Source: an uncultured Bacteroides sp.
Lineage (GTDB): Bacteria; Bacteroidota; Bacteroidia; Bacteroidales; Bacteroidaceae
Assembly: GCA_944322335.1 (NCBI GenBank)
Contig: CALUOU010000003.1
Coordinates: forward strand, 722 to 64,721
Length of the DNA stretch: 64,000 nt
Direction: 5' to 3'
Shown here: positions 1-64,000 of the stretch, one piece after another
Layout: each line of letters starts with the position of its first letter
Position numbering within the stretch: the stretch's first letter is position 1
Translations under genes and position numbers: made by a program
Notes under the pieces: generated by a model
The model's input: the letters and a program-made list of their open reading frames with translations, nothing else
Databases searched by the model: none
What the model was told of the DNA's origin: nothing

Positions 1-636
1 ACGGGGGATATCCCGGATGTCAGAAGGTGTGTCATATGGCCGGGCGGCATCATATAACTGCAGGTTTACCCCTGTATTGGTGGTATAGATGCGGGCGTTG
101 TAGGGGCTCAGCTCTTTCGTGAAGTAGCTGGAATTGGTGATGACCAGATCGGAGGCGCGTACCAGTTCCTGTTCGCAAGACGGGCCATGCTTTTTCCAGT
201 AGTCAAAACCGATGACGTAATCCCGCCGGTAGTAGATGCTGAGAGCGGGACGGAGGAATTGTTTGAGGTAGCGGCTTCGGTAGATGTCATTGTCTATAAG
301 GAGAATGCTGTTTTTAAAGTGAAGGGTGGCTGCCTGGCTTGCGATCCAGCGGGCTATTTTTTGATTGTTCAGGTAATTGGCCATTTTAAACAGGGCAGAA
401 GGCAGTCTGTTCACCGGCCATACGGCGAAAGGACATTCCAATACCCATAGGTTGGAATTGACAGGCTGCAGATAGGGAGGGCGGCATTTTTTCACTCCAT
501 GCAGGCGGTCTATAAGGGTGGCAGGCGTATTGACATAGATCACGCGGTGACGCTTGGCTATTTCAAGAGCCGTGTTTCGGATGGTGGTTCCGATTTTCTC
601 GTGCCATGATTGAAGACTGGTGATGATGAAATCCAT
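1..636 (-). CDS. Glycosyltransferase of the polysaccharide locus (runs off the window edge)
   Basis: Not in the ORF track. My translation from the ATG at 636 reads MDFIITSLQSWHEKIGTTIRNTALEIAKRHRVIYVNTP..., 13 bp after the upstream GT stop and co-oriented with it. Confidence 0.7.
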   Translation of the reverse strand, partial: MDFIITSLQSWHEKIGTTIRNTALEIAKRHRVIYVNTPATLIDRLHGVKKCRPPYLQPVNSNLWVLECPFAVWPVNRLPSALFKMANYLNNQKIARWIASQAATLHFKNSILLIDNDIYRSRYLKQFLRPALSIYYRRDYVIGFDYWKKHGPSCEQELVRASDLVITNSSYFTKELSPYNARIYTTNTGVNLQLYDAARPYDTPSDIRDIPR

Positions 637-648
637 AAGTGTCAGTGT

Positions 649-1797
649 TTAGGGGTTAGGAGAGTGATGCCGACAGGCAGTCTGGTAAATCTTTAAGTAT
701 TCCAAGGCAGTCTGTTTCCATGAGAATTGGGCAGCCCGCCGGAGTCCGTAGGTTTGTTGGGTCTGGTAATATGAACAGTCTGTTTCAAGTCTGAGCAGGG
801 CTTGGCTGATTTCTTGCGGGTGGCGAGGGTGGATCAGGATGGCTCCTTCGCCTGCAATCTCTGGCATGGCGGAAGTGTTGCTGGTGATGACTGGTGTGCC
901 ACAGGCCATGGCTTCCAGAATGGGAATGCCGAAGCCTTCATTGAGCGAAGGGAACAAGAAGGCAAAGGCTCCATTATAAAGGGCGGGCAAGTCATTTCCT
1001 GGCACATATCCGGTAAACACAAGGTGTGGAAGGCAATCTGAAAGTTGTAGGCTCTTAAGCTTTTCTTCCACATACGGGTGTGGCAAACCGGTAATGACCA
1101 TTCGCTTGGGGAGACTGGACTGTTGCAAATAAGCCTGATAGGCTTGTAGAATTCCTGTCAGGTTCTTGCGCGGGTCGGTATTGCCTAAAAAGAGCAGATA
1201 GGCTTTGTCTGTCAATGCATATTTGTGGAGGACTTGGGTCTTTTCTTTCTCAGAAAGTGGCCTATACTTGTGGCTATAACCGTTGTGGACAACTTTCAGC
1301 CGTTTTTCCAAGGAGGGAAAAGTCTGGAGTATGTTCTTTGCTTCCGTGTGAGATACCGTAATGACTTGCCGGCATTGCTGTAGGATGCGGGGCACATTCC
1401 ACCGCCGATAAAGCCACCCCATTTTCTGATAGGCAGACATTCCTTGCAGGCTGTTTGTCCCTAAGTAAATGATGTCGTGTAAGGTGAGCAGTAAAGGAGC
1501 GGGAGAATGCAGGGGAGCCGTGTTGGATGTGCAGTGAAGCAAGTCAGCCTGGCATTTTTTTACCGCACGGGGGAGGGCGATTTGCTCCCACACGGGATAC
1601 CCTCCCCGGCACGAAAGCTCTGTAACCTGCATGTTCGGGGTGGAAGAAAGGCAGACATCTTTGCCCGGTGCGACAAATACATGGTACTCATTTTCCCGAT
1701 CTATTTGCTGCAACTGGCGTAGTACTTCCAGAATGACATAGTCCATTCCGTGTTTATCGGGCCGGAAGATGCGTTGGGCTTCGATGGCGACTCTCAT
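649..1797 (-). CDS. GT4 family glycosyltransferase
   Basis: C-terminal FPSLNEGFGIPILEAMACGTPVITSN (EX7E) motif. Confidence 0.92.
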   Translation of the reverse strand: MRVAIEAQRIFRPDKHGMDYVILEVLRQLQQIDRENEYHVFVAPGKDVCLSSTPNMQVTELSCRGGYPVWEQIALPRAVKKCQADLLHCTSNTAPLHSPAPLLLTLHDIIYLGTNSLQGMSAYQKMGWLYRRWNVPRILQQCRQVITVSHTEAKNILQTFPSLEKRLKVVHNGYSHKYRPLSEKEKTQVLHKYALTDKAYLLFLGNTDPRKNLTGILQAYQAYLQQSSLPKRMVITGLPHPYVEEKLKSLQLSDCLPHLVFTGYVPGNDLPALYNGAFAFLFPSLNEGFGIPILEAMACGTPVITSNTSAMPEIAGEGAILIHPRHPQEISQALLRLETDCSYYQTQQTYGLRRAAQFSWKQTALEYLKIYQTACRHHSPNP

Positions 1798-1803
1798 GTC
1801 CGG

Positions 1804-2976
1804 TCAGTTTTTCTTTCCGAGAGAAAAGAATGATTTGATCAGGACAAACGGCATGGCCCAGATGGATTGTTTGAATTTGGTGTTAAGCTCTCCTTCCGGC
1901 ATTGCCATAAGGATGGCCAGCAGGAAAACAAAGTCCAGAACATACCATTTGATGGATAGCGGCCATTCCAGAACCATCATGACCACGGTGCAGGCGGCCA
2001 GATAGAAGATCTGCATGAAGCGGGAGGGCATCATCCATTGGAGCAGCTTGTCACACATGTCCCATTTCCCTTGGATAAAGGCTGCCGGAAATGACTTGAA
2101 GCCAAGCCACATGCTGGAGATCTGCCTGCTCAGCCAACGGCGGTGCTCCTTGCTGTATTCGCTGGGGCTTTCGGCCTTCTTGCAGTAGCAGATCACTTCT
2201 TCCAGGTATTCGATGTAGATGTTTTCCTTGAGGAAGTTCCATTCTGTAGTGGTGGTCAGGTCGCTGCCCGTCAGTCGGGGGGCAAGGTCGTGGAAGATCC
2301 GGAAGTCAAACATCATTCCTGAACCGATGAGGGCGGAAGAGAATCCCAGCTGGGTATGCGCTTTCCGGAAGATGCGGTTGTTGATCTCTTCCGTTGTGGC
2401 GCTGAGGATGGCGGTAGGCGTGTTCAGGTTTTCAGCCTTGCGGTGGGTCTGGATGGCCTCACAGCCGGAATAATAAGCGTCGTTCAGCATGTTCAAGGTG
2501 TTGGGCAGGACCTTGTTGTCTGCGTCAAGCAAAAGGATGGCATCGTATTCTTTGGGGGAATAGCGTTCCATGACCTGCTGGATGGCATAGACTTTGGTAC
2601 ACTGTTCCTGATCCGGCACGACGATGGTGACCGGCATGTTCAGGAGGATAGCCAGATCCTCTTCCGCCACTTGCGTGGCAGCCACGGCTATGTCGTACTT
2701 TTCGCGCGGATAGTCCTGAGTCTGCAGGAAATGGCTGATGGACTCAATGGCTTCTTTCCCGTTCCGCAAGGTGGCGTACAGGATTAAGAACTTGTGCTGC
2801 TTCTTGGCACGCGGATAAGGATTCCGGTATTTCCGCAAAGAGGCCAAGGCGAAGATGAGCAGGTAGGCCACCGGAATGGCCAGCAACAGGAACAGGATGG
2901 CGTCTACCACCCACAAGGCATTGTTGTTGGCATCTGTCCACCAACTTAAGCTGAATATTTTGAAAATCTCGTCCAT
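1804..2976 (-). CDS. Membrane GT2-like glycosyltransferase with degenerate motifs
   Basis: N- and C-terminal TM segments, LLDADN (DxD), SALIGSGM, EHRRW. Confidence 0.8.
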   Translation of the reverse strand: MDEIFKIFSLSWWTDANNNALWVVDAILFLLLAIPVAYLLIFALASLRKYRNPYPRAKKQHKFLILYATLRNGKEAIESISHFLQTQDYPREKYDIAVAATQVAEEDLAILLNMPVTIVVPDQEQCTKVYAIQQVMERYSPKEYDAILLLDADNKVLPNTLNMLNDAYYSGCEAIQTHRKAENLNTPTAILSATTEEINNRIFRKAHTQLGFSSALIGSGMMFDFRIFHDLAPRLTGSDLTTTTEWNFLKENIYIEYLEEVICYCKKAESPSEYSKEHRRWLSRQISSMWLGFKSFPAAFIQGKWDMCDKLLQWMMPSRFMQIFYLAACTVVMMVLEWPLSIKWYVLDFVFLLAILMAMPEGELNTKFKQSIWAMPFVLIKSFFSLGKKN

Positions 2977-3006
2977 AATGTATAATTGTGATGGTTCTGT
3001 ATGTAG

Positions 3007-4476
3007 TTATGCTATGATTTCGTTTCTGGCTAATTGTTTGTCGATATACGGTCCGTTTTGGACAAAAGCAAGGAACAAAGGGATTAAGAAGGTGCAGGGA
3101 TAGGCTTCCATGGCTTGGCCTGCGGTGCCTGTGATCCATAGTCCGAATATGCTGCACAAGAGTGCGCTGAGCATTTTACGCAATTGGTCATTCCGGATTC
3201 TATAAAGGATCAGATAACAGCTGCGTATTAAGATTGCCCCAATGATGCTCAGGTAGAGACAGAGGCCCACAATGCCGTTTTCCGCCCATCTGTCTACATA
3301 GGAAGCGTCGGTCGGTATACGTTCCGCGATTCGTCCTCTTGATAAGTTTTTCGAATCTTCAATCCGACCGCCTACGCCAACGCCGAACGGCTTTTCAGCT
3401 AAGTAATAAGCGAAAAGTTTTCTGTTCTCAGCGCGTACATTGTAAGATGCGTCTTCTGTGGGGCGGAAAGCGGTGCGCATGCGGCGGATAAATGTGTTGT
3501 CATCGCCTATATTGGTAAAGTAGAAGAAGCTGAAAAGCAAAATGCCTGTAAGGGAACAAGTGAAAAATTGTTTCAAGTTCTTATTGATAAGGGTGTATAA
3601 CAGCAATCCTCCCAAAGGAATGGCAATGGCGCTGCGGGTGCCGGACATAAACATTCCCACAGCGGATAATATGGTGATGGACAAGCAGAACAAAAATGCG
3701 AGTCTCTTTTTTACAATAAAAGTCAGCAAGCCAAAAACTGCGGTGAAAGTTCCCATGGTTATTCCGAAATTACCCGCATCGGAGAAAAAAGAAAAATAGC
3801 GGATTCCTGTGGAGAGCAAGTGGGTTTGCCAGCTTTCTGTATCCAACAGGTATGCGACTTCCATGCTGTCAAATCCCTTGCGTCTTTGCCAGACCAGTTT
3901 GAATGCGGCGGTCACAATGAAGATGCCTAAAAGGAAAAAAGTGTATTTCAGCCGTTTAGGCGTACACATCAGAATGGATGATAAGAGATAGATCAATGGA
4001 ATTGTGATGAACATTCCTCGTGTCGTTAATGGATTGTGTACTTTCGTGTAGGGAGCTAACAATGAAAGTATGCAATACAAAACCCATATCGCTTGGCAAA
4101 TAGTGAGTACATTGATGGCATTTTTCCATTCGTATGAGGAAGATGTGCCTAAACGGTTGATGATAAGGGATAGCAGGCAGATAAAGGCGGCTACATCTAT
4201 GATTCCGCTTGATCCGGGAATACCGCCGGAATAGCGGTAGATGGCATGGCAATAGCAACAGATAACTCCTAACAGCACATAGCTCCATAAGGGCTGTTTG
4301 AAAAAAACAAAAGCCAGCAGGAGGGAAAGGGGGAGGAGGGTGATGCCGATGAAGATGATCCAGTTTTGAGTGACCAGTCCATAGGCCATTCCACCCAATC
4401 CCAAAATCAGGCAAAGATAGATCAATCCTTTCGGAGAGATGTCCCGATGGTTGCTGTATGTTGGATAATGTGCCAT
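3007..4476 (-). CDS. O-antigen ligase/Wzy-like polymerase
   Basis: Polytopic membrane protein with SGTRSA, a periplasmic loop and PFGVGVG / ENGIVGL motifs. Confidence 0.8.
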   Translation of the reverse strand: MAHYPTYSNHRDISPKGLIYLCLILGLGGMAYGLVTQNWIIFIGITLLPLSLLLAFVFFKQPLWSYVLLGVICCYCHAIYRYSGGIPGSSGIIDVAAFICLLSLIINRLGTSSSYEWKNAINVLTICQAIWVLYCILSLLAPYTKVHNPLTTRGMFITIPLIYLLSSILMCTPKRLKYTFFLLGIFIVTAAFKLVWQRRKGFDSMEVAYLLDTESWQTHLLSTGIRYFSFFSDAGNFGITMGTFTAVFGLLTFIVKKRLAFLFCLSITILSAVGMFMSGTRSAIAIPLGGLLLYTLINKNLKQFFTCSLTGILLFSFFYFTNIGDDNTFIRRMRTAFRPTEDASYNVRAENRKLFAYYLAEKPFGVGVGGRIEDSKNLSRGRIAERIPTDASYVDRWAENGIVGLCLYLSIIGAILIRSCYLILYRIRNDQLRKMLSALLCSIFGLWITGTAGQAMEAYPCTFLIPLFLAFVQNGPYIDKQLARNEIIA

Positions 4477-4551
4477 TTTCTGTTTCTATCTGTTCGTTTG
4501 ACAGGTTGTTGCTTTATTCATAGGTGCAAGAAATCCGGCGCGTTCAGCGGG

Positions 4552-4576
4552 GAGACGCGATGAGTCGCGTCTCTGC
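4552..4576 (-). repeat. REP-like palindrome GAGACGCGA-tgag-TCGCGTCTC
   Basis: Perfect 9-bp inverted repeat right after the gumC-like stop codon. The minus strand reads GCAGAGACGCGACTCATCGCGTCTC. Confidence 0.55.
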
Positions 4577-6738
4577 TATCTGACGGCCGGTTTCTTGGCG
4601 GTCAAGCCCAATTGAGCCAGTTTGCTGAAGAAACTATGGACTGGCGTTTGTGGCGGCAGTTCGCCCGTAAACGATTCCACCACTTCCCGGCCTGCGTTAT
4701 TCAGGTAAAGGAAGAAGGGGACATCCTTCAAGGCGGCCTTGAGAGGGGCGATGGTGGTGTCATCGCTGGTGCGCCACAACCGGCAGGCGTTGGCGATGAG
4801 CAGGTTGACATCCCCTTGCTTCAGGACCGGGACGGGAACCGAAGCATTGTGAATGGCCGGATATTCCACCAAGAGAATGTCCGGTGTCTCTTCCGCTGCG
4901 TTCAGTTGCCAGAAGTCTGCCAATTGGGTAGCGTTGATGTAGCTGTTGTTGTCCATGAACTGGAAATCTTCGCCGGCTTCCACTGTGCGCACCTTCATGC
5001 CTTCCTCTTCCCAATAGTTGGCGAAATAGCGGGCCAGGTAGCTTTTCCCTTCTCTGGGTTCCATGCTGAGCAGGTTGATGACCGTGGGCCGCCCTTGCAC
5101 CAGATATTGGTTGAGGCGGCGGCAACAATAGGCCGCCGCAATGCGGTTGCAGGCTTTCAGGAAGCCTCGGTATTTCAGGTTGCTGACACCGTTGAACGCG
5201 GCCATCACCGGGAGACCGGTCAGGCGTTCGCTGCGGAAAGCGTCCCGCAAGGTGCGGTCCAGCAATTCGATCAGCAGGAAGTAGAGGGTGATGAACAGCA
5301 GGCTGCCCAAGAAGGCCAAGAGCACATACAGCCACCGGTCCCGTCCGTTGTCTGTAAGGGGGTATTCCGGCGGGGTGACCACTTGCAGGTTGTTGGTGTT
5401 CATCTCGATGTTTTTCAGCCGCAGGTAGGCTTCCGAGAGTCCTCTGATCTGGTTGCGGTAGTTGTCTTCCGCAATGCCGATGGCGCGTTCCATCCGGTTC
5501 ACTTGGGTGCCTACGGGGGACATGTGGATGTATTGGTTGATGATGTCTTGTTGCCTGTCTTTAAGCACTTCGATCTCGGCTCCGTATCTGGCTCTGTCGA
5601 CCAAGGCTTGCAGCCATTGAGAGACCATGTCTTGGATGCCGACCCCTTCTTTAGAGAAGTTGAAGGAGTTGAGCTCATCTGCAATGTGCTGGATCTTATT
5701 TTCTGTTTTGGCAAGATCTTCTCTGTCTTTGTCTAACTGTTTGTGCTCTTTGTCATCAGAAAGGAATATCTCTTGTTCTGTAATCCGTTGATTCAACTCA
5801 CTGATTTTATCCAATTCCCGTAATAAAGCAGTGTTGTTGCGGATGATGTCGGCGCGGATGTCCATTTTATCTTCCAGCATGCCTAAGAGGGCTACGGCTC
5901 CTTCATATTGGCGCATGGCGTTTTCCATGCGGTCATCGACTTCATATCTGGTGAGCGACAGGGCTTCCGTCTCTTCGTTGTAATTGATCACTCGCTCTTG
6001 CACGCAGTAGTGCATAAGCTTGTCCTCCTCTTCGGTCAGCTTTTCTTTGGCCAGGCGGACCTGCTCTTCAAAATAGGCAATCACATCGCGGGTCGCTTTG
6101 AAGCGCAGGATTTCGTACATGTCCAGCAGCTCGTCCAACAAATATTCCACGGTCAGCTGGGTGAGTCCCGGATCGCTGGAGGTGTATTCGAGCCGCAGGA
6201 CATCACTGTCTCCCAAGCGTTCCGCAAGGATGTCATCTAAAGCGCGGGCACTGAAAAAAGGCTTGCGGCTGTCAAAGAGCTCATACACATAGTTGTGGGT
6301 GCTTTTGTTTTGATAGTCGGTGATATTGGCTAAGGTTTTGTTAACATCCTTACGGTCAGCCAGTTCCAAGACTTCTTGGGGCATGTCTTGGATCAGCTGG
6401 CGGTAGTGCCGGGCTTGAATGTAGCGGTTGTCTTTCCATTCTTCACCATAGGTCAGCGCTGCTGCCAGCAAGCGGAGGGATACTTTTTTATGGGTAGCCC
6501 GTGACTCGGCAATGCTGATCAGGTTTTCAAACGTGGTGGTGGCGGTATAGCTGCTTACCGTAGTGCCATCGATGTTGGTCGCGCTGGTGACTCCTACATA
6601 CAAACTGCTTTCCACCGTATAGCTGTAGGGCAGGAACTGGGTGAAGTAGATGACCAAAGCGGTCACAATGAGGCTTCCCCACAGCAGCCAATACCGGATG
6701 CGGTAAAAAAACTGGGAAACGTACTTGGCGATGTTCAT
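4576..6738 (-). CDS. GumC/Wzc-like polysaccharide co-polymerase
   Basis: Two TM segments flank a long coiled coil. The C-terminal domain has a degenerate Walker A (SMEPREGKS). Confidence 0.85.
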   Translation of the reverse strand: MNIAKYVSQFFYRIRYWLLWGSLIVTALVIYFTQFLPYSYTVESSLYVGVTSATNIDGTTVSSYTATTTFENLISIAESRATHKKVSLRLLAAALTYGEEWKDNRYIQARHYRQLIQDMPQEVLELADRKDVNKTLANITDYQNKSTHNYVYELFDSRKPFFSARALDDILAERLGDSDVLRLEYTSSDPGLTQLTVEYLLDELLDMYEILRFKATRDVIAYFEEQVRLAKEKLTEEEDKLMHYCVQERVINYNEETEALSLTRYEVDDRMENAMRQYEGAVALLGMLEDKMDIRADIIRNNTALLRELDKISELNQRITEQEIFLSDDKEHKQLDKDREDLAKTENKIQHIADELNSFNFSKEGVGIQDMVSQWLQALVDRARYGAEIEVLKDRQQDIINQYIHMSPVGTQVNRMERAIGIAEDNYRNQIRGLSEAYLRLKNIEMNTNNLQVVTPPEYPLTDNGRDRWLYVLLAFLGSLLFITLYFLLIELLDRTLRDAFRSERLTGLPVMAAFNGVSNLKYRGFLKACNRIAAAYCCRRLNQYLVQGRPTVINLLSMEPREGKSYLARYFANYWEEEGMKVRTVEAGEDFQFMDNNSYINATQLADFWQLNAAEETPDILLVEYPAIHNASVPVPVLKQGDVNLLIANACRLWRTSDDTTIAPLKAALKDVPFFLYLNNAGREVVESFTGELPPQTPVHSFFSKLAQLGLTAKKPAVR

Positions 6739-6751
6739 AAGGCGAATGTTT

Positions 6752-7570
6752 TTAGTCTTTGATAATTTTTACATTGGTCAGCATTTCCAACAGGATGATA
6801 GAGTTGTGCAGTTGCACACGCGCTTGTTCGTAATTGACCACTGCGGCGGAGCGTCTGGCCCGTTCCAGCGATAGCGTGATAATGTCGATTTTCCCTTGTA
6901 CGAAATCATTTTCGGAAATCTGCATTTGTGCGTTGTACAAAGCGGCTGACTCCGATTTGGCTTTGATGGTAGCCAATTGTTCTGTCACTTCATTATAGGC
7001 TTCCAGCACCTTCAGCCTTCTTTCTTCCATGACTTCCTCTTGGGTGTATTGGAGCTGTTCGATGTCATACCGGTGTTTTTTCAGTTTGAGTCTTCGGTTG
7101 ATGATGTCTCCAAAAGGAATCCGCATGCTGGCACCGATGTAGAAATTGTGTTGGGTGGAGGTCATGGCGCTTTGATAAATGGGGGTGAACTCGTCGCTGT
7201 TGTCGGCCAGGAGGTTGTAGCGGCCGTAAGTGTACGACCCGTTCACACTGAAGAAGTTCCACCAGTCCCGACGCTGGATGCGGTATTCGTTTTTGATCTC
7301 CTCCACTTCTGACTGGGCGCGTTTGACTGTGGCGTTTTCAACGACCGCATCCAGGAATACAGAAAGGGGCGGAAGCTCCAGCTTTTCCAAAGCCCTCGGA
7401 AGCATCAAGGCGCTTTGGGTGGTGGAGGTCACCAAAGAGTCGGACCGCTTGAGCTGTTCCAACACTTTGACGCGTTCCGCACGGGTCTCTTGCGCTCCTG
7501 CGGGGAGAGCCGCTGTTCCTAACCCTGCCATAAACAGAGCCAATGTGATATTTTTAATCGTCTTATTCAT
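6752..7570 (-). CDS. Short TolC-family outer membrane protein
   Basis: Signal peptide from MNKTIKNITLALF at 7570, which avoids overlap with the upstream gene. OEP-like helical repeat including ENDFVQGKIDII. Confidence 0.75.
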   Translation of the reverse strand: MNKTIKNITLALFMAGLGTAALPAGAQETRAERVKVLEQLKRSDSLVTSTTQSALMLPRALEKLELPPLSVFLDAVVENATVKRAQSEVEEIKNEYRIQRRDWWNFFSVNGSYTYGRYNLLADNSDEFTPIYQSAMTSTQHNFYIGASMRIPFGDIINRRLKLKKHRYDIEQLQYTQEEVMEERRLKVLEAYNEVTEQLATIKAKSESAALYNAQMQISENDFVQGKIDIITLSLERARRSAAVVNYEQARVQLHNSIILLEMLTNVKIIKD

Positions 7571-7593
7571 AGGGCATATTTTCTTTTGTTGCG

Positions 7594-8763
7594 TTAAACA
7601 TCTTCTTTTTGCACAAATGCGGTGAATGTCCGGAACAGGATTTTCAGGTCCAGCCAGAAGGAGAACTCTTGGGCGTAGCGGATGTCCAGCATCTTCCGCT
7701 CTTCTGCCGACATTTTGCCTGCATTGCCCCGTTTTTCCACTTGCCATAAGCCAGTCAGTCCTGCCGGTGCCATGAAACGGTCTATGTAGGTGTCGCTGGT
7801 CAACAGTTCCGCCTCATACAGGGGAAGGGGACGGTTGCCGACAATGCTCATGTCGCCTTTCAGGATGTTGAATAGCTGAGGAAGCTCGTCTATGCTGTAT
7901 TTGCGGATGAAACGTCCGACACGGGTGACACGCGGATCATGGGCTATTTTGACAAAGGCATTTTTCTCTTTTTTCTCTTTTTGTTTCAGATATTGTTCCT
8001 CTGTGATGATTTGGTCATCAGAGACCAAGATGGGCTGCTCATGGTTTTTCTCTTCTATAAGTTTTTCGATGGAGAAATCCGTCTTTTCTTCATTCCGAGC
8101 CTCTTCTTCCGTGTTATACTGGTTGAATTGGTTCAATTCTTTCAACCGCTTGTCCGCATTGGTGTACATGGACCGGAATTTCAGGAAATCAAAAACTTTG
8201 TAATTGCTGCCTACCCGTTTGGAACGGTAGATAATGTTTCCCTTGCTTTCCAGACGAATGGCGATGGCGGTCGCAATGAAAACGGGTGAAAGCAGTATGA
8301 TGGCGATGCTGGTGAAAACAAGGTCGAACAGCCTTTTCCACAAAGGCAGGTGGAACGTGTTTATGGAGCTTCGTCTGGACTGGGTGAACTCCTCCAGTTT
8401 ACGGGCTTTCCTTTTTTGTAGGAAAGTTTTCATGTTCTCAATGGCTTGTGGAGTGGGCAAGCTGCTTAATGAGTTTTGTACGCCTGCCTGTATATAGCGT
8501 TTCCGGTCATCGGGAGAGATGCCTTCGGTGATGAGGACAATGTAGACTCGCGGGAAGCGTTGGTGCAGAAAGGCTATTTCTTGGCAATCCTTGTCAATCT
8601 GTTGTGGCTCGTATAGGAGTGTTATGTCGTATCGGTCACGCATGCCGTCAATGAGGGAAGCGGCTTTACTGTATGATGCCGCTACCAGAAACATTCCTTC
8701 CGTCATTTGGTTGAGGCGGTTGATGGTCATGCTGTTTTTCCCTATATAAATATAGTATAACAT
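7594..8763 (-). CDS. Priming sugar (phosphoglycosyl) transferase with N-terminal receiver-like domain
   Basis: KRLFD, KFRSM, DPRVTRVGRFIRKYSIDELPQL and GLTGLWQV motifs. Confidence 0.9.
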   Translation of the reverse strand: MLYYIYIGKNSMTINRLNQMTEGMFLVAASYSKAASLIDGMRDRYDITLLYEPQQIDKDCQEIAFLHQRFPRVYIVLITEGISPDDRKRYIQAGVQNSLSSLPTPQAIENMKTFLQKRKARKLEEFTQSRRSSINTFHLPLWKRLFDLVFTSIAIILLSPVFIATAIAIRLESKGNIIYRSKRVGSNYKVFDFLKFRSMYTNADKRLKELNQFNQYNTEEEARNEEKTDFSIEKLIEEKNHEQPILVSDDQIITEEQYLKQKEKKEKNAFVKIAHDPRVTRVGRFIRKYSIDELPQLFNILKGDMSIVGNRPLPLYEAELLTSDTYIDRFMAPAGLTGLWQVEKRGNAGKMSAEERKMLDIRYAQEFSFWLDLKILFRTFTAFVQKEDV

Positions 8764-8800
8764 AACTCCTGCGTTTTTAGGGGTTGTTTGAAATAGTTCT

Positions 8801-9160
8801 CTATAAGAATCTCTTGATACGGGCTTTTAGTTCCATGGGATTGAACGGCTTTATGATGTAATCATCGGCTCCGGCTTCCAGAAGCTGGATGCGTTCTGTG
8901 GAATTGTCTTCACTGGAGAGAATGATGATCGGAATGTTTTTCCAAAGCTCGTTGTTCTTCAGGTAAGAAAGAAATTCATCTCCGCTCATGTGGGGCATAC
9001 GGATGTCTGTGATGATCAAGTCCGGTTCCTGACCGCTGTTCAGCCATTCAATGGCCTTCAAAGGGTCTTCAAAATAAACCAGTTCATTTTCCTTTCCTAA
9101 ATAGACAGATAAAACTTTCCCTATGGATATTTTATCGTCAACCAGCAATATTCTTTTCAT
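8801..9160 (-). CDS. Single-domain response regulator (CheY-like)
   Basis: LVDD, ITDIRMP and KPF motifs in 119 aa, with no output domain. Confidence 0.92.
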   Translation of the reverse strand: MKRILLVDDKISIGKVLSVYLGKENELVYFEDPLKAIEWLNSGQEPDLIITDIRMPHMSGDEFLSYLKNNELWKNIPIIILSSEDNSTERIQLLEAGADDYIIKPFNPMELKARIKRFL

Positions 9161-9212
9161 TTGTTTCGTTTGTTAAATAGAGACCTTATTGTTTGTTTTG
9201 TCTAATTTGGGG

Positions 9213-9220
9213 CAAAAATA
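9213..9220 (-). promoter_or_regulatory. Candidate -7 promoter element of the polysaccharide operon
   Basis: TATTTTTG on the minus strand about 50 bp upstream of the receiver gene. Confidence 0.5.
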
Positions 9221-9398
9221 CACAATTTTATTTTTATTTTTGATATGGAAAGACAATAAAAAAAACTTCCATTAACTTTTTTTGGATAAAATCCTGTAAA
9301 GAGTCTGTGGCTATCAGGAGGACTGGCGTGTTTGTTTTTTAGCTGAAAAAAGTGCGGAAACGCGACTTTCAAAAAGGGCATTTCCGCATTGATTCTAT

Positions 9399-10712
9399 TT
9401 ATTTCTTGAGAATTCCGAACACTTTTCCTGAAGCAGGATGGTCCGTCCAATCCTTGCTTTCGGTTCCTCCACTGGTGATCCATCGGGTGAAGTCTGGGTA
9501 TGCGGTTCTGATGTCAACTTTTTCCAGAGGCCATTGCCAATGGGTGTGATTCTTATTCTCGCTGGCAATGCAAATGCCAAAAGCATAGTTGTCTTTGCTG
9601 AGATAGTAGGGACCGTTTTGGCCGGAAGCGTCATTGGCTTCTCCAAAGCGGGAAGTGTCACCTAAATCAGTCGGGGCGAAACCGGCGACATGGACTTCCG
9701 TGCGTTTTCCGGCAACAGCAGTTGGGGTGCTTGTGATGGCAAACACATCCATGTTCATAATGTCAAATGCTTGGTCGCGCACATCTTTGTCTTTGAAATT
9801 GAGCCAGATTCTGAAATCGGGGCAGTCCGTTCTGTTGTTCTCACCGTCCGTTTCTGTATTGATGAATGGGTATTCGCCTTTCGGATTTTTACACCATGCA
9901 TGCACGTCTTCGCAGATGATCAGCACCGGGTCTGTCTGACCTTTCTCAAAGGTTACAGAGGCGGCCTCGCCGTTGGTTGATTGAAGTTCCGCTTCCACTC
10001 CTTCCAAGTCACTTGCCTTGATGTTGAGGAAGCGGATGCCTACGCCAATCCTTCTGCTCGCGCCAGTCGCCTTGACTTCTCCCTCAATGCTGATCCGGTA
10101 AGAAGAAGTGTGGAATTTGTCAATGGTGACAACCACGTCGTTAAAGTCAAAGTCGCCGTACTGAGGCCATAAATCTTCGAAGGCGTATGTATATGCCCAA
10201 TTGTTTTTGCTGTTGTGATCCATGCCTACTTCGATGGGGAACTCAGGAGTGCCCGGCTCGCTCTTGGTGGCTGCTTGGGAGCCTGCCGCTGCGAATGTGT
10301 AATCCAACTGCGGCTGTACGGCAAAGGTCTTGACAATCTGGCTGCCGTCTGGAGCCGTTTGGCGCAGGTAGATGTTTCCGACAGTTTGCGGCATCCGCAG
10401 GGTCGTTGTGTACGATTGCGTCAGGTTGGCATAGCCGGCCGCTAACGGGATGGTGGCCGGATCTTCCTCCGGGTTGGCAGGGAAGGCTTCGATCAGGTAG
10501 CCGTATTTCCCTCCATACGCATCTTCCACGTCTACTTTCAGGTTGACAGAGGCGATGGTCGACCAGTTGAATCCGGCTGGTACCGCAATGTCTTCCCACG
10601 GATTTTCTGCGGGCCGGTTGACAGGATCCATTTCAGGGTTGTAAACGTCTTTAGTGCAACTTGTCAGGCTCATCGCGCCAATTAGAGTTGCCATGATTGG
10701 AATTTGTTTCAT
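9399..10712 (-). CDS. LruC/DUF4842-domain lipoprotein
   Basis: Lipobox LTSC after MKQIPIMATLIGAMS, YAFEDLWPQYGDFDFNDVV signature and WPLEK..I..AYPDF..W. Confidence 0.85.
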   Translation of the reverse strand: MKQIPIMATLIGAMSLTSCTKDVYNPEMDPVNRPAENPWEDIAVPAGFNWSTIASVNLKVDVEDAYGGKYGYLIEAFPANPEEDPATIPLAAGYANLTQSYTTTLRMPQTVGNIYLRQTAPDGSQIVKTFAVQPQLDYTFAAAGSQAATKSEPGTPEFPIEVGMDHNSKNNWAYTYAFEDLWPQYGDFDFNDVVVTIDKFHTSSYRISIEGEVKATGASRRIGVGIRFLNIKASDLEGVEAELQSTNGEAASVTFEKGQTDPVLIICEDVHAWCKNPKGEYPFINTETDGENNRTDCPDFRIWLNFKDKDVRDQAFDIMNMDVFAITSTPTAVAGKRTEVHVAGFAPTDLGDTSRFGEANDASGQNGPYYLSKDNYAFGICIASENKNHTHWQWPLEKVDIRTAYPDFTRWITSGGTESKDWTDHPASGKVFGILKK

Positions 10713-11040
10713 ATTGTTTCGGATATATGTTTGTTCTGTTTGAAACTCGGTGCAAATATACATGTTTTTGGGGAAATCCTTGTTGTGAAGTTGATTATTT
10801 TATTAAAAATATGTGCTTTGTTTGATTCAAGCGACTGTCACTTTTATGTTAAAGCTGATTTGGATTGCGAAAAATGTGGAGATGTGATTTGTTGTATCCA
10901 TCGTTATATATCTTTTAAGCAGCATATTTGAGTTCTTATGATAGACATAAATGTTCACGATTTGTCTTTCTGTCTGGCTGTAATGAAAAAGTAGAAAAAT
11001 CTTCTGTATTGTGAAAGTAAATGAAAACGGGAGACGGGCT

Positions 11041-11069
11041 TTAAACTTTTGCTTTCGCAAAGGGTCATA
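11041..11069 (+). promoter_or_regulatory. Candidate ECF-sigma promoter TTAAACTTTT-N13-GTCATA
   Basis: Same motif and spacing as the copies at 18014 and 18618. Confidence 0.5.
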
Positions 11070-11126
11070 TTGGCGTTGCAACACAAAATTGATATAAAAA
11101 GAAGTAGTATTAAAAAAAGTAATTTT

Positions 11127-11639
11127 ATGATGAAAAGAATCGTTTTAGCATGTATGGCCGCTTTATTGATGAGCGGTGTGATGATGGCGCAAGATGCGCG
11201 CCGGAGTGATAAGGACTTTGATGCGAAGGCCCGTGCGGAGCGCATGACGGAATGGATGGCCAAGGAATACGGACTGACTGACGAGCAAAAGGAAAAGCTG
11301 CTGGAAGCCAATCAGAAATGGGCGGAAAAAATGGGTGAGATACCTCCCATGCGCCGCTTTGCCCGTGAAAGAAGGCACCATCGCCATTTCCGGCGGCATG
11401 GTTGCTGTTGTGAGGATGTGCACAGACATGGTTATGAGGCTCGCCGAGAAGCCGGAGAGAGAGGAGGGAGACAGTTGACTGATGAGCAGCGGGCTGAACT
11501 GCGTGCCGAAAGGGAGAAACGTTGGGAAGAGATGAAGAAAGCGCGTGAGGACTACCGTGAACAGTTGCAGGACATCATGACGGAAGAGCAATATTCCAGT
11601 TATTTGGATCGTTTCCAAAACAGAAGGAATAGATTCTGA
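11127..11639 (+). CDS. Secreted helical DUF4890/Spy-CpxP-like protein
   Basis: Signal peptide MMKRIVLAC..., ERMTEWMAKEYGLTDEQ and IMTEEQY (LTxxQ-like) repeats. Confidence 0.75.
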   Translation: MMKRIVLACMAALLMSGVMMAQDARRSDKDFDAKARAERMTEWMAKEYGLTDEQKEKLLEANQKWAEKMGEIPPMRRFARERRHHRHFRRHGCCCEDVHRHGYEARREAGERGGRQLTDEQRAELRAEREKRWEEMKKAREDYREQLQDIMTEEQYSSYLDRFQNRRNRF

Positions 11640-11772
11640 TGCCAGTTCAGTTGATAGGTTGATGAAGGCCGACAGTTTCAAGCTATCGGCCTTTAATATG
11701 TTCTGAGCGAAGCTGATCGAGTCTATACGTTTCTGCAAATCAATTCTGCATTACGGTCATACGTTAATCGTT

Positions 11773-11878
11773 TTGCATCCGCATGTGCAAGGTCTTGCAT
11801 CAATGTGTGCAAGGTCTTGCATCAATGTGTGCAAGGTCTTGCATCAATGTGTGCAAAGTCTTGCATTAACATGTGCAA
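11773..11878. repeat. 22-bp tandem repeat (TGTGCAAGGTCTTGCATCAATG), about 4.5 copies
   Basis: Units start at 11784, 11806, 11828, 11850 and 11872. Internal palindrome TGCAAG-gt-CTTGCA. Confidence 0.95.
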
Positions 11879-12243
11879 CACCCCTTATCTTGCTGCTTTA
11901 ATCTTCATATCCAGCTTTCGCAATCTTCGGGTTATAGTTGACAAGCCTGCGAGGCGTTTTAGAGGGTCGTTTCAAGCGGCATCTTGGCAGGTGGGGCTTT
12001 TCACCTTTGCAGCTTCGCCGTTGAAGCTTTGCCGACAGACGGGTCGGGCGGCTCCTATAATTCCGCCCATGTGGCGCCGGTTGATTTTGTTGCCTTACTT
12101 GCTTGCTTTTTCCCTTCTCTTTTCGTTCCTTTGCTGTCGATTATCAATAGGCATGATATTGGATAAGGCTTTAGACTGCTGACAGTCGTAAGCCGTGTTC
12201 TTTATTCTGTGTAATTTCTAAAATAAAAACTGGGAGAAAGAAA

Positions 12244-12921
12244 ATGAAGGTTTTAGTGGTAGAAGATGAAACCGGACTGCGGGAAACGGTGAAAGCTTCC
12301 CTTTTAAAAGAAAAATTTGTGGTAGAGACGGCTTCTGATTATCATTCGGCATTGGATAAGATCAATGATTATGACTATGACTGCATCCTGCTGGACATCA
12401 TGTTGCCGGGAGGCAGCGGCTTGGATTTGCTGCGCGAGTTGAAACGGTTGAGGCGTAGTGACAGTGTGCTGATCGTTTCTGCCAAAGATTCGTTGGATGA
12501 CAAGGTGGAAGGGTTGGACTTGGGGGCGGATGACTATCTGACCAAACCTTTTCATCTGGCAGAGCTGAATGCGCGGGTCAAGTCATTGATCCGGAGGAGG
12601 CAGGCGCAGGGAGACGTGACTTTGTCCATGGGAAATCTGACGGTTTATCCCGACAAACGTCAGGTGGAGGTGGACGGTACGCCGGTACAGCTGAATAGGA
12701 AAGAGTATGACCTGCTATATTATTTTGTGGTGAATCCCAACCGGGTCATCAATAAAATGAGCCTTGCAGAGTCGGTCTGGGGAGACAATATTGATCAGGC
12801 GGATTCTTTGGATTTTATTTATTCTCAGGTGAAGAATTTGCGTAAGAAGCTGAAACAGGCCGGAGCTACAGTGGAGCTGAAGGCTGTATATGGATTTGGC
12901 TATAAACTGGCTGAGGTATGA
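12244..12921 (+). CDS. OmpR-family response regulator
   Basis: Receiver domain plus winged helix (KAVYGFGYKL). Confidence 0.93.
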   Translation: MKVLVVEDETGLRETVKASLLKEKFVVETASDYHSALDKINDYDYDCILLDIMLPGGSGLDLLRELKRLRRSDSVLIVSAKDSLDDKVEGLDLGADDYLTKPFHLAELNARVKSLIRRRQAQGDVTLSMGNLTVYPDKRQVEVDGTPVQLNRKEYDLLYYFVVNPNRVINKMSLAESVWGDNIDQADSLDFIYSQVKNLRKKLKQAGATVELKAVYGFGYKLAEV

Positions 12922-14216
12922 AGCTGCTTCACTATACTTACCGCAAGCTGGCGTTTTTGCTGTTTTTGCTGATGGCGGCATGGGGCGTGTTGTTCTATTA
13001 TACCATCATCGATGAGGTGGTGGACGAAACGGACGATACGCTGGAAAATTATGCCAACATTTTGATTAATGCGGCTCTGGACGACGCTTCCGTATTGGAT
13101 ACCAGCGGAAATCTGATGTCTATGTATTCTTTTCGTCCTGTTTCGGAAGAGGAAGGGGAAAATTACCGAAGGATGTTCTACGACTCTTCGGTTTATATTG
13201 AAATAGAGGATGAGTATGAGCCGGTGCGTGTGTTGCGTACGGCTTTCTGCATGGCGGACGGACAGTTTTATGAGTTGACGCTGATGATTTCCATCTTGGA
13301 GAGGGATGACATGATCCGGGCAATGGTGTGGTATCTGGGCGCTTTGTTCCTCCTGTTTCTGGTAACGACCTCTGTGGGAATCCGGCTCACCCTCACCAGA
13401 GTGTTCAAGCCTTTGCACCGGCTGTTGAAGTGGCTGCATGCCATTCAGCCGGGCAAGGAAGTGCCTCCTTTGGACAATCCTACCCAGATCCGCGAATTCC
13501 GTCAGCTGAGCGAGGCTGCCTTGTCAATGGGGAACAGAAGCTATAAGGCTTACGAGGAACAGAAGCAGTTTATTGAAAACGCTTCACACGAATTGCAGAC
13601 CCCTTTGGCCATCGCCTGTGGAAAGGTGGAGCTGCTGGCCGAGTCTGAATCCTTGAACGAGCAGCAAATGAAGGAGTTGGACGCTCTTTATGCGACCTTG
13701 GGAAGAGCTGTCCGGCTGAATAAATCGCTGCTATTGCTGTCGCGCATCGAGAACGGACAGTATACAGAAACGGAAGTCGTGTCTGTGGATGAAGCTGTAG
13801 ACGGCCTGTTGCCGGACTTGATGGATATTTACGGGCATAAACAAGTGCGTTTGGTGCGGGAAAGAGGGGAAAAGCCGTTTATGGTCCGTTGCAACCCTTC
13901 GCTTATGCATATATTACTGTCCAATCTTGTGAAAAACGCTTTGCTGCACAACCGGCAGGCTGGAGAGTTGCGGGTATTGACTACGGAGTGTTCATTGGTG
14001 ATAAAAAATACAGGGGAATCCTCATTGGATACAGATAGGCTGTTTCAGCGTTTTTATCATGGATCGAAAGATAAGAAGGATTCTACGGGATTGGGATTAG
14101 CCATTGCGCACTCCATTGCCGTTGCCTCCTCTTTGTCGTTGACATATCAATGGGAGAAGGGCATGCACTGTTTTGCCTTGGTTAAAGAGAGTGAAAAACG
14201 TAAAGTGAGAGGCTAA
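12918..14216 (+). CDS. Sensor histidine kinase
   Basis: ENASHELQTPL H-box, N-box and GLGLAI G2 box, two TM segments, ATGA overlap with the regulator. Confidence 0.93.
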   Translation: MKLLHYTYRKLAFLLFLLMAAWGVLFYYTIIDEVVDETDDTLENYANILINAALDDASVLDTSGNLMSMYSFRPVSEEEGENYRRMFYDSSVYIEIEDEYEPVRVLRTAFCMADGQFYELTLMISILERDDMIRAMVWYLGALFLLFLVTTSVGIRLTLTRVFKPLHRLLKWLHAIQPGKEVPPLDNPTQIREFRQLSEAALSMGNRSYKAYEEQKQFIENASHELQTPLAIACGKVELLAESESLNEQQMKELDALYATLGRAVRLNKSLLLLSRIENGQYTETEVVSVDEAVDGLLPDLMDIYGHKQVRLVRERGEKPFMVRCNPSLMHILLSNLVKNALLHNRQAGELRVLTTECSLVIKNTGESSLDTDRLFQRFYHGSKDKKDSTGLGLAIAHSIAVASSLSLTYQWEKGMHCFALVKESEKRKVRG

Positions 14217-14418
14217 TTCCCAAATCTTTCCTATTTTGCCTGTTTCCTTTGCGCTTGACAATAATGGACGAAGGCAGGCTGGCGGGAGGGGGGGAAGATC
14301 CAGCGGGATATTTGGGGAGGTATAGTCGATCCGGATCTTTCTTGCAAACCGACTCTGTTTCCCTATGTGCACTCCGTCCGCTTGCCAATTCCTCAACTTT
14401 AAAACATATAATAAGAAT

Positions 14419-14856
14419 ATGAAGAAGTGGTTTTTTATAGTAGGCTTTGCCGTAGGCACCATACAGCTGTCCAGGGCAGGTGATGTCATTACGCAGGATG
14501 CCATGCACTTGCCGTTGACGGCTCGCAACTTTATCAACCGGCATTTTGAGAAGCCAAAGATTTCCTATATTAAAATAGAGAAAGATTGGTTTAAGGCAAA
14601 GAAATATGAAGTGCTGTTGACAGACCGTACGGAAATTGAATTTGACAGCCGTGGCAATTGGCTGGAAGTGGATTGCAAGCGGAAAGCTGTGCCGGCCACG
14701 CTGGTGCCTGGTTATGTGCAGGCATACTTGGATGAGTTTTTCCCGGAAGCTTTTATCACCCAGATTGAGCGTGACAAAGGCATTGAGGTCGAGTTGAGCA
14801 ACGATTTCTCTTTGAAATTCAACCAAAAAGGCGAATTGGTCGATATAGATGACTGA
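14419..14856 (+). CDS. PepSY-like periplasmic protein
   Basis: Signal peptide and two repeats of the YEV.L....EIEFD..GNW type. Confidence 0.8.
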   Translation: MKKWFFIVGFAVGTIQLSRAGDVITQDAMHLPLTARNFINRHFEKPKISYIKIEKDWFKAKKYEVLLTDRTEIEFDSRGNWLEVDCKRKAVPATLVPGYVQAYLDEFFPEAFITQIERDKGIEVELSNDFSLKFNQKGELVDIDD

Positions 14857-14882
14857 GAAATCAATATTAAAACGGTATTTTT

Positions 14883-14913
14883 TTTGCAGTTCGAGAAAAT
14901 ACCTCTATCTTTG
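14883..14913 (+). promoter_or_regulatory. Bacteroidetes housekeeping promoter of rpsA
   Basis: TTTG at 14883 and TATCTTTG at 14906-14913. Confidence 0.7.
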
Positions 14914-14979
14914 CGCCCGATTTTATGAGTCGATATAATGTCTCACTTAATTAATTATTAAACAATTATTTTATTTAGA

Positions 14980-16770
14980 ATGGAAGATTTTAAAAATGTA
15001 AAGCCCCTTGAGGACTTCAATTGGGATGCGTACGAAAACGGTGAAGCCGTATCCAGTGCCAGCCATGAAGAGCTGGAAAAGGCGTATGACAATACGCTGA
15101 ACAAGGTTAGCGACCGTGAGGTGGTTGACGGAACGGTAATTGCAATGAACAAGCGTGAAGTCGTTGTAAATATCGGCTATAAATCGGACGGCATTATTCC
15201 GATGAGCGAATTCCGTTACAATCCGGATCTGAAAGTAGGTGACACGGTGGAAGTGTACATCGAAAATCAAGAAGACAAGAAGGGACAGCTGGTTCTGTCT
15301 CACCGCAAAGCACGTGCTACCCGTTCATGGGATCGCATCAATGCTGCTTTGGAAAATGAAGAGGTGATTAAAGGTTACATCAAATGCCGTACGAAGGGCG
15401 GTATGATTGTAGATGTGTTTGGCATCGAAGCTTTCTTGCCCGGTTCGCAAATTGATGTGAAGCCCATCCGTGACTACGATGTGTTTGTAGGCAAGACGAT
15501 GGAATTCAAGGTTGTGAAGATCAACCAGGAATTCAAGAACGTAGTTGTTTCCCACAAGGCTCTGATCGAGGCCGAACTGGAACAGCAGAAGAAAGAAATC
15601 ATCAGCAAACTCGAGAAGGGACAAGTGCTCGAGGGTACTGTCAAGAATATTACTTCTTACGGTGTGTTTATCGACTTGGGCGGCGTAGACGGTCTGATTC
15701 ACATTACAGACTTGTCGTGGGGCCGTGTGAGCGATCCGCATGAAGTGGTTGAACTGGACCAGAAGCTGAATGTCGTTATCTTGGACTTTGATGACGAAAA
15801 GAAGCGCATCGCATTGGGTCTGAAACAATTGACTCCCCATCCTTGGGATGCACTGGATCCGAACCTGAAGGTAGGCGATCACGTGAAGGGCAAAGTAGTG
15901 GTGATGGCAGACTACGGTGCGTTTATTGAAATTGCTCCGGGTGTGGAAGGCTTGATCCACGTATCGGAAATGTCTTGGTCTCAGCACTTGCGTTCCGCGC
16001 AAGACTTCATGAAGGTGGGCGATGAAGTGGAAGCTGTAGTCCTGACATTGGATCGTGAAGAGCGTAAGATGTCCCTGGGCATCAAGCAGCTGAAACCGGA
16101 TCCTTGGGATACGATTGAAGAGAAATACCCCGTCGGAAGCAGACATACTGCCAAAGTGCGCAACTTCACCAATTTCGGTGTGTTCGTTGAAATCGAAGAG
16201 GGTGTTGACGGCCTGATCCACATTTCCGACCTGTCTTGGACGAAGAAAGTTAAGCATCCGTCTGAATTTACCCAGATTGGTGCAGACATCGAAGTGCAGG
16301 TGCTGGAAATCGACAAGGAAAACCGCCGTCTGAGCTTGGGTCACAAGCAGCTGGAAGAGAATCCTTGGGATGTGTTTGAGACAGTATTCACTGTGGGCAG
16401 CATTCACGAAGGCACCATCATCGAAATGCTGGAAAAGGGTGCTGTAGTCGCTTTGCCTTACGGTGTGGAAGGTTTTGCAACACCGAAACACTTGGTTAAG
16501 GAAGATGGCACACAAGCCCAGTTGGAAGAGAAACTTCCGTTTAAGGTGATTGAGTTCAACAAGGATGCTAAGCGTATCATCTTGTCTCACAGCCGTATCT
16601 TTGAAGATGCCGCTAAGGCCGAAGAAAGAGCGGAAAAGAAGGCTGCAAAGAAGGCCAAGAGAGAAGAGACACCGGTGATCCAGAACCAGGCTGCATCCAC
16701 TACGTTGGGTGACATTGACGCTTTGGCTGCCCTGAAAGAGCAGATGGAAGCTGAAAAAAGCAAGAAGTAA
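14980..16770 (+). CDS. rpsA: 30S ribosomal protein S1
   Basis: Six S1 repeats (GLIHITDLSW, GLIHVSEMSW, GLIHISDLSW). Confidence 0.98.
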   Translation: MEDFKNVKPLEDFNWDAYENGEAVSSASHEELEKAYDNTLNKVSDREVVDGTVIAMNKREVVVNIGYKSDGIIPMSEFRYNPDLKVGDTVEVYIENQEDKKGQLVLSHRKARATRSWDRINAALENEEVIKGYIKCRTKGGMIVDVFGIEAFLPGSQIDVKPIRDYDVFVGKTMEFKVVKINQEFKNVVVSHKALIEAELEQQKKEIISKLEKGQVLEGTVKNITSYGVFIDLGGVDGLIHITDLSWGRVSDPHEVVELDQKLNVVILDFDDEKKRIALGLKQLTPHPWDALDPNLKVGDHVKGKVVVMADYGAFIEIAPGVEGLIHVSEMSWSQHLRSAQDFMKVGDEVEAVVLTLDREERKMSLGIKQLKPDPWDTIEEKYPVGSRHTAKVRNFTNFGVFVEIEEGVDGLIHISDLSWTKKVKHPSEFTQIGADIEVQVLEIDKENRRLSLGHKQLEENPWDVFETVFTVGSIHEGTIIEMLEKGAVVALPYGVEGFATPKHLVKEDGTQAQLEEKLPFKVIEFNKDAKRIILSHSRIFEDAAKAEERAEKKAAKKAKREETPVIQNQAASTTLGDIDALAALKEQMEAEKSKK

Positions 16771-16796
16771 AAAAGTCTTCATATAACATTCGGGTA

Positions 16797-16841
16797 AAGA
16801 ATCCCTCGGTCTGGATTGAATTCCGCCGGGGGATTTTTTTT
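16797..16841 (+). terminator. Intrinsic terminator after rpsA
   Basis: AATCCCTCGG...CCGGGGGATT stem followed by a T-tract. Confidence 0.75.
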
Positions 16842-17048
16842 GCTTGGGTGTTTCGTCAAACGGCAATAATTCTTTATCTTTGCCCTATGTTTATAGCGGA
16901 ACGGATTTTGGTTTGTAAAGATGCGGAGAAGCGGTAAAGAAAGAAGCCGGCAAGTCCGCATAAGGAGTTTTTAAGCCGATACCAAGACATTGGCGCTCTA
17001 ATCTCCTCTCTCTGTTTCAACTTCTATGGCGAAAAAACAAGTTTACTT

Positions 17049-17966
17049 ATGGAGAAATTTGAATTACATATTTTGGGTTGTGGCTCAGCATTGCCTACTA
17101 CGCGTCATTTCCCCACTTCACAAGTGCTGAATGTGCGTGACAAATTGTTTATGATCGATTGTGGAGAAGGTGCTCAGCTGCAATTCCGCAAGTCCCGTCT
17201 GAAGTTCTCCCGTTTGAATCATATTTTCATTTCGCACCTGCATGGTGACCATTGTTTCGGATTGCCCGGATTGATTTCCACGCTTAATCTTTTGGGGAGG
17301 ACGGCAGACTTGCACATATATTCTCCTGAAGGATTGGAGGCTCTGATGCGTCCTGTGCTCGATTTCTTCAACCGGCAGATGACTTATAGGGTGTTTTTTC
17401 ATGAGTTCTCTGTACAAGCCCCTTGTCTGATATTTGAAGACCGCTCCATGGAAGTGATGACCCTTCCTCTTCAGCACCGCATGCCTTGCTGTGGTTTCCT
17501 TTTTGCCGAAAAACCGAGTCCTAATCATCTGCTTCGGGAGTGGGTGGACTTTTACGGTGTTCCTGTCTCAGAGTTCAACCGCATCAAGAACGGGGCAGAC
17601 TATGTGACACCGGAAGGAGAAACGATTCCTAACAGCCGTTTGACTTCTCCGGCGGATCCGCCTCGCAAATATGCTTATTGTTCAGACACTGTCTATAAGC
17701 CAACGCTTGCGCCGTTGATCCGGGGAGCCAATCTCTTATTTCACGAGGCGACTTTTGCCAACGCAGATAAGGCGCGTGCCAGTGAGACTTTTCATACCAC
17801 AGCCGGACAAGCCGCACTGTTTGCCCAAACAGCTAATGTCAAGAAACTGGTCATCGGACACTTTTCAGCCCGCTATGAGGATGAGCAGGCATTGCTGAAC
17901 GAAGCATTAGCAGTCTTTCCGCATACAATATTGGCGCGGGAAAATCTTTGTCTGCCGATCGATTGA
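17049..17966 (+). CDS. rnz: Ribonuclease Z
   Basis: SHLHGDH, AYCSDT, HEATF and GHFSARY motifs. Confidence 0.95.
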   Translation: MEKFELHILGCGSALPTTRHFPTSQVLNVRDKLFMIDCGEGAQLQFRKSRLKFSRLNHIFISHLHGDHCFGLPGLISTLNLLGRTADLHIYSPEGLEALMRPVLDFFNRQMTYRVFFHEFSVQAPCLIFEDRSMEVMTLPLQHRMPCCGFLFAEKPSPNHLLREWVDFYGVPVSEFNRIKNGADYVTPEGETIPNSRLTSPADPPRKYAYCSDTVYKPTLAPLIRGANLLFHEATFANADKARASETFHTTAGQAALFAQTANVKKLVIGHFSARYEDEQALLNEALAVFPHTILARENLCLPID

Positions 17967-18013
17967 CGGGATGAGGGGGAAAGGATGTAAATAGAAACGG
18001 ATGCTTGTCACAA

Positions 18014-18042
18014 TTAAACTTTTGTGTGAGCAATTAGTCTAA
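18014..18042 (+). promoter_or_regulatory. Candidate ECF promoter TTAAACTTTT-N13-GTCTAA upstream of the sigma gene
   Basis: Repeated with identical spacing at 18618-18646. Confidence 0.6.
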
Positions 18043-18066
18043 TATACTAAATGTGAGTAGAAACAA

Positions 18067-18621
18067 ATGAACTCTTCTTATAACGAACGTGAGGTGTTGG
18101 CGCTTTTGCAAGAGGAAAGTACACAAAAACGCGGATTTGAAATGATTGTGGCGCAGTATAGCGAGCAATTGTATTGGCAAATCCGCCGTATGGTTCTTTC
18201 ACATGAAGATGCGAACGATCTGCTTCAAAATACCTTTATCAAGGCATGGATGAACATTGATTACTTTCGGGGGGAGGCAAAACTGTCCACGTGGCTTTAT
18301 CGCATTGCCATGAATGAATGTCTGACATTTCTGAATAAGCAGCATGCCACGGCAACGGTGTCTTTGGACGATCCGGAGGCAAAGGCTATCGAACGTTTGG
18401 AAAGCGATTCCTATTTTTCAGGTGACAAAATACAAAAAGCCTTGCAAAAAGCCTTGCTTTCTTTGCCTGAAAAACAGCGAATGGTTTTCAACTTGAAATA
18501 TTATCAGGAAATGAAATACGAAGAAATGTCTGAAATATTCGGCACTTCCGTAGGGGCGTTGAAGGCATCTTATCATCACGCCGTGAAGAAAATAGAAAAG
18601 TTTTTGACCGAGGAGGATTAA
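18067..18621 (+). CDS. ECF RNA polymerase sigma factor
   Basis: Region 2 (DLLQNTFIKAW, STWLYRIA) and region 4 (LPEKQRMVF..YEEMSEI). Confidence 0.93.
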   Translation: MNSSYNEREVLALLQEESTQKRGFEMIVAQYSEQLYWQIRRMVLSHEDANDLLQNTFIKAWMNIDYFRGEAKLSTWLYRIAMNECLTFLNKQHATATVSLDDPEAKAIERLESDSYFSGDKIQKALQKALLSLPEKQRMVFNLKYYQEMKYEEMSEIFGTSVGALKASYHHAVKKIEKFLTEED

Positions 18622-18646
18622 ACCTTTATATAACGTTTTAGTCTAA
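18618..18646 (+). promoter_or_regulatory. Second candidate ECF promoter TTAAACCTTT-N13-GTCTAA
   Basis: Overlaps the sigma stop codon and precedes the putative anti-sigma gene. Confidence 0.55.
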
Positions 18647-18662
18647 AAAAACAGAAAGGAGA

Positions 18663-19031
18663 ATGCTTATGAAAGAAGAAGATAACATACTGAGGAAAGC
18701 GGGGGTGAAGAATCCTTTTAAAGTTCCTGAAGGGTATTTTGAAAGTCTTACTTCAGAAGTCATGAATCGGCTCCCCCAAAAGGAACCTGTGGAATGCAAA
18801 CGTCCTACCTTGTGGCAGAAAGTGAAACCATGGGTGTATATGGCGGCAATGTTTGCCGGCGCGGCTTTGATCATCCGCATTGCGCCAGGCGTGCAGAAAT
18901 CGAACTCGGAGGCTGTGGCTGTGGATGACTCTGAGAAAGAGATGGAGTACATCAATGTGGTTGTGGATAATTCGATGTTGGATGATGACTATTCTTTATA
19001 CGTTTATCTGACAGATGACGATGCGGAATGA
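18663..19031 (+). CDS. Single-TM protein, probable anti-sigma factor
   Basis: NPFKVPEGYFE motif, one TM segment, located directly after the ECF sigma gene. Confidence 0.65.
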   Translation: MLMKEEDNILRKAGVKNPFKVPEGYFESLTSEVMNRLPQKEPVECKRPTLWQKVKPWVYMAAMFAGAALIIRIAPGVQKSNSEAVAVDDSEKEMEYINVVVDNSMLDDDYSLYVYLTDDDAE

Positions 19032-19083
19032 TTCGTTTCATCGTCAACACGACATAGACATATAACATATATACGGTTTGAAA

Positions 19084-19539
19084 ATGAAGAAACTGATTGT
19101 TTTATTAGTGATGCTGTGTCACTTGGCTCCTGTGTTGCAGGCGTATGATGGCATGCAGCAGAATCGGCTAAGCCGAGAAGAGTTCCGGGCTAAACAGCAG
19201 GCGTATATTACAGAAAAGGCCGGTTTGACTGGCGATGAAGCTGCGAAGTTCTTTCCGGTTTACTTTGAATTGCAGGATCAGAAAAAAAAGCTAAACGATG
19301 AGGCATGGAAGCTTTTGCGGAAGGGAAAGCAAGAGAACATTTCGGAAGCGGTGTATGGAGACATTCTGAAGGGGGTCTATAAAGCCCGCATCGAAGCGGA
19401 AAAGTTGGATCAGACTTATCTGGAGAAGTTCAAGAGGATTCTTCCTTATAAGAAAATCTATAAGGTACTCCAAGCCGAAATGCATTTCCATCGCGAACTG
19501 CTAAGAAGCATGAGGCAGCGGGGAAAGAATGGGAAATAA
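19084..19539 (+). CDS. Secreted helical protein associated with the ECF sigma (Spy-like)
   Basis: Signal peptide, YITEKAGLT..EAAKFFPVY. Confidence 0.65.
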   Translation: MKKLIVLLVMLCHLAPVLQAYDGMQQNRLSREEFRAKQQAYITEKAGLTGDEAAKFFPVYFELQDQKKKLNDEAWKLLRKGKQENISEAVYGDILKGVYKARIEAEKLDQTYLEKFKRILPYKKIYKVLQAEMHFHRELLRSMRQRGKNGK

Positions 19540-19714
19540 GGTTGGTTTTTGTTATTGAAGGGGAAAACATGTGTAGTGCATGTTTTCTCTTTTTGTATGA
19601 CGGGCTTGACTATTGTCAGACCGGTCAAAAAAGGGATCAGTCCGAAAAGTCGGTTGCAAGGTAGCTGGAAGAAGTAGGTTGATCATCGGGACAGAATCCT
19701 GTCCGGGCTTTTTT

Positions 19715-19763
19715 CAGCAGCATAGGTTACTTGCCAAAGTATTTTATAGGGGAATACTTTGCC
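19715..19763. repeat. Dispersed intergenic repeat, copy 1
   Basis: CAGCAGCATAGGTTACTTGCCAAAGTAT...ATACTTTGCC, matching 35001-35044. Confidence 0.7.
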
Positions 19764-19861
19764 GGTGAGGCTTGCCTTGTGTCTTTTCCTGATTTCAGGT
19801 TTCGGACCGCTCTCCTTCTATGTGATCGAAATATCGCTTCTTGTTGAGACATCGGGATATC

Positions 19862-21529
19862 TTATCCTTTGGCCTCCTGATACATGAAGCGCTTAATGCT
19901 TTTTTTGGCTGTTTTCTCAAACTCTTCGAAATGGATTTTCACTTTGGTGATCTGGCAGTATGCGGGCAACTGTTGGTTCAGTTCATTCCGGTTGTTCTCC
20001 ATAACCTTTTCGATATCGCTTTGTTGCAGGCCGTGTGTAAAGGCATCGTCAAAATCCGGATAAATCAGTGCGACCAGTTTGTCTTTCTGCAGCACGACCA
20101 GCGATTCGGACACGTAAGGCATGTTGTTCAGCTTACTTTCAATTTCTTCGGGATAAATGTTTTGCCCACTGGCTGTGAGTAACATGTTTTTGCTTCGTCC
20201 GCGCACAGTGACATAACCGTCCTTATCCATCGTTCCCAAGTCTCCCGTATGCAACCATCCGTTGGTGTCTATGATTTGCGCGGTCGCTTCAGGATTCTTA
20301 TAATATCCCAGCATAAGATTGGCTCCTCTGCATATGATTTCCCCTGCCACATGTTGCGGGTCTTGAGAGTCTATTTTCACTTCCATCCGTGTGGTGGCTT
20401 TTCCGCATGAAGCCAGTCTGAGGGTTTCCCATCGGCTGGAACAGATGATGGGGCCACATTCTGTCATGCCGTATGCGATGGTGTAGGGGAAATTGATGGA
20501 TTTGAGGAAACGTTCCACTTCAGCGTTGAAGGGTGCGCCTCCGATAATGATCTCATCAAAATTCCCTCCAAAGATTTCCATGGCTTTTTTGCGTGCGTCC
20601 GCTTTGATCCTGTCGTTGACGATGGGCATGTGGAGCAGCAGTTTGCCAATACGGTTGTCGATGCGGGGAAGAATGTCCTTTTTGATGATTTTCTCCACGA
20701 TGAGCGGCACACAGGAAATGACACGCGGCCTGATTTCCGAGAATGATTGCGCTATGATTTTGGGTGAAGGCATGCGCGTCAGAAAATAAAGGTGTGCGCC
20801 GGCCGAGAATCCGTATAGGAAGTCATACATCATGCCGAACACGTGTCCCATGGGTAGCATAGACACAATGTTGTCGCCTGGTTTGACGGGTAGCATCTCG
20901 TGACAGTAGGTTACGTTTGACCAGAGGCTGCGGTAAGGCAACATGACACCTTTTGAATATCCGGTGGTGCCCGATGTATAGTTGATGATGGCCAGCTCTT
21001 CTGGTGACGCTTCTTTGCGGTAACAGATATGCTCCGGACGGAAATTCTTGGGGTAGTGTGCTCCATAGATGGCGTTGCGGTGTTCAAAGGCATCCATCAG
21101 TTTGTCGCATCGGCATACCACAGGGGTGAAATCTGTCAGGAGGACAATGCCCAGCAGGTAGGGCATTAGTTCTTCGTTCAGGTTTTCCCAGGCCTGGTCA
21201 CCTACAAATAGGAGCTTAGCTTCCGAGTGGTTGACGATATTGTGGATGTTATCTGCTTTGAACTCATGCAGAATAGGGACAATGACCGCTCCGTAGGTCA
21301 GAGTGGCAAGAAAGGCAACAGCCCAATGTGCGCTGTTACGTCCACATACTGCTATTTTATCGCCAGGCTGGATGCCGGCACTTTCTAAGACAATGTGGAA
21401 CTTGGCTATTTTACGGGCTACATCTTTATATTGTAGGGTCGCTCCTTTATAGTCAGTCAGTGCATTCTTATCCCAATTATGGATAATGCTTTGCTCTATA
21501 TAGTCAATGAACCGTTGTTCTTGTTTCAT
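19862..21529 (-). CDS. Long-chain fatty acid-CoA ligase (AMP-binding)
   Basis: YTSGTTGYSKG, YGMTE and GWLHTGDLG motifs. Confidence 0.92.
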   Translation of the reverse strand: MKQEQRFIDYIEQSIIHNWDKNALTDYKGATLQYKDVARKIAKFHIVLESAGIQPGDKIAVCGRNSAHWAVAFLATLTYGAVIVPILHEFKADNIHNIVNHSEAKLLFVGDQAWENLNEELMPYLLGIVLLTDFTPVVCRCDKLMDAFEHRNAIYGAHYPKNFRPEHICYRKEASPEELAIINYTSGTTGYSKGVMLPYRSLWSNVTYCHEMLPVKPGDNIVSMLPMGHVFGMMYDFLYGFSAGAHLYFLTRMPSPKIIAQSFSEIRPRVISCVPLIVEKIIKKDILPRIDNRIGKLLLHMPIVNDRIKADARKKAMEIFGGNFDEIIIGGAPFNAEVERFLKSINFPYTIAYGMTECGPIICSSRWETLRLASCGKATTRMEVKIDSQDPQHVAGEIICRGANLMLGYYKNPEATAQIIDTNGWLHTGDLGTMDKDGYVTVRGRSKNMLLTASGQNIYPEEIESKLNNMPYVSESLVVLQKDKLVALIYPDFDDAFTHGLQQSDIEKVMENNRNELNQQLPAYCQITKVKIHFEEFEKTAKKSIKRFMYQEAKG

Positions 21530-21646
21530 TTGTAGGGTTGCACATTTGTGTTAAGATTGTGCAAATATAAGGCTTATACAGATGCGAACCAAGCGTTTTA
21601 TGTTTTTTTATTTAGTTACAAATAGAGATTTGAGAGATAGGGAAGC

Positions 21647-21680
21647 AAAAGAGGGTGTTCCAGGACGGCACACCCTCTTT
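21647..21680 (-). terminator. Intrinsic terminator after rho
   Basis: AAAGAGGGTGT...ACACCCTCTTT inverted repeat. Confidence 0.7.
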
Positions 21681-21716
21681 GATTTTAATATGATATAAGG
21701 TGGTAGATGGGGGAAA

Positions 21717-23669
21717 TCAGCTGTTCATACTCATCAGAAACTCATCGTTGTCTTTGGTCTTTTCCAAGTGGTCTTTCACAAAGTCCATGGCTTCCATTGG
21801 AGTCATGTCAGCCAGGTATTTGCGCAGGATCCACATACGGTCCAGTGTCTGTTTGTCTTGCAGCAGGTCATCGCGGCGGGTGCTGGAAGCGATGATGTTT
21901 ACAGCCGGGAAGACGCGTTTGTTGGACAGGTTGCGGTCGAGCTGCAGTTCCATATTGCCAGTACCTTTGAATTCCTCAAAGATTACTTCGTCCATTTTGG
22001 ATCCCGTATCGATAAGGGCTGTGGCAAGGATAGTCAGGGAACCACCGCCCTCGATGTTGCGTGCAGCACCGAAGAAGCGTTTAGGTTTGTGCAGCGCATT
22101 GGCGTCCACACCGCCCGAAAGCACTTTGCCTGATGCCGGAGAGACTGTATTATAAGCCCGTGCCAGACGGGTGATAGAGTCAAGGAAGATCACCACATCG
22201 TGTCCGCATTCAACCAGGCGTTTGGCTTTTTCCAGTACAATGCCTGCAATTTTCACGTGGCGTTCGGCCGGTTCGTCAAAGGTTGAGGCGATGACTTCAG
22301 CGTTGACGGTACGGGCCATGTCTGTAACCTCTTCCGGACGTTCATCGATCAGCAGCATGATCATGTAAACTTCCGGATGGTTGGCTGCGATGGCGTTGGC
22401 GATGTCTTTCATCAGTGTTGTCTTGCCCGTTTTGGGTTGTGCCACGATAAGGGCGCGCTGACCTTTGCCTATGGGGGTAAACAAGTCTACTACTCTTGCG
22501 GACAGTGAGTCAGAATACCCCCCTTTGCAGAGTTTGAATTTCTCATCGGGAAAGAGCGGAGTGAGGTGTTCGAATGAAACGCGATCCCGCACCAGTGAAG
22601 GGTCACGGCCATTGATTTTGGACACTTTGACCAATGGGAAATATTTTTCGCCTTCTTTGGGCGGTCTGATGACCCCTTCCACCACATCGCCTGTTTTTAA
22701 TCCGAACAGTTTGATTTGGGATTGTGAGACGTAGATGTCATCGGGCGAAGAGAGGTAGTTGTAATCCGAAGAACGAAGGAATCCATACCCGTCTTGCATG
22801 ATTTCCAGTACGCCCGTTCCCGAAAGGATGTCGTCAAAATCGTATGCCTTTTCGCGTTCAGCCGGTTTAGGCTGTGTGGCGGCAGTTTCCGCATTGTTTT
22901 GCTGAGGGCGTTGTTGGTTCTGACGTGGGGTGTTGTTGCGGTTGTTGTTATTCGCTTTGTTGTTATTATTGCGGTTACGCTGGTGTTGCTGTTGTGGCAG
23001 CTGAGGTTGCTGTTCTGGATTGAATAGCGGGAGTTCAGTTTTTGTCGCTTCAAATTTGCCGATGAGTTCTGAGGGGAGCTCCGTCTTTTCAGTAGGCAGG
23101 TCTTCGATAGGGATGAAGTCATCTCCGTCTTTGTCCGCCAGGAGAGCCTCTTCGTCCACGACCTCTTTTTTAGGAGATGGAAGCAGTGCTGTAGGTTTCT
23201 CTGGATCAGCTTGTGTCTCGAATGTCAGTTCGGGCTCTGCGGCAGCAGGGGAATTGGTTTTCTCGGCAATTGTTTCCTCTGTTTTCACTTTCCGTGGCCG
23301 TCCTCGGCGTTTGGGAGCTGTAGAAGCGGTTACTTGTTCTGCATCGGTTCGGGGATTGGTCGGTTGTGCTGTTTCTGTTTTCTGGTTCTGTTCTGGCTGC
23401 GTTGTATTTGGGTTGTCTTTGTTTGCCTCTTTTTTCTCTCCTTTTTTATTGGAGGCAGCGCGCGAACGTTTTTGTTTTTCTCCTTTACGTTCTTCTTTCA
23501 TTTTCTCGGCCGCTACTTTCTTAGTAGCTCCTGCAATGGCTTGTTCGTCAAGAATCTTATAGACAAGTTCTTCTTTCTTGAGTGAATCTGTCTTTGTTAT
23601 GCCCAGTTCTTGGGCGATGGCTTGCAGTTCTGACAAAGTTTTGTCATTTAGTTGAATGATGTTATACAT
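21717..23669 (-). CDS. rho: Transcription termination factor Rho with a long disordered insertion
   Basis: [33 protein letters not shown] and [13 protein letters not shown] motifs. Confidence 0.98.
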
Positions 23670-23990
23670 ATAAGTATATGTGTGAATAGTTGTTTAATGT
23701 TTATTTTCTCTTTGGTTGAAAAATGTATAAAAGATAAGGCCGCAGGCTTTTCAGATGCCTATAAAAGCAACCTTTTTTAGATATTCCTATGACTAAAATT
23801 GGGTAATAAGTTTGGTTGAATCGGGTGTTTTGATGCTGCTTTCACCATTCCAAAGCCGTGAATCGCATCTTTCAACGGTGCAAAGGTAATAATTTTTTTG
23901 ATTCTGATAAATAAATTCTCTTTTTTTTGAGCGGGAAGCTTTATCTTTGTTGCGTAAAGCTGCAAGGTTTAACCGTTAAAAAGGGATTTT

Positions 23991-24836
23991 ATGATGGATT
24001 TAAAAGACATTCGTTTGATTACTTTTTCTCCTACCCACACTTCCAGACAGGTAGGAGAGGCTATTGCCAGAGGGACGGCAATCAAACAGTTGTTTGTGAC
24101 AGATCTGACCGTTTCGGCAGGTGTGCCGTTGGTGGTAGGCAGGCAAACATTGACCCTAATTACTGTTCCTGTCTACGGCGGTCACGTAGCGCCTTTGGCT
24201 ATGAAGCGCTTGGAGGGCATCCGTTCTGAAGGAGGACCTGTTGTGCTGGTTGTGGTTTATGGGAACCGCGCTTTCGAGCAGGCTCTGACCGAGTTGCAGG
24301 CATTTGCCACAGGCTGTGGGTTCAAGGTGGTGGCTGGAGCTGCGTTTATTGGTGAGCATAGTTATAGCAGCTCCCGTTATCCCATTGCAGCCGGGCGGCC
24401 TGATGCTGCAGATTTGAAGGAAGCCGAGGATTTTGGGTGGAAAGTGGCAGACCGTATGTCGGAAACTGGCGAAGGGCGAGCCTTCCCAGTGATAAATCTG
24501 GAGCATATCCCCCAGCCACTCCAGTCTCCTTCTTCGATGGAGAAATTTGTGCAGGGTGTGATGGAAATGCGGAAGCGGCAGACCTCTGGTGGTAAGTCGG
24601 CTGTACCGATAGCGGACGAGTCACTTTGCACGCGTTGTGGTTATTGTGTGGAACATTGTCCAACGGCTGCTATTGTTAGAGGTGACGAATGCCACACGCT
24701 GTCCGACCGTTGCATACGTTGCTGTGCTTGTGTGAAAGGATGTCCTCAGCGGGCTCGCAGTTTTGAGACTCCGTTCGCTCCTTTGCTTTCAGCTTGTTTT
24801 GCTGAGCAGAAGCGCAATTGCATGATTATTGGATAG
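23991..24836 (+). CDS. Flavodoxin-fold plus 4Fe-4S ferredoxin protein (EFR1-like)
   Basis: FSPTHTS and VYGNRAF, then two CxxCxxCxxxCP motifs. Confidence 0.85.
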   Translation: MMDLKDIRLITFSPTHTSRQVGEAIARGTAIKQLFVTDLTVSAGVPLVVGRQTLTLITVPVYGGHVAPLAMKRLEGIRSEGGPVVLVVVYGNRAFEQALTELQAFATGCGFKVVAGAAFIGEHSYSSSRYPIAAGRPDAADLKEAEDFGWKVADRMSETGEGRAFPVINLEHIPQPLQSPSSMEKFVQGVMEMRKRQTSGGKSAVPIADESLCTRCGYCVEHCPTAAIVRGDECHTLSDRCIRCCACVKGCPQRARSFETPFAPLLSACFAEQKRNCMIIG

Positions 24837-24857
24837 TAACCGGGCTTTTGTCGTAGT

Positions 24858-26138
24858 TTAAGGAGTGTGACGGTCTGTTTTCACCACCAGAACCTTTCGG
24901 GTGTCTGTATCGATACGGAAGCGGTTGTCCGTCCTTTCGCCTATTAGCCAGATGATGTCTTCCCCGCAGCAGAGAACCCATTGCCGGCTTTTTTGCGCCA
25001 GGGAGAATTTGCGGTCAGTGAGATAGTCACTTACCTTTTTGCGTCCTCTCATGCCGAAGGGCACAAAACTGTCTCCTGTTTGCCATAAGCGTAAGGAGAG
25101 AGGCTTGGTCAGTTTGCTTGCATCAAAGCATGCTACGGTCTTGTCTCGAGGAATGACAAACTCTGGTGTGTATTCATGAGTCTCCATCGTCAGATGTGGG
25201 CGGACTGGAGCCGATGGCGTGTCGATCAGGAGATAGTCTCTGTCTTTGATGAGCCGGGCTTGTGCGGAGTGGAACACCTTTCCGGATTGGCCGGACAAAG
25301 CTTGGTAAATGTCGTGCGTTTGAGCGCTATTGAAGCCAAAAGCACGAAGCATTTCAAAGAGCAGGGCTTCAGGAGCGGTTTCGTGCAGCAGGGCAGGGAT
25401 AGAGATGCCATGTTCGTTCCATACTCGTTTTTTTCCTTCCTCGATACTTTGGTGATAGAGCAGGGAAGCGTCATTCAGGTGTTTGGCTGTTTGCAGGATG
25501 CTGTGTCCGGCCGATGGATTGATGGTTTGCAGCAGGGGCATAACATGGAGGCGGATTTTGTTGCGGGTGTATTCGTCCTGCAGGTTGGTGCTGTCGGTCA
25601 CAAATGTCTGTCCGGTGGCATCAAGATAATGGAGAATTTCTTTTCTGCTCAGGCATAGCAAGGGGCGTACGATGTAGCCGTTTCGGGGACGTATGCCACA
25701 CAGCCCATCAATGCCCGTTCCACGGATGAGGTTGAGCAGGAATGTCTCGATGCTGTCATCGGCATGGTGGGCCACGGCTATGCGGGAAGCCCCGTTGGCT
25801 TTCCTTAATTCTTCAAACCAGTCATAGCGCAGTTCGCGGGCTGCCATTTCTATGGAGATATGCCGTTGGCTGGCGATGTTTTGGGTATCGAAATGTTTCA
25901 CATGGAGGGACACCTGACTGGTCTGGCAAAGCGTCCGCACAAACTTTTCGTCTCTGTCCGACTCTTCCCCCCTGAGATGAAAATTGCAGTGGGCGGCTTC
26001 ACAACTATACCCTAAGGATAGGAGCAGGTGTAGCAAAGCCACAGAGTCAGCCCCGCCACTGAGAGCCACCAGCACTTTCCCGCTCTTTTCCAGCAGGTTT
26101 TCTTGGATGATGTATTGCCTGACTTTTTCTTTTTCCAT
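24858..26138 (-). CDS. tilS: tRNA(Ile)-lysidine synthetase
   Basis: [29 protein letters not shown] and YTRNKIR motifs. Confidence 0.96.
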
Positions 26139-26263
26139 GCTGCAAAAATACGCAAAAAAACACAATTCTGTATTTTCTGGAAAAAATACTGGGGCCAAAT
26201 TTTCATGAGCCGCATATATTTCATAACTTTACAGTCTCAAATCGTTTAATAGATTTCACTGAT

Positions 26264-27202
26264 ATGGAAAATAGAAGTTTAGTTACCATCGCCAACCACA
26301 GCAAGGAGAAAATCCTCTATATGCTGGATATGGCGAAAGAGTTTGAAGCCCGTCCGAACAGGCACCTGTTGGACGGGAAAATCGTGGCCACCCTTTTCTT
26401 TGAGCCATCCACGCGCACCCGGCTTAGTTTTGAGACGGCAGCCAACCGTTTGGGAGCAAAGGTCATAGGCTTTACCGATCCTAAGGCCACCAGCTCTTCC
26501 AAAGGAGAGACTCTGAAAGACACCATTAAAATGGTGAGCAACTATGCCGACATCATTGTGATGCGTCACTACTTGGAGGGAGCCGCCCGCTATGCCAGCG
26601 AAGTGACAACCGTGCCGGTGGTCAATGCTGGCGACGGAGCGAACCAGCATCCTTCGCAAACGATGTTAGACCTTTATTCCATCTATAAGACGCAAGGGAC
26701 ATTGGAGAATCTGAACATCTTCCTGGTGGGAGATCTGAAGTACGGACGCACCGTACATTCCTTGCTGATGGCCATGCGTCATTTTAATCCGACTTTCCAC
26801 TTTGTGGCTCCCGATGAGCTGAAAATGCCCGAAGAGTATAAGCTTTATTGTCGCGACCATGGCATCCGCTATGAGGAATATACCGATTTTACGGAGGAGA
26901 CCATTGCCGCTGCGGACATTCTCTACATGACGCGGGTGCAACGTGAACGTTTTACGGATCTGATGGAATATGAGCGGGTGAAGAACGTGTATATTTTGCG
27001 CAACAAGATGCTGGAACACACCCGCCCGAATCTGCGCATTCTCCATCCTCTGCCTCGTGTGAATGAGATCGCTTACGATGTGGATGACAATCCCAAGGCT
27101 TATTATTTCCAGCAGGCACAAAACGGGCTGTATGCCAGGGAAGCCATTCTGTGTGATGTGTTGGGCATTACCTTGGACGAGGTAAGGAACGACAAAATCT
27201 GA
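26264..27202 (+). CDS. pyrB: Aspartate carbamoyltransferase, catalytic subunit
   Basis: [17 protein letters not shown] and HPLPR motifs. Confidence 0.98.
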
Positions 27203-27218
27203 AAAAAACAATCCAAAA

Positions 27219-27695
27219 ATGATTAAGGAAATGACGAACGAAAACAAACAAGAATTACAAGTGGCAGCCTTGGAAAATGGCACTGTCATTGACCACATAC
27301 CTTCCGAGAAGCTTTTTACGGTGGTAGCTTTACTCGGACTGGAACATATGCAAAACAACATTACGATAGGTTTCAACCTGAAGAGCAAGAAACTGGGGAC
27401 GAAGGGGATCATTAAGATTGCCGACAAGTTCTTTTGTGACGATGAGATCAATCGCATTGCCGTGGTGGCTCCCAATGTCAAGCTGAACATTATCCGGGAC
27501 TATGAAGTGGTGGAGAAGCGGGAACTGACCTTGCCCGATGAATTATGTGGCATAGTGAAGTGTTCCAATCCCAAGTGTATTACCAACAACGAACCCATGC
27601 CTACCCGTTTCCATGTGATCGACAAGGAAAATTGCGTTATCCGTTGCCACTATTGCGAGAAAGAGCAGACGCGGGAGAAGATCGAGATTCTTTAA
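27219..27695 (+). CDS. pyrI: Aspartate carbamoyltransferase, regulatory subunit
   Basis: NGTVIDHI, with CSNPKCI and CHYC zinc ligands. Confidence 0.97.
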
Positions 27696-27717
27696 AAACA
27701 CATATAGAGGACAAATC

Positions 27718-28287
27718 ATGAGCAAGGAAAACTGGAAACCCGGCACGTTGATCTATCCCCTTCCGGCAGTGATGGTGAGTTGCGGAAGTACGCCGGAAGA
27801 ATATAATATACTGACTGTGGCGTGGACAGGGACCATCTGCACCAATCCTCCTATGTGCTATGTTTCCATCCGTCCGGAGCGTCATTCGTATGACATCATC
27901 AAGCGTAACATGGAATTTGTTATCAACCTGACTACCGAGCGGCTGGCTCGCGCTACGGACTGGTGCGGCGTGCGTTCGGGCAGGGATTACAATAAATTCG
28001 AGGAAATGCGCCTTACGCCTGGCAAGTGTGCGGTGGTCCGTGCGCCTTTGATTGAGGAGTCGCCTCTCTGCATTGAGTGTAGGGTGAAGGAAATCGTTTC
28101 ATTGGGGTCACATGACATGTTCATTGCTGATGTGGTGAATGTGCGCGTCGACACCCAAAACTTGGATCCGGAAACCGGTCAGCTGAAGTTGGCGGAAACT
28201 TCCCTCCTGGCATATGTGCATGGTGGGTATTATAAGTTGGGGGAGAAAATCGGAAAATTCGGCTGGTCAGTTGAGAAGAAAAAATGA
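27718..28287 (+). CDS. Flavin reductase family protein
   Basis: YPLPAVMVS, SGRDYNKF and LGSHDMFIA motifs. Confidence 0.9.
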   Translation: MSKENWKPGTLIYPLPAVMVSCGSTPEEYNILTVAWTGTICTNPPMCYVSIRPERHSYDIIKRNMEFVINLTTERLARATDWCGVRSGRDYNKFEEMRLTPGKCAVVRAPLIEESPLCIECRVKEIVSLGSHDMFIADVVNVRVDTQNLDPETGQLKLAETSLLAYVHGGYYKLGEKIGKFGWSVEKKK

Positions 28288-28510
28288 AAAGGTTTAATTA
28301 GTAAGGAGTTAAAGGCCGATGCATTTTTGAGAAGCTGCTTATGTTTGACTGTAAAGAGGATTGTAGAGACTTGGAGAATGAACATTGATTGGGCTATTGG
28401 CAAAGCCTCTTGTTGTTGCCATATAAATAATGTGTAGTATCGCTATGTTTACTGTAACGATTGGTGCGACATTTAACTCTTTATGCATTTTTTGAGATAG
28501 AGAAGGAGAC

Positions 28511-29284
28511 ATGAAAGGGAAGGTCTTTTGGATGGCGGTCGGTGTGTGCGTGTTTCATGCTGTTACATTGTGGGGACAGGAGTTCTCCGCATCCGACGCT
28601 GTGGGGAAAAGTTCGTTTTTGGACAACAAGGAACGCATTGTCAATTTCGGATTGAAAGGCGGGTTCACTTCCGCGTTGTTTTTAGTTCCGGAACTGACGG
28701 TCAACGGGTTGGGCATAGAAGAAGTGCAGAACAATTATCGGATTGGTTATTTTGGTTCAATTTTCATGCGTATCAATTTCGGTCGGCACTTCCTTCAGCC
28801 TGAGATGTCTTATAATGTCAACAGGTGTGACATCACTTTCGACAAACCCTTGTCTGGTGACGAGTTGACCGACCCTTTCTCTCAAGAAGCGTCTATTTCT
28901 TCTGACATCCATAGTATCGACATTCCGGTGATTTATGGTTATAATTTCATTAAACAGGGGGCTTATAGTTTGGGAGTGTTTGGCGGGCCAAAGATACGTT
29001 ACATTTTGGCTAAGCAGAGCAAGGTGGATTTTCAGAATTTCGATGTGGAAGACATCCACGAGACTTTGCGTCCTTTTAATATCTGTGTCACCATGGGGGT
29101 CGCTGTGACCATTTCGCGTGTGTTTTTTGATTTCCGTTACGACATCGGACTGCACAACATGTCCAAGCGCATCACCTATCTTCCTTCCGCTGAAAACGAA
29201 GGTTCTCCTCAAGGGGATAAGGCTGGAATCAGTTTCAAGCGGCGCGACAACGTGTTGAGCTTTTCGTTGGGTGTATTTTTTTAA
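28511..29284 (+). CDS. Outer membrane beta-barrel (porin/PorT-like) protein
   Basis: Signal peptide, FGLKGG, LQPEMSY and a C-terminal Phe. Confidence 0.75.
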   Translation: MKGKVFWMAVGVCVFHAVTLWGQEFSASDAVGKSSFLDNKERIVNFGLKGGFTSALFLVPELTVNGLGIEEVQNNYRIGYFGSIFMRINFGRHFLQPEMSYNVNRCDITFDKPLSGDELTDPFSQEASISSDIHSIDIPVIYGYNFIKQGAYSLGVFGGPKIRYILAKQSKVDFQNFDVEDIHETLRPFNICVTMGVAVTISRVFFDFRYDIGLHNMSKRITYLPSAENEGSPQGDKAGISFKRRDNVLSFSLGVFF

Positions 29285-29379
29285 AAGGAAAAAACGACAA
29301 GTTTTGATGCTTATTCATTTTTTTACCGTAACTTTGCACACTTCAAAATAATATCAAACTTATAGAGTAACAAGCAAGA

Positions 29380-30660
29380 ATGAAAAGAGACGATTTAATT
29401 TTCGACATCATCGAGAAAGAACATCAACGTCAGTTGAAAGGCATCGAACTGATCGCATCAGAAAATTTTGTGAGCGATGAGGTTATGCAGGCCATGGGCT
29501 CTTGCCTGACCAACAAGTATGCTGAAGGGTACCCCGGAAAGCGTTACTATGGCGGTTGCGAAGTGGTGGATCAGAGCGAGCAGATTGCCATTGACCGCGT
29601 GAAAAAGATCTTCGGTGCCGAGTGGGCTAATGTTCAGCCGCATTCTGGAGCGCAGGCCAATGCCGCTGTGTTCTTGGCCGTTTTGAATCCGGGCGACAAG
29701 TTTATGGGATTGAATCTGGCACATGGCGGACATCTTTCGCATGGGTCGTTGGTCAACACTTCGGGCATCATCTATTCTCCTTGCGAATACAACTTGAACA
29801 AAGAGACCGGTCGTGTGGACTACGACCAGATGGAGGAAATCGCTTTGCGTGAGAAGCCCAAGATGATCATCGGCGGCGGTTCGGCTTATTCCCGCGAGTG
29901 GGACTACAAACGTATGCGCCAGATTGCCGATGAGGTAGGGGCTATCCTGATGATTGACATGGCTCATCCGGCTGGCTTGATTGCTGCAGGTCTTCTGGAC
30001 AATCCTGTGAAATATGCGCATATCGTGACCTCGACTACGCATAAGACTCTGCGCGGGCCTCGTGGAGGCATTATCCTGATGGGCAAAGACTTCCCCAATC
30101 CTTGGGGCAAGAAGACTCCGAAGGGCGAGATCAAGATGATGTCGCAGCTGCTGGATTCTGCCGTATTCCCCGGTATTCAAGGCGGTCCGTTGGAACATGT
30201 CATTGCTGCCAAAGCGGTGGCGTTCGGTGAGATCCTGCAACCGGAGTGGAAAGAATATGCCATGCAAGTGAAGAAAAACGCGGCAGCACTGGCACAGGCT
30301 TTGATGGATCGCGGTTTCACCATTGTCAGCGGCGGTACGGACAACCACTCTATGTTAGTGGATTTGCGTTCCAAATATCCTGACCTGACGGGTAAAGTGG
30401 CAGAGAAGGCTTTGGTTTCCGCTGATATTACGGTCAACAAGAACATGGTTCCGTTTGACACGCGTTCCGCATTCCAGACTTCGGGCATTCGCCTGGGTAC
30501 ACCGGCCATCACCACACGTGGAGCCAAGGAAGATCTGATGCTGGACATTGCTGAAATGATTGAGACCGTTTTGTCGAACGTAGAAAATGAGCAAGTGATT
30601 GCCGACGTGCGCGCACGGGTCAATGCAATGATGAAGAGCTATCCTTTGTTTGCTTATTGA
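29380..30660 (+). CDS. glyA: Serine hydroxymethyltransferase
   Basis: [22 protein letters not shown] and [14 protein letters not shown] motifs. Confidence 0.98.
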
Positions 30661-30690
30661 TCGCAAGACGGACAAAAGAGGATGAGATAA

Positions 30691-30731
30691 AAAAGAGAGG
30701 AGAACGTGGGGGAATGTTCTCCTCTCTCTTT
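30691..30731. terminator. Bidirectional terminator between glyA and uxaB
   Basis: AAAGAGAGGAGAAC...GTTCTCCTCTCT inverted repeat with A/T tracts on both sides. Confidence 0.8.
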
Positions 30732-30753
30732 GTTTGCAGGGGGAAGTTTAGTA

Positions 30754-32232
30754 TTATAAAATGCCCTTGACCGTTTCGAGCATTCCTTGGTTTTGAATGG
30801 AGTTGAGAAAGGCGGTCACCATGTCGGTCAGACCCGGTATGCTGTTCAGGTCACCGTGTTCGCCCCAGATCAGGTCTTTGGCTCCCAACACTCCTTCAGC
30901 CACCTTGCGGGTATCACCCGTAGCCCACAAGTCCTTCAGAAGTCGCATGATTTCCGGAGCGTCGTTGGGTACGATTTCTGTGCCGTCTGCGCGGGCACCT
31001 CCCTTGTAGTAAGTGATGATGGCGGCCAGTCCCAGTACCAGTCCTTTGGGCAATTCCCCTTTGCGTTCCAGGTAAACCTTCAGACCGGGCAGATCGCGTG
31101 TCTGATATTTTGGGAAGGAGTTGAGCATGATGCTGGTCACTTGGTGGTCTACGTAGGGGTTGTTGAAGCGTTCCAACACATCGGCGGCGAACTTCTTCAG
31201 TTCGTCCATAGGCAGGTTCAAGGTCTGCATCAGCTCGTCAAACTGCACCTTGTGGATATACTTGCCAATGACGGGATGGTTGCAGGCATCGCGTACGATG
31301 TTGATGCCGCTCAGGAAAGCTACCGGTGAAAGCACGGTGTGCGGTCCGTTCAGCAGTGTCACCTTCCGCTCGTGGTAAGGAGCTTCAGATTTGACGAAGA
31401 GCACATGGAGTCCTGCTTTGTCGGCAGGGAACTCTTCTGCCAGCTGACGCAGCGAAAGATTCTCGGCTGCTTCGATCACCCAAAGGTGGAAGATTTCGGC
31501 CTGAACCACAAGGTTGTCTTCGTAGCATATCTTTTGCTGAATTTGAGCGATTTCTTTGCGCGGGAAGCCCGGCACGATTCGGTCTACAAGTGTGGCGCAA
31601 ACATAGCAGTACTTGGTGAACCAAGTCTTGAATTTCTCATAGTCGGTGCCCAGATCTTCTTTCCACAAGTCGATATACTGATAGATGCACTCTTTCAGAT
31701 GGTGTCCGTTCAGGAAGATCAGTTCACAAGGCATGATGATGAGCCCTTTCGTCTTGTCGCCTTTAAAAGTCTTGAACCGGCGGTAAAGCAGCTGCGTCAG
31801 TTTGCCAGGGTAAGAAGCGGCGGGCGTGTCACTCAGCTTGCAGCTGGGGTCAAAGGCGATGCCTGCTTCCGTGGTGTTGGAAATGACGAAACGCATGTCC
31901 GGCTGGTCGGCCAAGGCCAGGAAAGCGGCGTTTTGTGTATAAGGATTCAACGCGCGGCTGACGCAGTCGATGCGGGTCAGGGAATTGACCGTCTCACCGT
32001 TTTGGCGGCCTTGCAGGTTGACGTGATACAGGCAGTCTTGACCGTTCAGCATGTCAGCCATGCCCTTGCTGATGGGCTGCACGATGACAACGCTGCTGTT
32101 GAAGTCCGTCTTTTGGTTCATGTTGTAGATAATCCAGTCTACGAACGCACGGAGGAAATTGCCTTCTCCGAATTGGATGATTCTTTCAGGGGCAATCGGT
32201 TTGGGGGCTGTTTGCTTGTTTAATGCTTTCAT
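30754..32232 (-). CDS. uxaB: Tagaturonate reductase (altronate oxidoreductase)
   Basis: QFGEGNFLRAF, ISNTTEAGI, LVDRIVPG and RKVTLLNGPHT motifs. Confidence 0.95.
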   Translation of the reverse strand: MKALNKQTAPKPIAPERIIQFGEGNFLRAFVDWIIYNMNQKTDFNSSVVIVQPISKGMADMLNGQDCLYHVNLQGRQNGETVNSLTRIDCVSRALNPYTQNAAFLALADQPDMRFVISNTTEAGIAFDPSCKLSDTPAASYPGKLTQLLYRRFKTFKGDKTKGLIIMPCELIFLNGHHLKECIYQYIDLWKEDLGTDYEKFKTWFTKYCYVCATLVDRIVPGFPRKEIAQIQQKICYEDNLVVQAEIFHLWVIEAAENLSLRQLAEEFPADKAGLHVLFVKSEAPYHERKVTLLNGPHTVLSPVAFLSGINIVRDACNHPVIGKYIHKVQFDELMQTLNLPMDELKKFAADVLERFNNPYVDHQVTSIMLNSFPKYQTRDLPGLKVYLERKGELPKGLVLGLAAIITYYKGGARADGTEIVPNDAPEIMRLLKDLWATGDTRKVAEGVLGAKDLIWGEHGDLNSIPGLTDMVTAFLNSIQNQGMLETVKGIL

Positions 32233-32526
32233 ATATTTTGATAATTAAAGGAATGTCTGTGTAAGGAAAGCTAAAGGCAGCTTGGTAGAGTGATAAGAAG
32301 GGGCAGCGGTTTTTAACTCCTTAGCTTTTTCATCTGATTTCTTAAAACTTAAATATTATAAATATTTTCTGCAAAGATACGCATTGTTTTGTATCTTCCT
32401 GTAAAGTTTCTATTTTTGTGTTCGATAACGGTTAATAAAAGCAAAAAGAAAAACGTTTCACTTGTCGTTCATGTGATGGGAAGTCGGGATTGGAAACTTT
32501 ATTAAGAGATTAAATATATAGATAGA

Positions 32527-33930
32527 ATGAAAGATTTTATGGACGAGAACTTCTTGTTGCAAACAGAGACTGCACAGAAGTTGTATCACGAACATGCGGC
32601 TAAAATGCCGATCATTGATTATCACTGTCATCTAAGTCCTGAGATGGTGGCCAATGATTACCGTTTCCGGTCGTTGACCGAGATTTGGCTGGGAGGTGAC
32701 CATTATAAGTGGCGTGCCATGCGTACCAATGGTGTGGACGAACGCTATTGCACAGGCGATGCTTCTGACTGGGAAAAGTTTGAGAAATGGGCCGAAACGG
32801 TTCCTTACACCTTGCGCAACCCCTTGTACCACTGGACACATCTGGAGCTGAAGACGGCTTTTGGCATTACTAAAATCCTGAATCCGCAGACTGCCCGCGA
32901 GATCTATGAGGAATGTAACGAAAAACTGAAACAGCCTGAATACTCAGCCCGTGGCTTGATGCGCCGCTACCATGTGGAAACGGTTTGCACCACAGATGAT
33001 CCTGTGGACTCGCTGGAATACCATATCAAGACACGTGAAAGTGGTTTTGAGATAAAGATGTTGCCCGCCTGGCGTCCGGACAAGGCTATGGCTGTGGAAA
33101 ATGCCGCCGATTTCCGTGCGTACGTGGAGAGACTGGCCGAAGTGAGCGGTGTGAACATCTCCCGTTTCAGCGACATGATTGAAGCCTTGCGCAAGCGTCA
33201 TGACTTCTTTGCCGAGCAAGGTTGCCGTCTGTCTGACCATGGCATCGAGGAGTTTTATGCGGAAGATTATACCGAGGCTGAAATCAATGCCATTTTCAAT
33301 AAGGTGTATGGAGGAGCGGAACTGACCCATGAAGAGGTAGTGAAGTTCAAGTCGGCCATGCTGGTGATTTTCGGTGAAATGGATTGGGAGAAAGGCTGGA
33401 CGCAGCAGTATCACTACGGAGCCATTCGCAACAACAACTCGAAGATGTTCAAACTCATAGGCGCGGACACAGGATTCGATTCTATCGGTGAGTTCAACAC
33501 AGCCAAAGCTATGTCCAAGTTCTTGGATCGCCTGAACGCAGAAGGCAAGCTGGCCAAGACCATTCTTTATAACCTCAATCCTTGTGCTAACGAGGTGATC
33601 GCCACCATGCTGGGCAATTTCCAGGACGGGACAGTGCCGGGCAAGATACAGTGGGGGGCAGGCTGGTGGTTCCTTGATCAGAAGTATGGCATGGAGAAGC
33701 AGCTCAACACCTTGTCCGTGCTGGGACTCTTGAGCCGTTTTGTGGGCATGCTGACAGACTCCCGTTCCTTCCTTTCCTATCCGCGTCATGAATACTTCCG
33801 CCGCACGCTGTGTAACCTGGTCGGAAGAGACGTGGAAAACGGCGAGATACCGATGGCGGAAATGGATCGGGTCAGCCAGATGATTGAGGACATCAGCTAC
33901 TACAACGCTAAGAAATACTTCCGGTTCTGA
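32527..33930 (+). CDS. uxaC: Uronate (glucuronate) isomerase
   Basis: IIDYHCHL, GDHYKWRAMR and GMLTDSRSFLSYPRHEYFRR motifs. Confidence 0.97.
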   Translation: MKDFMDENFLLQTETAQKLYHEHAAKMPIIDYHCHLSPEMVANDYRFRSLTEIWLGGDHYKWRAMRTNGVDERYCTGDASDWEKFEKWAETVPYTLRNPLYHWTHLELKTAFGITKILNPQTAREIYEECNEKLKQPEYSARGLMRRYHVETVCTTDDPVDSLEYHIKTRESGFEIKMLPAWRPDKAMAVENAADFRAYVERLAEVSGVNISRFSDMIEALRKRHDFFAEQGCRLSDHGIEEFYAEDYTEAEINAIFNKVYGGAELTHEEVVKFKSAMLVIFGEMDWEKGWTQQYHYGAIRNNNSKMFKLIGADTGFDSIGEFNTAKAMSKFLDRLNAEGKLAKTILYNLNPCANEVIATMLGNFQDGTVPGKIQWGAGWWFLDQKYGMEKQLNTLSVLGLLSRFVGMLTDSRSFLSYPRHEYFRRTLCNLVGRDVENGEIPMAEMDRVSQMIEDISYYNAKKYFRF

Positions 33931-34323
33931 ACACCGTCCGGACACATTCCGGAATGACTGAAGGCGCAGGCCGCAGGAAGGGGAAAAACCTTTCGGCAGC
34001 TTGCGTCTTTCTTTTTTTTTGTGTCCTATCACATTGTTTTACCGCCTTCCTTTTCTCCTTTTTCAAACTAAGAAAAGGTGCGTTATGAGTCCGGAGACTC
34101 TGTTTTATGCTAAATAACATAAAAATATGACCTAAAAAAGTGAGAAAAAAGCTTGTTTATTTGGATTGTTCACAATTAAATGTTTACCTTTGCCGCCGAT
34201 TTCAAAAGAAAAGGCTTATCTATCAGAGATTTCTCCGAAAGCCGAGCCTTTTCTAAAGCAACGTCCGGGAGGAAATCACTTCTCAAGGGAAGTCCCGGAT
34301 CATATTAACCAAAACCGAGTTAC

Positions 34324-34833
34324 ATGAGACATGTAAAATGGATTTTTGTTGTATTATTGATTGGTTCCTTGACATCATTTGTTGGAAAAGACAAACCTAC
34401 CGGAGGTTTGAATGTGGGCGACATTGCACCGGATTTTCAGATCCGTTCAATGTTGGGCGAGCAGCCAGCGGGCAAGTTATCCGACTTGCGTGGCCGTTAT
34501 GTGCTGCTTAGTTTTTGGGCCAGCTACGATGCGCAGTCCCGGATGCAAAACGCAAGTTTGAGCAATGCGCTTCGTTCGGTCGGCTCAGATAGTGTAGAAA
34601 TGGTTTCCGTTTCGTTCGACGAATATCCGTCTGTATTTCAGGAAACCGTTCGGAAAGATCAGATAGCAACATCCGCTTGTTTTGTGGAGACCGGAGGAGC
34701 CGCTTCCGGTTTGTATGACAAGTATCGGTTGAAGCGTGGTTTTGCTACTTATCTGTTGGATGCCGATGGCGTGATTGTCGCCAAAAACATCTCAGCAGCT
34801 GAACTTTCGGCTTACTTGGGGCAAGCGTCTTGA
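34324..34833 (+). CDS. TlpA-like thioredoxin-fold protein lacking CxxC
   Basis: GDIAPDF. VLLSFWASYDAQSR replaces the usual WCxxC. Confidence 0.8.
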   Translation: MRHVKWIFVVLLIGSLTSFVGKDKPTGGLNVGDIAPDFQIRSMLGEQPAGKLSDLRGRYVLLSFWASYDAQSRMQNASLSNALRSVGSDSVEMVSVSFDEYPSVFQETVRKDQIATSACFVETGGAASGLYDKYRLKRGFATYLLDADGVIVAKNISAAELSAYLGQAS

Positions 34834-34917
34834 GAGAAAGGAGATGCACATTGCCGAGCCTCTTGTAAGGTGAGAGTGGAATTATGAATAGAACATAAAA
34901 AGGAAGTTTGATACAAC

Positions 34918-34977
34918 AAAAAGGGATGCTTTGGCCGGATGGACTTTGAGCCATCGGCCAAGGCATCCTATTTTTTT
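34918..34977 (+). terminator. Intrinsic terminator after the TlpA-like gene
   Basis: GGATGCTTTGGCCG...CGGCCAAGGCATCC stem plus T-tract. Confidence 0.75.
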
Positions 34978-35000
34978 ATGTGGACGCGATTGGGGTTTCC

Positions 35001-35044
35001 CAGCATCATAGGTTACTTGCCCAAGTATTATTGGATACTTTGCC
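35001..35044. repeat. Dispersed intergenic repeat, copy 2
   Basis: CAGCATCATAGGTTACTTGCCCAAGTAT...ATACTTTGCC, matching 19715-19763. Confidence 0.7.
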
Positions 35045-35133
35045 ATTTATGATTGCTTCATCGGCCATTTATCCAATAATGCTTCGCAACCGGATTTCGA
35101 AGGAAGTTCCATCAAGTCCTTCCACAACCGTTT

Positions 35134-35237
35134 CCACCGCACGCGTGCCAAACATCCACCGCACGCGTGCCGAACATCCACCGCACGCGTGCCGAACATC
35201 CACCGCACGCGTGCCAAATATTCACCGCACGCGTGCC
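35134..35237. repeat. 22-bp tandem repeat (CCACCGCACGCGTGCCRAACAT), about 5 copies
   Basis: Units start at 35134, 35156, 35178, 35200 and 35222. Each contains the palindrome GCACGCGTGC. Confidence 0.95.
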
Positions 35238-35518
35238 ATTCATGAGGGGTGTGCGCGTCTTGCATCTCATCCTTCGCACTGCGGTTCTGACAATCGCGAT
35301 TCCGCTGAGTTTACGTTGCCCATTATAAGCACCTTACGTTGCCTATTGTAACTACCTCACTTTGCCTGTTGTCAGAGAGTCCGCATTCCTGCGGCAGGTG
35401 CGACAGTCTCTTCTTTGAATGGACTTTCGTAAACTTCTTTCAATGTTTAAATCCACGTGCCAGATTTGAAATCGGAACGCAAACGGTTGTGCGGCAGGAA
35501 TGCCGCACCTCCTCTGTG

Positions 35519-35594
35519 AAGCCAAGTTGATCAGCCGACACAATCAACTTGATTTTATCATACAATCAACTTGATTTCACCTGCGAATCAAGCC
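35519..35594. repeat. Degenerate 22-bp-period repeat with an AATCAAcTTGATT palindrome
   Basis: CAATCAACTTGATTT at 35541 and 35563, with partial copies at 35519 and 35585. Confidence 0.75.
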
Positions 35595-36171
35595 TATTTT
35601 TGGAGAGAAGGACCGATGAAGGCTTCACGCTTTCACCTTCGTTTTACAAGGCTGATATTTAGCTGATTGTGGTGAAGGATAAGCTGGATTTCATCTTTCA
35701 CACGTCTTACACTGGTTTCACTGCAATGCATTTATAAACAATACTTTCTGGTGAAACTTCACCGGAAACATCTTTTGGGGAGACAGTGCTTTCGCTTTCA
35801 TGGTGAAAGATCGCCGATTTTGACAGATGAAAGAGTGGAGGATTCATTCGTCCGCCGGATCTGTTCATTTGTCCTCTGAAAATGTTATTTTTTCACCCTA
35901 AAATGTTGATTTTTCACCCTCAAATCTGCCATACAGGAAAGGATCAAAGGGGGAAAACGGACACCTGAGCAGCGGGTTCAGACACGCATTCTGCATAAGA
36001 GAAAGGATTTTATTGTATTGGTTTTTCATAGGCTATACAGCGGGTGGAGGACGGCTTGTTTCATGGACAGTTTACGGTTCATCCCCATTTTGCACAAAAT
36101 GACATCGTGCAAGGTATAAAATTATTCATGCCCTAAGATTGTTGCGGATTTTAGGGAATAGTTTTAAGAAT

Positions 36172-37278
36172 TATTGGTGTCCGATAAAATTTTAGCATCG
36201 TAAGTGAGAGTAATCCATGGCGTATTCCATCGTGGTTTACTCCCTTTACATTGCAATCCAACCCCTCTATGTGAAAAGTTCCAACTGTGTCGGTCCTTCC
36301 GGTGCGGCTTTCAGTATGGCCTCCCAGTCTTTTCCCGGATGGTTGAACAGGCTGTAGAAATTCACATAGTACATTAACATTATCCGGACCATTGTCGCCA
36401 GTCTGGAGAAGCTCCATGAGCGTGTCAGCCCTTTCTTCATGATTGTCAACAGAAGATTGGCTATGAGTGTCACCCAAATCTGTATCTTGATGGCATTTGC
36501 GCTTTCCCCATAAAAGTACTTGAGGGGGAAGTTCTGTTTTATCTGCTTGAAGAGCAATTCTATCTCCCAACGTTTGCGGTAGATGGCAATAATCTCCGTA
36601 GGGGCTGATTCCATGTCATTGGTCAACAGCTGTACAAGTCTATGCTTTCTCTCATCGGCATGCGTGATGATACGCGCGTGATGGATGACAGTTCCCCCTT
36701 CCTTGAGTACCTTGGTGAATGTTACATGCTGTATGCGGACCTCCATAAGTCCGTCCGGAGTCTGGTACATCATGTCCGAGAGTATGTTGTATTTCAGATT
36801 TTTCTTCATCTTCGTGACATAAACGACTCCCCTTTTCGTCAGTTCCTCAAACTTCTCATAGTCAATATAAGCACGGTCTATGGCCAGGATGTCCCCCTTG
36901 TCCAAGGATGCGGGTTTCAGCATGAAGGAGTCATTGGTGGCGGCGGAAGTGAATCGCACGTCCGATGGGACGCCCTCGTTGGCGTGGATAACGGTATGCG
37001 CCTTTATGCCGCCTTTCTTACTGCCAGTTTTCGGATGACGGCCGGCGCCTTTGAATATCAGGTTGGAGAAAAGGGTGATGGTCGTGGAATCAATTATCCG
37101 CAGGCGTTTCATCCAGGACGGCTCCTAGCCGCTCTGGCTGTCCGCTAAAATGTGTACTTTTGCCCATGGTTACTTCTTTTTGGTGTGGTAACCGCAAAGT
37201 AACCACATGGGGCTGAATCTACCAAATAGAAACGCCCCCCTTTTTTGAACAACTTAAAGTTTTATCGGACACCAAATA
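36172..37278 (-). mobile_element. IS4-family insertion sequence, internally deleted (1107 bp)
   Basis: Terminal inverted repeats TATTGGTGTCCGATAAAA / TTTTATCGGACACCAAATA. The 9-bp direct repeat TTTAAGAAT lies at 36163-36171 and 37279-37287. Confidence 0.88.
36267..37167 (-). pseudogene. IS4-family DDE transposase pseudogene
   Basis: The start MGKSTHFSGQP at 37167 joins out of frame to the DDE part (IIDSTTI, DRAYIDY, YRKRWEIELLFKQIKQN). An in-frame TAG lies just before the DDE part. Confidence 0.85.
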
Positions 37279-37399
37279 TTTAAGAATAATAATTTTGTTA
37301 ATACTATTTAACTGTTTGCGTGTGACGCTTTCGTTTCTAAATATGTAATTTTGCAAAAAAGAATATTTAATTGTCTTTTCAAGACCAATGCATTTTTTA

Positions 37400-37429
37400 T
37401 TTGTTGATATGTAGGCAATTCTATATTTG
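37400..37429 (+). promoter_or_regulatory. Candidate promoter of the RiPP precursor
   Basis: TTTG at 37400-37403 and TATATTTG at 37422-37429, about 56 bp before the ATG. Confidence 0.55.
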
Positions 37430-37485
37430 CAGGTGAAATTGTGTGCTCGTTATTTAATTGTGTGTTTTATAATATTTTTAATGAT

Positions 37486-37740
37486 ATGGAAATAAAAAGA
37501 TTGGATGTACCCAATTTAGGGAAAAGTGAATTTTCAGCTGCTGAGGCAGAGGAGATATTAGGTGGTGTCATGACTGATGACGGATACGAGATCGCGTGTG
37601 TCGGATTGGGTGGTATTTGCAAGGAAAGCTGTAAGGATGGCTGTAAGGATAGTACGAAAGATGGTGGTCTTTGTTCTGATTCTTGTAAGGATGGCTGTTC
37701 TGAAGGGTGTAAGGATTCGTGTAAACCCGGAAATAAGTAG
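37486..37740 (+). CDS. Cys-rich RiPP precursor peptide (double-Gly leader, CxxxC-repeat core)
   Basis: 84 aa. The leader ends in EFSAAEAEEILGG and the 57-aa core has 9 Cys. It lies upstream of a radical SAM/SPASM gene. Confidence 0.85.
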   Translation: MEIKRLDVPNLGKSEFSAAEAEEILGGVMTDDGYEIACVGLGGICKESCKDGCKDSTKDGGLCSDSCKDGCSEGCKDSCKPGNK

Positions 37741-38155
37741 CGGTCTATAAATAAGAAGAATGTGGATTGTCGCCCACGCCTAAGGTTTTGAAGGTAGATG
37801 AGATGGGGCTTTTTAAAGGCTTGCCAATATCTGTGTCTCTGAGCAAATTTCATTCAGATGTTTAATGTGACTGAGTCGCGTGAGGAGTGGATATATGTTT
37901 TTTTAGGGGGCAATTGGTGGTAGGGGTGATTTCTGCGTGTTTTTCCTTTGTTCAAAAATGATTCTGATTGAGGATAGGATGATCGTTTGTTCGCATCATT
38001 TTCTTGCGTTATCAATGTAGATGGAAGGTCGATTCTTGTAGTTTAGCATTTGTTGCTGGCGGTATGTGCATAACGTGTGCCTATTGCATTGGTGCTTACG
38101 CCGATCTTGTATTTATGTTATTGAAATCTCGAAAAAAAATAAACGGATCACTATT

Positions 38156-39634
38156 ATGAAATATATGAAATACATACTTAATCCTGCTTATTTGTTGAGG
38201 CAGGATGGAAATAGGGTTATCTTGTTTTATAGAGATGATATTGAATCTAGTGGTGAAGAGTGGTTCACTTTCATTCATCCTTTGCAGGCATGTATGCTGT
38301 CCTTTTTTAGAGGTGAAGAATCCTTTGATAAGGAACTGGCCAAGTGTTCAACGTTTTTTCAGATTTCATTTGAGAAAATGAAAAGGATTATTTCTCCTTT
38401 TGTAGATAATCCAAAGTGGTTTGCAATCTCTCAAAAAAATGGTCATAACATATGTTTCCCAAAAAGAATGTTGATCGAAAAAAAAGAGAACATGCGACGT
38501 CCGTTCTATTCCGTTGAAGATTTCACTTACTGTAGAGATCCTGATTATCATACTCATAGACTTCAGTATCCAACAGGGGTTAATATAGAGTTAAATATGA
38601 AATGCCGTACTGATTGCATTTATTGTTATGCTAATAAGAAAGCGTATGCGAATGATTGTTTAAGTACGCAAATGATACTCGATTTTATTAGGGAAGCAAA
38701 ACGGGGAGGAGTCCTTAAAATGGATATTAATGGGGGTGAAGTTTTACTCCATCCAGGAATAAAAGAAATTTTGCAGACTCTATTGGAATGTGATTACAAC
38801 CCTTTGATTTCAACCAAATTACCTGTAAGTCATGAAATGGCAGATTTCATTAAATCTTTGGGGATTAGCAGGATTCAGTTGTCTTTAGATTCTGTAGACC
38901 CATTGGTGTTAAAGTCTTTGTTGAAGGTGGATATATCCTATATTAGGGAGATAGAGAAAGCTTTAGATTATTTGAATCAGATTCATTTGCGAACAGACAT
39001 TAATGTAGTTTTGACCAAAATGAATTCTAATGTCGATGATTTCAAAGCTTTGATATCTTTTCTGTCTAAGTATGAGGTAATAAAGTTTGTTAGAGTAAGT
39101 CCTTGTGGGTATTCTCTTTACAAAGATGGATTTGATGCATTGGCACCAACGGTAAAAGAAATCGAAGCTATAGAATCTTGTATCGGGAATTTGAGAGATG
39201 ATTACCCCAATCTTAATATTAAGATTTCTTCTTACGAGAAAGGTGACATGTATACGTTGGCATGTCGGAAGCAAAGTTTTCCCAGGCGTGCAATGTGTAC
39301 AGGAAATGTAAGAAATGCTGTAGTGTTGCCTAATGGAGATGTTACTATATGTGAGGAGTTGTATGCTCATCCTAAATTTATTATCGGCAATATTAAAACT
39401 AACAGTCTGAGCGAAATTTGGAATTCTGAAAAGGCTGTTCAACTCTATCATTTCGCATTTAATAGATCTTCAGACAGTATTTGCTATGAATGTAGCGTGC
39501 GGCAGAAATGTCGGGTAGGCAAAGGCGTATGTTGGAAGACTGTATTAATGGCTTATGGAATGGACAAGTGGGATTATCCTGACCCTAGATGTCCTGCAGC
39601 TCCAGAGTTTAAAAATATATTTTATCATACTTGA
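38156..39634 (+). CDS. Radical SAM/SPASM peptide maturase
   Basis: CRTDCIYC (CxxxCxxC), NGGEVLLH, and a SPASM-type C..VLPNGDVTIC...IGNIKTNSLSEIWNS...CYEC....KC....GVC...DPRCP tail. About 140-aa N-terminal extension. Confidence 0.92.
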   Translation: MKYMKYILNPAYLLRQDGNRVILFYRDDIESSGEEWFTFIHPLQACMLSFFRGEESFDKELAKCSTFFQISFEKMKRIISPFVDNPKWFAISQKNGHNICFPKRMLIEKKENMRRPFYSVEDFTYCRDPDYHTHRLQYPTGVNIELNMKCRTDCIYCYANKKAYANDCLSTQMILDFIREAKRGGVLKMDINGGEVLLHPGIKEILQTLLECDYNPLISTKLPVSHEMADFIKSLGISRIQLSLDSVDPLVLKSLLKVDISYIREIEKALDYLNQIHLRTDINVVLTKMNSNVDDFKALISFLSKYEVIKFVRVSPCGYSLYKDGFDALAPTVKEIEAIESCIGNLRDDYPNLNIKISSYEKGDMYTLACRKQSFPRRAMCTGNVRNAVVLPNGDVTICEELYAHPKFIIGNIKTNSLSEIWNSEKAVQLYHFAFNRSSDSICYECSVRQKCRVGKGVCWKTVLMAYGMDKWDYPDPRCPAAPEFKNIFYHT

Positions 39635-39722
39635 TTTGTTATGGATGCGTGCTATGTTAAAAAAAACGGTGTGTTGTGATCTCAACAAGCTGTAGTTGTA
39701 AAAAAATGTAATGTTTGGTACT

Positions 39723-42149
39723 ATGAGAAAAAGATTCTTATTTGTCATATATCTCTTCTGTCTTTTAGGGGGAAAGCTTTTGGCACAGTCTAAGAATATC
39801 GTTGTTTGTGATCAGGGGGAACGGATTCCTTTGGAGATGGTTACCGTATTGTTTTTTGATGAGAAGAAAGATGTTATAACTACCGCAATAACTTCTGAAA
39901 CGGGAGTGGTATCGTTGGATTCTGGAAACTCGTCAAAGATCAGCACCCTTAGATTTAGCCGTTTGGGCTATCATCCATTAGAAGTTAAAATGTTGCAGTT
40001 GGCTGATACGGTGTTTCTTCAGCCTTCAACACAGTTAGATGAAGTGGAAATCACCGCTTACAGGCAACTTGTCAAGTTAAAGCCGGGAAAACTCATTTAT
40101 GAGGTGGAAAATGACCCGGAAGCTCGTGGCAAAAACACATTTGACGTTATGCATAAAGTCCCTTTGCTAGTTGTCAACCGTCACAACGGCACTGTCTCAT
40201 CCGAAGGAGGGCAGACGATTGTCTATCAATTGAACGGCAAGCGTGATGCCTTGTTCTATGGAAATCTGGAAAGCGTCCTGCGGGCATTGGAAGCCGGTTC
40301 GGTGAAGCGGATAGAAGTGGTCACACAGCCTGGCATCGAATATGGGCCTAATACGCTTTTGGTAAACATCGTGACCAAAGGCAGGATTGAAGGATTTAGC
40401 AGTACCGTCAGCACGGATGCGAGCGACAGCAGATGGAGAAACACTTTGTTTGGCATGACAAAATACAAGAACTTCACCATGTCCTTGGCCTATACCAACC
40501 GTTGGGATTACGGCCATAGTGCTGTGGACGAACGTGAAGAATATCGTGAGAACTCTACGGACAATCATTTCTTCTACAAGCGGACAGATGATTATGGCTA
40601 CAAGGCGGATGCCCACGATATCGAAGGGACGGCGAGCTATGAAATCGGCGATTTTTCCTTGCTGAGCGCTTACGGGCGTGTCATTTTGAGCAACGCCAGC
40701 AATCCACATCAGGATATGCGTGAAGTGGGAACGATGTTCCGTCAGGACGGCACACGCAACTATTCTTACGCCAATCGGAGCCACAGGCTGTTTCTGAACA
40801 GTGAGTATGATGCCTACCTCTTTTACGAGCGGAGCTTGGGCAGGGGCGGGCAGCAGGGGAAGTTCTTCCTTGGTTATCGTTTCTACAAACGTCCTTTCGA
40901 TGAGACGACCACACTGAAATACGAAAGTCTGGACTTTGCAGACGATGTAGATGCCGGTCAGAGGGATGACTTCTATGATTACGTCCGGAGGCATAAATCC
41001 TCCAGAGGATACCACACGGTGGAGACGGAATTCACCCGTCAGATAGGCACCCGTCATAAGGTGTCAATAGGCGGGAAATACATCATGAGACCGGAGAAGG
41101 AAGATTACACACTGGACGTGTCACCCGTCCATGCGTCATCCTTCACGAGGAGTGAAGAGGGGACGAGCCGTTACACCCACCACCAGCACGTGTTCAACGG
41201 CTACGCTTCGTATAATTATCTGGCATCCCGTTTCAGTCTTACGGGCGGTATTGTCTATGAGCTGCAGCATGACCGTTTGCGTCATTCGGTCGCCTCGCAC
41301 AATCTGGACAAGACTTTCAACAACGTTTTTCCGCGCCTTACCATGGCATATGCCTTTCCCAGAAAAACATCCTTGGAGCTGAGCTATGCAATGTCGGCTC
41401 TCCGTCCTGACATCTTCGCTCTTGACCCCTATGTAGATGCCACTGTCCCCATGCAGCTGTCGTACGGCAATCAACGGCTGAAGCCTGAGATATCCCATGC
41501 CTTGCAGTTGAGCGCCTACCATGATCTGGGCCGCTATACGTTGCGGTGGGCATTGTCACATCAGCATACCAACCGCATCATTTTGGATTACCGTTTTTTG
41601 GATGGAGACATGCTCCACCTGACCAAAGACAATCTGGGAAGGAAGGATCTGACCGCCTTGAGTGTCTGGTTCTCAGGACGGCCGGTCCGCAATCTGTTTA
41701 TACGCCTGTCGCCGACTGTGCAGTATACGTACTATGACGCTTCAAGGCTTTCTATGCAGAACGACGGGTTCTTTTTCCGGCTGCGCGGCGAGATGGAACT
41801 GGAATTGCCGCATGATTTCTACTTGGGTGCCGACGGTGGCTACAACACGCGCTACATCATGTTGCAGGGGCGAGGGAGCACCAGCTATAATTTCACGTTC
41901 TCTCTTTCTAAATATTTTTTGAAGAATCAGTTGCGGGTCTCTTGCAGTGCAGGAAGTTTTTTCCCAGTACATTATACGAAACACAATGACTGGTCGGCCG
42001 ATAGCTACCGTTATCATTCCTCTTACCGGTATTATCAGGCATATTTCAACGTGGGTGTTCGCTACACTTTCGGCCGTTTGAAGGCCCGTGTGAAGAGCAC
42101 TTCCAAAACCATACAAAATAACGACCTTAAAACAGATTATAGTGAGTGA
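39723..42149 (+). CDS. TonB-dependent receptor-like outer-membrane beta-barrel protein
   Basis: Signal peptide, carboxypeptidase-regulatory-like N-domain (LDEVEITA), plug-like VKRIEVVT, YGNQRLKPE and terminal VGVRYTFG. Confidence 0.85.
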   Translation: MRKRFLFVIYLFCLLGGKLLAQSKNIVVCDQGERIPLEMVTVLFFDEKKDVITTAITSETGVVSLDSGNSSKISTLRFSRLGYHPLEVKMLQLADTVFLQPSTQLDEVEITAYRQLVKLKPGKLIYEVENDPEARGKNTFDVMHKVPLLVVNRHNGTVSSEGGQTIVYQLNGKRDALFYGNLESVLRALEAGSVKRIEVVTQPGIEYGPNTLLVNIVTKGRIEGFSSTVSTDASDSRWRNTLFGMTKYKNFTMSLAYTNRWDYGHSAVDEREEYRENSTDNHFFYKRTDDYGYKADAHDIEGTASYEIGDFSLLSAYGRVILSNASNPHQDMREVGTMFRQDGTRNYSYANRSHRLFLNSEYDAYLFYERSLGRGGQQGKFFLGYRFYKRPFDETTTLKYESLDFADDVDAGQRDDFYDYVRRHKSSRGYHTVETEFTRQIGTRHKVSIGGKYIMRPEKEDYTLDVSPVHASSFTRSEEGTSRYTHHQHVFNGYASYNYLASRFSLTGGIVYELQHDRLRHSVASHNLDKTFNNVFPRLTMAYAFPRKTSLELSYAMSALRPDIFALDPYVDATVPMQLSYGNQRLKPEISHALQLSAYHDLGRYTLRWALSHQHTNRIILDYRFLDGDMLHLTKDNLGRKDLTALSVWFSGRPVRNLFIRLSPTVQYTYYDASRLSMQNDGFFFRLRGEMELELPHDFYLGADGGYNTRYIMLQGRGSTSYNFTFSLSKYFLKNQLRVSCSAGSFFPVHYTKHNDWSADSYRYHSSYRYYQAYFNVGVRYTFGRLKARVKSTSKTIQNNDLKTDYSE

Positions 42150-42150
42150 T

Positions 42151-43197
42151 ATGAGCCGTTTGTTGAATGATATAATACTAAAGGAATTGTCTCTCATGCG
42201 TAAGGGAGATCTCTTTTTACAACATGGTATAATGGGGTATGCCATCTTTTGTTTTTGGTATGGCCGCCTGAAAAATGACAATAAATATACAGAAATCGCA
42301 GAGCGATGCTTAATGCACGTTTGCAAATCCGTCAATGATAAATGTTCGTTGGGCGTTTTTGATGGACTATCTGGCATTGGAATAAGTATATGTTACCTTT
42401 GTGCTGAGGATTATCTGCAAGGGAATCCTGACGGTTTGCTTCAAAGCATTGATGACTACATGTTTAAGGTGATACAAAAGGGGTTGCAGCAAGAGCATAT
42501 TGAGGATGAAAAATATATGGATTCGTTGTTGGATGTAATGCTTTATATAAATGTTCGTTTAAGAACAGAGATTAGAAAACCTTATGAGAAGCATATTTTA
42601 GAGCTGTTCTTTATAAAAATATTAAATTGGCTATATCAAAATGCCGGTTCTTTGCTTTTCGAAGAACCACTACCTGCCAATTTATCATATAGACTTGCAA
42701 AATTCTTTTTTGTTTTGGGATATGCTTGTGACTTGAATTTTTATAATTATCGCATAAAGAGAATAATAAAAGAAATTGAAACCGTTGTATTGTCACGCAT
42801 TCCATATAGTAGTTTTAATCGATTAACATTATATTGTTCGTTGAGCATACTTACACGTCAAATAAGATTGGGCGAACGATGGACTCTGTACATTGAAACA
42901 TTGAAAAACAGTATTTCAATAGAAGAAATATTGTGTAAAGAGATAAAGTCTTATAACATGTTTTTTTTCGATGGCTTGGGAAGTGTTTATTTATTATATA
43001 AATATTGCAACAAAAATGGATTGATATTTGATGTTTCAGAGGATTGTTTTATAAGAAAACTGCAAGCTTCAGAAATTTGGAAAATGTTGGATGATTCTTT
43101 TGATTACAAGCCTTTGGGACTGGATGGCTTTTTGGGATTAATAATGGTTTTTGAAAACAGGCTAAATTTTTTTAATACAGTAAATGGAGAAAATTGA
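42151..43197 (+). CDS. Lanthionine synthetase C-like (LanC-like) protein
   Basis: Repeated GxxG loop motifs (QHGIMG, FDGLSGIG, FDGLGS, LDGFLG) in a helical protein. Alternative GTG start at 42142. Confidence 0.7.
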   Translation: MSRLLNDIILKELSLMRKGDLFLQHGIMGYAIFCFWYGRLKNDNKYTEIAERCLMHVCKSVNDKCSLGVFDGLSGIGISICYLCAEDYLQGNPDGLLQSIDDYMFKVIQKGLQQEHIEDEKYMDSLLDVMLYINVRLRTEIRKPYEKHILELFFIKILNWLYQNAGSLLFEEPLPANLSYRLAKFFFVLGYACDLNFYNYRIKRIIKEIETVVLSRIPYSSFNRLTLYCSLSILTRQIRLGERWTLYIETLKNSISIEEILCKEIKSYNMFFFDGLGSVYLLYKYCNKNGLIFDVSEDCFIRKLQASEIWKMLDDSFDYKPLGLDGFLGLIMVFENRLNFFNTVNGEN

Positions 43198-43972
43198 TTT
43201 TAGAGATTTAACTTTCCTTGTCCCTGTCAGATTAGATTCTATCATACGATTAGAAAATCTATTAGTATCTATTGATTCAATCAGCAAAACTTTTGATACC
43301 AATATTTATGTATTGGAGTCTTCTTCATATAAAAATGGGATATTGGAACAGATCTTGCCTAGTAATGTTGAATATGTTTTTGTGGAAGATAAGGATCCGA
43401 TCTTTTACAGGACATATTATTTGAATTATATGGCTCGTATTGTTCATACTGATTATTTAGCAATATGGGATGCAGATGTAATTATTGACGATCGGCAGCA
43501 AATTGAAGCTGTTGATGCATTGAGAAATTGTCATTATGATGTTGCTTTTCCGTATGATGGTCACTTTTATGATACATCGGAAATCATTAGAGAAGTTTAT
43601 TTAACGACAAAAGATGTTGCTGTTTTATTTGACAATATTGGAAAAATGTCGTTGCCTTATGGACATCATACGAATGGAGGGGCCATTTTCTTGAATAGAG
43701 AAAGTTATGTTAACGCAGGTATGGAGAATGAGAATTTCTATGGATGGACTCCGGAAGATGTTGAAAGGTTCGTAAGATGGAAAAATTTGGGATATAAAAT
43801 ATTTAGGTCAGAAGGTCCTCTTTTTCATTTGACGCATCCAAGAGATATCAATGGTCGTTATAATTCTATTTTACAAAAGAGGAATGGCTTTTATTCTTTG
43901 CAGGAAATGGCAGCTTGTTCTGCAGTAGAAATAAAAAAAATGATAAATACTGAAAGGTTCAAATCCTTATGA
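43184..43972 (+). CDS. GT2/GT7-like (galactosyltransferase-related) glycosyltransferase
   Basis: DLTFLVPVR, WDADV and GGAIF...AGMENENFYGWTPED (GT7 C-terminal motif). Confidence 0.82.
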   Translation: MEKIDFRDLTFLVPVRLDSIIRLENLLVSIDSISKTFDTNIYVLESSSYKNGILEQILPSNVEYVFVEDKDPIFYRTYYLNYMARIVHTDYLAIWDADVIIDDRQQIEAVDALRNCHYDVAFPYDGHFYDTSEIIREVYLTTKDVAVLFDNIGKMSLPYGHHTNGGAIFLNRESYVNAGMENENFYGWTPEDVERFVRWKNLGYKIFRSEGPLFHLTHPRDINGRYNSILQKRNGFYSLQEMAACSAVEIKKMINTERFKSL

Positions 43973-45417
43973 AGCATGCATTATTATTAATATGGCATAA
44001 AGATTTTGATCAACTAAAGGAACTTATAGAGTTTTTCGATGGTGATTTTTGCTTTTATGTTCATATTGACAGTAAAAGTGTACTTGATAAAAGTCAGTAT
44101 GAATGGTTGAATCATCATGCTTCTGTGTATAAGAAATTCAAAGTAACTTGGGGTGGTTTTAATTTGCTTAAAGCTGAATTGTTTCTTATAAAACAGGCTG
44201 CTGCAAATACGGAAGTTGATTATATTCATGTCATGAGTGCGCAAGACTATCCCATTCGAAATCTGAAATTCATTAAAAAAGTATTTGAAAAAGAAACAGG
44301 TTCAGAATTTTTGTCTTATTGTAGAATACCTTTTATTGAATGGGATGAGGGAACCTATAATAGATTTGAATATTATAGACCTTATGATTTTTGTGCTAAT
44401 TTCCCTTATTTCGGAAATAAATTGTTGCAGTTGATAGAAAAAGTTCAGGTCACTTTTAATTTTAAAAGGAGAATCCCCAATCAATATGATTATCTATATG
44501 GCGGATCTAATTGGATTTCAATAACCCGTAATTGTGCAGAGTATTTGGTATCTGAGTATAATCATAAGTTCTTTCGTAGATTAAGATGGACTTTTGCTCC
44601 AGAAGAAACCTTTTTCCCGACTGTTATAATGAATTCTCCTTTTGCTGTAAATGTGAAAAATAACAATCTTAGATACATCGTTTGGCATAAAACACGAGAT
44701 GGTCATCCCAAAGTATTAGATCACACAGACTGGGGAGGCATTGTTACAAGTGATGCTCTATTTGCCCGTAAGTTTGAGAATGGCAAGTCAGATCTCTTAA
44801 AATCTTGTTTAAGACGTTATCTATTTCGAGAAGAAATTTTTGCTGAAGGCATTAATGGGGAATGGTTGACTGAGTCTTTGTCTGGGCATTGGTATGATGC
44901 ATCTTTGGGAAGAGCCATATTGGACGTTTTGCCATATGCAGATGCTAAAGATATTGCAGATTTTGGCTGTGGCCCCGGATGGTATACTTATTTATTGAGG
45001 AAACATGGTTATTGCGTCAACGGATATGATGGCAATCCACATGTTAAAGAAATGTCTTCCTTGTTTTTTCAGGACGGTTTTTATTGTCAGCATGTAGACT
45101 TGACTGAATTTTTAGAAATAGACGATCCTTTTGACATGATCATTAGTCTTGAAGTAGGGGAACATATTCCCGATAAATATGAAGATATTTTCATTCATAA
45201 TTTGGTAAGAAATTCAAAAAAGTATCTTCTTTTAAGTTGGGCTTTGCCTAAACAGTTGGGAAGTGGTCATGTGAATTGCCATACCAATGAATATATCATA
45301 GGCAAAATGAAAGAATATGGTTTCTACATTAATACCCCCATAACAAATTATCTTCGTGCCAAAGCTTCTTTTAAATGGTTTCAAAAAACCATTATGTTTT
45401 TTCAGAAATATGAATAG
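43969..45417 (+). CDS. GT14 (beta-1,6-GlcNAc-transferase/branching type) fused to a class I SAM-dependent methyltransferase
   Basis: N-part: HIDSKS, VTWGG, SAQDYPI, GGSNW, PEETFF, LFARKF. C-part: DFGCGPG, SLEVGEHI. Confidence 0.85.
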   Translation: MKHALLLIWHKDFDQLKELIEFFDGDFCFYVHIDSKSVLDKSQYEWLNHHASVYKKFKVTWGGFNLLKAELFLIKQAAANTEVDYIHVMSAQDYPIRNLKFIKKVFEKETGSEFLSYCRIPFIEWDEGTYNRFEYYRPYDFCANFPYFGNKLLQLIEKVQVTFNFKRRIPNQYDYLYGGSNWISITRNCAEYLVSEYNHKFFRRLRWTFAPEETFFPTVIMNSPFAVNVKNNNLRYIVWHKTRDGHPKVLDHTDWGGIVTSDALFARKFENGKSDLLKSCLRRYLFREEIFAEGINGEWLTESLSGHWYDASLGRAILDVLPYADAKDIADFGCGPGWYTYLLRKHGYCVNGYDGNPHVKEMSSLFFQDGFYCQHVDLTEFLEIDDPFDMIISLEVGEHIPDKYEDIFIHNLVRNSKKYLLLSWALPKQLGSGHVNCHTNEYIIGKMKEYGFYINTPITNYLRAKASFKWFQKTIMFFQKYE

Positions 45418-45515
45418 GGAGAAATGGGGGAAACGGAACGATTGAAAGACCTGTGCAGCCCTGGTTATGCTTGACCCTTTATGGCTCAAGGACTCCAAGG
45501 GAAGGGCATAAGAAA

Positions 45516-45549
45516 AGAGCGGCAAGCCTTTTCAGGGGCTTCCGCTCTC
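45516..45549. terminator. Hairpin terminator after rng, convergent with the island
   Basis: GAGCGGCAAGCC...GGCTTCCGCTC stem. Confidence 0.65.
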
Positions 45550-45552
45550 ATC

Positions 45553-47127
45553 CTATTTGATTTCGATCTCTTCCTGCATGTCGATCTCTTCTCCGTGAAG
45601 ATCGTAGAAGACGTATTGCAAGAAAGCAAGGCTTTGATCGGGAATCACTTTAATGCCAAATCCGTATTTCATCTGCCATTTTCGTTTCAGGGAAACGATG
45701 CCCTGATTGACATAGGCGGCGATATACGGGTGGATGTGTAACGAGAATTTCTTAATCTTCAATTTATTTACCAAGTAATCAATTTTGCTTTCCAAGGCAT
45801 CCGTGAAAAGAATCGACGGATGGATCGTTCCTTTTCCGAAGCATGTGGGACAGGTTTCGGCTGTATTGACATCCATGGCCGGACGCACCCGTTGCCGTGT
45901 GATTTGCATTAAACCGAACTTGCTGAGGGGCAGGATGTTGTGTCGTGCTCTGTCTTTTTGCATGTTTTGGCACATGCGTTCATACAGCTTTTGCCTGTTC
46001 TCGGCTTCGGTCATGTCGATGAAGTCCACCACGATGATGCCTCCCATGTCCCGCAGGCGGAGCTGGCGAGCCAGTTCGTCGGCTGCTCCCAGGTTGACCT
46101 CCAATGCGTTGGCCTCTTGTCCGTTGGCGTTTTTGGTTCGGTTTCCGCTGTTCACGTCCACCACATGCAGTGCTTCTGTATGTTCGATGATCAGGTAGGC
46201 GCCGCTTTTATATGAAACCGTTTTGCCGAATGAGGATTTGATTTGTTTGGTGATGCCGAAATTGTCGTAGAGAGGGAGTTGTCCTTTATATAGCTTCACG
46301 ATGTCGATCCGTTCGGGAGCGATGAGGGCTACATAGTCTTTGATTTCATGGAAGACAGCTTCATTGTTCACATAGATGTTTTCGAAAGAAGGGTTGAACA
46401 AATCGCGCAGCAGTCCCACCGCGCGGCTGGTCTCTTCATAAATCAAGGTAGGAAATTTGGTGGCTTTTTGCACTTTAGCCATTGCGTCCTCCCAGTGTTT
46501 CAACAAGACTTTAAGTTCTCCGTCAAGCTCGGCCACCCTTTTGCCTTCGGCCACGGTGCGCACAATGACACCTACGTTTTTCGGCTTGATGCTCATGAGC
46601 AATTGTTTCAGGCGGGCGCGTTCTTCGCTTGACTTAATTTTTTGTGAGACGGAAACCTTGTCGTTAAAGGGGATAAGCACCAGGTATCTTCCTGCGAATG
46701 AGAGTTCGGAAGTCAGCCTCGGTCCTTTGGTCGAGATAGGTTCCTTTACAATCTGCACCACTACTTCCTGCCCCACTTTCAGGATGTTGGAAATGCTGCC
46801 ATCCTTTTCCAGGTCACGAAGTATGGTCGCTTTGGTGATGGGGAAAGTCTTTTTTCTGTCGCTTAAAGTCTGTTTGACGAGTTTCTCTAACGAGTTGAAT
46901 TGAGGGCCTAAGTCTAAATAATGAAGAAAAGCGTCTTTCTCGTAACCCACGTCTACAAAGCAGGCATTCAGGCCAGGCATCAGTTTTTTGACACGGCCTA
47001 AATATATGTTGCCCACAGAGAAGGAAATATTTCTTCCTTCACTTTGCAGTTCCACCAGCTGCCTGTCTTCCAGCAGGGCGATGGACACTTCTTTGGGCTT
47101 TACGTCTACAAAGAGTTCGTTTGTCAC
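45553..47127 (-). CDS. rng: Ribonuclease E/G family (RNase G)
   Basis: S1 domain, VQIVKEPISTKGPRL, VDVNSG and LRLRDMGGIIVVDFIDM motifs. Confidence 0.95.
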   Translation of the reverse strand: MTNELFVDVKPKEVSIALLEDRQLVELQSEGRNISFSVGNIYLGRVKKLMPGLNACFVDVGYEKDAFLHYLDLGPQFNSLEKLVKQTLSDRKKTFPITKATILRDLEKDGSISNILKVGQEVVVQIVKEPISTKGPRLTSELSFAGRYLVLIPFNDKVSVSQKIKSSEERARLKQLLMSIKPKNVGVIVRTVAEGKRVAELDGELKVLLKHWEDAMAKVQKATKFPTLIYEETSRAVGLLRDLFNPSFENIYVNNEAVFHEIKDYVALIAPERIDIVKLYKGQLPLYDNFGITKQIKSSFGKTVSYKSGAYLIIEHTEALHVVDVNSGNRTKNANGQEANALEVNLGAADELARQLRLRDMGGIIVVDFIDMTEAENRQKLYERMCQNMQKDRARHNILPLSKFGLMQITRQRVRPAMDVNTAETCPTCFGKGTIHPSILFTDALESKIDYLVNKLKIKKFSLHIHPYIAAYVNQGIVSLKRKWQMKYGFGIKVIPDQSLAFLQYVFYDLHGEEIDMQEEIEIK

Positions 47128-47311
47128 AATACTTAGCTTTTTTTAGATTCACTACAGAGGAACGGAAGCTTGACGCAGGTTGGGCTTGTGGACCTTCCCT
47201 GTTGGCTTCTGTCCGTATTCCAAATGCGATTAATCACTTAAACAAAGAACAAACCCGCGAGTGTTGTATCACAAGTTTGTTCTTTGTATTTCAAATCAAA
47301 AAGGCTAAAAA

Positions 47312-47404
47312 TTATTTTTTGCTTTTGTGTCTGTTCTTTCTTAGTCTTTTTTTACGCTTGTGTGTAGACATTTTATGTCTTTTTTTCTTCTTTCCGCTTG
47401 GCAT
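47312..47404 (-). CDS. Small ribosomal protein bS22 (AURKAIP1/COX24-domain), 30 aa
   Basis: Below the ORF-track cutoff. Translates as MPSGKKKKRHKMSTHKRKKRLRKNRHKSKK. Confidence 0.88.
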   Translation of the reverse strand: MPSGKKKKRHKMSTHKRKKRLRKNRHKSKK

Positions 47405-47438
47405 AGCTACTGTTTTTATTGGTTAATACTATAGTTTA

Positions 47439-47714
47439 TTATTTTTTCACAGAAATAGTGAATGATTTAGCAGGCTTGAATGCCGGAATATTGTGTTCCG
47501 GAATGATGATCGTAGTATTCTTAGAGATATTACGGGCTGTCTTTTGTGCTCTCTTTTTCACAATGAAACTGCCGAACCCACGCAGGTAGACATTCTCGTC
47601 TTTGGCTAAAGATGCTTTCACTGACTCCATGAATGCTTCTACGGTTGTAAGTACGGTGGTCTTGTCGATGCCTGTACTTTTAGCGATTTCGTTTACAATA
47701 TCAGCTTTAGTCAT
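47439..47714 (-). CDS. HU family DNA-binding protein
   Basis: MTKADIV, VYLRGFGSF and PAFKPA motifs. Confidence 0.95.
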   Translation of the reverse strand: MTKADIVNEIAKSTGIDKTTVLTTVEAFMESVKASLAKDENVYLRGFGSFIVKKRAQKTARNISKNTTIIIPEHNIPAFKPAKSFTISVKK

Positions 47715-47870
47715 TTTTCTTTAAAAAAAATATTATTACTACTGTTTCTTAATTTTTTGGTCTGCAAATATATAGCTTTTCTTCGTCTCTAAAAAATATA
47801 TTTTGGACTATTTTCTAAAAAAGTCGCTCGATTAAGTTTCGTTAGCCTGAAAATGAACTATTTTTGCACC

Positions 47871-48914
47871 ATGAATGCTTTTAGTGATACGATTATAGAA
47901 TGGTATGCGGAAAATAAGCGTGACTTGCCTTGGCGGAACACCAAAGACCCTTATTTGATATGGGTGTCTGAAATTATATTACAGCAAACCCGGGTCTCGC
48001 AAGGCTATGGTTATTTTCTTCGTTTTGTGGAGCGTTTCCCCGATGTGCAGACATTGGCCGATGCTCCTGAGGATGAGGTATTGAAGTACTGGCAAGGGCT
48101 GGGATACTATTCCAGAGCCAGAAACCTGCATGCGGCAGCGCGCGGCATGAGAGGCAAGTTTCCCAACACCTACGAAGGAGTGCGCGCGCTCAAGGGAGTG
48201 GGGGAATACACAGCGGCCGCGATATGCTCCATTGCCTATGACTTGCCATATGCTGTGGTCGATGGCAATGTCTATCGGGTGCTTTCCCGCTATTGGGGCA
48301 TCGATTTGCCTATCGATTCCACTCAAGGGAAGAAAACCTTTGCGGCCATGGCTCAAGAGTTGCTGGATGTCTCGCGGCCTTCGCTCTACAATCAGGCTAT
48401 CATGGATTTTGGAGCGATCCAGTGTACGCCCCAGACTCCAGATTGTTTGTTTTGTCCTTTGGCACAGAGCTGCCAGGCTTTCTCGCAAGGCAAGGTGGCT
48501 CAGTTGCCGGTGAAGCAGCATAAGGTGAGGACTGTGGACCGCTATTTTCATTATATATATGTACGCGCGGGCGCATATACCTATTTGCACAAGCGAACGG
48601 GAAACGATATTTGGAAGAATCTGTTTGAGCTGCCTTTGGTGGAGGCAGACCATGCTTTGGCGGAAGAAGAGCTGCTGGCATCCCCCTTGCTGCACTCGTG
48701 GCTGGCGGGAAACGGCTCCTTCACGTTGGGCCTGCGCAGGCGGCAGGTGAAGCATGTCTTGTCCCATCGCATTATTTATGCCGATTTCTATGAACTTATC
48801 TTGCCGGAGGATACCGTTTCCTTCGGAGAATTTCTGCGCATACCGATTGCGGAGCGGGGAAGGTATGCCGTGCCGCGCCTTATACAAGCTTTTTGGGAGA
48901 GAGAAGATGTTTAA
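47871..48914 (+). CDS. mutY: A/G-specific adenine glycosylase
   Basis: RDLPWR, WQGLGYYSRARNL, VDGNV and a 4Fe-4S Cys motif. Confidence 0.96.
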   Translation: MNAFSDTIIEWYAENKRDLPWRNTKDPYLIWVSEIILQQTRVSQGYGYFLRFVERFPDVQTLADAPEDEVLKYWQGLGYYSRARNLHAAARGMRGKFPNTYEGVRALKGVGEYTAAAICSIAYDLPYAVVDGNVYRVLSRYWGIDLPIDSTQGKKTFAAMAQELLDVSRPSLYNQAIMDFGAIQCTPQTPDCLFCPLAQSCQAFSQGKVAQLPVKQHKVRTVDRYFHYIYVRAGAYTYLHKRTGNDIWKNLFELPLVEADHALAEEELLASPLLHSWLAGNGSFTLGLRRRQVKHVLSHRIIYADFYELILPEDTVSFGEFLRIPIAERGRYAVPRLIQAFWEREDV

Positions 48915-48993
48915 TTCTTGAAAAAAATCGGCGTATTCTTGCATCATGTTTTTATTCTCGCTAATTTTGGCAACAAATTAAACCAAAAGATTT

Positions 48994-49416
48994 ATGGGAG
49001 TTAACAAAGTAATATTATTGGGCAATGTGGGAAAGGATCCTCGTGTGACCTATTACGACAATGGCGCTTGTGTGGCGCAGGTCTCTTTGGCCACAACAGA
49101 GAAGGGATATACCCTGCAAAACGGGACACAGGTGCCAGACCGTACCGAATGGCACAACCTGATATTCAGAAACCGTTTGGCTGAAGTGGTGGACAAGTAT
49201 GTGCATAAAGGTGATAAACTGTATGTGGAAGGGAAGATCCGCACTCGCTCCTATGACGATCAGTCGGGCATCCAACGCTACGTTACAGAAATATTTGTAG
49301 ATACCATGGAAATGCTGACACCGAAAGGCGCGTCACAATCCGGTGTCGTACAGCAGTCTCATCCGACACCTGCAACTGTGCAGGAAACCTTGGCGGATGG
49401 CACTCCTCCTTTTTAA
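48994..49416 (+). CDS. ssb: Single-stranded DNA-binding protein
   Basis: NKVILLGNVGKDP, TEWH and a C-terminal PF. Confidence 0.96.
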   Translation: MGVNKVILLGNVGKDPRVTYYDNGACVAQVSLATTEKGYTLQNGTQVPDRTEWHNLIFRNRLAEVVDKYVHKGDKLYVEGKIRTRSYDDQSGIQRYVTEIFVDTMEMLTPKGASQSGVVQQSHPTPATVQETLADGTPPF

Positions 49417-49440
49417 TATGTTTAACTAAAATACAATTCT

Positions 49441-50802
49441 TTGGACTCAGATTCTTTTTTATGCCAGTGGGTTACAGCCTGCGAGGGCATATCCGTACAA
49501 AATCCTTCGGTGACAGCCATTGTGGCTCTTGTGATGGCGGGAGTGCTATTACTGGTTGCTGCCTTTATCGCTGCTTCGGAGACAGCGTTTTTTTCTTTGT
49601 CTCCTTCTGATTTGGAAACGATTGCAGAGCGGAAAACTCCTGCCGATGCCAAGATCAGCTGCCTTTTGGACGAGAAAGACCGGTTGCACGCCACTTTGCT
49701 GGTTGCCAATAGTTTTGTCAACGTGGCTATCATCATGCTGTGTAACTTCTTTTTCATCACAGTTTTCCATTTCCAGACTTCTTGGGTAGCCGTATTGGTG
49801 CTGACCGTTTTGTTGGCTTTCTTATTGCTGCTTTTGGGAGAGATTATGCCCAAGATGTATTCCTCTCAAAAGGCGTTGGCCTTTTGTCGGCGGGCGGTGG
49901 GCGCAAACCTTGCGCTTCGTTCCATTTTCTATCCGTTTTCTTCTCTTCTGATGCGTTCCACTGCCTTTTTGAGCAGACGTTTTACGCGGAAGAGCTACCT
50001 GCTTTCGGTGGATGAGCTTTCGCAAGCTTTGGAACTGACCGATAAGAATGAGCTTTCGGAAGAGAGCAAACTGCTGGAAGGGATCATCCGTTTCGGGGGT
50101 GAGACGGCTAAGGAAGTGATGACATCTAGGGTGGATGTGGTGGATCTGGAGATACACACCTCTTTTCGGGAAGTCTTGAAATGTATTGTGGAAAATGCCT
50201 ATTCGCGCATTCCTGTGTATGCCGAGACACGGGACAACATCAAAGGTGTGCTTTACATCAAGGATTTGTTGCCTTACCTGAATCGGGGAGATAATTTCCA
50301 TTGGCAGTCATTGATCCGCCCGGCATACTTTGTGCCGGAAACCAAGCGGATTGACGATTTGTTGCGTGATTTCCAAGCCAACAAGATACACATAGCCATC
50401 GTTGTGGATGAGTTTGGAGGAACTTCCGGCATTGTGACGATGGAGGATGTCATAGAGGAGATTGTGGGAGAAATCCGCGATGAGTATGATGATGAGGAGC
50501 GTATGTATACAGTAGTGGATGATCATACGTGGATTTTTGAAGCCAAAGTGCAGTTGCCCGATTTCTATAAGGTTACGCAGATTAACGGTGAAACCTTTGA
50601 CGATGTGGCAGGCGATGCTGACACCTTGGCTGGTTTGTTGTTGGAGTTGAAAGGTGAGTTCCCCGCCTTGCATGAGAAAGTGACCTACGGCCGATATGAG
50701 TTTGAGGTGTTGGCTATGGACAACCGACGCATCTTGAAAGTGAAGTTTACAATAAATCCTCTTTTAGAGCATTCGGAACAAGATGGTTTAGGGAACGAAT
50801 AA
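49441..50802 (+). CDS. gldE: GldE / hemolysin-CorC family CBS-domain protein
   Basis: DUF21 TM region, GEIMPK, CBS pair (VVDEFGGTSG) and CorC domain. Confidence 0.85.
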   Translation: MDSDSFLCQWVTACEGISVQNPSVTAIVALVMAGVLLLVAAFIAASETAFFSLSPSDLETIAERKTPADAKISCLLDEKDRLHATLLVANSFVNVAIIMLCNFFFITVFHFQTSWVAVLVLTVLLAFLLLLLGEIMPKMYSSQKALAFCRRAVGANLALRSIFYPFSSLLMRSTAFLSRRFTRKSYLLSVDELSQALELTDKNELSEESKLLEGIIRFGGETAKEVMTSRVDVVDLEIHTSFREVLKCIVENAYSRIPVYAETRDNIKGVLYIKDLLPYLNRGDNFHWQSLIRPAYFVPETKRIDDLLRDFQANKIHIAIVVDEFGGTSGIVTMEDVIEEIVGEIRDEYDDEERMYTVVDDHTWIFEAKVQLPDFYKVTQINGETFDDVAGDADTLAGLLLELKGEFPALHEKVTYGRYEFEVLAMDNRRILKVKFTINPLLEHSEQDGLGNE

Positions 50803-50830
50803 GATTATAGATAAAAAAAGAAATAGTTTT

Positions 50831-51466
50831 ATGGGACTGATGGCATTGCATCAAGGAGCGGGAGCTGTTATGGCTTTCTGGCGTATGACGGAGGATTGGG
50901 AGACGTTATGTGACACGGTGGACAATCCTGAATTAGTGGAAGAGGCGATTCGTCGTTTCGTTTCGCAGGAGCGGCGCATGGAATGGCTGGCTGTGCGGGC
51001 TTTGCTGAACGTGATGCGGACGGGAAAGCATGAAATAGCCTATTATCCTTCTGGCAGACCTTACCTGACAGATGGCTCGTTTGAGATCAGCATTTCGCAT
51101 ACCAAAGGATTTGTCGCCATTCTGTTGGGAGATGTTCCTGTGGGCATTGATATTGAGTATTATTCCCACCGGGTGCATCGGGTGAAGTCTCGTTTTGTGA
51201 GACCCGATGAGGAGGTCTTGTCTTACAGAGGTGATGACACATTTGGGCTGCTGCTTATTTGGACAGCTAAAGAGGCGGTATACAAAGTGATGAATCGGGA
51301 AGGGGTGGACTTTTTGGAACACCTGCAAGTGCTTCCTTTCGAGGAGCCGTTAGCAGAGAACGGAACAATAAGGGTGCAGGAGCACTTGACTTCTCAGCAT
51401 CGTGTCTTCGAGGTATTCTATTCCATAGACTGCGAGTTTGTGACTTCGTGGCTATATGACAAATAG
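50831..51466 (+). CDS. 4'-phosphopantetheinyl transferase family protein
   Basis: SISHT, VGIDIE and WTAKEAVYK motifs. Confidence 0.9.
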   Translation: MGLMALHQGAGAVMAFWRMTEDWETLCDTVDNPELVEEAIRRFVSQERRMEWLAVRALLNVMRTGKHEIAYYPSGRPYLTDGSFEISISHTKGFVAILLGDVPVGIDIEYYSHRVHRVKSRFVRPDEEVLSYRGDDTFGLLLIWTAKEAVYKVMNREGVDFLEHLQVLPFEEPLAENGTIRVQEHLTSQHRVFEVFYSIDCEFVTSWLYDK

Positions 51467-51504
51467 GACAAGATTGTACACAGATGGCCTGTCGGCTGCA
51501 AGAT

Positions 51505-51588
51505 GTAACTTCATCGTAACACTTGTTTCATTCAGTCGTAACAAAAACGCTGCACTTTTGCAGGTGAAAAAATAATGGTTTAACTTTG
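51505..51588 (+). promoter_or_regulatory. 11-bp-phased GTAAC repeats followed by a TTTG / TAACTTTG promoter
   Basis: GTAAC at 51505, 51516 and 51538, TTTG at 51557 and TAACTTTG at 51581. Confidence 0.6.
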
Positions 51589-51645
51589 TGGTAAAATGAA
51601 GGGAGCTTTCCGGCTTCTTCCAACACAGCAAAAATAAAAAAGGCA

Positions 51646-52335
51646 ATGAATAAGAAACGAATTTTAGTAGTGGACGATGAAGAAGACCTGTGCGAAATCT
51701 TAAAGTTCAATCTGGAAAACGAAGGATACGAGGTGGACACCGCCAATTCAGCGGAAGAAGCAATGAAAATGAACATCAGCAGCTATGATCTTCTCCTGTT
51801 GGACGTAATGATGGGAGAAATTTCCGGATTTAAGATGGCCAGCCTTCTGAAGAAAGATGAAAAGACCGCTCAAGTGCCTATTATCTTCATAACAGCCAAA
51901 GACACGGAAAACGACACAATTACAGGCTTCAACTTAGGGGCAGACGACTACATATCCAAGCCTTTTTCCTTGCGTGAAGTGGCGGCGCGTGTGAAAGCTG
52001 TATTGCGCCGCACCAATCAGAATGAGAACGAGCAACTTCCTGAGCAGTTGGTCTATAGGACGTTAGTGCTGGATATCGTGAAGAAAAAAGTAAGTATAGA
52101 TGGCGAGGAGGTCTCCTTGACTAAAAAGGAGTTTGAGATTTTGCTGTTGCTGTTGCAAAACAAAGGGAGGGTGTTCTCGCGCGAAGATATTCTGGGACGC
52201 GTCTGGAGCGATGAAGTCTATGTGCTGGATCGCACCATTGATGTCAATATCACACGTTTGCGCAAGAAAATCGGCGCATATGGAAAATGTATTGTAACAC
52301 GACTGGGATATGGATACTGCTTTGAAGCCGAATAA
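51646..52335 (+). CDS. PhoB/OmpR-family response regulator
   Basis: Receiver domain plus RTIDVNITRLRKK winged helix. Confidence 0.93.
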   Translation: MNKKRILVVDDEEDLCEILKFNLENEGYEVDTANSAEEAMKMNISSYDLLLLDVMMGEISGFKMASLLKKDEKTAQVPIIFITAKDTENDTITGFNLGADDYISKPFSLREVAARVKAVLRRTNQNENEQLPEQLVYRTLVLDIVKKKVSIDGEEVSLTKKEFEILLLLLQNKGRVFSREDILGRVWSDEVYVLDRTIDVNITRLRKKIGAYGKCIVTRLGYGYCFEAE

Positions 52336-54139
52336 TTATAAGGAGGAAACGAGCAGAGGATGCAGACGTTTTTTATCGTTTAGCCGCAGACTGTTTCTGT
52401 CTGTCATCTTGCTTTTCCTGGTGTTTGCAGGCAGTTTCATTGCCTACCAATACCAACGGGAGAAAGAATATAAAATAGAACTGTTGGACACCAAACTGCA
52501 AGATTGCAACGAACGGCTGTTTTTGGAATTGAAATATGCCCCGGACAGTCTGAAACAAGCGTTTCTGAATGACTGCAGCCTGCAGTATGCCGATGAGGAA
52601 TTGAGGGTCACCATTATTTCCCTGAAGGGGAAAGTGCTGTATGACAGTCAGAAAGAAAGGGTGACGGAAAACCACCTTGGGCGTCCGGAAGTGCAAGGTG
52701 CCTTGAAGCAAGGCCATGATTATGATGTGAGACGGCTTTCGGAAACAACGGGAATCTCTTATTTTTATTCGGCAACCCGATACGATGACTTTCTGATCCG
52801 TTCGGCACTTCCTTATAATGTGACGCTGGTCAACAATCTGGCAGCCGACCCTCATTACATTTGGTTTACAATGGCAGTCACCTTGCTGCTCATCTTTGTG
52901 TTCTATAAATATACCTCGAAACTGGGCACTGCTGTCAATCATTTGCGTGAATTTGCCAAGCGGGCTGACAAAAACGAACCGATTGACATGGAAATCCAAG
53001 CTGGACTTCCGCATAATGAGTTGGGCGAGATCTCACAACACATTATTCAGATTTATAGAAGATTGAGGGAGACAAAGGAAGCTCTCTATATAGAGCGGGA
53101 GAAGCTGATAACCCACTTGCAGACTTCCCGTGAAGGGCTGGGAGTGTTTACGAAAGAGAAGAAGGAGATTCTGGTTAACAATCTGTTCACACAATACAGT
53201 AACCTTATTTCAGACTCAAACTTGCAAACTACCGAAGAGATTTTCTCCATCAGTGAGTTTCAGAAGCTGACAGACTTTATCAACAAAGCCTTGGCACGTC
53301 CGATGAACGGCAACGGATCGGGAGAAAAACGCATGTCGATCACCATCAATAAAAATGGGCGTATCTTCATCGTGGAATGCATCATCTTCCAAGACCTGAG
53401 CTTTGAAATCTCTATCAATGACATTTCTCAGGAGGAAGAACAGATCCGTCTCAAGCGGCAGCTGACTCAGAATATCGCCCATGAGCTGAAAACCCCTGTA
53501 TGCAGCATACAGGGATATTTGGAAACTATCGTAAACAATGACCACATTTCTCATGAAAAGATGATGGCCTTCTTGGAACGCTGCTATGCGCAGAGTAACC
53601 GACTTAGTCGTCTGCTGCGTGATATTTCCGTGCTGACACGTATGGACGAGGCTGCCAATATGATAGATATGGAGAAGGTGGACGTCAGTGTGTTGGTAGG
53701 CAACATTGTCAACGAAGTGTCGCTCGAACTGGAAGAGAGGCGGATTACTGTTGTCAACTCGTTGAAGCCAAAAATACAGCTGCGTGGCAATTATTCATTG
53801 CTTTATTCTATTTTCCGCAACCTGATGGACAATGCCATAGCCTATGCCGGCACACATATCCGTATCAACATCAGCTGCTTCCGTGAAGACGAGAATTTCT
53901 ATTACTTCAGTTTTGCCGATACGGGGGTAGGTGTGGCTCCCGAACACTTAAACCGTTTGTTTGAGCGTTTCTATCGGGTGGACAAAGGCCGTTCGCGCAA
54001 GCTGGGAGGCACAGGATTGGGATTGGCCATCGTGAAAAATGCCGTTCTGATACACGGGGGAACGATCTCTGCCAAAAACAATCAAGGCGGAGGGCTGGAA
54101 TTCGTTTTCACTTTGGCAAAGGATAGGCAGGATTTGTAA
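52310..54139 (+). CDS. PhoR-like sensor histidine kinase
   Basis: ENHLGRPEV, AHELKTP and FERFYRVDKGRSRKLGGTGLGLAIVK motifs. Confidence 0.92.
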   Translation: MDTALKPNNYKEETSRGCRRFLSFSRRLFLSVILLFLVFAGSFIAYQYQREKEYKIELLDTKLQDCNERLFLELKYAPDSLKQAFLNDCSLQYADEELRVTIISLKGKVLYDSQKERVTENHLGRPEVQGALKQGHDYDVRRLSETTGISYFYSATRYDDFLIRSALPYNVTLVNNLAADPHYIWFTMAVTLLLIFVFYKYTSKLGTAVNHLREFAKRADKNEPIDMEIQAGLPHNELGEISQHIIQIYRRLRETKEALYIEREKLITHLQTSREGLGVFTKEKKEILVNNLFTQYSNLISDSNLQTTEEIFSISEFQKLTDFINKALARPMNGNGSGEKRMSITINKNGRIFIVECIIFQDLSFEISINDISQEEEQIRLKRQLTQNIAHELKTPVCSIQGYLETIVNNDHISHEKMMAFLERCYAQSNRLSRLLRDISVLTRMDEAANMIDMEKVDVSVLVGNIVNEVSLELEERRITVVNSLKPKIQLRGNYSLLYSIFRNLMDNAIAYAGTHIRINISCFREDENFYYFSFADTGVGVAPEHLNRLFERFYRVDKGRSRKLGGTGLGLAIVKNAVLIHGGTISAKNNQGGGLEFVFTLAKDRQDL

Positions 54140-54141
54140 AT

Positions 54142-54975
54142 TCAACTGTTCCTATACTCCAGCGGACTCATGCCGACGTGTCTTTTGAAGTATTTGCCAA
54201 AGAAGGAAGCGCTGGGAAAATTGAGTGAGTAGGCTATTTCCTGTATGGTCATATCTGTTGATTTCAGTTTGGCTTTTATGTCCACAATTACCACATAGGC
54301 AATGATGTCCAACACGTTTTTGCCTGTGACTTGTTTAATGGTTGTGCTGAGATGTTGTAAGGTGATGCCCAATTTGTCCGCATAGAATTGCGCTTTCCGT
54401 TCTTGGGTGTAGTTCTCGATGACCAGCTGAATCAGTTTGCGGCAGATGTCTTTTTTTCGGTTTTGGGGAGTTTTGGCTGGGGTAGGACGGTCTGCATACA
54501 GCTTGTTGACTACATATAGCAAAGTATCCAGCTGTTTCTGTGCCATGGTGCTGTCAATCCGGTAAGGTCCCATGGTGATGTTGGCTATCAGGGTTGTGTA
54601 GTTTTGGAAATAGGCGGATATGGTAGGTTCCAAGGCGATGACGGGCGATTCCAAAATGTTAGAGAAAGAGCTGAGTGTCGATTTGATGAGGTTGACACCA
54701 TTGACACAATGGTCTGAGAAACCGATAAAGCAGAGTCTGAACTTCGTTTTTTGTCCATGAAACTGTATGATGGTGCCCGGCAGGAGGGTGATGAAGTCGC
54801 CTGCCTTGATTTCTGTGTTCATCAGGTTGATGGATACAGTGATGGAGCCTTCGGTGCAAAGGGCAAATATGCATGCTTTCAGCCGACACGATTGCTTGTA
54901 GATGTTGAGGATCTCTTCTGTGACTTCTGTCCATGCGATGACATCTACCGGTAAATCTACTTGTGGAAAATCCAT
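54142..54975 (-). CDS. AraC family transcriptional regulator
   Basis: C-terminal IQEIAYSLNFPSASFFGKYFKRHVGMSP. Confidence 0.92.
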   Translation of the reverse strand: MDFPQVDLPVDVIAWTEVTEEILNIYKQSCRLKACIFALCTEGSITVSINLMNTEIKAGDFITLLPGTIIQFHGQKTKFRLCFIGFSDHCVNGVNLIKSTLSSFSNILESPVIALEPTISAYFQNYTTLIANITMGPYRIDSTMAQKQLDTLLYVVNKLYADRPTPAKTPQNRKKDICRKLIQLVIENYTQERKAQFYADKLGITLQHLSTTIKQVTGKNVLDIIAYVVIVDIKAKLKSTDMTIQEIAYSLNFPSASFFGKYFKRHVGMSPLEYRNS

Positions 54976-55033
54976 GTGCATTTTGCTTTAAAAGTAGTGC
55001 AAAGTTAGGCATTTTTTCCATATCTTTGCCTGT

Positions 55034-55696
55034 ATGAAACTAAATTTTATCGATTGGGGAACCATTGGCTATGCGGCTGCTTGGGATAAACAGCATGAAT
55101 GTTTTGAGGCATTGCTTGCAGCCAAGCTGGCTGGCAGAGATTATGTCAACCAGGTGATTTTTTGTGAACATCCTCATGTCTATACATTAGGACGCAGCGG
55201 AAAAGAGCAAAACATGTTGCTTGCCGCAGAGCAGCTCGCCCAGATAGGGGCTACGTACTATCACATTGACCGGGGAGGGGATATAACATATCATGGACCA
55301 GGACAATTGGTTTGCTATCCAATTCTGAATCTGGAAGATTTTTCTTTGGGACTGAAAGATTACGTTCATTTGTTGGAAGAGGCTGTCATTCGTGTGTGTG
55401 CTTCTTATGGCATTGAGACAGGACGGATGGAACACGCTACGGGGGTATGGATTGAAGGTCATACACCGGCAGCACGGAAGATTTGTGCCATCGGGGTGAG
55501 AAGCAGCCGTTTTGTCACTATGCACGGACTGGCTTTGAATGTCAACACGGATTTGCGCTATTTCCAGTATATCCATCCTTGTGGATTTATAGACAAAGGG
55601 GTTACTTCCATACAGCGGGAATTGGGAAGGGAGATCCCGATGACCGATGTCAAGGGACGGTTGCGCAAGGCATTGGAGGAAAGCTTAAGGCAATGA
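55034..55696 (+). CDS. lipB: Lipoyl(octanoyl) transferase
   Basis: EHPHVYTLG, RGGDITYHGPGQ, KICAIG and HGLALN motifs. Confidence 0.96.
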   Translation: MKLNFIDWGTIGYAAAWDKQHECFEALLAAKLAGRDYVNQVIFCEHPHVYTLGRSGKEQNMLLAAEQLAQIGATYYHIDRGGDITYHGPGQLVCYPILNLEDFSLGLKDYVHLLEEAVIRVCASYGIETGRMEHATGVWIEGHTPAARKICAIGVRSSRFVTMHGLALNVNTDLRYFQYIHPCGFIDKGVTSIQRELGREIPMTDVKGRLRKALEESLRQ

Positions 55697-55747
55697 AAGA
55701 CGGTTCGCCATCGGGAAGTGTCGGCTGGAATTGGCGTTTTCAGAAAT

Positions 55748-57388
55748 CTATTTCTCGATTTTCAGAGAGAGAGAAGAAGTGCAAAGTTGAGCCAGGTGTT
55801 CCCGGTGGGTGATGAGCAGGAGGGTCTTATGATGGACGAGAGCAGAAAGCCTGTTCAGCAAAAGTTCTTCAGTGGCTGCGTCTAATGCAGAGGACGGCTC
55901 ATCCAGGAGCAAGATGCTGCCTGGACGCAACAAGCCGCGTGCGATGGCGATGCGCTGGGCTTGACCTTCGCTGAAGCCGCTGCCTCGTTCGCCGCAAGGG
56001 GTGTCTAATTCTTCTGGCATTTGGAACACAAAGTCAGCTGCGGCAGCATGAAGAGCGGCGCGTAAGGAAGCCTCCGAGGCTTGCGGGTTGCCCATCAGTA
56101 AGTTTTCACGGATGCTTCCGCTGATCAAGGAGTTTCCTTGGGGCACGTATGACAGGTTACATCGGGTTAGAGGAGAGGCTGAGGCTTCTTGTCCGAGATG
56201 GTTATAGAGCGTGATATTCCCTTCCTGAGGAGACAGAAGGGATAGCAGAAGCCGAACCAGTGTGCTTTTACCTACACCGGTTTCTCCTACGATGACTGTC
56301 AGGCTCCCAGGAGTGAAATCGTGAGAAAAGTGGTCGAGCACTTTCCGTCTGCCTCCAGGATAGGTGAACGAAAGTTCTCGAATCCGGATGCCGGCGCAGC
56401 CTTCTATACGGATGGGGCTGCCCTGCTTTTCCAGGGGCAGGGCATATAGCTCGTTCAGTCGTTCCACAGAAGTGAACACACGGATCGAAGCAGGTATTTG
56501 TCGGCTTAGCTCCACCATGGGGCGTTGCACTTGTGACACTAACTGTAGGAACGCGGTCATCATGCCGAAAGTCACTGTCTCTTCATATAATCCGAAAATG
56601 CCCCACAGGAAAGCTACAGCATAACCTGTTGCGAAGCCTGTCTGGACCATCAGTCGGGAATAAGTGGAATAGTTCAGGCGATGGATGACCTGTCGGCGTA
56701 AGTGATTTTGCAGGCTGGTCAGTTTGCAGGAAGCCTGCTTGGTATATTCCAAGGCGCGGATGAGGAGGCTATGCTGCAGATGCTCCTGCAGGAAGCTTTG
56801 GACACGGCTGTCCGTCTCACGGATGTCTCTGGAGATTTTCCGCATGTTTCTCACATATGTCTTGCTGAACAACAGTGCCAAAGGCATGATGCAGATCAAT
56901 ATACCGGTGAGCCGTACATCCAGTTTCGCCAGGAAATACAAGGAGCCGGCCAATTGGAAAAATGTGATGACAATATTCGGAGCGGTGCGGCACAAAGCAT
57001 CAGACACGGTCAGGGTGTCTTCTTCTATGCGGTTCAGCATATCGCCGGTGTGTCGGGTCTTCTCCCCTTTCCATTGGCTGAGCATCAGGTGGTCGAACAG
57101 CTGCTGGCGCAATCGGCTGCAGAGTCTGATTTCTATCCGGTTGTTCCATTGGCTGCGGAAGGCAGACAGCAACAATTGTCCTGCCATGCAGCCCAACATG
57201 ATTCCTATCCAGAGCTTTAAGTTCCCTTGGCTATGTCCGGTGGCGATATCGATCAGGCATTTGCAGACATAGACAAAAAAAAGAGAGATTCCCGCATGTA
57301 CGATCCCCACTCCTCCGCTCCATCCGATGGATAGGCGGATTCCTTGCGATGTTTTCCAGAGCCATAGCAGGCATTCTTTTATATGCAT
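55748..57388 (-). CDS. ABC exporter (fused TMD and ATPase)
   Basis: GETGVGKS, FSEGQAQRI and LLDEPSSALD. Likely start MHIKECLL at 57388, overlapping the peptidase stop. Confidence 0.9.
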   Translation of the reverse strand: MHIKECLLWLWKTSQGIRLSIGWSGGVGIVHAGISLFFVYVCKCLIDIATGHSQGNLKLWIGIMLGCMAGQLLLSAFRSQWNNRIEIRLCSRLRQQLFDHLMLSQWKGEKTRHTGDMLNRIEEDTLTVSDALCRTAPNIVITFFQLAGSLYFLAKLDVRLTGILICIMPLALLFSKTYVRNMRKISRDIRETDSRVQSFLQEHLQHSLLIRALEYTKQASCKLTSLQNHLRRQVIHRLNYSTYSRLMVQTGFATGYAVAFLWGIFGLYEETVTFGMMTAFLQLVSQVQRPMVELSRQIPASIRVFTSVERLNELYALPLEKQGSPIRIEGCAGIRIRELSFTYPGGRRKVLDHFSHDFTPGSLTVIVGETGVGKSTLVRLLLSLLSPQEGNITLYNHLGQEASASPLTRCNLSYVPQGNSLISGSIRENLLMGNPQASEASLRAALHAAAADFVFQMPEELDTPCGERGSGFSEGQAQRIAIARGLLRPGSILLLDEPSSALDAATEELLLNRLSALVHHKTLLLITHREHLAQLCTSSLSLKIEK

Positions 57389-57846
57389 TTCCGTTTGTGA
57401 GTTTGTAAGTAAAGCCGATAAATCCTCAGCAACCACTTGCGCACTGGCAACAGCTGTTTCCATAGTCTCCACAACCGTTGTTCCCGGCGTGAGCGGCAAT
57501 CCACCCGCTGTCCTTTGCGCACGATTTCCGTAGCTACGCCGCATATGTCCGAAAGGCGGCAATGCTCTTGGACGTAACAGTTGCCGTCACCCATCAGGGT
57601 GATTGCGTCTTTTTCCAAACGATATACTCGGTGCAGCACATATCGGCTTTGTTCCATACGGGCCAGTACGATATCTCCCATCCGAACCGTTGCAGGTCGG
57701 CGTAGCACAATCTTGTCACGTCCTTCCACCACGAAAGGCCACATGCTTCGCCCTTTTGCTGGAAGTTCCACGCTACGTTCTGCCGCCAGCCATTGTTCCA
57801 CTTCGGAGAAAAACAAGTTGTTGGGAAGTTTCAGCTTGTCTTGCAT
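57379..57846 (-). CDS. S24/S26-family peptidase
   Basis: GRSMWPF (Ser), GDIVL, VLHRV (His) and MGDGN motifs. Confidence 0.85.
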   Translation of the reverse strand: MQDKLKLPNNLFFSEVEQWLAAERSVELPAKGRSMWPFVVEGRDKIVLRRPATVRMGDIVLARMEQSRYVLHRVYRLEKDAITLMGDGNCYVQEHCRLSDICGVATEIVRKGQRVDCRSRREQRLWRLWKQLLPVRKWLLRIYRLYLQTHKRKCI

Positions 57847-57870
57847 AAGCAGCAATTTATGCTATTGTTG

Positions 57871-57974
57871 GGAGTTATAGGGAATTATCGCTTCGCTCAG
57901 GGGCAAGAGAATAATAGCAGAGCGTGTTTATCAATGGCATCGGCTTGTAACTCCTCTTAGTTCCCTATAACTCC
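57871..57974. repeat. Intergenic element bounded by a perfect 14-bp inverted repeat
   Basis: GGAGTTATAGGGAA at 57871-57884 and TTCCCTATAACTCC at 57961-57974. Confidence 0.75.
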
Positions 57975-57999
57975 TTTTCTTACTGTCTAATATTAATCA

Positions 58000-59187
58000 T
58001 TACTTCAGGACTTCAAGTTCCTTGCCCACTTTGATGAAAGCCTGGATGCATTTGTCGAGGTGTGCTTTCTCGTGTCCGGCAGAGATTTGCACTCGGATGC
58101 GGGCTTGGCCTTTCGGCACGACCGGATAATAAAATCCCGTTACGTAGATGCCTTCTTCCTGCAAGCGCGCCGCATAAGTCTGAGAGAGTTTTGCATCATA
58201 GAGCATGACGGCGCATATGGCACTCTGGGTTGGTTTGATGTCAAATCCGGCAGCCATCATTTTGTCACGGAAGTAGTTGACATTCTCAACCAGCTTATCG
58301 TGCAGGGCATTGCTTTCTTTTAGCATTTTGAACACTTCAAGACTGGCACCGATAACGGCCGGTGCCACTGAATTGGAAAACAGGTAGGGGCGGCTGCGTT
58401 GGCGCAAAAGGTCAATGATTTCTTTACGTCCTGTGGTGAATCCTCCCATGGCGCCTCCGAAGGCTTTGCCTAAGGTGCCGGTATAGATGTCAATTCGGCC
58501 ATGAAGGTTATAGAGCTCACTCACGCCATGTCCTGTAGCTCCCACCACGCCGGCTGAATGTGACTCGTCCACCATGACTAAAGCGTCATACTTTTCTGCC
58601 AGTTCGCAAATCTTGTCCATAGGAGCCACATTGCCATCCATGGAAAATACGCCGTCGGTCACCACGATTCGGAAACGTTGGCTCTGTGCTTCTTGCAGGC
58701 ATTTCTCCAGTTCGTCCATGTCAGCATTGGCATAGCGGTAACGTTTGGCTTTGCACAGCCGTACTCCGTCGATGATCGAGGCATGATTCAGGGCATCAGA
58801 GATGATAGCGTCTTGGTCGGTGAAAAGCGGCTCGAACACACCGCCGTTTGCATCGAAGCAAGCTGCATAGAGAATGGTGTCTTCCGTGTGGAAATAGTCG
58901 GAAATGGCTGCTTCCAGTTTTTTGTGGATGTCTTGGGTGCCACAGATGAAGCGGACAGACGACATGCCGTAGCCACGATGGTCCATCATGGCTTTGGCGG
59001 CGGCAATCAGTCGGGGATGGTCGGCCAGCCCCAGGTAGTTGTTGGCGCAAAAGTTCAACACCTCCTGCCCCTTCACGGTGATGGCTGCTTGTTGTGCGCT
59101 CTCGATAAGCCGCTCTTCTTTATAGAGTCCGGCTTCTTTTATCTCAGCAAGTGTCTGGCTGAGGTAGTCTTTCATTTTACCGTACAT
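58000..59187 (-). CDS. kbl: Glycine C-acetyltransferase (2-amino-3-ketobutyrate CoA ligase)
   Basis: NFCANNYLGL, SVRFICGTQ and GTLGKAFGG motifs. Confidence 0.96.
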   Translation of the reverse strand: MYGKMKDYLSQTLAEIKEAGLYKEERLIESAQQAAITVKGQEVLNFCANNYLGLADHPRLIAAAKAMMDHRGYGMSSVRFICGTQDIHKKLEAAISDYFHTEDTILYAACFDANGGVFEPLFTDQDAIISDALNHASIIDGVRLCKAKRYRYANADMDELEKCLQEAQSQRFRIVVTDGVFSMDGNVAPMDKICELAEKYDALVMVDESHSAGVVGATGHGVSELYNLHGRIDIYTGTLGKAFGGAMGGFTTGRKEIIDLLRQRSRPYLFSNSVAPAVIGASLEVFKMLKESNALHDKLVENVNYFRDKMMAAGFDIKPTQSAICAVMLYDAKLSQTYAARLQEEGIYVTGFYYPVVPKGQARIRVQISAGHEKAHLDKCIQAFIKVGKELEVLK

Positions 59188-59315
59188 AGTATTCTATTTA
59201 TTTGAGTTTTTTTATTACGAGTTCCACAAAGAACATCATTTTTCTTGGAATAAGCAATAGCAAGATGATAGAAATGCGTATATTTGCGGATTATTAAGCA
59301 ACTTAAAAGATTTGT

Positions 59316-60272
59316 ATGAAAAATATTTTGGTGATAGGGGCCACCGGACAAATAGGTTCGGAACTTACGTTGGAATTGCGCAAACGCTATGGGAATGACC
59401 ATGTGATAGCGGGTTATATTCCCAGTTCTATGCCCCAAGGAGAGTTGAAAGCATCAGGACCTTCAGCCATTGCCGATGTGACCGACCGTCAGTCCATTGA
59501 GGTGGTGGCTCGTCAGTTCAAGGTGGATACCATCTACAATCTGGCCGCTTTGTTGTCTGTTGTGGCGGAAAGCCGTCCGGCCATGGCATGGAAAATCGGG
59601 ATAGATGGGCTGTGGAATGTGTTGGAAGTAGCCCGTGAGTATGGATGTGCGGTGTTCACTCCCAGTTCTATTGGATCGTTTGGAGTGTCGACTCCTCATG
59701 TCAAGACACCGCAGGACACCATTCAGCGTCCGCGTACCATGTATGGAGTGACAAAGGTGACGACCGAATTGCTGAGCGACTATTATTTTACTAAGTATGG
59801 TGTAGACACTCGTGCAGTGCGTTTTCCTGGCATTATTTCCAATGTGACTCCTCCAGGAGGGGGCACGACCGATTATGCGGTGGACATTTATTATTCGGCT
59901 GTGAAAGGCGAGAAATTTATATGTCCGTTGCGGCCGGATACCTTTATGGACATGATGTATATGCCCGACGCTTTGCATGCCGCCATTTCACTGATGGAGG
60001 CGGATCCAGCCCGGCTGATACATCGGAACGCTTTCAACATCGCTTCCATGAGCTTTTCGCCCGAAATCATTTATGCGGAGATCAGGAAACATATTCCCGA
60101 TTTTGAAATGGAATATCAGGTGGATCCTTTGAAACAAGCCATTGCTGACAGCTGGCCGGATTCATTGGACGATACTTGTGCCCGTGAGGAATGGGCCTGG
60201 AAACCCCGCTATGATTTGGAGACTATGACGGTGGATATGCTGGAAAAACTGAAGAATAAACTAACCAAGTGA
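59316..60272 (+). CDS. SDR-type L-threonine 3-dehydrogenase (NAD-dependent epimerase family)
   Basis: GATGQIG, MYGVTK and GGGTTDYAV. Divergent from kbl. Confidence 0.85.
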   Translation: MKNILVIGATGQIGSELTLELRKRYGNDHVIAGYIPSSMPQGELKASGPSAIADVTDRQSIEVVARQFKVDTIYNLAALLSVVAESRPAMAWKIGIDGLWNVLEVAREYGCAVFTPSSIGSFGVSTPHVKTPQDTIQRPRTMYGVTKVTTELLSDYYFTKYGVDTRAVRFPGIISNVTPPGGGTTDYAVDIYYSAVKGEKFICPLRPDTFMDMMYMPDALHAAISLMEADPARLIHRNAFNIASMSFSPEIIYAEIRKHIPDFEMEYQVDPLKQAIADSWPDSLDDTCAREEWAWKPRYDLETMTVDMLEKLKNKLTK

Positions 60273-60289
60273 GCAGAGTCCGATAAGCG

Positions 60290-61153
60290 ATGAAACAAGT
60301 AGTTTGGGGATTCTTGCTGCTGTTGGCGGTATGCTCCTCCTGTAGAGAGAAAAAGGTTAAACAGCCGTTTTCGGCTATAACGGAAATGGTGGATTCTGCC
60401 TCGTGGAAGCAGAAGCGGAAAGCGGATACTGTGCCTGTGGCAAAGCCAGAAGAAGCGCCTCATCCTATTGAGGCGGATGAGCTGTTCGATGATTTTATTT
60501 TCAACTATGCTGCGGACGATAACCTCCAGCGACAGCGTACCATTTTCCCTTTACCTTATTATGATGAAGATACGCCCCTGAAGATAGAAGAGAAGGACTG
60601 GAAACATGACCATTTATTTTCCAATCAAAACTATTACACTCTGCTTTTCGACAATGAGGCCGATATGGATTTAGTGGGCGATACTTCTTTGACTTCTGTG
60701 CAGGTGGAGTGGATTTTGCTGCGGGAACATAAGGTGAAAAAGTACTATTTCGAACGCATCAAAGGTATGTGGATGCTGGAGGCTGTCAATGTGCGGCCAG
60801 TGGAGGAAGATGAAAACGAGAACTTTGTGGATTTCTACGTCCGTTTCGCTTCCGACAGTGTGTACCAGCGTCAGCATGTACGCAAGCCCCTGTTGTTTAT
60901 TACCTTGGATCCCGATGATGAGTTTTCCATTTTGGAGACAACGTTGGACATTGATCAGTGGTTTGCGTTTCGGCCTGCTTTGCCCACAGACAGTCTGTCT
61001 AACATCAATTACGGGCAGAAAAACGAGGATCTGTCCGAGTCGAAAATTCTGAAAGTGAACGGCATTGGAAACGGATACTCCAATATTTTCTATTTCAGAA
61101 AACGTGGAGGAAAGGAATGGGAGTTATATAAATATGAGGATACAAGCATTTAG
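60290..61153 (+). CDS. DUF4348-like lipoprotein
   Basis: Lipobox CSSC and two repeats of the E.F.DF...FA.D...QRQ..PL type. Confidence 0.7.
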   Translation: MKQVVWGFLLLLAVCSSCREKKVKQPFSAITEMVDSASWKQKRKADTVPVAKPEEAPHPIEADELFDDFIFNYAADDNLQRQRTIFPLPYYDEDTPLKIEEKDWKHDHLFSNQNYYTLLFDNEADMDLVGDTSLTSVQVEWILLREHKVKKYYFERIKGMWMLEAVNVRPVEEDENENFVDFYVRFASDSVYQRQHVRKPLLFITLDPDDEFSILETTLDIDQWFAFRPALPTDSLSNINYGQKNEDLSESKILKVNGIGNGYSNIFYFRKRGGKEWELYKYEDTSI

Positions 61154-61253
61154 GACTTATCGCCTGTTCTCCGCATGACGGTCGGCTCTCAAGATCCCTT
61201 CGGGCAAGATATGCTTGAGTCTGATGTCTTACTTATATACAATTTTTATTTTT

Positions 61254-62243
61254 ATGGATAGACAAATACCTAATACATTTGGTTTGAAGGTGAAAGCCCG
61301 CCATTGGCTGGAATACCGTTCAGAGGAAGAGTTGGAAACATGGATAAGGGAAGGCCGTATCACATCTCCTTATTTTCATATAGGCGGGGGAAGCAACCTG
61401 CTGTTTCTCAACGATTATGAGGGGACGATTCTGCATTCGGCTATTCGCGACATGGAAATTTTGTCGGAAGACGATGCCAAGGTGTTGGTTCGTGTGGGTG
61501 CGGGAATTGTCTGGGACGACTTTGTTGCCATTTGTGTGGAGCGTGGTTGGTATGGGGTCGAAAACTTGTCTGGCATTCCGGGTGAGGTAGGAGCCAGTGC
61601 CGTGCAGAACATCGGAGCATACGGGGTGGAGGTGAAAGATCTGATTTATCAAGTGGAGACCTTCAATATGAATGGTGAGAAAAAGGTTTATGAAGCTGGC
61701 CAATGTGAATACGCCTATCGGGACAGCCTCTTCAAGAAGCAGGAGATGAAACACGTGTTTGTGACCTATGTTCGTTTCTGTCTGAGCAAGCAGGAACATT
61801 ATTCTTTGGGCTACGGCACCTTGCTTCAGGAGGTGCAAGCCCAAGGCCGGTGTGATTTGCGGACGATCCGTGAGACCGTTCTGGCTGTCCGTAACCGAAA
61901 ATTGCCGGATCCTGGCCAGTTGGGAAATGCGGGAAGCTTCTTCAAGAATCCATTGGTGCCGCAAGCGCAGTTTGATTCCTTGCTTCAGATCTATCCGAAC
62001 ATGCCTCATTATCCTGCGGGAGAAGGGTTGGTTAAACTTCCGGCCGGTTGGCTGATAGAGCAGTGTGGCTGGAAGGGTAAAAATCAAGGAGCGGCAGGCG
62101 TGTATGAGAAGCAAGCCTTGGTGCTGGTCAATCGGGGAGGGGCTGACGGAAGGGAGATTATGGCTTTGGCTCAGGCTGTGCAAGCTTCTGTTTACCGGAA
62201 ATTTGGAGTGAGGATCTCTCCTGAAGTGAATGTGATAGCATGA
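61254..62243 (+). CDS. murB: UDP-N-acetylmuramate dehydrogenase
   Basis: NTFG, GGGSNLLF, IPGEVGASAVQNIGAYG and NAGSFFKNP motifs. Confidence 0.96.
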   Translation: MDRQIPNTFGLKVKARHWLEYRSEEELETWIREGRITSPYFHIGGGSNLLFLNDYEGTILHSAIRDMEILSEDDAKVLVRVGAGIVWDDFVAICVERGWYGVENLSGIPGEVGASAVQNIGAYGVEVKDLIYQVETFNMNGEKKVYEAGQCEYAYRDSLFKKQEMKHVFVTYVRFCLSKQEHYSLGYGTLLQEVQAQGRCDLRTIRETVLAVRNRKLPDPGQLGNAGSFFKNPLVPQAQFDSLLQIYPNMPHYPAGEGLVKLPAGWLIEQCGWKGKNQGAAGVYEKQALVLVNRGGADGREIMALAQAVQASVYRKFGVRISPEVNVIA

Positions 62244-62327
62244 GCTTATAAGCTGACAAGTGGCTGTTTTTAGTCTATAAGTGCCTTATAGCTCAAAAAC
62301 TTACAAAAAAGATTATTTGGATAGCGG

Positions 62328-63092
62328 ATGAAACTGAGAATATTAGGAAGCGGAACTTCTACTGGGGTGCCCGAAATCGGGTGTCGGTGTGCGGTCTGCT
62401 CATCGAATGATAAGCGTGACAACCGCTTGCGCACCTCAGCTTGGGTGCATACAGCCGATGCTGATTTGCTGATCGACTGTGGGCCGGATTTTAGGGAACA
62501 GATGTTGCGTATGGAGTCTTTCAGGCCCATCCAGGGTGTGCTGGTCACGCATGAGCATTATGATCATGTCGGAGGATTGGATGACCTTCGTCCTTTCTGT
62601 AAATTTGGTGAGATACCTGTGTATGCGGACACTTATACAGCCGGACATCTGCGGGCGAGGATGCCTTATTGCTTTGTTGAACGCAAGTATCCGGGCGTTC
62701 CGCGTATCTGTTTGAAAGAGGTTCAGGCAGGCATTCCTTTTCAAGTGAACCAAACGGAGGTAATGCCCCTCAGGGTGATGCATGGCCGGATGCCCATATT
62801 GGGTTACCGGATAGACGGAAAGCTGGGATACGTGACTGACATGTCTGCGATGCCTGATGAGTCATACGAATTGCTGAAGGGGGTTGAGGTGTTGGTTATG
62901 AACGCTTTGCGGCCTCAGCCTCACCCTACTCACCAGAGCTTGTCAGAAGCGGTGGAAGCGGCTCGCAGGGTGGAAGCCAGACAAACTTACTTCATTCATA
63001 TGAGTCATCATGCCGGTCTGCACGCAGAGATCGACCGTCAATTGCCACCAGATATGCATTTCGCTTACGATGGGATGGAAATAGATATCTAA
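62328..63092 (+). CDS. MBL-fold metallo-hydrolase (PhnP-like)
   Basis: GSGTSTGVP.IGC.C.VC and THEHYDH motifs. Confidence 0.9.
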   Translation: MKLRILGSGTSTGVPEIGCRCAVCSSNDKRDNRLRTSAWVHTADADLLIDCGPDFREQMLRMESFRPIQGVLVTHEHYDHVGGLDDLRPFCKFGEIPVYADTYTAGHLRARMPYCFVERKYPGVPRICLKEVQAGIPFQVNQTEVMPLRVMHGRMPILGYRIDGKLGYVTDMSAMPDESYELLKGVEVLVMNALRPQPHPTHQSLSEAVEAARRVEARQTYFIHMSHHAGLHAEIDRQLPPDMHFAYDGMEIDI

Positions 63093-63163
63093 ACTTTTTG
63101 AATATTTCTTTTGTTTTTTTAATAGAAATGTCTATTTTTGCCGAAACTTGTCGATAGAGGATC

Positions 63164-64000
63164 ATGAAGTTTCGGTATCTTATACGAATTGTAGTCATTG
63201 CGTGCATCGTTTTGCTGTGTGCAGGGTTTGGAGTCTACTCCTATTGGCGTTTGAGTGCGGCAGATAGGGGGAAGGATTTCAATCTCTATGCGTTGGTTCC
63301 CCAAGATGCCATTGCAGTGCTGGAGACAGACCGCATGGCCAATCTGGTGGAAGAGGTCAACCAGTTGGCATGCAGCAAAGACAACCATTTCCTCTATATT
63401 TCGGAGCTTTTTGTCTATTTGAAGAAATATCTGTATTTGCTGGTGGATGATACTCCCCATGGTCTGAGCAAACAGATGAATAAGATGCTTATCAGCTTTC
63501 ACGAACCGGATAATCCCGTCAATCAGGTCTTATATTGCAGCTTGGGGGAAGGAGACGCCGCACTGGTGGAGAATTTCATGCGGAAATATTGCTCCAATGT
63601 GTTTCCTTCGAAAGAGCAGGAATACAAAGGGGAGAAAATATTGCTTTATGCCATGGCCGATGGGCGGACGCTGGCTGTTTATTTTACACCCGAATTCTTG
63701 GTAGCCAGTTTCCAAAGCCGGCTGGTAGAGCAGGTGATAGATGCTTATCAGAGCAAAAGTTCATTGATGGAACTGGCTTCGTTCAAGCGGATGTATGCGA
63801 GCGATCCTATGAATGTTTCGGCTACAATCTACATGCGCATGCGTTCTATTGAGATGGGGAAAAAGGCGGACGAGCTGCATTCGGAGGCACGTTTAGGCAG
63901 CTGGGCGGAATTTGACCTTCAGCTGAACGAGGATGCCATCTATTGTTCCGGGGTCAGTTATGGATCCGACACTACCCGCACTTTTATGAATGCTTTGAAA
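63164..64000 (+). CDS. DUF3352-like membrane-anchored protein (runs off the window edge)
   Basis: My translation reads MKFRYLIRIVVIACIVLLCAGFGVYSYW...NLYALVPQDAIAVLETD. It is absent from the track, consistent with having no stop in the window. Confidence 0.7.
   Translation, partial: MKFRYLIRIVVIACIVLLCAGFGVYSYWRLSAADRGKDFNLYALVPQDAIAVLETDRMANLVEEVNQLACSKDNHFLYISELFVYLKKYLYLLVDDTPHGLSKQMNKMLISFHEPDNPVNQVLYCSLGEGDAALVENFMRKYCSNVFPSKEQEYKGEKILLYAMADGRTLAVYFTPEFLVASFQSRLVEQVIDAYQSKSSLMELASFKRMYASDPMNVSATIYMRMRSIEMGKKADELHSEARLGSWAEFDLQLNEDAIYCSGVSYGSDTTRTFMNALK

Follow-up and report, generated by a model that had tools for sequence, protein, structure and literature searches.

The segment 37486-45417 of the window, by which we mean the whole 64,000-nt stretch of DNA analysed here, is a real radical SAM-modified RiPP system with a glycosylation module, and it is uncharacterised. 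What is established here is which genes make up the cluster, that they are conserved as a unit, and to which folds and families their proteins belong. Judging from the sequences, the product is most likely a peptide whose Cys ladder is cross-linked by the radical SAM enzyme and which bears a methylated sugar chain, a chemistry that we infer. We regard it as probable that the locus is an intact six-gene RiPP operon acquired horizontally by its host, a chicken-gut Bacteroidaceae, and that it represents a type recurrent in gut Bacteroidaceae, including modification, export and uptake steps. A first-pass annotation of this DNA had called the system a candidate new one and knew of no characterised product with such a gene combination. 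We found none in the literature either, and "new" should be read as uncharacterised rather than unseen, because a 2023 survey already listed in silico loci with a radical SAM enzyme and a zinc-less LanC (plus GlyS/CAZyme) in Bacteroidales (BGC3-5; PMC10352776).

Gene organization

The features of the locus and its upstream edge are as follows.

36267-37112, - strand: IS-type DDE transposase ORF, 281 aa (PF01609 DDE_Tnp_1, 5.1e-31)
37155-37429, + strand: four TAnnTTTG motifs, possible -7 promoter elements (pattern search)
37486-37740, + strand: precursor peptide gene, 84 aa
37741-38155: spacer between the precursor and radical SAM genes, 415 nt
38156-39634, + strand: radical SAM/SPASM peptide maturase, 492 aa (PF04055, PF13186, TIGR04085)
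39711-42149, + strand: outer-membrane barrel, 812 aa (PF14905)
42151-43197, + strand: LanC-like protein with LanC fold and no zinc site, 348 aa (PF05147, fold search)
43184-43972, + strand: GT7-like GT-A glycosyltransferase, 262 aa (weak PF02709/PF10111, fold search)
43969-45417, + strand: GT14-MT, a fusion of a GT14 (Branch) glycosyltransferase and a class I SAM methyltransferase, 482 aa (PF02485, PF13489)

Translation of the ORFs bore out the earlier description of six co-oriented genes, all of which are intact and free of internal stops. The last four had been described as butted or overlapping, and each junction agrees: a 1-nt gap between the barrel and LanC-like genes (42149/42151), a 14-nt overlap between the LanC-like and GT7-like genes (43184-43197), and an ATGA between the GT7-like and GT14-MT genes (43969-43972). 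"Mostly AT-rich" is also correct, five of the six genes having a GC content of 0.32-0.35 against 0.465 for the whole window, with the barrel gene (0.49) as the exception. The supposed housekeeping flanks need a slight correction: RNase G and MutY lie downstream, and directly upstream are the IS DDE transposase ORF and a thioredoxin-like gene.

Conservation in other genomes

All six genes are present in identical order in Segatella copri HDD04 at 34-55% identity (52/53/43/34/54/55% for the individual genes), where the cluster has a GC content of 0.30-0.36 and flanks unrelated to those here, and also in a metagenome contig (L121) at 47-65% identity. At least four further loci (L125, L122/L123, L032) have the system in rearranged form: a DUF707 protein replaces GT14-MT in L125, and L122/L123 and L032 have two pairs of LanC-like and GT7 genes together with radical SAM and GT14-MT genes, a peptide gene standing directly after each pair. 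Co-occurrence of the glycosyltransferase and LanC-like genes with the precursor and radical SAM genes, on which the first-pass proposal of one system depended, is therefore found in S. copri HDD04, L121 and the variants.

Precursor, radical SAM enzyme and barrel

The leader of the precursor ends with EEILGG, and the core contains an acidic D-x-Y segment, nine Cys, seven of them in C-x-x-x-C register (Cys every fourth residue), a Ser/Thr hinge, KDSTKDGG, and PGNK at the C-terminus. Relatives with 43-99% identity exist, and the precursor family has in common the leader, an aromatic residue, the first Cys and a terminal C-x3-C-x3-C...K; in the family alignment (A4) the first Cys is invariant and the terminal motif reads G-C-x3-C-x3-C...K. 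Precursors in L125 have no GG site. Most repeats in this window carry Asp or Glu two residues past Cys, and this repeat position 3 (a PapB-like acceptor) is not conserved as Asp/Glu in KPG-type relatives. One weak ssnA-like Rfam match is located inside the precursor gene.

The radical SAM enzyme has a complete CX3CX2C motif (Cys150/154/157), a SPASM tail with seven Cys (381, 399, 443, 446, 452, 459 and 479) and about 140 aa N-terminal to the core. It matches PF04055 (4.4e-15) and PF13186 (6.5e-13) and exceeds the cut-off of TIGR04085, and it reaches that of no NCBIfam equivalog (best scores of at most 79 bits, cut-offs of at least 265). Among solved chains, PqqE and SkfB come closest to it (E about 1e-7). 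Since the enzyme is far from every characterised maturase, the case for a thioether is only that SPASM enzymes most often form one on Cys-rich substrates. A Pfam scan of the cluster proteins gave no PqqD-like recognition element, and NCBIfam scans of all six gave no pseudo-radical SAM protein.

The barrel had been correctly recognized as an outer-membrane protein (PF14905, 4.6e-53; signal peptide present), but it looks like an importer of the TonB-dependent receptor type and not an obvious exporter. Its look-alike clusters in ESM Atlas combine PF14905 with PF00593, CarbopepD_reg and, in some cases, Plug. The barrel gene immediately follows the radical SAM gene in L001, L020, L024, L025, L029, L121 and L125, and lies downstream of it beyond other ORFs in L019 and L021; among 13 related loci, six have a barrel downstream of the radical SAM gene. 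The six-gene cluster has no exporter; the host genome has a single PCAT (C39-peptidase ABC transporter) with HlyD, in trans on another contig, and S. copri HDD04 also has one PCAT.

These properties of the barrel bear on an alternative that we consider unlikely, namely that the peptide is a metal-binding or signalling molecule, not an antimicrobial, which the barrel re-imports as a receptor does its metallophore. Such a system would agree with the glycosylation module and would differ in its purpose and possibly in its radical SAM chemistry. The Cys/Asp/Glu/Lys ladder is metallothionein-like, and the barrel, a member of the TonB-dependent-receptor-like PF14905 group and a frequent partner of the radical SAM enzyme, is kept even in a minimal locus with no adjacent exporter (L020: precursor, radical SAM enzyme and barrel, with MutL and further housekeeping genes directly after them). 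In L032 and L026 the system is linked to an ECF sigma factor and to a putative gene for an anti-sigma factor, resembling receptor-mediated signalling, and a genome of the same genus (G614) with an intact 825-aa barrel and only a LanC-like stub is consistent with an orphan uptake receptor. However, G614 is the only such case and its barrel is possibly a plain remnant, SPASM enzymes usually consume the thiols of Cys-rich peptides, metal-homeostasis genes are absent nearby, and neither a plug domain nor a TonB box has been demonstrated in the 812-aa barrel.

LanC-like protein and glycosyltransferases

PF05147 matches only the N-terminal third of the LanC-like protein (4.3e-10). Its AF2 model (pLDDT 93) has MadC, NisC (TMq 0.63-0.65) and LanCL2 as top Foldseek matches, and the fold search places it with LanC cyclases (E about 1e-4) instead of glycoside hydrolases (E > 0.3), disfavouring the likeness to endoglucanases suggested for such proteins (PMC10352776). 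In the family alignment the sole invariant residues are Gly, D104, Y135, R139 and E267 are nearly invariant, and no Cys or His zinc ligand is conserved. The earlier LanC-like call stands for the fold, but the protein is not a lanthionine cyclase; the cluster has no dehydratase gene. When 300 Bacteroidaceae species were sampled without bias, a GT7-like gene adjoined 11 of the 12 full-length LanC-like genes, and half-size copies had a GT4-type neighbour in 13 of 17 cases; natural fusions join LanC-like domains to DUF3405-like and DUF707 domains. Complex prediction lends weak support to the pairing of the LanC-like and GT7-like proteins, with at least 96% contact agreement between runs and a partner pLDDT of at least 85. 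The score was 0.48 (best of three controls, 0.01), past a mark that 58 of 80 solved complexes attained, as did 2 of 110 mismatched pairs, and scores past the mark but not above 0.60 were given by seven of the solved complexes and by both of these mismatches.

The GT7-like protein has the motifs WDxD and ENE...GW..ED.ER and 41 invariant columns in its alignment (A2). PF02709, suggested for it earlier, matches weakly and below threshold, as does PF10111. Foldseek relates its AF2 model (pLDDT 89.5) to K4CP, B4GalT1/7 and ppGalNAc-T2, and the best match in a profile search of PDB is B4GalT7 (4.3e-06). GT14-MT matches PF02485 (3.6e-20) and PF13489 (8.9e-09), and among solved proteins it comes nearest to human xylosyltransferase 1, which O-glycosylates peptides (7e-10). 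Most of its 402 homologues are full-length fusions, and a single 777-aa protein (P0060) naturally unites GT7C, Branch and methyltransferase. About 15 loci in which we saw no RiPP gene have more distant homologues (31-35% identity), and the fusion is therefore not confined to peptide systems.

Rather improbable, in our judgement, is the explanation that only the precursor, radical SAM enzyme and barrel form the peptide system, and that the LanC-like, GT7-like and GT14-MT proteins modify a glycan of the cell envelope (capsule, LPS or glycoprotein), as self-protection against the peptide or as an unrelated passenger of the island. It would fit the three-gene version in L020, the loci with distant GT14-MT homologues, the usual substrates of GT7 and GT14 enzymes, which are glycans, and the argument in PMC10352776 that LanC-like proteins of such loci are uninvolved in lanthipeptide clusters. 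The module nevertheless stays with peptide genes over several rearrangements, two radical SAM classes and PCATs; each LanC-like and GT7 pair in L032 and L122/L123 is followed by its own peptide gene, and the LanC fold and the kinship of the GT14 domain with a peptide O-glycosyltransferase also speak against this explanation.

Origin of the island and proposed pathway

Upstream, the low-GC island is bordered by the transposase ORF, GC falling just past the downstream side of that ORF. TAnnTTTG, the Bacteroidetes-type -7 promoter consensus, occurs 56 times on both strands of the window against 42.4 expected; four + strand copies (37155, 37290, 37346 and 37422) lie within 275 bp ahead of the precursor gene and may be its -7 elements. 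The 415-nt spacer, which compares with 26 nt in S. copri, is unique in the genome, with no notable ORF in the ORF list and nothing at or near the gathering score in an Rfam search. Near-identical DNA was found in bird/chicken gut metagenomes of seven studies, one of which may be the source of this DNA, and protein clusters at 99% identity hold 12-30 member sequences. It is very improbable that the island is just carried along, silent or in decay: the transposase at its edge, the spacer missing in S. copri, the lack of an exporter and decaying copies in the same genus (radical SAM fragments in L087, a truncated LanC-like gene in L135/L158) could suggest it, but the six intact ORFs, the metagenome copies, the populated protein clusters and the promoter-like motifs argue against it.

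In the acquired, complete operon that we prefer, the radical SAM/SPASM enzyme would bind the 84-aa precursor via the GG leader and cross-link the Cys ladder within the molecule, most likely by thioethers like those of sacti- and ranthipeptides. The zinc-less LanC-fold protein may be a partner that presents the peptide, without catalysis of its own, to the neighbouring GT-A (GT7-like) enzyme. That enzyme would attach the first sugar to the core, with Ser/Thr residues in the acidic, conserved D-x-Y segment or in the KDSTKDGG hinge as candidate acceptors. The GT14 domain would add a second sugar and the fused methyltransferase would methylate the product; it is equally possible that the order is reversed and GT14 acts first, like the xylosyltransferase that precedes B4GalT7. 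The leader would be cleaved after GG, with export via the single C39-peptidase ABC transporter on the other contig, and the TonB-receptor-like barrel may carry the mature peptide over the outer membrane, re-uptake or sensing being likelier than export.

Comparison with known systems

Ranthipeptide and sactipeptide systems (PapB/freyrasin, CteB/thermocellin, AlbA/subtilosin) likewise have a radical SAM/SPASM enzyme beside a Cys-rich precursor that has a leader and repeated Cys motifs; the cluster here adds glycosyltransferases, a LanC-fold protein and a barrel. Our enzyme scores 35 bits for AlbA (cut-off 850) and 36 for SkfB (cut-off 300) and belongs to neither. PapB, according to PMC9413430, links Cys to Asp or Glu. 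The repeat here is C-x-[DE]-x and not C-x3-D, and its acidic residue is not conserved across the family.

Of the models proposed earlier, TIGR04085, PF05147, PF02485 and PF14905 all match; TIGR04114/04115/04148/04149, named as related, do not. TIGR04114 (target repeat) and TIGR04115 (rSAM_Cxxx_rpt) are alike in concept, with Cys every fourth residue near a radical SAM/SPASM enzyme, but the precursor scores 15.1 bits for TIGR04114 (cut-off 20) and the enzyme does not match TIGR04115. The GG-Bacteroidales systems (TIGR04148/04149/04150) and the loci of PMC10352776, which are likewise uncharacterised, share the Bacteroidales host, GG leader, radical SAM enzyme, LanC-like protein without the C...CH zinc triad, nearby CAZymes and often a PCAT-less cluster; the cluster here differs from GG-Bacteroidales systems in having no match of the enzyme to TIGR04148 or of the precursor to TIGR04149 (even at E <= 10) and no pseudo-radical SAM gene among its six.

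LanC/LanCL proteins (NisC, MadC, LanCL1/2) share the alpha/alpha-barrel fold with GxxG repeats, whereas the protein here has no conserved Cys/His zinc ligands, no dehydratase in its cluster and a glycosyltransferase as its partner. Glycocins (sublancin, glycocin F, thurandacin) are also ribosomal GG-leader peptides with a neighbouring GT-A enzyme, cytoplasmic glycosylation and C39 export, as predicted here. They use SunS-type GT2 enzymes and disulfides, and they lack the radical SAM enzyme, LanC-fold partner, second glycosyltransferase and methyltransferase that are all present here. The families of the animal pairs XT1 (GT14)/B4GalT7 (GT7) and ppGalNAc-T/core-2 GlcNAc-T (GT14), which attach the first two sugars to Ser/Thr in acidic peptides rich in Gly/Ser, are the nearest solved relatives of both glycosyltransferases here, at low identity confined to parts of the domains, and to such a pair the cluster adds a fused methyltransferase and a LanC-fold partner.

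Gene organization and base composition

The observation at 37486-45417 was confirmed. The ORF list and translations gave six intact genes on the + strand at the positions assigned in the first-pass annotation, and the last four are butted or overlapping exactly as it had described. Most of its domain assignments were also confirmed by Pfam and NCBIfam, the exception being that of the GT7-like protein (a Glyco_transf_7C-like GT-A enzyme), for which only sub-threshold matches were obtained.

Genes of the cluster and the adjoining transposase ORF
36267-37112: IS-type DDE transposase ORF of 281 aa, abutting the island on its upstream side
37486-37740, + strand: precursor peptide (translated ORF)
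38156-39634, + strand: radical SAM (rSAM) enzyme with SPASM domain (PF04055, PF13186, TIGR04085)
39711-42149, + strand: barrel protein (PF14905, 4.6e-53)
42151-43197, + strand: LanC-like protein (PF05147, in the first third of the protein only)
43184-43972, + strand: GT7-like glycosyltransferase (sub-threshold PF02709/PF10111)
43969-45417, + strand: GT14-methyltransferase fusion, GT14-MT (PF02485 plus methyltransferase domains)

On its 5' side the cluster is flanked by the transposase ORF, with a thioredoxin-like gene also upstream, and the RNase G and MutY genes lie on its 3' side. The AT-richness pointed out previously holds for five of the six genes (GC content of 0.32-0.35 vs 0.465 for the whole window), and the barrel gene, with a GC content of 0.49, is the exception. 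The GC3 value of this barrel gene is 0.57 and that of its counterpart in the related metagenome contig L121 (2052-4466) is 0.56, the rest of the cluster being 0.30-0.35 in GC; the barrel genes of Segatella copri and of the related locus L125 are AT-rich, matching their neighbour genes. The GC-rich barrel could be an old barrel replacement within one sub-lineage.

Within the 275 bp upstream of the precursor gene, a pattern search found four TAnnTTTG motifs, which may be -7 elements of Bacteroidetes-type promoters, and a sigma-70 promoter scan gave 29 matches vs 26.7 in shuffled sequences, i.e., no excess. The 415-nt spacer between the precursor and rSAM genes has weak terminator-like sites only, has no repeat elsewhere in the genome and matches no convincing Rfam family.

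Conservation of the cluster as a unit

The first-pass annotation had regarded the co-occurrence of the glycosyltransferase and LanC-like genes with the precursor and rSAM genes in other genomes as the decisive test, and this co-occurrence was found. Segatella copri HDD04, which belongs to the same GTDB family as the window's genome, carries the identical six-gene set in the identical order (identities of 52, 53, 43, 34, 54 and 55%); its cluster is also AT-rich and lies in flanks unrelated to those of the window, with no flank synteny detected by tblastx at 1e-8. The presence of a conserved AT-rich six-gene set in unrelated flanks marks the cluster as a mobile island that has stayed complete over long divergence. 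All six genes were found again in contig L121 with 47-65% identity, and near-identical DNA is present in chicken and bird gut metagenomes from seven studies, of which one is possibly the source; no RNA run is listed among them.

Variants of the set were also found. L125 carries two Cys-ladder peptide genes together with rSAM, barrel, LanC-like and GT7-like genes, and a DUF707 protein replaces GT14-MT. The related loci L122/L123 and L032 have two pairs of LanC-like and GT7 genes with a peptide gene directly after each pair, in the presence of rSAM and GT14-MT genes, and L032 additionally has a C39-peptidase ABC transporter (PCAT) and an ECF sigma module. Other GT14-MT homologues accompany a different rSAM class (Fer4_12 type), peptides and PCATs, and one protein of 777 aa (P0060) is a natural single-protein fusion of GT7C, Branch and methyltransferase domains. 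In another genome of the same genus (G659), locus L087 (9251-16763) has related GT14-MT, GT7-like, LanC-like, PCAT and HlyD genes, with its rSAM gene present as two short fragments, and looks like a decaying copy.

Precursor and radical SAM enzyme

The rSAM protein scores above the cut-off for PF04055, PF13186 and TIGR04085, and its Cys set consists of CX3CX2C (Cys150/154/157) plus seven C-terminal Cys in the SPASM tail. Its best PDB matches are PqqE (1.4e-07) and SkfB (9.9e-07); every equivalog match to models of characterised maturases (AlbA, SkfB and CteB/PapB-type) is far below the cut-off, and no Pfam match to a PqqD-like recognition element was found in the 140-aa N-terminal extension (E <= 0.01). 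Thioether formation by this enzyme, like all of the product chemistry, is what we infer from the genes.

Of 400 Bacteroidales species sampled, 13 have homologues of the rSAM enzyme (30-38% identity), and at their loci the rSAM gene is usually followed by the gene for a barrel of about 780 aa and then by those for a PCAT and a small protein. Cys-ladder precursors adjoin rSAM homologues at seven loci (L001, L020, L023, L032, L121, L122 and L125). Of these, L020 consists of the precursor, rSAM and barrel genes alone, with housekeeping genes after them, and its precursor has the same CKES/CRES/CKDG repeats as the window's precursor. These loci, including the three-gene L020, indicate that the core of the system is precursor plus rSAM, often with the barrel, and that the glycosylation genes are an add-on.

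In L125, the two Cys-ladder precursors (2277-2807), which belong to this family, are without a GG site, their leaders ending in EILSD and ELLDS, and the cluster is without a PCAT, which suggests a different leader protease at this locus. Other odd peptides lie beside GT14-MT/PCAT loci (L093, 6105-6392; L094, 4516-4878), one with at least eight G-S-G-C-[AD/DD/ED]-A repeats and the other with a 90-residue Cys/Asn/Thr-rich core following an ILGG leader.

LanC-like protein and its pairing with glycosyltransferases

Word-indexed homologue searches gave just five LanC-like and four precursor matches, and the LanC-like family became visible only by exhaustive profile search, which found 4159 representatives at E <= 0.001. 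The AF2 model of the window's protein (pLDDT 93) has the LanC alpha/alpha-barrel fold, with Foldseek matches to MadC (9.9e-05), NisC (1.1e-04) and LanCL2 (7.5e-04). No column of conserved Cys or His is present in the family alignments of 8 or 51 members, and in the latter the only invariant residues are Gly. A lanthipeptide system was rejected, because the zinc ligands are missing from the LanC-like protein and none of the six proteins of the cluster is a dehydratase of the LanB, LanM or kinase/lyase type. The fold search gave no support to the endoglucanase-like reading of such proteins (PMC10352776), GH76/GH105 matches having E > 0.3 vs about 1e-4 for LanC.

Members of the family were drawn from 300 Bacteroidaceae species irrespective of RiPP genes, and LanC-like genes were found in 37 of these species from 17 genera. 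A GT7-like gene adjoins 11 of the 12 full-length copies. There are also half-size proteins of about 200-250 aa consisting of the N-terminal half only (L141-L157), 13 of the 17 adjoined by a GT4-type glycosyltransferase gene, apparently another form of the pairing rule, which holds for 24 of the 29 sampled loci overall; the LanC-like copies in this sample often have a PCAT or HlyD gene beside them. The LanC-like domain also occurs fused to DUF707 or DUF3405-like domains. At L032 (11476-12246), a 256-aa protein that has a weak DUF3405 match and no counterpart in the window is probably another transferase of the glycosylation module; its homologues (L088, L092, L095-L099, L101, L102 and L108) often flank GT14-MT genes, and in P0155 such a homologue is fused to a LanC-like domain.

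Complex prediction lends weak support to the pairing of the LanC-like and GT7-like proteins. The pair scored 0.48 and the best of three controls 0.01, with at least 96% contact agreement between runs and a partner pLDDT of at least 85; among 80 solved complexes, 58 reached the mark for this score, as did 2 of 110 mismatched pairs, and scores of 0.60 or below that passed it came from just 7 of the 80 solved complexes and from both passing mismatches. We take the LanC-like protein to be a probable non-catalytic partner of the transferase, to which it would present the peptide.

Glycosyltransferases

Conservation is strong in the GT7-like family, which has the motifs WDxD and ENE...GW..ED.ER, and its predicted fold is GT-A (pLDDT 89.5), the nearest structures being K4CP, B4GalT1/7 and ppGalNAc-T2; the solved protein nearest to its profile by sequence is B4GalT7 (4.3e-06). 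The GT14 domain of the fusion protein scores 73 bits for PF02485, where the gathering score is 23.4, and its nearest solved protein is xylosyltransferase 1 (7e-10). Xylosyltransferase 1 and B4GalT7 are consecutive peptide-glycosylating enzymes in animals. In the order-wide sample, GT14-MT gave Branch-domain-only matches alone outside its own genome, and full-length fusions were seen in the family-level sample.

The last enzyme varies by locus. The window and several relatives have GT14-MT in this place, L125 has a DUF707 protein, and locus L029 has GT1 and GT4 enzymes. Because the GT7-like enzyme is constant and paired per peptide while the last enzyme is variable, we favour the GT7-like enzyme as the initiator, which would put on the first sugar, and GT14-MT as the enzyme that would then extend and methylate it. 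The reverse order, with GT14-MT acting before the GT7-like enzyme, is a less favoured possibility.

Barrel and export

The look-alikes of the barrel are TonB-dependent-receptor-like proteins, their clusters having PF00593 and, in some cases, Plug, and for this reason uptake or sensing is favoured over export. In another genome of the same genus (G614), an intact 825-aa barrel gene (L158, 9754-12922; 78% nucleotide identity to window 39770-42767) lies beside a 229-aa LanC-like stub with no precursor, rSAM or GT genes nearby, and may encode an orphan receptor or be what is left of a cluster.

No transporter gene is present within the six-gene cluster. The window's genome has one PCAT with HlyD, on another contig (C2) within a VKOR/thioredoxin cluster, and S. 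copri HDD04 has one PCAT, which is likewise away from the cluster. The contig C2 locus (L118, 47-7369), a bacteroidetocin-like export cluster, contains a DUF3244 protein, a C39-VKOR fusion and a thioredoxin-like protein together with this sole PCAT and HlyD, and the PCAT is likely to be a trans-acting leader peptidase and exporter.

Significance

A joint reading of these results, which we put forward tentatively and consider rather unlikely, would be as follows. Zinc-less LanC-fold proteins, as a class so far unrecognised, would be peptide-recognition subunits of glycosyltransferases (full-size with GT7-like, half-size with GT4); gut Bacteroidales would build methyl-capped, animal-like O-glycan starts (xylosyltransferase/B4GalT7-like or mucin-core-like) on rSAM cross-linked peptides; and the product, re-imported via a TonB-type receptor of its own, would serve as a glycopeptide signal, a metallophore or a mucin mimic and not as a classical bacteriocin.

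A product such as the genes predict would, to our knowledge and within a non-exhaustive literature, be the first RiPP with both radical-SAM cross-links and a glycan that is built in several steps and capped by a methyl group. Such a product would also give a function to the many zinc-less "LanC" genes flagged by genome mining in Bacteroidales, where 263 rSAM+LanC loci were counted (PMC10352776). The transferases are the closest relatives among bacteria of the enzymes that glycosylate peptides in animals. Carriers of the cluster are abundant gut bacteria (Segatella copri and chicken-gut Bacteroidaceae), and the product could therefore play a part in interactions between microbes or between microbe and host.

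Comparison with known systems

Membership in the related peptide families to which the first-pass annotation had pointed was not borne out: the precursor scores 15.1 bits for TIGR04114 (cut-off 20), no TIGR04115 match is present at the locus, no TIGR04148 match was found genome-wide, and the precursor has no TIGR04149 match (E <= 10). A pseudo-rSAM partner, as expected for the GG-Bacteroidales system (TIGR04148/04149/04150), is absent from the NCBIfam matches listed for the six proteins (for the rSAM enzyme, the best 25 of 47 matches). The cluster resembles sactipeptide and ranthipeptide systems in the rSAM/SPASM architecture and the adjacent leader-bearing, Cys-rich precursor, and differs in that its rSAM enzyme has no sequence membership in any characterised maturase family. 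Its LanC-like protein is similar to LanC cyclases in fold and dissimilar in zinc ligands and catalytic His, and has no dehydratase partner among the cluster's six proteins. In comparison with glycocins, whose transferases are SunS-type GT2 enzymes encoded beside a GG-leader peptide, the GT7-like enzyme has a GT-A fold and a DxD motif with weak PF10111/PF02709 matches only. The GT14 domain of the fusion exceeds the PF02485 gathering score of the GT14 (Branch) family, and the barrel, with its strong PF14905 match, is a candidate TonB-dependent receptor according to Pfam and its look-alikes.

In agreement with the earlier annotation, a characterised product for such a gene combination was not found in the literature covered, outside subscription journals. 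A survey published in 2023 listed 263 rSAM+LanC and 41 rSAM+LanC+GlyS loci in Bacteroidales, noting the missing zinc triad in those LanC-like proteins and the CAZymes nearby, and left the loci uncharacterised (PMC10352776). The interpretation as a RiPP system stands at the gene level, with the chemistry of the product remaining a prediction, and the evidence supports an rSAM-modified RiPP system having a LanC-fold/glycosyltransferase glycosylation module and a TonB-type barrel, whose general combination of rSAM, zinc-less LanC and CAZyme genes had already been listed in silico.

Follow-up and report, generated by a model that had tools for sequence, protein, structure and literature searches.

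Several described systems invite comparison with the locus reported here. The NCBIfam CXXX-repeat system, which we take to consist of a precursor with repeated C-x-x-x units beside a radical SAM/SPASM enzyme (the TIGR04115 maturase), resembles it in name, and the GG-Bacteroidales system (TIGR04148/TIGR04149) likewise places a GG-ending Bacteroidales leader peptide beside a radical SAM enzyme. Freyrasin (PapA/PapB) is a ranthipeptide with six Cys-X3-Asp thioethers, made by one RRE-radical SAM-SPASM enzyme (PMC9413430). Hybrid clusters of Bacteroidales in which radical SAM and LanC-like genes occur together, some of them with a glycosyltransferase, are known from genome mining; the part of that survey used here reports radical SAM plus LanC genes in two of 195 Prevotellaceae genomes and the combination with GlyS in none (PMC10352776). 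Literature searches on related radical SAM peptide systems found no characterisation of the precursor family described below.

Our window, meaning the whole 64,000-nucleotide stretch of uncultured Bacteroides sp. DNA that was analysed, carries an ORF of 84 aa plus a stop at 37486–37740 (+). Five genes lie 3′ of it on the same strand, forming a six-gene cluster. In our judgement this first ORF is likely to encode the precursor of a RiPP, a peptide made on the ribosome and modified after translation. With freyrasin it shares a leader, a core with many evenly spaced Cys and acidic residues, and a single RRE-radical SAM-SPASM maturase. It differs from freyrasin in that the maturase lies outside the PapB family, the repeat is C-x-x-[G/S] with an acid in 49% of units, and the core has a two-block, 1+3+5 layout; the window cluster also adds sugar, methyl and LanC-like genes, and its host is a Gram-negative Bacteroidales. 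The precursor is thus like multi-thioether peptides (freyrasin, sactipeptides) in outline and is a member of no curated family tested. As far as the part of the survey used here describes the Bacteroidales hybrid clusters, the window cluster resembles them in its GG-type leader, its SPASM radical SAM enzyme, its LanC-like protein without the C...CH zinc ligands and its nearby carbohydrate enzymes; there is no LanB, and an exporter is sometimes missing from those clusters as it is from ours. They carry pseudo-rSAM genes (TIGR04150), which the window cluster lacks, and the same part of the text describes no Cys-periodic precursor of the window type (PMC10352776).

Translation of the ORF gives a 27-residue leader (37486–37566, +) ending in EEILGG, followed by a 57-residue core. 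The leader has the features of the double-glycine type, namely GG at -2/-1, F-12, S-11, E-8 and I-4, and its residues 18–25 form a predicted helix in a structure model of low confidence. The nine Cys of the core fall at residues 38, 45, 49, 53, 63, 67, 71, 75 and 79. A lone Cys38 and the motif C-x-G-x-x-G-x-C (37597–37620, +) lead into block 1 (37618–37659, +), which is made up of CKES, CKDG and CKDS followed by T-K (Cys45, 49 and 53; closing Lys58), with TKDG occupying the place of a would-be fourth unit. Block 2 (37672–37737, +) is made up of CSDS, CKDG, CSEG, CKDS and CKPG followed by N-K (Cys63, 67, 71, 75 and 79; C-terminal Lys84). Seven of the core units are C-[K/S]-[D/E]-[S/G] and one is CKPG. 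A first-pass annotation of this DNA had listed the 27-aa leader, the nine Cys, the seven units and TKDG, all of which match the translation exactly. Only 12 of 1,000,000 shuffles of the core gave six Cys–Cys spacings of exactly 4. The structure model (pLDDT 51.7) falls below 50 over residues 29–84, leaving the core unfolded, and is uninformative on whether the Cys form a stripe along a helix. Neither NCBIfam nor Pfam gave a match to the precursor, E-values up to 10 included, and the leader had no match to TIGR01847.

The same annotation had described a degenerate 12-bp repeat in the DNA. TGTAAGGAT does occur four times, with every copy inside the ORF; chance would give 0.41 copies over the whole window, and none of 100 shuffles reached four. 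However, Tandem Repeats Finder reported just 1.9 perfect copies of a 12-nt unit (37628–37650), and the DNA repeat is therefore mostly a shadow of the protein repeat and of codon choice. Recent slippage was considered as its origin and rejected on this low copy number, on near-saturation of synonymous sites among the precursor orthologues, and on the gene's having zero indels in four metagenomes from four studies. All four carry D69E, one also carries G82R and another G82E, and no other variant was found in them. The anticipated variation in repeat number exists between lineages, which have 7–11 Cys, but not among the four metagenomes; together with the near-saturated synonymous sites, this means that ongoing slippage is not evident. 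The Cys repeat is an old, selected feature of the protein rather than a tract of unstable DNA.

This is a real gene, and purifying selection on it is strong. Compared with L035, the nearest orthologue for which DNA is available, pS is 0.63 and pN is 0.086, giving a dN/dS of 0.065. Its close relatives comprise five database proteins or loci, and the other frames of the locus are closed in relatives. The low complexity of the sequence is the sole point in favour of a chance ORF or a non-coding repeat, and the antisense ORF at 37467–37853 (128 aa) was considered as the real gene in its place. The antisense ORF is not conserved, with stops closing the frames in L035 and other relatives, and was rejected. 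These stops, the dN/dS and the 41 profile matches with the same architecture (below) refute this whole set of readings, to which we give practically no weight.

TAnnTTTG is the -7 promoter consensus of Bacteroidota, including Bacteroides. A match to it, TATATTTG at 37422–37429 (+), lies 64 nt 5′ of the ATG and is a candidate promoter element. The consensus, mostly as TATATTTG, is present 39–81 nt 5′ of the precursor ATG in five of six orthologous loci, against a background of 0.11 per 200 nt on the + strand of the window. The 99%-identical allele P0001 has lost the ATG that opens the 84-aa ORF (NDM to KEK), and the start as called there is an upstream GTG equivalent to window position 37441.

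A profile built from seven sequences and searched against 1.84 billion representatives returned 41 matches, about 33 of which are full length (70–112 aa). The precursor is the type member of an undescribed, uncurated family in gut Bacteroidales. The Cys layout of this family is fixed at 1 + 3 + 5, with spacings of 7–8, then 4 and 4, then 9–10, then 4, 4, 4 and 4; spacings of 4 make up 190 of the 265 found family-wide. All 32 sequences compared have Cys38 and Cys45, which stand 7–8 apart in most. Nine Cys in the 1+3+5 layout is the commonest form (19 of 33 members), and the total ranges from 7 to 11. Block 1 has two or three Cys and always ends in C-x-x-[small]-x-K, while block 2 has three to six (mostly five) and usually ends in x-K. 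In the family alignment the inner Lys are far more variable than the one that closes each block. The block-1 entry motif C-x-G-x-x-G-x-C is also conserved, as is a linker of 9–10 residues between the blocks, which recurs as C-K-x-x-[N/S/T]-K-x-G-x-x-C.

Within the units, the best-kept feature other than Cys is position +3, which is G/S/A in 175 of 190. Position +2 is Asp or Glu in 94 of 190 (49%) and Pro in 24, and position +1 is Lys in 78 of 190. The first-pass annotation had favoured a ranthipeptide synthase that would join each Cys to the beta or gamma carbon of the Asp/Glu two residues on, producing a ladder of thioether rings. The window precursor itself suits such a ladder, having an acid at +2 in seven of its eight units (close relatives have five or six), and there is chemical precedent in vitro for a CX1D ring, since PapB takes Cys-Xn-Asp with n = 0–6 and also Glu (PMC9413430). 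Across the family the acid is not consistently retained: P0024 has it in 0 of 7 units, and L041 has it in 3 of 9 while carrying the same enzyme set. The enzyme does not fall in the PapB family either, since the PapB model NF047865 (cut-off 340 bits) is absent from the best 25 NCBIfam matches listed for the maturase and scores 35–44 bits on its clade relatives. Because PapB tolerates CX0-6D/E (PMC9413430), the Cys-Asp/Glu ladder is possible; it is not favoured, and we rate its chances as rather low.

A sactipeptide-like hairpin is another arrangement to be weighed, in which the Cys of block 1, or of both blocks, would be joined to alpha-carbons either across the hairpin or in the small +3 residue. 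The near-constant G/S/A at +3 and the fixed two to three Cys of block 1 at i/i+4 are consistent with it. Thuricin CD has the Cys spacing C-x3-C-x3-C, as in block 1. Related maturases adjoin CxxxCxxxC cores, and the window enzyme has both SkfB and CteB as structural neighbours. However, Cys occur in both halves of the core, unlike the donor and acceptor halves of known sactipeptides; the maturase scores 35 bits with the AlbA model and 36 bits with the SkfB model, both far under their cut-offs; and no acceptor is singled out. We consider this hairpin doubtful, with a modest chance of being correct.

The division into two blocks (rarely three, P0011 having a third mini-block) is a real modular build from which marks of cleavage sites are absent. 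It had been suggested that internal GG pairs may release multiple cores, but these pairs are not conserved: members of the family have GGI, GSGS or LISA before block 1 and GGL, -GT, -GN, GSS or GRD before block 2, and GG-directed release of several cores is thus unlikely. The blocks might otherwise be released separately after the block-closing Lys, and both the two-block build with its recurring linker and the x-K at the end of each block would suit this. Neither block is preceded by a leader-like hydrophobic pattern, though, and the cluster has no protease. We regard a multi-core precursor, by either route, as very improbable. Conservation of the leader, which the first-pass annotation had proposed to check, is partial: the motif E-x-x-[DE]-[IV]-L is kept across the family, but the terminal GG is kept in a subset only, with SG, AG, ES, DS or NN taking its place in about half of the members.

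Homologues beside radical SAM genes were found, as that annotation had anticipated. The precursor lies directly 5′ of an orthologous maturase (47–78% identical) in seven lineages: the window, L035, the Segatella copri type (L002 and L036-39), L040, L041, L067 and L068. This count leaves out the database-only relatives P0003, P0004 and P0007–P0039. The barrel, LanC-like and GT-A genes follow in the same order wherever the contig reaches far enough. The GT14-methyltransferase gene is found in the window, L002 and L040, and had no match in L041, where other genes follow, or in L067. The spacer between precursor and maturase varies, from 415 nt in the window (37741–38155) and 277 nt in L035 to about 25–30 nt in the S. 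copri type, L040 and L041; no second copy of the precursor was found in the window spacer.

The maturase gene (38156–39634, +) encodes a radical SAM/SPASM enzyme (PF04055 and PF13186) with an N-terminal RRE-like domain. No variation was seen across 30 sequences at Cys150/154/157 (CX3CX2C) or at seven C-terminal Cys. The locus therefore has what is generally expected of a radical SAM/SPASM RiPP system, a small co-oriented ORF adjoining a maturase with an RRE, CX3CX2C and SPASM Cys. In the AF2 model of the enzyme (pLDDT 85.8) the N-domain is beta3-alpha3, of RRE type. The best structural match, over the full length, is the streptide maturase SuiB (PDB 5V1S/5V1T; TM 0.62–0.70), which has the same RRE, radical SAM barrel and SPASM domain at 15% identity; further neighbours include PqqE, SkfB, CteB and anSME. 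SuiB makes a Lys-Trp link, whereas the window precursor has no Trp, and the likeness in fold says nothing on chemistry. A complex prediction for the RRE domain and the leader scored 0.46, compared with 0.28 for the control, and speaks neither for nor against binding.

The maturase is outside every curated family tested. Its best NCBIfam scores are generic (e.g. 79 bits with MftC, whose cut-off is 265). TIGR04115 (cut-off 350 bits) had no match at the locus, with a single match of 10 bits elsewhere in the genome, and in this the window differs from the CXXX-repeat system. It differs from the GG-Bacteroidales system as well, TIGR04148 having no match anywhere in the genome and the precursor having none in NCBIfam.

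More distant relatives of the maturase (31–38% identity) occur in 26 of 249 genomes of the genus, where they adjoin leader peptides, most of which have a GG end. The cores beside them mostly contain C-G-L-G-C-[FY] (a CxxxC pattern) or C-x3-C-x3-C. These neighbours suggest that Cys at i/i+4 is a feature common to the substrates of the entire maturase clade, and that the window's family is its most expanded form, with an added layer of tailoring. Near these relatives a barrel gene is often adjacent and the LanC-like gene is absent; the only homologue of the sugar enzymes is a GT14-methyltransferase (46% identity), about 7 kb downstream in L056. One reading of the window's family is a novel class of cross-link. 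The maturase would act on up to nine Cys at i/i+4 in the 1+3+5 layout, with, for example, the small residue at +3 or the block-closing Lys as acceptor; sugar and methyl decoration would be added with a zinc-less LanC-like protein, and the product would perhaps be a metal-binding or signal molecule imported by the barrel. We advance this tentatively, as a minority possibility of some weight.

The barrel gene (39711–42149, +) encodes an outer-membrane beta-barrel (PF14905) with a weak CarboxypepD_reg-like N-terminus, and is directly 3′ of the maturase in L002, L040, L041 and L067. A plug or TonB-box domain was not detected in it. The peptide could be imagined as a metallophore or metal store that keeps free thiolates, with the barrel as its TonB-type re-uptake receptor and the radical SAM enzyme making some other change. 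A regular array of up to nine Cys, the conservation of the PF14905 barrel with its CarboxypepD_reg-like N-terminus, and the lack of an exporter in the cluster are in keeping with this, as is the fact that the nearest curated enzyme families, MftC and PqqE, are cofactor maturases, the similarity being generic only. The structure model, on the other hand, has no folded core, the barrel has no detected plug or TonB-box, and a conserved SPASM maturase beside cores conserved in Cys only points to Cys as the site of modification. A metal-binding role with free thiolates is, we think, improbable.

Next comes the gene for a LanC-like alpha/alpha-repeat protein (42142–43197, +), which has GxxG repeats and matches PF05147 over residues 26–126 only. 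Its four orthologues share zero invariant Cys/His, CH and WC motifs are absent, and a sequence search of the PDB gave no significant match. The missing Cys/His site agrees with the zinc-less LanC-like proteins that the part of the survey used here places next to radical SAM genes and carbohydrate enzymes in Bacteroidales (PMC10352776). A function as lanthionine cyclase was rejected, as the Pfam match covers the N-terminal third only and no Cys/His is invariant. A lanthipeptide was rejected as well, the Cys-Cys-His zinc site being absent and none of the cluster's six genes encoding a dehydratase. The last two genes encode a GT-A type glycosyltransferase (43184–43972, +; weak PF02709/PF10111), whose orthologues in L002, L040, L041 and L067 are 52–55% identical, and a fusion of a GT14 (Branch) glycosyltransferase with a SAM methyltransferase (43969–45417, +; PF02485 and PF13489). 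On the preferred reading, the peptide is probably both thioether-linked and sugar-decorated. The sugar enzymes and the LanC-like protein could instead serve a glycan unrelated to the peptide.

Selection on the gene, the gene order, the Cys architecture and the RRE-radical SAM-SPASM build of the maturase all support the preferred reading of the ORF as the precursor of a modified peptide. The CxxxC-type cores beside more distant maturases, the promoter-like box and the presence of a C39 exporter with HlyD on contig C2 also count in its favour. For such a precursor, the amphipathic leader (residues 1–27) would be recognised by the RRE-like N-domain of the adjacent radical SAM/SPASM enzyme, which would then modify the core Cys. 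The core would present a fixed scaffold: a lone Cys, three C-x-x-[G/S] units closed by x-K, a linker of 9–10 residues, and five units closed by x-K. Cys thioether cross-links would be the likeliest modification, and the sulfur could be joined either to an alpha-carbon (the sactipeptide type) or to a side-chain carbon (the ranthipeptide type). The conserved linkage of the remaining genes suggests that a methylated sugar would probably be added by the GT-A enzyme and the GT14-methyltransferase together with the LanC-like protein, which would serve as a scaffold and not as a cyclase. The leader might then be cut at the GG by an exporter with a C39 peptidase whose gene lies at another place in the genome, and the product may cross the outer membrane, outward or inward, through the barrel.

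Two findings count against this processing route, namely that about half of the family lacks the leader-end GG and that the cluster has no exporter. Neither a C39 exporter nor a protease is encoded in the cluster. A separate bacteriocin-type locus on contig C2 does encode a C39 ABC exporter (731 aa) with HlyD, and this exporter could serve the precursor in trans. Besides these two, the locus (L062:503-7690) encodes a membrane protein that matches C39 weakly, a Cys-containing peptide with a GG leader (2111–2311), a thioredoxin-fold protein and another leader peptide with a GG end (7496–7690).

Bacteroidales of the gut, among them the Segatella copri complex, rank with the dominant bacteria of human and animal microbiota, and to our knowledge hardly any of their modified peptides has been characterised. 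The family joins a very regular, strongly conserved substrate to a maturase clade of uncharacterised chemistry and to a recurrent sugar/LanC-like tailoring set. That chemistry, once found, would give a function to a whole Bacteroidales radical SAM clade whose partner cores share the CxxxC theme. The precursor is short and has one maturase, making direct co-expression feasible.

The distribution of the cluster fits a horizontally moving island. Its GC content is 0.32–0.37, compared with 0.45–0.52 in the flanks. A search of the 249 other species genomes of the genus found no orthologous maturase (best match 38% identical); Segatella copri HDD04 has one (53% identical), and others occur in gut metagenomes. 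In a family-level sample 3 of 400 genomes were positive, and none was among the genomes searched from a phylum-wide sample of 400. Seven studies supplied gut metagenomes, from chickens and birds, that contain DNA of the window; no RNA run was listed among the sequencing runs with the locus. The six-gene island is common to chicken-gut and human-gut Bacteroidales.

The upstream junction of the cluster varies between strains, since the metagenome contig X5 departs from the window left of 37339. Just 5′ of the cluster is a fragment of an IS4-family transposase gene (36267–37112, -). The cluster seems to be dispensable and decaying in some strains, as the maturase is frameshifted in L035 (L035:1290-1311) and interrupted in L068, and broken precursor alleles of the S. 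copri type are present in the database (P0008, P0014, P0015, P0036 and P0042). One of these alleles is truncated and runs into the start of the maturase, another has a 1-nt frameshift, and three consist of an in-frame precursor N-terminus joined to the last 25–60 residues of the maturase, with most of the enzyme deleted. The broken alleles and the interrupted maturases reflect either decay of the cluster in some strains or assembly errors. The barrel gene is mosaic in composition, with a GC content of 0.49–0.52 over 40–42 kb compared with 0.32–0.37 in the remaining cluster, and is the most divergent gene among the orthologous clusters (31–43% identity, against 52–55% for the GT-A gene).
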